64,000 nt of DNA from contig CM022679.1 in assembly GCA_012295275.1 (NCBI GenBank), positions 27,590,001 to 27,654,000 on the forward strand, written 5' to 3'. How positions within the stretch are numbered: position 1 is the first letter of the stretch; each line of letters begins with the position of its first letter. The notes beneath the pieces were generated by a model. That model did no database searches, was not told the origin of the DNA, and worked only from the letters and a program-made list of their open reading frames with translations. This document shows, piece after piece, positions 1 through 64,000 of this stretch. A program made the translations under genes and the position numbers. The DNA comes from Chrysomallon squamiferum. Its lineage: Eukaryota > Animalia > Mollusca.

Positions 1-242
1 TATCTCTTAAAATCTAAGGTTGGGCCCAGACTGGTGTTGTTCCATAACCCTACAGCAGTTATGATAATAATGGTGATGATGATAATAACACAAAAGTAGA
101 AATAATAAGAAAGAAAATAAAAACGACAAAGTGAAAAAAAAAAAAAAAAAAAAAAAAAAACTTTATAAAGATAAAGGGAAACAAGCTGTGGTATACATTT
201 TACACTATACATACTAAAAGAAAACAAAATATTTGTACTTAC

Positions 243-1807
<1,565 letters not shown>

Positions 1808-3360
1808 CCTGGTCTCGTTCAAACAACAAGTGTTGTACAACTAGGAAGTTTAACTCGATATGTAAATATTACAATTTCCGTTTGTTATAACGACGGTTCA
1901 TTCTGGAACAAGTACTTTTCTGCGCATTGTCTAATTTAGTTGTTTCAGGTTTCTCCCATGATAATAATAAAAATATATAAAAACAACAAAAATAAGAAAG
2001 AAAGAAAAACCGTCAAGCAACAAACAAAGAAACAACAAATGCAGTCTTTGTCAGGGTTCTCCCACGAGAGTCAAAAAAACAAAAAACAACAGACAACAAC
2101 AACAACAAAAAAAAAAAAATGAAATCTTAAAATCAGCAACATAACAACATAAAAGCTTAATTCTTTTATGAATTTTCAAATTCGTCTTTTAATCAAAATA
2201 TAAGAGAGGAAACTACACTATTTCTGATGTTAGAAAGTGTTAATGCTCAAGAATACACCTTCCCGTGAACGGCAAATATAAAATAAGGAGTATGATCAGG
2301 AAAAATCAACTAACACTTTTCTATACAACTCAAATATAGGTTGCAGAATGATTGAACAGAATTTATTCTTAAAGCTACTGTTTTGGAGAAACTATGAAGA
2401 ACTGTTTGGAAATTTATTGATTTACATCATTTTGAATTTGGTAAAATAATTGTGATGCTATCACGGTGATGATGATAAATAAATAAATAAATAAATAAAT
2501 AGTTATAATATTATTTCACAAAATGATTTTAAAACAAACGCTATGAATACAACATAAAAACTTTATTGTATAGATTGATAAGCATTCAAACTTGAAAACA
2601 AAATATTACTCAAGGAATAAACAAGAAGCAAACTGTATTTCAGGTAACAAAGATAATTTAAAATTAAAAAGTAAAGAGTATTTTTGTTATTTGTATTTAC
2701 AAATAAAGATAAACAGTAAAATGTAATAAAAAAAAAGTGTTAAGCTGTCAAATGCATTTATTTTGTTTCTGGTTTAAGCATTTCAAGTATTGTGTAACTT
2801 CTAACTGTGCCTGCTTTAATCAACTTCCATTACCAGTTTTATATAAAACCCGGCTATGAATAAATGATCAGATATAAAAGAAAATAGGAAAAGCAACAAC
2901 AATAAATAAATAAATAAACAAATAAATAGATAAATAAATAGCCATGAATTAAAATGAAAAAACAAACACAAACAAAAAGTACACAAAACCCAAGAAAGCA
3001 TCAACAAGAACAAAAAGCAACATAAATTAATATCAACAATTAAAACAATCAGACAAAAAGCATTTCCTTTTCTAAGCATAATTTACTGCGAAAATAATCT
3101 GAAAAAAAATGAAGCACTCATATATTTTTTAATTGTTGTTGTTGTATTCTATCATAATTTCATCTTCACAGATATCATAGATAGATAACCAGATAGACAG
3201 ATAGATAGGTAGATAGATACAAATTTATTAATTTATTTATCTATTTATTTATTTATTTATTTTTGATAGACTTAGTTGCATATTATTAATATTTTATTTG
3301 CTTGTTTTATTTTTTTTTATTTTCTTATCTTTTCTTTTCTCTTTTATTATTATTATCATT

Positions 3361-3405
<45 letters not shown>

Positions 3406-4645
3406 TCTGATAGATCGGAGATTTTAGTAATTCGTTTGTCACAGCTTGATGACCTCATAGTATGAACTTTCACCCGATTGATTGTGGTCAATATTGTCGT
3501 ACGTATTTCCTTCTGTACGTTTTTTCTGTATTTGAGTTTCTTCGCCTTTATTTTCTTAAGTCTAGAAAAAAATAAACTAACTAACTAAATAAATAAATAG
3601 TAAAAAATAAACAAAAGAAAGAAACAAAAGGAAAACAACAAAATACAGATTTAAAAAAAGAAAGAACACCACATCGAGTTTACCATTAATATACCCATTT
3701 AATGAAACAAATTCTATACACAACTTTTAATATTTCCATTTCTCGATTTTATATTTAAGTATATGAAATATATATGTATATATACATAAAAGAAAACAAC
3801 AACATTCCGTTAGACACACAGAAGAGCACACACACACAGACACACACACACACATACATTTAAATGACAGTATTAATTAATACATTAATAAGCCTGAAGC
3901 ATAATAGAGACACTTCTATTATGATTATGACCATATATCCGATTTTCTAAAAAAATTATTAACTCGATAATAATTTATAGCCTTGCGTGTCTGTTACTTA
4001 CATTATTATAACAATAATAAAGACAAGAGAAAACAGAATAAGTGTTCCAGTTGTGACTGCCAAAGAAACTGCCAGCTTTTTGGTGACTTGATTTGTTGAT
4101 GGATAGAGAGACACAGAGAGAGAAAGAAAGGGTGAAACAGACATTAATAGTACACATCTCTACTGGAAATTAAAACTGTATTTATGATAGAGATAGTCAC
4201 TAAAACAATATAATATATAGTTGTTTCTGACATACAAAACGTGCTGAGTAAATCAGTGTATTAGAAAATTTAAAATAAATGATGAAATTTGAACATATTC
4301 TTAATTAATTCATTATTGTACAGCAGCTAAGCTTAAACAGATGAACAAAAAATTAACTCGCATCTCTACAAACTAACATAGATAATCTATCTTCTGTCTA
4401 CGTGTGACCCTCTCTATCTGTCTACTCTATCCCTCTCTTCTCTGTCTGTCTAACAATCTATCACTTTATCTGTCTGTTTATATTTCTACCTATCGATCGA
4501 TCGATCCATCATCCATCCATCAGTCCACCCACCCACCCATCAAATCTTGCTTATCTGTCTCTCCATCTAGCTGTCTGATTGTCAGTCAGCTGTGTGTGTG
4601 TGTATACGTATGTATATATTTCTCTCTCTCTCTCCCTCCCTCCCT

Positions 4646-4758
<113 letters not shown>

Positions 4759-4949
4759 CACACACACACACACACACACAGACACACACTCAGACACACA
4801 CGTGTGACACTATTCGTTTATTGCAATTTATATATAATAAAAACATTTGAAAGAAAAAGAATGAAACACAAATAAGAAGAAAACAGAAACACAGGAAACT
4901 AAAGAAATAATGTGAAAATAAATACCTCTCTGGTGTTAATATATATAAT

Positions 4950-5092
4950 TTGCGAGTGCCCCAACTTACGAGCTTTCCGAGTTACGAGCAGTCGCTAGGT
5001 CGATTTTTAGGTTTGAGTTGAGGCCCAAAATCCGAGTTACGAGCGAGTTTCAGATACGCCGCCACTAGTTGGCGCAACAAACAACACAACAC
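4950..5092 (+). mobile_element. Fragment of the 5' end of a pogo/Tigger-like DNA transposon
   Basis: Matches 12650-12686 directly and the reverse complement of 12385-12487, so it is the same element family as the intronic copies. Confidence 0.7.
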
Positions 5093-5191
<99 letters not shown>

Positions 5192-5199
5192 AGTCATAT

Positions 5200-5880
5200 A
5201 CCCCCAAAAATGCTATTCACATTTTTGGTAGAAGCGTCAGTAACTGGTGTAGTCAGTGACAATGGTGGCGCATGCTGTTAATCAGGCGTTGGAAATAACA
5301 TTAAAGAATTGCTTGCCATTCTGCAACTAATTGCTGAGCCAGACACTGGAGGTTGTCGACATGGACTTGATGTGATCGAACTCGCCGCCCTTGTTCATCC
5401 CACGCATGCACTATGGATGACAAGTCTGGTGAATACGCAGGCCAGTGCTCGTGCTTAACATTCTGCTGCTGCAAGGAAGTCGGTCACCATCTGGTCTTGC
5501 GTTGTCGTTCTGAAACCAAGCTGGTCCAATCCCTGCCATGAAGAACTGGAGCAAGTGCCAAAACTCATCTGTGAATTGTTCTGCCAAAGATGCTCCCTGA
5601 AGTGGTCAATAAAAATCCCTTCTGAGGTCGGAATGCCGTTATGGTCGGACCGCATGATTCCGAAAACGGCCTTGGTCTCGAGGATGGATCTACCGGTAAC
5701 TGAATTGTTTAAAGATTTAGACGGTCAAAGCCACTGTAGCAATGCCGTTATCATCACAAAACGGTCTTCTCGTCTTCCAGAATCTACCGGTAACACTTTG
5801 GCTTATATTTAGACGGTGAGCCATAGATCTTAGAATATGTCCATCTTGTAGGCAAAAGGTTCCTTTGTCCCTTAACTTCT
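5200..5880. other. GC-richer island, probably a degenerate transposon fragment (unclassified)
   Basis: Abrupt compositional shift between microsatellites, short broken ORFs, and an internal duplication TCTACCGGTAAC...TTAGACGGT (about 5688-5733 and 5783-5823). Family not recognised. Confidence 0.3.
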
Positions 5881-5893
5881 TTTCAGTAATGTA

Positions 5894-5933
<40 letters not shown>

Positions 5934-6379
5934 GTATGTATATATATGTGTGTGTGTGTCTAATTGTTTCAAAACAAAAACTTATATTAAATCAGTGACT
6001 TACCAAATTGAGTGAAAGTGTGTTGACATAATAATATAAAAACACAAAACAAAAACACAGAACTCATCGTTGTCACGTTCAAACAACAAATGTTGTACAA
6101 CTAGGAAGTTTAACTCGATATTTTATTATTCTCATTTCCATATGTTACATTGACGCTCATTCAGGAACATAAGTGTCATAGGATTAGTCATCGTGTTTGG
6201 TTTCACGTTCAAGTCTTTGGTAAGTACTTTTCAGTTCATTGTTCAGTCTGGTTCTTTCAGGTTTCTCCCATGACAGTATATATATATAAATAAAATAAAA
6301 AAATAATAAAAATGAAAAAATAAAAAAAAAAAAAAATAAATGCAAATCCACAAATAAATAAATAAATAAATAAATAAAT

Positions 6380-6509
6380 CAATAAATATTTTTTTCATCA
6401 GGAATAGTACGAATGTTCTATGAAATGCCCAAGTTTAAATTTTCATGTTCTTCTTTTTTCTGTTTTGAAATTTTCATTTGAAGTTCTTCGCCTTAGTTTT
6501 CTTTAGAGT
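6380..6509 (-). pseudogene. Degenerate cytoplasmic-tail exon of a D-type receptor
   Basis: After an AG acceptor, ACTCTAAAGAAAACTAAGGCGAAGAACTTCAAATGAAAAT... aligns with the first half of the D tail exon (43832 onward), with stops and frameshifts. Confidence 0.6.
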
Positions 6510-6712
6510 CTAATATAGAAATAATCAAATAAATAAAATAAATAAATAAATAAATAAATAAATCGTTTAAATAAATAACCTCTAAATGGAAAGATGACGT
6601 TATAAAAATTGATCTGATTTGTCAGTTTCTGTATCTGGTCTGAAAATGAATCCAGACATGGATTATTACTGTCGTTCACATAAAAAAAGATAACAAAGAA
6701 AATTTTCTGGAG

Positions 6713-6845
6713 ACTGTTCAGATGTAAAAATAACAAATCTGTACAATTATTACTATCAGTTCAGATGTAAGTAAAACAACAAATCTACACAATTATTACT
6801 GTCAGTTCAGATGTAAGTAAGATAACAAATCTACACAATTATTAT
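6713..6845. repeat. About 46-bp tandem repeat, about 3 copies
   Basis: Unit ACTGTCAGTTCAGATGTAAGTAAAACAACAAATCTACACAATTATT. It lies at the switch from minus-strand to plus-strand receptor fragments. Confidence 0.8.
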
Positions 6846-7112
6846 AAATAAATTAATAAAAAGTAGCAAAAAAGAAAGAAAACAAAACAACGTTTAAAAT
6901 ACGAATAAACTTTAGTGAAACAAATTTTGACTTAACTTTTAATATTTCTTTTTCATTATTATAGATTAAAAAAACCCTTTCCGTTCTAATTTCTAATGTA
7001 AACATTTGACACACACACACACACACACACACACACAACACACACACACACACACATACACACTTATTATATATAGATACAAATATTTTATATATAATAA
7101 TAATGATTTCAG

Positions 7113-8252
<1,140 letters not shown>

Positions 8253-8311
8253 GATACACACATACAAATTTAAATATTAATCTCTATTTTCCTTGCAGTA
8301 AACCAGTACAG

Positions 8312-8345
8312 GTGGTTTCCCTTGTATACACCAGTGAACTTCCTG
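8312..8345 (+). promoter_or_regulatory. Putative proximal promoter motifs: kappaB-like GTGGTTTCCC and ETS core ACTTCCTG
   Basis: ACTTCCT lies about 42-49 nt upstream of the ATG of the leader exons (8338, 9829, B/C copies, 34009, and 1843 and 6103 on the minus strand). The kappaB-like motif also occurs at 9803. Motif match only. Confidence 0.4.
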
Positions 8346-8384
8346 ATTAACTCTCGTAACATTTGATAGACAGCCATAACAAAA

Positions 8385-8448
8385 ATGTCTTCTCCATTTT
8401 TTATTTGTTTTTTGTTTGTATTTTCAAAACAAGCATTTGCCGGCTTCG
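8385..8448 (+). CDS. Alternative (distal) signal-peptide exon of gene A
   Basis: MSSPFFICFLFVFSKQAFAGF, 64 nt, GTAAGT phase-1 donor. Paralog of the proximal leader at 9878. Confidence 0.7.
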
Positions 8449-8770
8449 GTAAGTTATGAATTGTTTACATATAACATTAACTATAACGAAATAAATATAT
8501 AGAGGAATATACATATTATACACACGTACATATTTATAGACAGACATACCTGTAAGAACAAACAGGAAAGAAAATACGTAATGGAACAAGGTGAGTGTCT
8601 AGTCTGTTGACATTTGTTTCGTTTACAGAGAAAGAGTTTAGAATATATCACTTCACTGTCTCATATGGATATATTAGAAGGAAATTTCCACCATTTTCAT
8701 TTGCATTATTCCATTTACAGAATATCTATATCTATCTAGGTATCTATCTATCTATCTATCTATACATACA

Positions 8771-8886
<116 letters not shown>

Positions 8887-9668
8887 TGCATATACATACA
8901 CATACAAGTGTTTGTATATATGTTATCTTTCCGCGCGTGTGTGTGGTGCGGTTGTGTGTGTTTTGTATTTATTTAAATGAAAGGAAAAAATACTGTTTTA
9001 TATTATAATAATATATTCTAGAAATGTTGGTAATAATAGAACACACAACAATTCTACGCTTGATATTTCTCCGTGATATCTCCTGCATACTGTTCCCACA
9101 CTAATTTATTCTGCATGTAACGTCCTCCACAGTTACTGAAAATAAAACGAACTACACAAACCTGTCAGATCACATTTATAAATAACAACAAATAACGTTT
9201 CTTTGAATAGAAGTCGGAGTGGGTTTTTTATATTTATACAAGTCAATCACAATGAAAAATTCGCCTGTTTATGTGTGTTTTCAAATGTGCAATAGATAAA
9301 TGACAGATAGTGTTGTACCTTTAAACACCGATTCATGTATTAAATTTCTGACACTCTAATATGTAGCTCTGGGTAATCAACTTTGAGTAATAATTATAAT
9401 GAATGTTGCTGATACCTGCAGCGATGCTGTTTAACTTATATGTGTGTTTCTGTTTTAATACAGCACACAATTATAATAAGTAAAATAAACAAAAATAAAT
9501 ATCTATTTTAATACACTAAACAAATAAATAAATAAATAAATAAATAAATAAACGTAAATGGATAAAATAAAGAAACAAACAAATAAATAAATGAACACAT
9601 ACGCACGCACACACGAACATATATATACGTGTATATATATATGTGTGTTTGAGTGCATGCACGTTTGT

Positions 9669-9701
<33 letters not shown>

Positions 9702-9877
9702 ACCCACAGAGTCACATATACACATACATACCTACATACATACATACTACATACACAGCTTTAAATTTAAATATTAACCTTTACTCTCACTGAAGTAAGC
9801 CAGTAGTTTCCCTTGAATACACCACTGAACTTCCTGGTTTACTGTACTAAGAACTGAAACACAGCCATAAAAAAAAG

Positions 9878-14102
<4,225 letters not shown>

Positions 14103-14104
14103 AT

Positions 14105-14205
<101 letters not shown>

Positions 14206-14929
14206 CATTATCACTTTTATTCATATTTCTTTTCTTAATTTGTTATTAATATCGTCGTCCTTATTATTGTTCTTACTACTACTACTAAACCAACAATAAC
14301 TACAACCGTTATCACTCTTATTAAGCTGGTGATGCTATTGCTATTACTACTAATAGTATTACTATCCCTACTATTAGAACAAAAAAGCTGAATGTTAGTG
14401 AACAATGAAATTCTGATTAAAATTTAAAATGTATTTGTCATTAACATAATCGTCGTTTTTGCTTAACTTTGATTTCTATATATTGAATTAATTTCATTAA
14501 ACAGAATTTAAAATAAATTCGCTGAGAGAAGATATATTTACTGAACTGGAAGAAAAAATATTAAGAAAAAAAGCAAAAATCTCTGAATAAAGAAAAGAAA
14601 AATATAATAATAAAAATAATAATCGATTTAGAAAAAAAAGCTTAGGAATTTAACTAAATTAATTACAAATATATATATATACACACACACACACACATGC
14701 ACACACATACACACATTTATATTTCTACTACTTTGATTCTTGTTATGTTCATATATATAAATTATTCTAAAGCAATGTGAATGTATCAAATTACATGATT
14801 ACATCTATCTGTTTTCTGTTACTAGTGTATAATGTTCTTCAGAACGCACTGCTTTAGAGAGAAAAATACATTAATAGATAATTATATGAAAACAAACTGC
14901 CATTGCTGCTATTTCGTTTTAATTTGTAA

Positions 14930-15054
14930 ATCATTCTCCACTGCAACCAGAATGATATGCACGATCCAACTGTGTTTTTACACTCAGAATTCTTACATAC
15001 ATGAATACCTGGGAAAATAAAAAATAAAAATAATAATAATAATAATAATAATAA

Positions 15055-15085
<31 letters not shown>

Positions 15086-15240
15086 AAGAAGAAGAAGAAG
15101 AAGAAGAAGAAGAAGAAGAAGAAGAAGAAGAAGAAGAAGAAGAAACAAGATCATGAAGAAGAACAAGAATATGAAAAATAATTTATCATTTTCTTGTACA
15201 ATTAAAACCATCTCCACTGCATCCAGTACAAGAACATGTT
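14930..15240 (-). pseudogene. Degenerate Ca-binding EGF exon relics (also at about 22995-23280)
   Basis: Reverse complement gives ...KNSECKNTVGS.. and TCSCTGCSGDG-like fragments, homologous to 31395-31700. Confidence 0.6.
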
Positions 15241-16573
15241 GTTGTTGTTGACACTACGAACTGTTAATATTAAAATCTTTTGAAATATTTAATACAAGGC
15301 TATATTTGTATTGCTGTTCTGTTGGTTATCATTAATATTTTAAACGGAACATTTAGAACATTTTGTGTTTTTGATGCCTGTAACTTTTCATGCAATAATG
15401 TTTGCTAATTTTTTTTTTTTCACAGATTTTGTTATAAAATCATTTAGTGAAATAATATATAAACAGTTTAGCTTTATTATTATAGTTCTGTATTTCCGTG
15501 TTTTGAGAATGGTGAAAATATAATAATTTTAAAACCTTCAGAAAATCTTAATTTCTTTTAAAAGCTATATATATATATATATATATTACACTAAACCATG
15601 TATGAAAGGAAAGTATAAAAGTTTTATTTCTGACCGATCTACCTTTTTTATTGTCATGTTATTTGAGAGATTAATACAACACTGACGTAAGTGAACCATC
15701 TAATGATGGAGATAACTGTCACTTAGATTCCTACGCAGCAATCATAAAACTCTGAATGTGTAAACAACTGGTAACGAAAAGGATAGTGACATATATAGAT
15801 ATGGAGACCATAGAACACATTATATAAATCTAAGGAAATAAAGGTGTACTAGATCACTGACTAGAAACGGAAGAAAATAAAACTCACTCTATAATGTGAT
15901 AACAGTTTTTGATTCATAGAGAAAGAGTCTAGCGGAAAACGTGGTAATACAATAAATATATAAATATATAGTTTATTCAGTCTTTTCTTTCTTTTTTTAT
16001 AATAAATATAAATAAATAAATAATAATAATATTAATAATAATAATAATAAAAGAAAAAGAAAAATAAATAAAGAAATTAATTAAAAAAGAAAGAAAGAAA
16101 GAAAGAATGAAAGAATGAAAGAAAAAAATAAAAAGAAAAATATAAAACGACGTGGTAGACGTATCTCCAAATCTCCATGGAAACTGGCAGATGACTGAAG
16201 ATGGTTTCAGAGACTGGCATACGCTAATTCACAGAAGAAAGTGAAATCCTCCTGTAATAAAATAATAAAATAAATAAATAAATAAATAAATAAATAAATA
16301 CATAAATAAATAAATAAATAAAAATAAAATAAATATATTATCTACCAAACAGTGATGATGTCAATCTTAATAATTAGAGAAAAGAAAATTAAGATCACAT
16401 ACACACACAGACACACAAATATACACAAGGATGTACACATGGATACACACACACAAATTTAAATATTAATCTCTATTTTCCTTGCAGTAAACCAGTACAG
16501 GTGGTTTCCCTTGTATACACCAGTGAACTTCCTGACTAACTTTCGTAACATTTGATAGACAGCCATAACAAAA

Positions 16574-16637
16574 ATGTCTTCTCCATTTTTGATTTGTTTT
16601 TTGTTTGTATTTTCAAAACAAGTATTTGCCGGCTTCG
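16574..16637 (+). CDS. Alternative (distal) signal-peptide exon of gene B
   Basis: MSSPFLICFLFVFSKQVFAGF followed by GTAAGT. Confidence 0.7.
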
Positions 16638-16929
16638 GTAAGTTATGAATTGTTTACATATAACATTAACTATTACGAAATAAATATATAGAGAAATATA
16701 CATATTATACACACGTACATATTTATAGACAGACATACCTGTAACAACAAACAGGAAAGAAAATATGTAATGGAACAAGGTGAGTGTCTAGTCTGTTGAC
16801 ATTTGTGTCGTTTACAGAGAAAGAGTTTAGAATATATCACTTCACTGTCTCATATGGATATATTAGAAGGAAATTTCCACCATTTTCATTTGCATTATTC
16901 CATTTACAGAATATCTATATCTATCTAGG

Positions 16930-16980
<51 letters not shown>

Positions 16981-17904
16981 ACATACATACATACCTACCT
17001 ACATACATCCATACATATATATATATACATATACATACATATATATATATATATACACACACACACATACATACATTCATACATATATATGCATATACAT
17101 ACACCTACAAGTGTTTGTATATATGTTATCTTTCCGCGCGTGTGTGTGGGTGCGGTTATGTGTGTTTTGTATTTATTTATATGAAAGGAAAAAAATAATG
17201 TCCTATATTATAATAATATATTCTAGAAATGTTGTTAATAATAGAACATACAACAATTCTACGCTCGATATTCTCCGTGCTAAGATATCTCCTGCATACT
17301 GTTCCCACACTAATTTAACTGCATGTAACGTCCTTCACAGTTACTGAAAATAAAACGAACTACACAAACCTGTCAGATCACATTTATAAATAACAACAAA
17401 GAACGTTTCTTTGAATAGAAGTCGGCGTGGGTATTTTATATTATTTATACAAGTCAATCGCAATGAAAAATTCACCTGTTTGTGTGTGTTTTCAAATGTG
17501 CAATAGATAAATGACAGACAGTGTTGTACCTTTAAACACCGATTCATGTATTAAATTTCTGACACTCTAATATGTAGCTCTGAGTAATCAACTTTGAGTA
17601 ATAATTATAATGAATGTTGCTGATACCTGCAACGATGCTGTTTAACTTATATGTGTGTTTCTGTTTAAATACAGCACACAATTATAATAAGTAAAATAAA
17701 CAAAAATAAATAACTATTTTGATACACTAAATAAATAAATAAATAAATGTAAATGGATAAAATAAAGAAACAAACATACATACACACATACAAATTTAAA
17801 TATTAACCTTTACTCTCACTGAAGTAAGCAAGTAGTTTCCCTTGAATACACCATTGAACTTCCTGGTTCACTGTACTAAGAACTGAAACACAGTCATACC
17901 AAAG

Positions 17905-22173
<4,269 letters not shown>

Positions 22174-22177
22174 ATAA

Positions 22178-22271
<94 letters not shown>

Positions 22272-23094
22272 CATTATCACTTTTATTCATATTTCTTTTC
22301 TTAATTTGTTATTAATATCGTCGTCCTTATTATTGTTCTTACTACTACTACTAAACCAACAATAACTACAACCGTTATCATTCTTATTAAGCTGGTGATG
22401 CAATTGCTATTACTACTAATAGTATTACTAACCCTACTATTAGAACAAAAAAGCTGAATGTTAGTGAACAATGAAATTCTGATTAAAATTTAAAATGTAT
22501 TTGTCATTAACATAATCGTCGTTTTTGCTTTGATTTCTATATATTGAATTAATTTCATTAAACAGAATTTAAAATAAATTCGCTGAGAGAAGATATATTT
22601 ACTGAAATGGAAGAAAAAATATTAAGAAAAAAAGCAAAAATCTCTGAATAAAGAAAAGAAAAATATAATAATAAAAATAATAATCGATTTAGAAAAAAAA
22701 CGCTTAGGAATTTAACTAAATTAATTATCAATATATATATATACACACACATGCACACACATACACACATATACACACATTTATATTTCTACTACTTTGA
22801 TTCTTGTTATGTTCATATATATAAATTATTCTAAAGCAATGTGAATGTAGCAAATTACGTGATTACATCTATCTGTTTTCTGTTACTAGTGTATAATGTT
22901 CTTCAGAAGGCACGGCTTTAGAGAGAGAAATACATTAATAGATAATTATATGCAAACAAACTACCATTGCTGCTATTTCGTTTTAATTTGTAAATCATTC
23001 TCCACTGCAACCAGAATGATATGCACGATCCAACTGTGTTTTTACACTCAGAATTCTTATAATCATGAATAACTGAAAATAATAATAATAATAA

Positions 23095-23125
<31 letters not shown>

Positions 23126-23634
23126 AAGAAGAAGAAGAAGAAGAAGAAGAAGAAGAAGACGAAGAAGAAGAAGAAGAAGAAGAAACAAGATCATGAAGAA
23201 GAACAAGAATATGAAAAATAATTTATCATTTTCTTGTAGAATTAAATCCATCTGCACTGCATCCAGTACAAGAACATGTTGCTGTTGTTGACACCTGTTA
23301 ATATTAAAATCTTTTGAAATATTTAATACCAAACTATATTTGTATTGCGGTTCTGTTGCTTATCATTAATATTTTAAACGGAACATTTAGAACATTTTGT
23401 GTTTTTGATGCCTGTAACTTTTCATGCAATAATGTTTGCCAATTTTTTTTTGTTCACAGATTTTATTATAAAATCATTTAATGAAATAATATATATACAG
23501 TTTAGCTTTATTATTATAGTTCTGTATTTCCGTGTTTCGAAAATGGTGAAAATATAATAATTTTAAAACCTTCTGAAAATCTTAATCACTTTTAAAAGCT
23601 ATATCTATCTATCTATCTATCTATATATATATAT

Positions 23635-23665
<31 letters not shown>

Positions 23666-23666
23666 T

Positions 23667-23697
<31 letters not shown>

Positions 23698-24368
23698 TTA
23701 CACTAAAACAATGTATGAAAGTATAAAAAATTTATTTCTGACCGATCTACCTTTTTTATTGTCATTTTATTTGAGAGATTAATACAACACTGTTATAAGT
23801 GAACCATCTAATGATGGAGATAACTGTCACTTAGATTCCTACGAAGCATCCATAAAACTCTGAATGTGTAAACAACTGGGGACGAAAAGGGTAGTGACAT
23901 ATATAGATATGGAGACCATAGAACACATTATATAAATCTAAGGAAATAAAGGTGTACTAGATCACTGACTAGAAACGGAAGAAAATAAAACGCACTCTAT
24001 AATGTGATAAGAGTTTTTGATTCATAGAGAAAGAGTCTAGTGGAAAGCGTGGTAATATATAATATAAATATATAGTTTATTCAATCTTTTCTTTCTTTTT
24101 TTTATAATAAATATAAATAAATAAATAATAATAATATTAATAATAATAATAAAAGAAAAATAAATAAAGAAATTAATTAAAAAGAAAGAAAGAAAGAAAG
24201 AATGAAAGAATGAAAGAAATAAAATATATAAAGAAACATATAAAACGACGTGGTAGACGTATCTCCAAATCTCCATGGAAACTGTCAGATGACTGAAGAT
24301 GGTTTTAGAGATTGGCATACGCTAATTCACAGAAGAAAGTGAAATCCTCCTGTAATAAAATAATAAAA

Positions 24369-24399
<31 letters not shown>

Positions 24400-24675
24400 A
24401 TACATAAATAAATAAATAAATAAAAATAAAATAAATATATTATCTACCAAACAGTGATGATGTCAATCTTAATAATTAGAGAAAAGAAAATTAAGATCAC
24501 ACACACACACAGACACACACAAATATACACAAGGATGTATACACGGATACACACATACAAATTTAAATATTAATCTATTTTCCTTGCAGTAAACCAGTAC
24601 AGGTAGTTTCCCTTGTATACACCAGAGAACTTCCTGATTAACTCTCGTAACATTTGAAAGACAGCCATAACAAAA

Positions 24676-24739
24676 ATGTCTTCTCCATTTTTGATTTGTT
24701 TTTTGTTTGTATTTTCAAAACAAGCATTTGCCGGCTTCG
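24676..24739 (+). CDS. Alternative (distal) signal-peptide exon of gene C
   Basis: MSSPFLICFLFVFSKQAFAGF followed by GTAAGT. Confidence 0.7.
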
Positions 24740-25061
24740 GTAAGTTATGAATTGTTTACATATAATATTAACTATTACGAAATAGATATATAGAGGAATA
24801 TACATATTATACACACGTACATATTTATAGACAGACATACCTGTAAGAACAAATAGGAAAGAAAATACGTAATGGGACAAGGCGAGTGTCTAGTCTGTTG
24901 ACATTTGTGTCGTTTACAGAGAAAGAGTTTAAAATATATCACTTCACTGTCTCATATGGATATATTAGAAGACATTTTGCACCATTTTCATTTGCATTAT
25001 TCCATTTACAGAATATCTATATCTATCTAGATATATACACTATCTATCTATACATACATAT

Positions 25062-25119
<58 letters not shown>

Positions 25120-25948
25120 ACACATACAAGTGTTTACATATATATGTTATCTTAAGTGTTTGTATATATGTTATCTTAACGCACGTGTGTGTGGGTGCGC
25201 TTGTGTGTGTTTTGTATTTATTTAAATGAAAGGAAAAAATACTGTGTTATATTATAATAATATATTCTAGAAATGTTGTTAATGATAGAACATACAACAA
25301 TTCTACGCTCGATATTCTCCGTGCTATGATATCTCCTGCATACTGTTCCCACACTAATTTAACTGCATGTAACGTCCTCCACAGTTACTGAAAATAAAAC
25401 GAACTACACAAACCTGTCAGATCACATTTATAAATAACAACAAATAACGTTTCTTTGAATAGAAGTCGGAGTGGGTATTTTATATTATTTATACAAGTCA
25501 ATCGCAATGAAAAATTCACCTGATTGTGTGTGTTTTCAAATGTGCAATAGATAAATGACAGACAGTGTTGTACCTTTAAACACCGATTCATGTATTAAAT
25601 TTCTGACACTCTAATATGTAGCTCTGAGTAATCAACTTTGAGTAATAATTATAATGAATGTTGCTGATACCTGCAACGATGCTGTTTAACTTATATGTGT
25701 GTTTCTGTTTAAATACAGCACACAATTATAATAAGTAAAATAAACTAAAATAAATAACTATTTTGATACACTAAATAAATAAATAAATAAATGTAAATGG
25801 ATAAAATAAAGAAACAAACATACATACACACATACAAATTTAAATATTAACCTTTACTGTCACTGAAGTAAGCAAGTAGTTTCCCTTGAATACACCATTG
25901 AACTTCCTGGTTCACTGTACTAAGAATTGAAACACAGTCATACCAAAG

Positions 25949-30129
<4,181 letters not shown>

Positions 30130-30845
30130 CATTGTCACCTTTATTCATATGTCTTATCTTATTGGATTTTTTATTAATATTAATATTAGTTGTTGTCGTC
30201 GTCCGTATTATTGTTCTTACTACTACTGCTAAACCAACAATAACTGCAACTGTTATCTCTTATTAGGCTGGTGATGCAATTGCTATTACTACTAATAGTA
30301 TTACTAACCCTACTATTAGAACAAAAAAGTTGAATATTAGTGAACAATGAAATTCTGATTAAAATATATTTGTCACTAACATAATCGTCGTTTTTGTTTA
30401 ACTTTGATTTCTATATATTAAGTTAATTTCATTAAACAGAATTTAAAATAAATTCGCTGAGAGAAGATATATTTACTGAACTGGAAGAAAAAATATTAAG
30501 AAAAAAGTAAAAATCTCTGAATAAAGAACAGAAAAATATAATAATAAAAATAATAATCGATTTAAAAAAAAAAATCAATATCAATATAAATATAAATTTA
30601 ACAAATGCTTATAAATAAATGACCAGTCAAAATGTCAGACAAATAACAAACACGCACGCCCACACACACGCACACACATTTATATACGTGTACGTATGTA
30701 TGTATAAACAATGTGAATTTTTATACAAAGCCCGATTTATACTAAAAGCTACAGTCTGAAGTGGTTTCTAATAATGAGTATAGCAAACATTTCTTTATAA
30801 ACTTACATTTTTAGAAAGTTTCATACTTTCTTTCTTTCTTTATTA

Positions 30846-30908
<63 letters not shown>

Positions 30909-31063
30909 TTATTTATTTATTTATTATCTTTTATTTTTATTTACTTACTTTTTTTTTTTTTGGTCTACCAGGTATACTGTCATTGATCAAATATTTACTA
31001 ATTTTCTTATTTCTTTATTTAAGAAATATATCTATATCAAAGCTCTCCATCTCTGTATGTATA

Positions 31064-31106
<43 letters not shown>

Positions 31107-31394
31107 AAGCACATACATGCAAACACACACACACATGCACACACATACACACATGCACACACAAACACACGTATACACACATATATATTTCTACTACTTT
31201 GATTATCATTATGTTCTTATAAATAAATTATTCTAAAGCAATATTAATGTATCAAATTATATGTTTACATCTATCTGTTTTCTGTTACTAGTGTATAATG
31301 TTCTTCAGAAGGCATTGCTTTAGAGAAGAAAAAAAACATTAATAGGTAATTATATGCAAACAAACTACCATTGCTGCTATTTCGTTTTAATTTG

Positions 31395-31498
31395 TAAATC
31401 ATTCTCCACTTCAGCCAGAATGATATGCACGATCCAACTGTGTTTTTACACTCAGAATTCTTACAATCATGAATAACTGAAAAAAATAATAAAAAAAA

Positions 31499-31558
<60 letters not shown>

Positions 31559-31783
31559 AAGAAGAAGAAGAAGAAGAAGAAGAAGAAGAAGAAGAAGAAA
31601 AAGAAAGATGATGAAGGAGAACAAGAACATGAAAAATAATTTATCATTTTCTTGTACAATTAAATCATCTCCACTGTATCCAGTATGACAAGAACATGTG
31701 AATGATCCAATAGATTTTTTGCAGTCAGTTCAATTATTCATACTTGTACATTCATTAATATATGATAATAATAATAATAATAA

Positions 31784-31821
<38 letters not shown>

Positions 31822-31954
31822 TTTATAATCTTACCTGTACAGATAAATCCATCTCCAGTGTATTCAGAATGACAAGTACACGTGTATGATCCAACTGTGT
31901 TTTTAAAATCAGAATTATCACCACAGTTATTAGTAGCTGAACATTCATCAGTAT
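31395..31954 (-). pseudogene. Three inverted Ca-binding EGF exon relics
   Basis: 31954-31835 is a full 120-nt exon, [40 protein letters not shown] (Cys3>Phe), with AG/GT. About 31762-31652 and 31477-31395 are degenerate copies with stops or indels. Confidence 0.8.
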
Positions 31955-33084
31955 CTCTAAATAATAATAATAATCGTACTTTGAATATCCTGTACGAGAA
32001 CTGCCTTTATGTGAAAATAAGTTACCTGTAAAAATACAACCAGGAGCAGAGTATGCTACACGATAAACACATTTCTGAAATCCGCCTATATTACTGTTAT
32101 TTGTATTTATATTATGTCTGTGTAGTTTTGCACAAACACAAAAATTTGCAATCAATTCAGGAATATATATAAATCAAATGAAATAAAAGAAAGTATAATA
32201 CAGTACAATACAATACAATACAATAAAATTAAATTAAATTGAATTAAATAACAGGAAACATTCTTAGATAATACTATGTTATATTTCATTTACCCATCCA
32301 TACATACATCATCCATCGAACCACCTCTCTGTCCATTTGTTTCTGTCGGCCTATTTGTCAATTTGTCTGTCTGTCTGTCTATTTATCTACATAACCATAC
32401 ATGTGTTTGTGTGATATTTTACTTTTATCTTATAAATTTACACATATCCGAACAGACATATCTTAAACGAAAATATATTATGATCATGATTATTATGGTT
32501 ATTATTATGATTATTATTATTATTATTATTACTGTTATTGTTGTTATTACTGTTATCATCATAATTATTATTATTATTATTATTACTTAAGTAATGATAA
32601 AATATGTCAGACAAAAACCAAGTATCTGTCCACTTCAGAGTTGTAGTAGATGCTTTGTAGTATACCACGACAAAGCAGGAAGAAATTCATTTTATTCTCT
32701 TTAGCCAGGATGTTAACACTTAGATGTAGTCTATTAAACACTTTCTCTACACTGAATGAACGTTTTACAACGGATGAAACTTTTAAAACTTTATGTATGA
32801 TGCTTGGAGAGATGTTTATTTATATCTGTGGCCGGATTTAGTCAATACGAGGTTCTTAACAATAAAGACGTTAATTTTATTTATTTATTTATTTTGTAAT
32901 ATTGTTATTTTATTTTATTTTACTTTACTTTTATTTATTTATTTATTTATTTATTGGAAATTTTTTAAAAATTGTAAATCGAGACTCACTTCAAACTGCA
33001 ACGATCTCTGATACGGCATACAAAAGAGGGTTTAGATATAATATGTCATGAATCCATTTAGAAAAAAAAATGAAAAAACAAATG

Positions 33085-33115
<31 letters not shown>

Positions 33116-33465
33116 CAACAACAACAATAATAATAACAACAACAACAACAAGAACAATAATATTATATTTTCGTATAAATATCTATTTCAGCTTATTAGA
33201 TATGGAAGTACATTAGGTATCTTTGAAGGGATGTAAGTACATAAGGAAACACATTCATACATACACATACATGAATACACACCTACACATACATCCACAT
33301 TTCAGAGGTAGTCACACTAGCAGACACACAGACACAACATACAAACATACACATACATGTATACACACATGTATACACACAGAGACAGACAGCCACACGC
33401 ACACACACACGCACAAACACAAACACTTACATATATGCATACCTATATATATGTATTCACATACA

Positions 33466-33872
33466 TAGATATACGAAATAGTGGACGCATTTAGATGTAA
33501 AAACATTGGTACATTTAGATACAAGAAGTAGTGAGGCCTTTGGTATAAGAAATAGTGAGACATTTCGATACAAGAAATAGTGAGGCGTCTAGATATAAGA
33601 AATAGTTAAGACATTTAGATACAAGAAATAGTGAGGCGTCTAGATATAAGAAATAGTTAAGGCATTTAGATATAAGAAATAGTGAGGCGTTTAGACAAGA
33701 AATAGTGGAGATGTTTAAATATGAGACATACTGAGATATTTAGATATAAAAAATAACTAAACACTTAAATATAAGAAATAATTGTGGAATTTAGACGTAA
33801 TAAGTAGTGAAGACATTTAGATATTAAAAGTAACGAAAACATTTACATTTAAGAAATAGCGAGGCATTTAGA
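33466..33872. repeat. 25-26-bp minisatellite, about 15 degenerate copies
   Basis: Consensus about AGATATAAGAAATAGTGAGGCATTT; ends about 180 bp upstream of the gene D ATG. Confidence 0.85.
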
Positions 33873-34050
33873 TCGGACACTTGCATGAATTCAATCTAAC
33901 TGTATGGGTTCCACAGACGAGAGTTGATCCTGCGAGCTACAGCTACAAAGACGAGCTTAACCGTGTATCCAGAAAGAGAAGAGGATAACTTGTCTAATAT
34001 CGAGTTAAACTTCCTAGTTGTACAACAGTTGTTGTTTGAACGAGACCAGG

Positions 34051-34852
34051 ATGAGTTCTTTGTTTCTCTTCTGTGTTTTTATTTTATTATCTCAACAAAC
34101 TTTCACTGAGTTTGGTAAGTCACAGAATTAATATATTTATATAAGCTGCTTGTTTTCGTTCTGTGTTTTATGTCTATTAAAATAATGATAGTTTATTAGA
34201 AACAAATAAATAAACACACTCACATACACACGCAATACCTATACAGACCTATATATTTAGATATCAGTATATGTTTCTTTACATATCTAGAAATCTATCT
34301 ATCTATCTATCCGTACGTTCAGACATCCAGCCATACATACGTACAAACAGACTGACACTGAGACATATATACATGCATACAAAATATACACACATATGTA
34401 GTGGTTTTGTGTTGTAATGTTAATTGTGGTAAAAACCTAAATACAATCAGACCAACAAAAACAAAAAACTGTTTCGTTCGATCCTTTATTAGTTCTGAAG
34501 TTGTTTATGAAAAATATGTACAACTTGCTATATTATAAGTAAATACATATATAAACAGTTGTTTGTGGTACTGAATTATTCTTTTTCTCGGTATCTGAAA
34601 ACAATTTTCTAAAGAGCAAAATGACATAACAGTGTCCATTGCTTTTTGTTTGCTCCATATTGATTTATTTACTTATTTATTTATTTTGTTTTATATTATA
34701 TTATTTAATTTTATTTCATTTCATTTTATTTATTTATTTATTTATTTACTTAATATAAGTTTACTTTGTAATGTTGGATAATGGAAAAAGTATTGTAACG
34801 TTTTCATCAACATATACACACATACACACACACACGACACAAACGGATATAT

Positions 34853-34890
<38 letters not shown>

Positions 34891-35206
34891 TCTGTGTACA
34901 TGTATCTATTTTATTAGGCTCATTTTCACACATATATAATACATGTTGATGTATAATTTATAGTTAATGTAGCTCTAAGAAAGCCAGCGTATCAGAGTTC
35001 TTATAACTGGTTATTTGAATTCAATGCATCCCGAGCTGTTAATGGAAAAACGCGTAGTTCATGGAAACAAAGTATTCTTACGTCTGTGAATAAACCTTAC
35101 ACATGGTGGGAAGTGGATTTACAAAAATCATACTTTATTCATGAAGTTAGAATCTATTTCAGCTACGATTGTAAGTACAAATATTTAGTTTTATTTTATT
35201 TTATTA

Positions 35207-35277
<71 letters not shown>

Positions 35278-37560
35278 TTTGTTTTTGTTATTATCGTTAA
35301 TTTCATTTAGTTTTATTTATTGATATTTTAACACTGAACCATTCATTCCATTTTAACAAAATAAACGTCAGTTAAGGAAAAAGGAATCAGATAAACAATA
35401 TGTATGTATGTACGTATGTATGTATGTATATCTGAGTATGTGTGTGTTCTATTTAATGAAACAATTAGCAAAGTGACAAAACAGTAAAATTCTTCGTCTG
35501 CTTTGTGACAGTGATCATGGGAAAACCCTGAGTTAATAACAAGTGATTTTAATTATTTAATCTACAAGGCGAATGGCACAGAAACGGAGTTCAAGTTTAC
35601 ACAAACACAAAAGAAAGACAAGCTAACAGAGGACATCTGTGTGGAACTGTTACTGGTAAACCAGATGGATCTGACATTGATGATATTACGTCAATCACTT
35701 GTGACGTCACTGCTAGATACGTCACTGTTTACCAAGAAACAGACAATGGACACACAATCCTTCTCCATTTCGCGGAAGTTGAAGTGTTTGGTAAAGTCAA
35801 CAATTCTTTTCTTAACTATTATTTCTGAACCAAAAATATATACGTAGCACTTTGTACAAAATATTTAATACTGAACATGGTAATACTGAAAGCAGTAATA
35901 TTATCAAATAAGAGATTGATTTTGACTAACCAAAGTAATCATTTTTCAAAATGAATTTATTGGGAAGCGCTGTAAAGGAGATCAGAATATTTTGCATAAT
36001 TACCACGGAACAACACCCGCACTGGATTTCGTAGGATCTGTAGTATACGAGGCTCAATTTTCTTTTAAATAATAAATGAATACTGGAAGGTTTTGTTGTT
36101 GCTGCTGTTGTTTAAACATTAATTATTACTTGCATTTCATATCAGTAGTTATGAAGTATGAATCTTTAATGATTACAGAAATCCTAGATATCATATTAAT
36201 ATTGATGATAAAAACATGTTTAAACTTCTTTATAAATATCTCTCTTATTTGTAGGAGAATATTTGATAGTGTAATGTTTTTTCATTTTGACAGATTGAAT
36301 TTGATACAATAAATACAAGAGATTTAACTTCAGTTCGATGGCATGACCTGTACTTGGTGGGGGGTAAAATTTATATTTAGAAAAAAACTAAAACTAATTA
36401 GAAATACTTAAAAATCGTAATTGTATTTAAATGCTAAAAATTACATTAGTTGTTTAAATGTACGTATATCTAAAACACATTTTTAAAAAAAACGCTATTC
36501 TGTACTGAGCTGCAATTCTTCAGCATATACACTTAGGTTATGCTGTGTTAAATTTGACATAAACTTTTAATACTGTATAATTTTGTGCATTCTTTTTATT
36601 TTCAGCCTGTGCACAAAACGTCAGTTATGGAGCTAACTGTGACAAGTTGTGTAGAAATCGTCACTGTCTTTCATCAAATGCACCGTGTAACGTACAGACA
36701 GGAGACTGTGGGGCGGACGGATGTGAACTAGGATGGAATGGAACTGACTGTACACAGGGTATTTTAACATTAGCAATGAAAAAGATAAGATTCAGAAATC
36801 GAATACAATGTTTGTTATTTGATTTCAGTCATTTATTTTGCTGCTTATTCTTTTCTTTTCTTTTTTTTTTCTTTTATATATATATATATTTTAATGGCAA
36901 AAATGACGGACTGGGTGATATCTCTTGACTATATTTTATTTAAGCATGTGATATATATTTTTCCACATGTGGTGGAAGAAGGTGACATAGGTGTCATCTC
37001 CACGACTGTAACCAACAACATTTTTCTTCCTCTTCTTATTGTTCTTTATCTTCATACGATTATTGTTAACGTTTTTATTATTATTATTATTACTACTCCT
37101 ACTACTGTTACTACTACTACTACTACTACTTTCAGATATTGATGAATGTACAAGTATTAATAACTGCAGTGCCAGAGCTGATTGTAAAAACACAATTGGA
37201 TCATACACGTGTACTTGCCATTCTGGATACACTGGAGACGGATCTACCTGTACAGGTAAATTAAGTAGTTTGGGTACTGGAGGGTATTGAGGAAATATTT
37301 TTATTGGCAGTTTATTCATTTTCCTGACTCTGTTGAATTGCAGTAGAAGACGTAATATAACTGTAGCAATAAGAGTAGTGGTTAAGGTAATGGTAGTAGT
37401 TCTAGGAGTTCTAGCAGTAAAAACAGTAGCAGTACTTATACTTCTATGTTAATATGAACTTTTCTCGAATAACAATGAATTTAAATGTGTAGGGGAAATG
37501 ATAACTGACATTTATATATTCTTCTATTTTTTTTTCTTCTTCTTCTTCTTCTTCTTCTTC

Positions 37561-37595
<35 letters not shown>

Positions 37596-39566
37596 TCAGA
37601 TGTTGATGAATGTTCAAATGCTAGTAACTGTAGTGTAAATGCTAATTGCCAAAACACAGTTGGATCATATATGTGTACTTGTCACTTTGGATACAGTGGA
37701 GATGGATTTAGTTGTAGAGGTAAACTAAATAGTTCTTAGTTCTGAAGCGTATCCAGAAAATATATTTTTTCGACAGTTTTATCATTTTCTTACTGTACAG
37801 TAGTAATAGTAGTAGCTGTTGTAGTAGTAATAACAGTAAGTATAAGTATTATTGTTGCTGTCGTTGTAGTAGTACTTCTATGTTGATATCACCTTCTCTC
37901 GAATTACAATGCATTTTCGTGTACAGGTGAAATAAATTATTTTTATTTTATTTTCTTCTTCTTATTATTATTATTACTTTTATCATTAGTCTTTGTGTTG
38001 TTGTTAGTGTTATTTTTACTATAATAATAATTAAAAAAATGATTATTATTATTATAATTAGTAGTAATAGTAGTAGTAGTAGAAGTATTTTTAAGTTTAT
38101 TATTATAATTACAATGATTTTTCAGATATTAATGAATGTACAAGGATCAATAGCTGCAGTACCAGAGCTGATTGTAAAAACACAATTGGATCATACACGT
38201 GTACTTGCCATTCTGGATACACTGGAGACGGATCTACCTGTACAGGTAAATTAAGTAGTTTGGGTACTGGAGAGTATTCAGGGAATATTTTTACTGGCAG
38301 TTTAGTCATTTTCCCGACTCTATTGAATTGCAATAGAAGACGTATTATAACTGTAGCAATAACTGTAGTGGTAGTGGTAGTAGTTCTAGTAGTTCTAGCA
38401 GTTCTAGTAGTAATAGCAGTAGCAATAATCATTTGTATTGCTGTCGTTGTACTCATACTATTATGTTAATATCAACTTTTCTCGAATGACAATGAATTTA
38501 AATGTGCAGGTGAAATGATAAATGACATTTATATATTCTTCTTCTTCTTCTTCTTCTTATTATTATTATTATCATTATTATTATTATTTCAGATGTTGAT
38601 GAATGTTCAACTGCTAATATCTGTAGTGTAAATGCTAATTGCCAAAACACAGTTGGATCATATATGTGTACTTGTCACTTTGGATACAGTGGAGATGGAT
38701 TTAGTTGTAGAGGTAAACTAAATAGTTCTTAGTTCTGAAGCGTATCCAGAAAATATATTTGTTCGACAGTTTTATCATTTTCTTTCTGTACAGTAGTAAT
38801 AGTAGTAGCTGTTGTAGTAGTAATAACAACAAGTATAAGTATTATTGTTGCTGTCGTTGTAGTAGTAATAACAACAAGTATAAGTATTATTGTTGCTGTC
38901 GTTGTAGTAGTACTTCTATGTTGATATCACCTTCTCTCGAATTATAATGCATTTTCGTGTACAGGTGAAATAAATTATTTTAATTTTATTTTCTTCTTCT
39001 TATTATTATTATTACTTTTATCATTAGTGTTTGTGTTGTTGTTAGTGTTATTTTTACTATAATAATAATTTAAAAAATGATTATTATTATTATAATTAGT
39101 AGTAGTAGTAGTAGTAGAAGTATTTTTAAGTTTATTATTATTATTATAATTACAATGATTTTTCAGATATTAATGAATGTACAAGTATCAATAGCTGCAG
39201 TACCAGAGCTGTCTGTAAAAACACAATTGGATCATACACGTGTACTTGCCTTTCTGGATACACTGGAGATGGATTTACTTGTACAGGTAAATTAAGTAGT
39301 TTGGGTACTGGAGAGTATTCAGGGAATATTTTTACTGGCAGTTTAGTCATTGTCCCGACTCTATTGAATTGCAATAGAAGACGTATTATAACTGTAGCAA
39401 TAACTGTAGTGGTAGTGGCAGTAGTTCTAGTAGTAATAGTAGTAGCAGTAATCATTTGTATTGCTCTCGATGTACTTATACTTCTATGTTAATATCAAGT
39501 TTTCTCGAATGACAATGAATTTAAATGTGCATGTGAAATGATAAATGACATTTATATATTCTTCTT

Positions 39567-39653
<87 letters not shown>

Positions 39654-40027
39654 TCAGATGTTGATGAATGTTCAAATGCTAATAACTGTAATGTAAATGC
39701 TAATTGCCGAAACACACTTGGATCATACACGTGTACTTGCCATTCTGGATACAGTGGAGATGGATTTAGTTGTAGAGGTAAACTAAATAGTTCTTAGTTC
39801 TGAAGCGTATCCAGAAAATATATGTTTTCCACAGTTTAATCATTTTCTTTCCGTACAGTAGTAATAGTAGTAGTAGTAATAGCAGTAACTCTAAGTATTA
39901 TTGTTGCTGTCGTTGTAGTAGTACTTCTATGTTGATGTCACCTTCTCTCGAATTACATCGCATTTTCGTGTACAGGTGAAATAAATTATTTTTATTTTAT
40001 TTTCTTCTTCTTCTTCTTCTTCTTCTT

Positions 40028-40058
<31 letters not shown>

Positions 40059-40202
40059 TTATTATTATTATTATTATTACTATTATCTTTCGTGTTTGTG
40101 TTGTTGTTAGTGTTATTTTACTATTATAATAATAATAATTATTATTATTATTATTATCATTATTATTATTATAAGTAGTAGTAGTAGTACACATTTTAGA
40201 TC

Positions 40203-40248
<46 letters not shown>

Positions 40249-40946
40249 TAGTAGTAGTAGTAGTAGTAGTATTTTTACGATATTTATTATTATTATAATT
40301 ACGATGGTTTTTCAGATATTGATGAATGTACAAGTATTAATAGCTGCAGTACCAGAGCTGATTGTAAAAACACAATTGGATCATACACGTGTACTTGCCA
40401 TTCTGGATACGCTGGAGATGGATTTACTTGTACAGGTAAATTAAGTAGTTTGGGTACAGGAGAGTATTCAGGGAATATTTTTCTCAGCAGTTTAGTCATT
40501 TTCCCGACTCTATTGAATTGTAGTAGAAGACGTATTATAACTGTAGCAATAAGAGTAGTGGTAGTGGTAGTAGTTCTAGTAGTTCTAGCAGTTCTAGTAG
40601 TAATAGCAGTAGCAGTAGTCATTTGTATTGTTGTCGTTGTACTTTTACTTCTATGTTAATATAAACTTTTCTCGAATGACAATGAATTTAAATGTGCAGG
40701 AGAAATGATAAATGACATTTATATATTCTTCTTTTTACTTCTTGTTCTTGTTCTTGTTGTTCTTCTTCTTATTATTATTATCCATTCTATTATCTTTCGT
40801 GTTTGTGTGAAATTGTTGTTGTTATTTTATTTTTATTATAATAATAATAATTATTATTATTATTATCATTATTTGTTGTTAGTGTTATAGTACTATTATA
40901 ATAATAATAATTATTTTATTATTATTATTATTATAAGTTATAGTAA

Positions 40947-40999
<53 letters not shown>

Positions 41000-42154
41000 T
41001 TTTTACGATATTTATTATTATTATAATTACGATGATTTTTCAGATATTGATGAATGTACAAGGATCAATAGCTGCAGTACCAGAGCTGACTGTAAAAACA
41101 CAATTGGATCATACACGTGTACTTGCCTTTCTGGATACACTGGAGATGGATCTACCTGTATAGGTAAATTAAGTAGTTTGGGTACTGGAGAGTATTCAGG
41201 GAATATTTTTCTCGGGGAATATTTTTTGCAGTAGAAGACGTAGTAGTAGTCATTTTAATAATAGCAGTAGCAGTAGTCATTTTTATTGCTCTCGTTATAC
41301 TTATATTATTATGTTAATATCAACTTTTCTCGAATGACAATGAATTTAAATGTGCAGTGAAATGATAAATGATATTTATATCTTCTTCTTCTTCTTCTTC
41401 TTATTATTATTATTGTTATTATTATTATTATTATTATTAAATATATTATTATTATTATTATAATTATTATTATTATTATTTCAGATCTTGATGAATGCAA
41501 AAGCATTAAGTGTGCTGGAAATGATGACTGTGAATACAGAGAAAATGGTTTTAGCAGTGGCGGTAAATCATTTTGTATTATGACTACTTTATCGTTTTCC
41601 CCCTTCTTATTCAATATTAGTAGTAGCATTAGTAGTAGTAGAATAAGTAGCAGTAGTAGCAGTAGTAGCAGAAGTAGTAGTAACAGTAGTAGTAGTAGTA
41701 ATGGCAGTAGAAGTGTTAGTGATTATAGTATTTCTGTTATCGCTGCTGTCATCATTGCTATTTTTATTATTGCTGTTGTTGTTATTATTATAATTTTTAT
41801 TATTATAAAGATTCTGATGCAGACAGAAGTACAAACAACTGTAGTAAAAATGCTGATTGTATAAACACAGATGGATCTTACACGTGTAGTTGTCATACTG
41901 GATACAGTGGAGATGGATTTACCTGCACAGGTTAGAAAGTGTATCTTTATTTCTCTCCTTGGATCTTCTTATAATTTTTCATATTGTTGTTGTTGTTTTT
42001 TCTTTTTATTCTTGTTGCTGTTCTTGCCTTTGTTAGGTAAAGGTAAAATTATAAATAATTTTTCATATTTTTTATCATAATATTCATCGTCATCATCTTC
42101 TTGTTCTTGTTCTTGTTCTTCAACTGTACAGGTATTATTATTATTATTTTTTTT

Positions 42155-42185
<31 letters not shown>

Positions 42186-44062
42186 CTTTCAGATATTGAT
42201 GAATGTTCAAATGCTAATTACTGTAGTGAAAATGCTAATTGCAAAAACACAATTGGATCTTACGTTTGTACTTATCATTATGGATACAGAGGAAATGGAT
42301 TTACTTGCACAGATAAAATTATGAATTATTGTTCACATTGTTGTTCTTCTTCTTGTTCTTTTGCTATTGTTTGTTAGATTTATTATCATTATTATTATTA
42401 TTATTATTTTTCAGATTTTAATGAATGTTCAGATACTAATAACTGTAATAAAAATGCTAGCTGTAAAAATACAGATGGATCGTACGCATGTACTTGTCAT
42501 ACTGGATACAATGGAGATGGATTTACCTGTACAGGTTAGATAGAGTAACCCAATGTCTCTCTTTGAATCTCATTGTAATTTTTTCATATTTCTTAATTAT
42601 TTGTATTGTTGCTATTGTTGGTGTTTTTGTTGTTGTTGTTCTTCTTCTTATTATTATTATTATTATCATGTTATTATTATTAAATACAAATCGATCATAC
42701 TCGTGTACTTGTCACAATGGATTCAGTGCAGATGGATTTACCTGTACAGGTTAGATGGAGTAACCCCATTTCTCTCTTTGTTTCTTCTTATAATTTTTCA
42801 TATTTCTTAATTAGTTTTTATTGTTTTTGCTATTGCTGTTGTTGTTGTGGTGCTGTGTGGTTTGTTTTTATTATTATTACTATTATTATTGTTACTATTA
42901 TTATTATTAGTAGTAGTAGTAGTATCGTTATTATTAGTAGTAATGTTGTTGTTGATATTTTCAGATGTTGATGAATGTTCAAATACTAATAACTGTAGTA
43001 AAAATGCTGATTGTAAAAACACAGTTGGATCATACACGTGTACTTGTCACTGTGGATACAGTGGAGATGGATTTACTTGTACAGGTAAACTAAATAGTTT
43101 GGGTTACTGGGAACTATACAGAGAATATTCTTCTAGACAGTTTTATTATTTTCCCATCTACCGTGAGTTATAGTAGCAGAAGCATTAGTAACAGTAGCAA
43201 TATTAGCAGCATTAGTAATAGCAGTAGCAGTTGCTGTCGTTGTCGTAGTATGTATATGTTGATATTACCTTTTCTCGACTGACAACCCATCAACTAATAT
43301 TATTTTACTTTACAGTTGTGTCAATTCAAGTGACTAACGAGCTAACACGTTCTTTGGCCGTCACAACTGGAATATTGATTCTGCTTTTACTTATTTCTAT
43401 TACTGTTATACTTATGTAAGTAACTGAAATTAAAGTTATTAAATTGTTATCAGTATGAATGGTTCATACCAAATAGATAAATTGACGTTAATCGTAATAA
43501 ACTAGAAACGTCTGTTTGAAGCTCTTGTCTCAAGTAAATTAGCTTTTATATTTTTTATTTTATTTATTTTCTTTTTTTAATTACTTATGTTTTTCATTTC
43601 TTTTGAGGAATAATACTGTCTCAAGTGTCGAAACAGACACATATTTGTAACTTATTGCCAAATACCTTACAAATTAAATCAGAAACAATATTTTTTATAG
43701 CTTCTTATATTTTAATATACAATAATGACACGGAACTATTAAGAATGAAACAAAAATTTGTTTCTATTAAAAACAAAAACAAATTACAAGCAAGTTGACT
43801 GTAAGTAACTTAATTAAGTTATTCATTTTAGACTCGTAAAAAACCAAAGGGAAGGAACTCCAATGATAATTTGGAAAAAGAAAAAGAAGAACCTCATCAC
43901 ACAACAAACTTGTGCTATTCTCAGGAGATGCGTGTGATTCCTGCTGTTGAAGCGATTTACGTGAACGCTCGATTTGAAACGGAAAACCAACAGACGGACG
44001 AATACATTTACGATAACCTGGACTGTGGAGAAGAGGCATGTTATGAAGTCATAAAGTTGTAA
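34051..44062 (+). CDS. Gene D: F-type lectin-like / EGF-like / multi Ca-binding EGF / TM receptor with ITAM-like tail (tail frameshifted as assembled)
   Basis: Leader 34051-34114; FTP 34964-35170 and 35569-35790; EGF-like 36606-36758. Six-Cys cbEGF 120-nt exons at 37136, 37600, 38126, 38593, 39167, 39658, 40316, 41044, 42415, 42965; variant exons 41485-41562 and 41811-41930; dead exons 42193-42312 (GT>AT) and about 42683-42749 (no acceptor). TM 43316-43415; tail 43832-44062 ending IYVNA...[20 protein letters not shown]. Confidence 0.82.
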
Positions 44063-45210
44063 CAACAGGATTGAAAAAAAAAAAAAAAAAAAAAAAAACC
44101 TGCTCGATTTCACGGAAACACTGACAAAATTAATTAGTAACTGGATTTATATAAATAAACGAACTAATAGATAAATAAGTAAATAAATAAATAAATAAAT
44201 AAATGAACAGTGCCGATAGAATGCATTGTTTGCTAAAAATATCAAATAAATTAGATGTACCATAACTTACTATGCTTAAGACATCAGATATAGATAATAA
44301 TATTAATTGAGAAACAGTCAGAAACAGTTTATTTTGCTGAATTAATATCTTAGGATATAAACTTCAAAATTTTCGGAACTCGTTGATTTTCGTGAACTAA
44401 TATGAAACAATGTAAATAATAAAATTACTAGAAACTGTTTTACTATCACAAATTAATATCTTAGAATGTAAACAATAAAATTACAAATAAAAGTAACCGA
44501 AGAGCTTTATTTTTGTAAATTAACATGTAACAATAAAAACAGTAATGTCACCCGAACTCTAGATGATTTGATTAATGGTATAAGGAACTGAATTACCACA
44601 AATTTATTTAAATTACGATTATTTTCTTAACTTTTGTACAGATGTAAAACGATAATAACTACCAAATATGTAACCATGATATTATTTAAATGAGTAAGGA
44701 AACCGGATTATAATATATTTATATAATCATGATATTTAATGCAGATAAATAGAAGAATATAATTTAATTTATGTTTTTCAAAACATTCCACTTTAAAAGT
44801 AATTTACTGACAGTTTTACATTGATGTTATGGAAAATTATACTTCGATCATTTCAGATGGATTAGTTTTAACATCTAAATGAAATAATATTTTCTCCCTT
44901 TTTGTACAGTTTTGCTAAAACCGAATAATACCTTAACATTTTTGTTTTTTTCTTCATTCTTAATTTCTGTGTGTCTGTGTGTGTATATAAAATTTCTGTT
45001 CATTTTTTGATTCATACATATAATATTTTTGTTCTTTTATTTTTATTAAATGAATATTTGACATTTTTAAGCTTAAAATAAAATAATAGGTGTAAGTATT
45101 TTGTTATTAACAAGCATGTATTTATAATAAATTATTCTATTTATCTATGAAAAACAAAAAGTAGAACCTGTTTTATTGCAGCAGTACAGTAACAACAATA
45201 ACAACAAATC

Positions 45211-45253
<43 letters not shown>

Positions 45254-45771
45254 TAATAATCATGATGAAGATGAAGATGATAATAATAATAATAATAGTA
45301 ATGATAATAATAATGATAAAAATGATGATGATGATGATTATAATAATAATAGTAACCAGGAGGTGTTTCATTTTCTTCAATGATTATTTTGGCAATAATT
45401 TATCTGTGGAATAACATTTTGAGGTTGTTGTTGTTGTTGTTGTTGTTGTTGTTAATACTAAAATCTTCCGAAATATTTAACATCAAGCTATTTTTATTGC
45501 TGTTGCTTGTCATGAATATTTTAAACGGAGTTTATTTGTTGAACATTTTGAACATTTTGTTGCGTTTTTCTTTTTTGCTTATCACGTCTAATCCAATAAA
45601 GTTTGCTTATTATTTTCATTGCTTTTGTTTTAAAATCAGTTAGCGAAATAATGTCTGAACGATTTATGTTTATTAGTATTGTTCACTATTTCCGTGTTTC
45701 GAAAATGGTGTAATATAACAATTTAAAAACTTAAAAAAATTCTAGTTTTTGCACTGCTCATATGTAGTATT

Positions 45772-45980
45772 ATATAACAATGTCCTTAACATATTACAAT
45801 TAGGTAGAAGTCAACATGACTTTATTAGAATACAAATAAGAATAATTTAACCATGTCTTTATTAGATTACGAATATGTACAATTTAACAATCTGTTTATT
45901 AGATTACAAATATGTAGAATTCAAGAATATCTTCGTTAGAATACACATAAGAATGATTCAACAATGCCTTTATTAGATTA
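45772..45980. repeat. About 37-bp minisatellite, 5-6 degenerate copies
   Basis: Consensus about TTATTAGATTACAAATATGTAGAATTTAACAATGTCT. Confidence 0.7.
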
Positions 45981-46662
45981 ATAAAATGCTATTTCATTCA
46001 TAATGTTTCATTACGTTTTTATTGATACGTTTATGACAAGTTATTTTTGCTAACAGTGCTTTTCATTTAGTGGATCAGAAAGGTCTCAGAATAGTTTCTG
46101 TTATTGTTTTATCAACTGATTTTTTTTATCTTCGTAATGTATATCTTTAAAGAAAATACTACCTCAGACTGAAATATTATGACAAATAATTAAAAAATCA
46201 AAAGCTGTGGCCGCGTCATTTGCTCAGAACATAACAATTTCGTTACCCAAAATTGACTACCTACTACCCTAAACACTTGTATGGCATTCGGCAGACTATG
46301 AAACAGTTGCATTATCTGTAATGTGTATATGATGTAAACCTACCTTAGTCACATGACGATCATGCTGAAACGGTAAACGTATCCGCTGAGTCGCCTTTGT
46401 TTATCAAAGATGCTTCGAAACGACGATGAAGCTGAAATGTATACTACGTTATGATATTTGATGTTTGTGAAAATACTGAAAACTGTGACGAAGCAGAAAC
46501 GCGAATGAGCTCTGAGTTGTACGTGGAAGCTAAACTGAAGCTGAATTAAAAACTGAAACATGGATAGATTCTAGATTTAATACAGCAGAACAGAAATTAC
46601 CAAAACTTCGTTAAAAGTTTAGAGTTAAGGATGAATGTTTATGTGTATGTGTGTGTACATAT

Positions 46663-46769
<107 letters not shown>

Positions 46770-47460
46770 GATTGGCATTTATATATTAGAACTGATTGAA
46801 CGATTTTAAATATATAAAAAAAAATAGTAATTTAAGTTATAAGTAACAGCTGTTCAGTATTCAAGTTTTCCAGTCTACAAGTTTGACAGAAAAACGAAGT
46901 CTGAGAAACAATATCAATTTTTCACATATGTTGAGAACAGTCTTATTTGTGTTAAGTCCTTCAAGCTGAATTCAGTGGTGGTACTGGAGGGGTGGGTAAA
47001 ATGCAGCAGCACCCCTATTCATTAGTTTCCAGTTTATGTTGAAATTCTTTATTACTTTATAGAGGTATTTATTGCTTTTCCTTTAAAGAATTGTCAGAAT
47101 TTATTTCCTTTACTCATACTTTAATCAGCTCTCACTGATGCATTTATTAAGTTCTCTCAAAACCTGAGCACTTTTTTGCTAAATTATTAATCTTTACACG
47201 AGAGACTTGCATGCAGGCAAGTTAGCTCGGTGGTTAAGATAGTCTCGATAAACCAGTTTTGAACTGCATTGTGCTTTGGCGTAGTTCTGCTGTAAGTTAA
47301 ATTTATCCGATGTAAATTCGACATCCTGTAGCTAGCATGTAGTCTCGTCTTGAATTACAAACAGGATTGAAGTATGGTAGCCTGCCTACCTTCCTAATAG
47401 ATAATTTAATACATTTTCTTGTTATATGCTGCCACAAAAACTGCATTCTCGGATTATTAA

Positions 47461-47503
<43 letters not shown>

Positions 47504-48314
47504 GTAAAATTTCACGGAGGAGTTTAATGTGTCTACTTGGTTCAGTTTCAAGGATCTTATAAACATCCAAAGAGCTCTTGAACTGAAAACGGGATAAACA
47601 CCTACCAAGGCGCGCGAACTGTTTAACAATTTATTTTAACAAAATTAATATTTACTCAGGTTTTTTTTAATGTAAATACACAAATAAAGATGAAGTAATG
47701 ATCACGGTTTCTTAATCTGTTATCAAACACTGTTAAATACTACAGAAATGCAACATAAGATATTATCGTCAGTATTTGTATTCATAATGACAGAATTGTT
47801 ATCTCAACTGAAATGATGCAAATTTCAAGTAATCCAGCGTTTCCATTGTGTCTTCTTTTCCATTCCACTGTGTGGTGCTTCATGACTAAAACATTTTTGG
47901 ACTGGCTTTTTCAAAAAACATTTTTTATAACAAGCAAAATTCGTTTTATATCAGTATTATTCTGTTGTCAAATATTTAAATTAGCTATGACTGGTCTTCT
48001 CCAATTAAAAATCTAAAACCCATATAAATATAGAGAGGCAACCGCGCGCGCGCACGCACACACACAGATACACACATATATATATACAGAAAAAAACAGC
48101 ACATAGAAAGACTGAGGGAAAGATAAATATATACATATACACACAAATACACATTATATATATTTAAAATAGATGTGTTTGTGTGTGAGGGGGGTGGTGA
48201 TATTCTCATTACCTCCCAATAAACTACAAAACCGCTCCAGGTATGTAAAGGATATTTACGATTTATGAAAGACAGGTGAGAATATCTAATAACAACCTGA
48301 AATTAGATTCAAGG

Positions 48315-48390
48315 TAACAGGTGACAGATGACATTACACGTGATGTATATATAAAAACGACAAAGACAAGTCAGTGAAAACACAGCTGAA
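48315..48390 (+). promoter_or_regulatory. Putative core promoter of peptide gene P1
   Basis: E-boxes CAGGTG, CAGATG and CACGTG at 48318-48342, TATATAAAA at 48348-48356, and Inr-like TCAGT at 48371. A non-coding exon follows, with candidate donors near 48432 and 48486. Confidence 0.55.
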
Positions 48391-48669
48391 GTTTTAACAA
48401 GAGGAAACAAACATTTCACAGGATTATTCTAAGTATCGTTTATATATTTAATCCTTATTTTTATTCATTTATATTAATATAAACAGGTACATACATAAAG
48501 ACACACACACACACACTCACACACACGCACACACACATACAAACATGCAAACATGCATATATACATACATACATACATGCATGCATTCATACCTACCTAC
48601 ATATATACATACATACATACATGCATGCACCCATACATATATATATACATACATTAACACAAACAAGGT

Positions 48670-48776
48670 TGTCTCTGTGACTGAACGGTAACGTCGTCCA
48701 CCTTCGGAGTTCTGGAGAACTGGTGCCATACGTTCGAGTCTCATCAGCGGCATCTGGCGGGGTTTTAGAGGTCGTG

Positions 48777-48830
<54 letters not shown>
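48670..48830 (+). mobile_element. tRNA-derived SINE-like element
   Basis: A-box-like TGACTGAACGG, B-box GTTCGAGTC at 48732 and a (TG)n tail. Inverted related fragments occur at about 55600-55660 and 63540-63575. Confidence 0.5.
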
Positions 48831-48833
<3 letters not shown>

Positions 48834-48880
48834 CTCTTTATGTTTATATGGTATAATATATACACTGATTTATATTTCAG

Positions 48881-50145
48881 ATGGAGGTTTTTCGTCTGAC
48901 AGTTCTCATTATTCTTCTGATGATGGTCGCTTCATCTGTGGAAGCATCCTCGACGTATTGCAAGGAAAGATGCAAGTAAGTAAATAAATAAATAAATACA
49001 TTTTTCTGAATGAAGAAAACAATTAATAGTATTTTACCATTAATCAATTTTACGGCCCAAGAGCATACCATATTATTTGTATCCATCTCAGAATGGACAC
49101 TAAGGTACATGCCTGCGTCTTAAAAGGTTCGGCCACGTGAAAGGTGTGACACAACGGGAAACTACTCAGTGTATCTTCATAACTGAAATATGAATACTCC
49201 GACAACTGTATCGAAATTTGTGTTAATCTCTGTTATTAAATAACATCAGTATATTCAAATTAGGAACATTAACCCTCTACACTCAGAAAAATCAAAACAA
49301 AAAAAATCCACAGCGAGCATTAAAAAACACACGAATACTTAATAAAAGAAATACTACAATGTATCTCTTGCACTAACGATGATGATCATGATAGTGATAA
49401 CTGAAGTGTGGGGTTGGTTGTTAATACTCGTTAAAGTCTGTAATTCAAACTGTTTCGTATATCACTGTTTCAGCGAAATTCATCCTGAGTGGTAAGCATG
49501 TTTTTCTTGTTCCCAGTTAGGACAAGCATGCTATCTGTATCTCTGTCATAAGTATTTCTAATCCGAAATAGGCAGTTTTAATTGCCGAACTCTTCTTGAA
49601 AATAATGATATTGTTGTTTTTAATGCAGTGGTATTCTTAAAAGAATCTTTTGAACATTTGTTTTGTAAAAGTAACGCACACACACAGAAAAGAAGAAAAT
49701 AAAGAAAGAAAAGAAAACACACACACACATTCATATATGAATGCATATTTACATACACAAGCTAACAGACATACATACATACATACATGTCTATATAAAA
49801 AATAAAAATATAAAAAAAATAGGCGAACAATTTGTTCTTAATTTCAGGGATTGCGACAATTACTGCGCTTACAGTGAGTAAATTAATTATTTTTTAGTTG
49901 TTTTAATTTTTTTTTTTTTTTTTAGCGATATAAACATTATTGTGTACATAATAAATTCCAATGTAGGAATGTAGGGGTGAGGCAAGATCAGTCATTTTTA
50001 CATTACTTATGGCAATGAAAAAATAATTTTGTTTTCCATGAAAATGATAAATTAATATCAAACTGTTAAGAATGCTTAACTTTACATTTTCCTATTTTTC
50101 AGAAAAAGGCCGTCGTAGTGCTGGAAGAAAAAATATTAACATCGA

Positions 50146-50149
<4 letters not shown>
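48881..50149 (+). CDS. P1: secreted 4-Cys amidated peptide precursor, 55 aa
   Basis: Exons 48881-48975 (tttcag|ATG...|gtaagt), 49848-49873 (tttcag/gtgagt) and 50103-50149; phases 2 and 1 fit. MEVFRLTVLIILLMMVASSVEA-SSTYCKERCKDCDNYCAYKK-GRR-SAGRKNINID*. AATAAA near 50226. Confidence 0.85.
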
Positions 50150-50181
<32 letters not shown>

Positions 50182-51105
50182 ACCAACAAACTATCGATGT
50201 AAACTAATTAATGTTATGTTTGGCAAATAAATCCTTATCTCTTTTCACTTATTTCCTTGTTCAATCAGTTTGTTTTAGATTTGATTTTCAGAACACATTT
50301 GAATTCATGTTATGAGGCACACTCTGTGTACGCACTTGACACAAACATCTGACATTATACTCATTATTACGTTGGCCATCCTGTTGGGATTTGAGATCTG
50401 TGGTAAATGTGTTTTTTAGGTTGAACCTGCTATGTTGGCTCATCATAAGATCATGACAAGAATATTCCATAAAAAAAAGACGTGATTTGTTTCTCACAAC
50501 TTGGAAGAAAGGCGAGAGAGAAGAAAAATTGCAGGATAACCTATAAATAAACTCTGACCTATTTTGTACGTATTTTGTATTTTTATGAACTCACTGGAAA
50601 CATTTCAGTCAGCGAGACACGTGGACAAACGCACATGCAAACAAATGAAAGAAAACAGGTAATACAGAAGCTAGATTTTAAAATGAAATCTTAATCAAAT
50701 TTAAGTAAGTGTAAATGAAGGTCATGTGTAAAAATTAAACAATTTCCTTCCGACTCTATTTATTCTTTTTCCTAAGTGAACGGGTTTTATTTCTGCTGAC
50801 TTGATAATATGACAGAGGACAGCGTGAAACAGAAAGTTATGGGAATGATATGCTAAGACTTTCGGCCAGAATGGAACACTCCAGCTAAATCTTCTTATGA
50901 TGATACATAGCGATTAATTTGAATGCTTCTAAAAATCCCATTCGCTGCTGTTGTTGTTTTTGTTGTTGTGTTATAAGTTTTACTGTGAATCCACGAATAG
51001 CATTTGCTTTTCGATCGGTGTAAACATCAATACAGACTTTAATAGTATTTAAATGGCCTTTAGTTTGGTTGTTATTTGTTGCTTTCATGTTGTAAGTAAT
51101 GCTTG

Positions 51106-51141
<36 letters not shown>

Positions 51142-51743
51142 GTCTTAAAATACCAGAATCGTTTCTCTTAATCACATTATATCTGATTCTGTTTCAGCTT
51201 CTCCCTTCACTCCACTGCATTCACACATTTATCTGTGTAGACAAAAACAAAGTAACTGATTTATCTATCACCATTATGCGTGCTTAATAGAAGAAAAACA
51301 AAAGCCATTTCAGTCGCCATTTGCTTTTTATACTATCATTTAAAAAACCGTTTTCTTCAATACTTAGAATAGAAAGACTCCGCATCTCGGTCATCTAAAA
51401 AAAACAATTAATAAAAAAGAAGGTGTAAAAAGAAAGACGAGAAGTATATATGTATGTATTATAGTTGTATCTATCTATGCATCTGTACATGTCTCGACAT
51501 CTACGTATCTGTATATAATGGCTTCTTCCACATCTGTATAAATGACCGAGCAAGTTATTTGGAAGTACACAACCTGTAGTCTAACACTGCGAAGAGGTGA
51601 AGTTTAATTATATCACTGAGAATCGTAACACATTTCAAAACATCTCTATCATACACCGTGGCAAAATCCAAGCCTATCAAACCAGGAGACATCTATTACA
51701 TTTTATTCTTTCTCGTTAAACTTACCTTATCTCCATATCACCT

Positions 51744-53933
<2,190 letters not shown>

Positions 53934-54223
53934 CTGAAAAGGTAAATAAATACTTAGCTACATATATGTGTGTTTCTGTGTATGTGCATGTATGTATGCA
54001 CGTATTTATATATGTAGGTAGGTATATGTGTGTATATGTGAGTATATACGTTTGGGTATGGCAATATGTATGTATGTGTATATGTGTGTATATGTGTGTG
54101 TGTGCATGTATGTGTGTATGTAGGTATGTGTATATATGCATATGTGCATGTATGTTCGTACGTATGAGTGTATTATGTTTGTTTCTGTGCATGTAAATAT
54201 TTAAGCAAAGAAGAAATACTTAC

Positions 54224-54314
54224 TGTGATGAAATTGGTCTGTTTGTTAGTCAAAGTTTTAGTCTCTTGGACTGTCGCTTTCTTTCAATAGAGAAGTGAGC
54301 GTCGTATTTATATA
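54224..54314 (-). promoter_or_regulatory. TATA box and non-coding exon 1 of P2
   Basis: TATATAAATA at about 54314-54305 and a GTAAGT donor at 54223. Confidence 0.6.
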
Positions 54315-54732
54315 CAATTTACAAACAGATATCGATTTTGTATTACTCCATGTACTGTGCATTTACTGAAATGTTTTATTTTCCAGCTGAGCTACAATTT
54401 GCTTTTTTTCCCGTGAAGCATCCGCTTGTGTAAATTATAATTGTCTATTACCATTTTAATTAAACTTCGCTTCCGCAGTAAATTAACATCCTGTTACAAT
54501 TTCCATTTAATCATACTTGGCTTGTTTTCAAAAATGAAATATCGGTAATCTACATACGTAAAGATATACATATTCTGATTTCGATCATGTTAATTTTCAA
54601 CAGGTGTTGCAGTAAAAAATTATTTTCTGTATTAACTGTTGTTTCCGTGTTAAGGGTTTTAATTAGTTTATTATTATGTATTATTATGTATTATTATTAT
54701 TATTACTATTATTATTATTATTATTATTATTA

Positions 54733-54809
<77 letters not shown>

Positions 54810-54933
54810 GTTATTGTTGTTATTAGTATTTTGTCGTTGTTGCTGTCGTTAATATTACTATTACTATCATTATCATCGCCATCATCATTATCATTAGTAA
54901 TAATAGTGTTATATTTTTATCAGTTTTTTATTA

Positions 54934-54979
<46 letters not shown>

Positions 54980-55798
54980 GGTTGTTGTTACTGTTGTGTT
55001 AGTGTTGTTATACTTTAGTTATTATTATTATCATCTTTATCAGTTTTATTGTTGCTATAGTTGGTTTTGTTTTCGTTTTCGTTTTCCCGTTTCTTCTTTT
55101 TATTTTTTATAATCAATGATTTCTCATTAGTGTCACCGCAGATATCTGAACAAAATATGAAGAAGGAGATTATTTTTTTTATTATTATTATTATTATTAT
55201 TACATCCTCTGAGACATAAGCAGAGTTAAGTATATTTATATTTATTGATGACTGAATATCCTACATATATTATACACGAATTATTTATTTATTATTATTT
55301 TTTTTTTTATGTCCGAAACCTGACATTGACAAGTATGTATTTTAGTGTTTGAATATTCTCTGTCTTATGTGCGTTTGATTAGACTCTGCACATACACAGT
55401 ATCCAGGAACACACTGGCTCAGGAGGCTAAAGTCCAATGACGACCTCACAAGCCGTGTCAGACAGCCATTCGACCGCCATTCTGACGAAGTCATCTCTCA
55501 GCCATCAAGACAATCATCTCTGAAAATGTGAACGAGTAGATATTTTTCTTATTATTATGTCCTGTGCACAGAGACAATACTCACGGAGACAAAGACCAGT
55601 GAGGACCTCACAAACCCCGTCAGATGCTACCGAAGAGACTTGAACGCATAACACCCATACATGTTTGAACATAGGCATATGTATGTATGTAATGTATGCA
55701 TGTATGTATGTGTATGTATGTATGTATGTGTGTATGCATGTATGTATGGATGTATGTATGTACGTGTGTGTGTATGTATGTGTGTGTGTATGTATGTA

Positions 55799-55838
<40 letters not shown>

Positions 55839-56122
55839 ATTAACTGCGTACTGAGCCTACAGAAATAACAGCTGTCCAAAAAAAAAAACATGTTTTGTTA
55901 TAGTACTTGGAAATAAGATGGATCGTAATTATACTGAGACATAAAATACACACAATAGCTTCCTTCATTGATGTTAATCACAGTGTTCGTGGGAATGTCA
56001 CTTTTGTAAATCTGTATTTACATACCACTGATTCCGTGATGAATAACAGCCACGTATATAACCTAAACATGTTTATGTCTTTATACATGTATGTTTGTAA
56101 TTGTGTGTCGCTTTAATCAGTC

Positions 56123-56713
56123 ATCTATCTATCTATCTGTATGTGTGTGTGTATATATTTAATGAATGGGTTCACTATGTCTCACAATTAATCGTGTAAT
56201 GATGTATCCACATTGAATCGTTGTTTTTTTTTGTTTTTTTTATCTTGTTGTTGTTTTTTTTTTGTGTGTTTTTTTCTTTGTTTCTTTGTTTCTTGTTTTT
56301 TTCGTCAAAAATCATTGAGTTAATAATAATCATCAAAAATAAGAACTCACTAAATCTTGTGTTCTGTGACGTAACAAAACTGGTTTCAATAACATGTATA
56401 AAGTGCTAATTAAACAGGACCCATTGTCACGGAACCAAATTTGTTACCTTAATCAGATCCGTTCCTTTTATTTCTAAGCGATGGAATTCAGATTGCGTTA
56501 CTTTAACTGTTACATCAAATCACATCCGCTCTTTAATATTGACGAAAAAAACAAGAAACAAAGAAACAAAGAAAAAAAACACACACAAAAAAAAAAAAAC
56601 AAAAAAAAAAAAAAAAAAATTAAAATACATCATTACAAGATTAATTGTGAGACATAGTGAACCCATTCATTAAATATATACACACACACATACAGATAGA
56701 TAGATAGATAGAT
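56123..56713. repeat. Inverted repeat, arms about 180 bp, spacer about 230 bp
   Basis: 56123-56207 versus 56626-56713 is a near-perfect reverse complement. It extends through the T-rich and A-rich tracts to TTCGTCAA (about 56308) and TTGACGAA (about 56539). Confidence 0.85.
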
Positions 56714-57101
56714 AATTTTTAAGGCACACGGAGCCTTAATACTCATGTCGGAACATGTCAGTGGATTAAAAAAAATCCAATATACTGTGACGTGCTTTTC
56801 TCTTGCGCGTCAGTATAATGACTGTACTGGAGAGAGAGGGGAACCCAGCTGTTGTTATCTAAAAACTAACTGAATAAATATTCACATTTCACACAATGGA
56901 ATATTTTATATTTAATTAAACACTGTCGCCTGTTCTCTGTCTATGTAACAGTTTCTAATTATCTTTAGATAAACTTCACGGAGTTTTGTAATTTGAAATT
57001 GGTAAAGCTAGAGTGAGCAAAAGAAAGACGTAGTAACAAACATACAGAGGTCAGACTGACAAAACGACTGACAAGTCAGATACATGGTGTCAGAGTGAGC
57101 T

Positions 57102-57169
<68 letters not shown>

Positions 57170-59197
57170 CATAGACAGATAGATAGATATAGATAGATGT
57201 GATGCAGAGAGACATACAGTAAGAGAGACAGAAAGACAGACCACAATTTAGATACATAGGTAAATAGAAAATAGACAGATTGGACTGACAGACAGACAGA
57301 TAGATAAATAGATGAACAGTCAAACATACGTACATACATACATATACAGAGAAAAGAGAGTAGTGATGAATGGATCGATAGATGGATGGATGGAAACAAA
57401 GACAGACACACAGAAAGACTGAACGTCAGAGTGAGAGTCAGAGAGGGAACTCAGAATGAACCAAAAAAGAAATAAAGATTTATTCTGAATCTTCATTCAT
57501 TATACTATGCTCCAGATCGAGAAAATAAACAATTTTTTTTTTCAAAATGGACATGACTACTTGACAAACACAGCTACTGTTATTTAGTTGTAACATCATT
57601 ATAACTATTATCATCATTATCATTTGCAGATGTAGTAAAAGTAGCTGTAGTAGCGATTGCAGTAGTGGCTGTAGCAGTTGTTGCTGATGATGGTGTAGCA
57701 GTTATAATAACTTTAATGTAATTAAGGAATAACTGTTAACAAAATATTATATGCATTACGTTATGAACAACAGTCGGTATATATAATGAATGTGAAAAGC
57801 AAAAGAAAAAAAAGAAAACATTATAAGATATGCCATTACTTTTATTAAACATTTAATAAAAACATGAAATTACCAAACATCACCATTTATTAAATAAGTG
57901 AATAAACTTTAATGACTCGTCTCCTCAAAAATAAAATAAAATTAAATTAAAAATGTCTGTCCATCATGCGGGTCCATTGAAGGTCATAACAAATCAAAGG
58001 CATCATCAGGGCTCATAATGGTCATACACCATATCAGCATTTTCCCTACACCTGTCACATACATAGTTCTGTACGTTTCTATTTCTGACATCTACTGAAT
58101 AATCCCATTCCCTTGACGTTCTGAGTTTTCTTTCTTTGTATCATTTCTAGCTGGTTTTTTTTTTTCTATTAGTATTATTATTAATTTAGAAATCAATGTC
58201 AAGAAGGGCACACACACGCACGCACAAACACCCGCACGCACAAACACCCCACACACACACACACTCATATATATATATATATACATATATAGATGCTCTT
58301 TTTAACTAAGACGATACAGGCAGTCGCAGTGTGATGGAGAGATAACTAGTGTTTAGATTTTTTAACTGTTTCAGTTTACGCATATAAATAATACTCCTAG
58401 CAGCTGTCAAAATGTTCGTGGGCAGAAACACTGTATGATAGATATAAATATAAAAATACGTCCATTATCTTTTTACGGTATCATAATTTTAACATTTATT
58501 TACTGATTTATAGTTTTCTGTCACAGTATAGAGTAATATAATATTTAAATATCTGATACAAAATATTTTATTACATTCGTTCACGATTATATTAAACAAG
58601 CTCGTGCTGTTGATATCAGAGACATTCTTACAGCTAGATTGTTGAAGAACACTACTGTTTTTGGTAAGATGTTTTCACATTATAACTATTTTTTCATATT
58701 ATTCATATTTATCTTGAAAGAAGTATTAGAATTAAACACAAAAAAACATTTCAGAATATTAGATTATTACATACGTAAAAACTTCATGAGAGAAATACGT
58801 TCATAAACATGATAGAGAGAGTGACACGGACATTTTCGTTTCTTAAATTTTAAAAGTTAATACGAAACAAAGACAGAGATTGAACTTGAATAGTTATTTT
58901 CCATTAATTCATCAAGCAAAAATTTATATATTTTTGTAATTAAAATATACATTTCCCGACATCCATAATAAATTTCAATAACACTGTCTGAATTTAAAGG
59001 AAATAATTTTTGCCATTAGAAGCTTATCATTAAAATGTGCCGAATGTGATAGTAAATTTCATGGTAATCATTTAATAAGAAAACACTTTGAGTTTGATAA
59101 ATAATTATTCTATACTAGATATTTCATATATTATAAAGCACATTAAGGAAAATGAATTTGAATAAAAATCAACATATTACAGTTGACCCTGTTCGCA

Positions 59198-62172
59198 ATG
59201 TCTGTATTGAAACTGCAAATCTATCTCGTCTTACTTATTCTGGGATCAGTGGTGGCCAGGTTACCTCAAGACAGGGTTCGTCGAAAAGTAAAGTAAGATT
59301 CATTTTAACTCTCATACTGAGTGAATCCAAATGTAAATTATTTTATTTTCTAAGACTTATTTCTGTTCTTGTTACTCAACAAATATCAGACGAGGTTAGA
59401 AAATTCAAGACGAATGATTCCAGATTCAGACTGTTTAAATGTGTCTTTGTATATCGTATCTCGCTCTTATTTACAGGAATATGTTATAGAGAAAGATCTA
59501 ATTTCATTCACATTTTGTGTAAAAGGCTTTATTATATTATTATATATATTTCTTTTTTGCACATGCTTCAGACCACTGTGAGTATAATTTATCATTACAT
59601 GACATTCACACAATATTTCTGTCCTGTATAAAGAAACATACTGCATCAAGTAAACTAATGGCATACAAATTAAAATTAGGAAAAACAATCTGAGAAATAG
59701 TGTTTCCTTCTAATCCAATAATAAAAAAGAATTAGAATTATTAAGAGCTGATAATCAGTTTATGTTTCTCTTTCTAATTCTGTCTTTCTTTGTTTTCTTC
59801 CACAACTACAGCAACTTACACCCACGTTGTTATTTTACTAAATTGTACTCATATCAGTGTTCACTTTTCAAAAACAGAGAATTTACTTTTTTGTGAGTAT
59901 CACTTTATCTCCAAACAGAAGTGTATGTGTGTGAGAGAGAGTGGTAAACAATAATAATGATGATGATGATACTAACAGTACAGCCAAACCACCTACACCA
60001 CAAATGCAACCGCCATCATACAAAACATCATCAACAACAACAACAACAACAACAACAATAATAATAATAATAAATAATAATAATAATTGATGATTCTGAT
60101 GAATATTATATGTGATGATGAATAGTATATGTACAACGATGGATGGTAATAATAAGAAATGTTATAATTATTTCATTATTATGTCTGCTGAAAAAATTAT
60201 TTTTATTTTTATTTATGTGTGCCCTTCAGAGAATGGTATGTATCAATTACCAGTAGGTATCTTAAATGTGTTTACAGCAGTACCAAACAAATTCTTACAT
60301 CAAAATTGAAGAAACAAATACACATCTGACCTGTTGTAATTTTATGCACTTTAATATAAATATTTTTAAATGAATTTTGAGATGACTAACCATGAGATGG
60401 ATTCAAATTTATTTTTAAGTTCCGATACTTATTATTTGATTGATAATTGTTTCTCTTCAAAATATCAAACAAACAAACAGCCTGGTAAGTCTCATTCTCT
60501 TAAATTGTAAGACAATTTAATTCAGCAGAAGTATTATATATTGGGTCTTAGTTTTGTAAAACGTATCAGAAACCATTAAAACAAGTCTCTTTGATATATT
60601 CGTAAGTTAATAGAGAGCACCCCACCTGGAAAAAGAACTGAATGGGGATTTCATGCAGTATGAACATAAGGGCATTAAAACAGACGACTTTGATAAAAAA
60701 TAAATTGTTAAAAAGGACCTCATTATATATGACAATGCTGATAATGCTGAATTCATTTTCTAACAAATGGACACTCAATCAGTTTATGCTTTTTAAACAT
60801 TCACACTTCTTTTCCTGCAAATATATACTTTTTACTTCCCAGTATGTGAAGCATATTTATCCTTATTAGTGTATTGATTAAGGACTTTTTTCTTTGATTG
60901 TTTGTCACTTTTATTCTTTGTTTTGCTATCTGATAATATATCAAAATAAAAGTAACACAATCAAAACATCTTTTTTTTTATCTTTTTAAAACAGGTCGAG
61001 AAAACATTCGTGAGTCCTATTCTCTTAAACTCTAAGACAAATTACATCAGCAGAAATATTAGATTGGGTCTTAGTATTAGAAATATAAAGTACAAGTCTC
61101 ACTGATATATTTATAAAGTAATAGGTACCCTTAAATTTTGCCTTCGAAAAACATTAGAATGAGGACTTCATGCACTATGTTCATCATGACCATAAAACAG
61201 GACTTTTTGTGTGTGACAATGTTCATAATGCTGAATTCATTTTTCTAACGAGTAGACGTTCCATCAGTTTGTAATATAAACATTGAACTGCTTTTGCAGC
61301 AAATGTATACTTTTTCCTTAACTGTATATCTGAAGTATATTTATCCTTATTTCTGTCACTCGTATTTTTAATTTTGTCAACTCATAATACATCAAACTAA
61401 AAGTAATACAACCGAAACACTCAATTCTTATGACTGGATTTTTTTTTTTTAATCTTTTAGAAACAGATGGACAAATACCGGGTGAATTTTATGCTCTTAA
61501 ACATTAAGACAAATTACATCAGAGGAAATATTATATTGGGTTTTATTTTTCTAATATGTATTAGAAATGTTAAGTACAAGTCTCACTGATATATTTATAA
61601 AGTAATAGGTACCCTTAAATTTTGCCTTCGAAACAAATTAGAATGATGACTTCATGCACTATGTTCATCATAGCCTTAAAGCAGATGACATTCATTAAAA
61701 ATAGTTTTCGCAATACGCATAGAAACTATTAAATATAACTGTCACTGAATTGCACCGGTTCGGAATAAAATTATATTGTTCAATGTTGACAGGAGGCAAT
61801 TTCACCATTTACAAATAAAAGAATTCAGTTTGAGAAGACCGTACAAATGTCCAAGCTTATGATTTAAAATCTCTAAAAATAAGTGAAACATTTCACATTA
61901 CTGTCTAGCACTTTGTAAATTCATATCTACAAAGGTGAAGATATAATCACGTTTGTGAACAAACCCACGACAAAATCATACTCACATTAAATTTCCTAAT
62001 TGATCCTTCAGACAGTATATATTTTTTTTTTGCTAATAATAATAATAATAACAATAATAATAATAATTTAAAAAAATGGTAATTAAATTTCTATAAGATA
62101 TACTGAATTTAAAATCAAAGCGTTTTTCTCCAAATCTTAAGAATATCATGTGTACAGTTAAATAAAAATAAA

Positions 62173-62217
<45 letters not shown>

Positions 62218-62878
62218 GACAACAACAATAATAATAATGATAATACTCTTACACAGCAGTTCAGATAAACTTTGTATTTTAAAGACGATGTCAAAATGAA
62301 GAGAAAAGATCGGAACAGTTCGTTATCAAAAAACTGTATAGAGGTTATCTCAAGTAAAATAAAATAAAATGTAATTTGTATTTTCAGGATAATCGGCAAG
62401 CGATCTGTTTCCTCTGATTCGCCTCACATCAGAAGTTGTAAGTGTAGTACTTTTTGTCTAAACTAATACAAGAAAAAAATGTATATTTTTGTGGATACTT
62501 ATGTACGTAACTAAGCATATATCACTGAATGAATATATGTATATATGTTTGTATGTATGTATGTCTGTATGTATGTAAGTATGTATGCATGCATGTATGT
62601 ATGTATGATCGTATGCATGCATATATGTATGTGGATGTATGCATAAACGTGTGTATCTATGTATGTAGGTATGTCATCCATGTGTGTATGTGTATCTACG
62701 TATGCATAGATAGATACGGACTGAAGAATGAATGGATATTGATGAAAAATAATGTCTCATTTAAATTTCTAAATTCTTTAATTATTGGCGACAGAGAGCT
62801 GATATTATGTATTTATTTATTGTTTTTCTCGTTTCAGTGTCAGGAAAAGAGGGAGAAAGCAAGATGAGTTCACGATAA
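59198..62878 (+). CDS. P3: micro-exon-encoded prepropeptide (signal, furin site, amidation site), about 80 aa
   Basis: Exon 59198-59292 (MSVLKLQIYLVLLILGSVVARLPQDRVRRKV, phase 2). Micro-exons 59572-59577, 59878-59892, 60232-60237, 60995-61009, 61467-61481 (each CAG/GT, length a multiple of 3). Exons 62388-62437 (IIGKRSVSSDSPHIRS) and 62838-62878. Candidate 5'UTR exon donor at 58663. The large exons are more certain than the individual micro-exons. Confidence 0.72.
60485..61680 (+). repeat. About 500-bp tandem intron + micro-exon duplication, about 2.5 copies
   Basis: Units start at splice donors 60485, 61010 and 61482 and share CTCTTAAA..TAAGACAA.T..ATCAG..GAA.TATTA.ATTGGGT. Confidence 0.85.
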
Positions 62879-62957
62879 TAAAATATTGTGTGATGAAAAC
62901 ACCTATTTCTATCATTCTGTTAAGATAAAAAATCATAAAATCATTAACGATTTAACT

Positions 62958-63066
<109 letters not shown>

Positions 63067-63254
63067 CATGCATTTTCTGTAAGCATTATCAGTATTTTAT
63101 TTTCATAAATGTAAAATAATATATATTTAAAAGACCAAATTTTCACTGAATAACTTTGCCTCATCGTATTTATAGTGCACTTAAATGTTCTTCTGTTCTT
63201 TTTTCGAAATTGAATGTCCTCCAAATCAAGAAAAGTGATAACAATTAATTTTAT

Positions 63255-64000
63255 ACTTACTTTTTCTTTCCCGAATGAAATTGGTCTGCACTTTGTAATT
63301 AAAAACACAATGTATATACATTGGAATGCAATGAAGCATCACGTTTGTTAAACAGATTCCTAGCGGTGCATCAATACTGTCTAAAACTATAACATATCTA
63401 TATATACAATATAACAATAGTGCAGCAATTCGATGAATACATCGGTGAATGATACTTCTCACTTTTTAAAATATCACTTTTTAAAATATAATTTGTAAAA
63501 TATTTAACGAGATTAGTCTTATTTCCGAGAACGTAACAATGCCGTTGACGAGACATGAACGTATGACACCCACATATGTATGTGTATGTGTATGTATATA
63601 TGTATGTGTGTCTGTATGTTTGTATGTATGTATGTATATGTGAGATTAACTGCATACTGAGCCTATATAAATAACAACTGTCTAACAAAAAATGTTTTCT
63701 TTTAGTAATTGGGAATCAGATGCATCATATTTATACTAAAACAAATTACATACAACATAGCTACTTCCTTCGTATTAATTACAGTATTCGAGTAAATGTC
63801 ACAAATAGTGTTTACATAGCACTGAAACTGACAATTATTCTTCTAATGATTCATCAACACTATTTTTTTTTTTTTAAATCACTGAATTAATAATAATCAT
63901 CAAAAATAAGACCTCACTAAAACTGATGTTCAATGACGTTAGAGAACTGGTTTCAGTAACACATATAAAGTGATCAGTAAATATGACTCATGTCGGAAGA
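63255..64000 (-). repeat. Diverged duplicate of the P2 upstream / exon-1 region
   Basis: 63540-64000 aligns with about 55620-56440. 63255-63290 shares CAGACCAATTTCAT...GTAAGTA with P2 exon 1. Confidence 0.65.

Follow-up and report, generated by a model that had tools for sequence, protein, structure and literature searches.

The window, i.e. the whole stretch of 64,000 nucleotides of Chrysomallon squamiferum DNA that was analysed, carries near its downstream end a predicted small secreted-peptide gene (59198-62878, forward strand), in which five micro-exons (M1 to M5; 6, 15, 6, 15 and 15 nt) lie between an exon for a signal peptide and an exon for the tripeptide Gly-Lys-Arg (the GKR exon). 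Each micro-exon is flanked by AG and GT and is of phase 2 at both ends. A second small secreted peptide gene lies upstream. Acceptors were ranked among 6843 AG sites with a model whose training set was 14 acceptors from the neighbouring fucolectin/EGF genes, and the features of the two genes are as follows.

48881..50149 (+): second small secreted peptide gene, with exons 48881-48975, 49474-49491, 49848-49873 and 50103 to the stop at 50147-50149 (assigned by eye)
58664..58669 (+): putative donor (GTAAGA) for a 5' exon that is likely non-coding, the sole GTRAG donor within 58300-59197
59183..59292 (+): first coding exon, ATG at 59198, left in phase 2; acceptor before 59183 in the top 8.7%
59477..59482 (+): weak candidate for a further exon of 6 nt, with a good acceptor but the poor donor GTTATA; frame remains open
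59572..59577 (+): M1, 6 nt, phase 2/2; acceptor top 0.8%, donor GTGAGT
59878..59892 (+): M2, 15 nt, phase 2/2; weak acceptor (top 12.5%), donor GTGAGT
60230..60235 (+): M3, 6 nt, phase 2/2; acceptor top 1.1%, donor GTATGT
60485..60490 (+): orphan donor (GTAAGT), related by homology to those of M4 and M5
60485..61703 (+): exon+intron units duplicated in tandem with a period near 470-525 nt and with three donors; from self-BLAST (67-82%) and alignment
60995..61009 (+): M4, 15 nt with S-R-K-H as its whole codons, phase 2/2; donor GTGAGT, acceptor top 0.5%
61461..61481 (+): M5, starting either at 61467 after CAG (15 nt) or at 61461 after TAG (21 nt); donor GTGAAT
62012..62014 (+): weak candidate for a further exon of 3 nt; the acceptor is good and has a branch-like motif, the donor is weak; frame remains open
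62388..62437 (+): GKR exon, phase 2 in and 1 out, acceptor top 1.8%; begins the Ser-rich C-terminal extension
62838..62882 (+): last exon, phase 1 in, acceptor top 0.2%, stop at 62876-62878; AATAAA at 62877 overlaps the stop codon

The eight coding exons of the micro-exon gene join to 243 nt and an open frame of 80 residues without any internal stop, as checked by script for all junctions within 58000-64000, and the claim of an earlier note on this DNA that five frame-preserving phase-2 micro-exons join openly to the GKR exon thus holds at every junction. The first coding exon contributes 95 coding nucleotides (59198-59292) and ends at a GTAAGA donor, and the introns are 279-906 nt long. M1 to M5 make up 57 of the 243 coding nucleotides (23%) and 57 of the 72 nt of the mature region (79%), in agreement with their proposed placement inside the mature peptide. 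The lone donor at 58664 and the acceptor before 59183 suggest that a non-coding first exon precedes 59183. In case of M5, two alternative acceptors are in frame, the CAG (top 1.2% of AG sites) and, 6 nt upstream of it, the TAG (top 1.7%). Of the two weak extra exons that had been suggested, the one at 62012-62014 stands as a weak candidate, while the other is correctly placed at 59477-59482 instead of 59478-59483 and has a poor donor. A candidate at 59919, 26 nt after the M2 donor, was rejected as microsatellite; a 3-nt candidate at 60843 (acceptor top 7.7%), which is absent from the duplicate, was rejected too.

The precursor begins with a hydrophobic, signal-peptide-like segment of 20 residues (Kyte-Doolittle scan; signal and cleavage sites judged by eye), which is followed by a 9-residue propeptide that ends in a putative cleavage site RVRR (residues 26-29), a segment of 24 residues that begins with Lys and contains no Cys, GKR at residues 54-56, and a Ser-rich tail of 24 residues. 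From the sequence alone, this succession of signal, basic cleavage site, peptide and Gly-Lys-Arg is that of an amidated neuropeptide-type precursor, and the signals for secretion, furin-type cleavage and amidation stand in the order and frame that are set by the exon phases. Prohormones are processed by signal removal, a furin-type cut, here presumably at RVRR, a cut, presumably at KR, and amidation, which would start from the Gly. The product is therefore likely a secreted, linear and amidated peptide of about 24-26 residues that would be mostly encoded by micro-exons. As the second acceptor of M5 is in frame, a peptide of either 24 or 26 residues is possible, and of the amidated 24-mer that had been predicted, the segment length is retained whereas its exact ends are uncertain, owing to M5 being 15 or 21 nt long and to possible RRK trimming: the N-terminus could be trimmed by one residue further, and an internal RK in M4 might also be cut. 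The best helical moment is 0.37 at a net charge of +2, and a membrane-lytic role is less plausible because strong amphipathicity is not seen.

The second peptide gene at 48881 is built along comparable lines. Its 95-nt first coding exon ends in phase 2, an 18-nt exon of phase 2/2 and a 26-nt exon of phase 2/1 follow, and the last exon encodes GRR, so that the intron phase pattern is shared with the micro-exon gene. Four cysteines in the spacing C-x3-C-x8-C-x3-C precede the GRR, a spacing that presumably resembles that of disulfide-held helix-loop-helix peptides, and the gene is a putative small amidated-peptide gene. Its exon 1 had no Pfam match. Compared with exon 1 of the micro-exon gene, 31 of 95 bases are identical (P 0.53), and the protein score (P 0.0065) is in part due to the generic layout of signal peptides; these values do not prove that the two genes descend from one ancestor. 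This gene with its shared phases and the in-frame second acceptor that lengthens the last micro-exon to 21 nt are both new with this analysis.

The surroundings of the two genes are rich in duplicated segments. At 8267-32000 (+), three near-identical tandem units of 8 kb, in blocks mostly 90-99% alike, carry fucolectin-like and scavenger-EGF exons that are related to receptor phosphatase/MEGF10-like proteins of Gigantopelta. More copies follow at 34960-36760, and others lie at 250-460 on the minus strand. Tandem calcium-binding EGF exons of about 120 nt, each with its own duplicated intron, occupy 37100-43100 (+), and an inverted, apparently decayed set of such exons lies at 31640-31980. Among 19 candidates, an exon of the neighbouring fucolectin/EGF unit had three matches, all of them Gigantopelta aegis proteins (72-78% identical); other neighbour exons are 42-81% identical to proteins of this species, and the Atlas neighbours include one Mollusca cluster. 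These matches point to a gastropod, perhaps one close to the peltospirid snails of hydrothermal vents. The microsatellite-rich DNA had led to the guess of an octopus venom gene, which was dropped because the matches of the neighbour gene, out of 19 candidates scored, are gastropod, which makes a cephalopod unlikely. The GC content of 2-kb bins of the window is 23-39%; published values, in the available part of the source, are 34.5% for Chrysomallon and 37.5% for Gigantopelta (PMC7736800).

A few further elements were noticed. A non-coding segment downstream of the stop of the micro-exon gene (63547-63991) recurs about 8 kb upstream at 55632-56424, 76-85% alike in pieces, with no exon homology found beside it, and it is either a repeat element or the relic of a duplicated gene end. 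A signal-peptide-like ORF of 20 codons at 54228-54294 (+), whose stop lies 4 nt before a GTGAG donor, is possibly a dead third peptide gene. An isolated 18-nt candidate micro-exon between AG and GTGAGT lies at 33007-32990 (-), and 56123-56287 and 56545-56709 form a MITE-like inverted repeat of 165 nt (82% complementary, 257 nt apart).

Are the micro-exons real, given that such short segments could be bounded by AG and GT by chance? Pairs of a CAG acceptor and a donor within 18 nt were counted on both strands of the window, and the 3.1 kb that separate the signal and GKR exons served as test interval. With a generic GTRAG donor rule, this interval contains three genuine frame-preserving matches (M1, M2 and M4) and one microsatellite artefact (59919), where 0.10 are expected. 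With a wider donor rule, set after the candidates had been seen, four of the five micro-exons are counted against 0.25 expected (Poisson P 1.3e-4), and this count was reached in none of 1000 dinucleotide shuffles. In all 12 rule settings, P lay between 4e-6 and 0.018, with the count reached in at most 2 of 1000 shuffles. The interval was preset by the finding, and if some 40 such intervals on both strands are allowed for, simple arithmetic puts the middle rule at about 0.005. M5 escapes the counting rules because of the second AG upstream. Six of the seven coding acceptors (M1, M3, M4, M5, 62388 and 62838) rank in the top 1.8% of the AG sites, the exception being M2 at 12.5%, and the donors of M1, M2 and M4 are the consensus GTGAGT.

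The strongest evidence for a use of these segments comes from the tandem duplication. Three homologous donors (60485, 61010 and 61482) head related intron sequences that are 67-82% identical and extend over about 2.4 periods. The tandem duplication in which M4 and M5 had been placed is thus present, and it has three donors. In the flanks of M4 and M5, 339 of 422 aligned bases are identical upstream and 172 of 191 downstream (80-90%), and the downstream value of 90% may have been raised by gene conversion. The two exons themselves are of equal length and agree at only 6 of 15 bases (binomial P 8e-4 at an 80% background), and among 585 sliding intron windows of 15 columns none fell below 8 matches and hence none was as low as the exon pair. 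The claim that the duplicated 15-nt exons differ while their introns are conserved is thereby substantiated. As the AG and GT sites were kept around 15 scrambled nucleotides, M4 and M5 are read as coding exons, and this one pair of 15-nt exons points to diversifying selection on them. The orphan donor at 60485 indeed lacks an in-frame acceptor, as had been noted, since the nearest AG would give 4 nt and a frameshift with an acceptor that ranks only in the top 22.8%; this donor is likely the relic of a decayed sixth micro-exon. A reading of 13+4+4 nt via the same donor is open, but was rejected, as it requires two GAG acceptors ranked in the top 51% and 24%. In comparison with random segments, the flanks of M1, M2 and M3 gave no sign of an old relationship to one another; only the flanks of 60485, M4 and M5 and, weakly, those of M1 with 62012 stand out.

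These observations bear on the possibility that the splice sites are fortuitous or dead, in which case 59292 would join 62388 directly and give an amidated peptide of 5 residues, or the whole locus would be a silent relic. The direct join is open, the orphan donor shows that the array has partially decayed, and no homologue was found with exon 1 as query, but neither the enrichment of splice sites nor a full frame without stop is expected from such a scenario, and a neutral decay of introns would not preserve the splice sites at both ends of M4 and M5 while the inner 15 nt diverged. We thus regard this explanation as highly unlikely. The micro-exon locus is likely a real prepropeptide gene that resembles the micro-exon genes (MEGs) of schistosomes, outside the flatworms.

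If the micro-exons are used, they could be skipped in many combinations, and the gene would then generate a mixture of amidated peptides, 5-26 residues long, between fixed processing sites. With the 15-nt M5, 28 of the 32 exon subsets are open and give 12 mature lengths from 5 to 24 residues, and a weak M2 acceptor as well as the tandem acceptor of M5 would be compatible with variable splicing. Schistosome MEGs vary by exon skipping, as stated in the available parts of two sources (PMC4015677, PMC4350168). At both 6-nt exons, a TGC lies no more than 21 nt from the acceptor. According to the accessible text of PMC8797185, such a TGC marks regulated neural microexons in flies, but 108 of 614 background sites have one as well. 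The remaining four subsets run into a stop, because the join of M3 to M5 reads TGA with the 15-nt as well as with the 21-nt M5, and five exons are few in comparison with the 10-20 of MEGs. Moreover, tandem exon duplication alone would leave symmetric exons behind, even with every exon always included. The preference for an all-exon product over such a library follows from the fact that duplication explains the symmetry, that three donors are consensus, and that one junction gives a stop; a library is rather unlikely. The more far-reaching proposal that a molluscan MEG-style diversifier evolved independently inside a prohormone, with combinatorial splicing into an amidated library and with the 48881 gene as an earlier stage, seems unlikely to us.

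Could the product instead be a known neuropeptide, diverged or convergent, that acts on the matching receptor? Corazonin-like and, with the 21-nt M5, CRF-like readings were considered. Precursors of the corazonin/GnRH type have a G-K-R after the peptide and share a partial in-order match of residues with the gene described here, but here pGlu is missing, a propeptide is present, the peptide is twice as long, and five phase-2 introns lie inside. Seven of the 11 residues of corazonin, as given in the accessible text of PMC4971055, recur in order, and with lenient gaps only 4-39 of 20000 shuffles score equally (P 0.0002-0.002, uncorrected for the post hoc choice). This score requires M2 to M5 together, and at standard gap cost M3 to M5 are enough. 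At that cost, however, 409 of 20000 shuffles score equally (P 0.02, likewise uncorrected), 99 of 5000 reach the same common subsequence, and the match was picked out visually among hundreds of known peptides. The layout does not fit either, as corazonin directly follows the signal peptide (PMC10321317, as far as the available part of that source goes), whereas the peptide here follows a 9-residue propeptide and starts with Lys, not pGlu. In case of the 21-nt M5, the C-terminal part contains H-S-N-R and a final I-I-amide, which we take to be as in vertebrate CRF. Members of the CRF/DH44/ELH group are amidated helices of about 40 residues with a family motif, in contrast to the 24-26 residues predicted here. 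That two unrelated hormones fit about equally well is what chance gives, and a known neuropeptide is very improbable.

The gene is likely lineage-restricted. The exon 1 query had no match among 1.84 billion representatives; 11 candidates with lengths of 78-2000 residues gave nothing at E 10, the range of 24-77 residues had no candidates at all, and there was neither a Pfam family nor an Atlas match; as exon 1 is mostly signal peptide, these null results are weak evidence. Rfam gave no matches within 58000-64000, and neither exon 1 nor the GKR exon was found to have a paralogue within the window. No molluscan micro-exon peptide gene was among the literature matches listed (for one directly aimed search the best 25 of 213, with most subscription papers outside the coverage).

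The explanation that we consider probable is a mostly constitutive all-exon peptide in which the micro-exons are units of evolutionary change. The array would have grown by tandem duplication of exon+intron units, as is seen for the last units; after duplication, exons would have changed much faster than introns, as is seen for M4 and M5, and one copy may have lost its acceptor. The all-exon form would be the main product, with minor variants arising from the second M5 acceptor and from occasional skipping. The change would be driven by selection from an outside target, and as the exons change fast and no conserved homologue was found with exon 1 as query, the peptide would more plausibly be aimed at another organism or serve mate recognition, with symbiont control, defence or a pheromone as possible roles, than act on a conserved neurohormone receptor.

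If this is true, a molluscan prepropeptide with a mature part composed of exons of two and five codons would be a case of the MEG design arising again, and the locus would give a visible record of array growth, including duplication of exon and intron, exon divergence, and loss. Exons of this kind escape gene finders and tblastn, and a class of secreted peptides could therefore be absent from molluscan annotations.

Which known systems come closest? The octopod SF1 venom precursors (tachykinin, octotensin) are, according to the available part of the source, lineage-restricted, carry basic sites for cleavage and contain peptide motifs that arose de novo (10.64898/2026.02.02.703354). In being molluscan, limited to a lineage and equipped with basic sites they are similar to the gene described here, but SF1 is a two-exon ORF between NR-GRF and FABP, whereas here there are eight coding exons with fucolectin/EGF genes as upstream neighbours and a downstream neighbour beyond the end of the window. 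The sea anemone 8 (SA8) putative toxin genes likewise encode small secreted peptides with 3-5 microexons, of which one exon is variable, as the accessible text of PMC10210398 describes. SA8 peptides are Cys-rich, and the part of the source at hand mentions neither an exon+intron array inside the mature peptide nor an amidated linear product.

The closest likeness is that to the Schistosoma MEGs, which share with the gene described here the signal peptide, symmetric micro-exons of 6 and 15 nt, and introns of a few hundred nucleotides. Their mature region is fast-evolving, and here the corresponding observation is one paralogous exon pair (6/15 against 80-90% in the introns). MEGs have been described as apparently restricted to flatworms (PMC4350168), although micro-exon genes occur elsewhere too (PMC4015677), and in schistosomes they have 10-20 exons that make up to 75% of the coding sequence (10.1101/2023.06.21.545858), each as far as the available parts of these sources go. 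The gene described here, in contrast, is from a mollusc, its micro-exons number five and cover 57 of 243 nt instead of most of the coding sequence, and its product is predicted to be convertase-cut and amidated; a link in sequence is not to be expected. It thus works like a small schistosome MEG, yet with five micro-exons, 23% of the coding sequence and a non-flatworm host it is not a member of that class.
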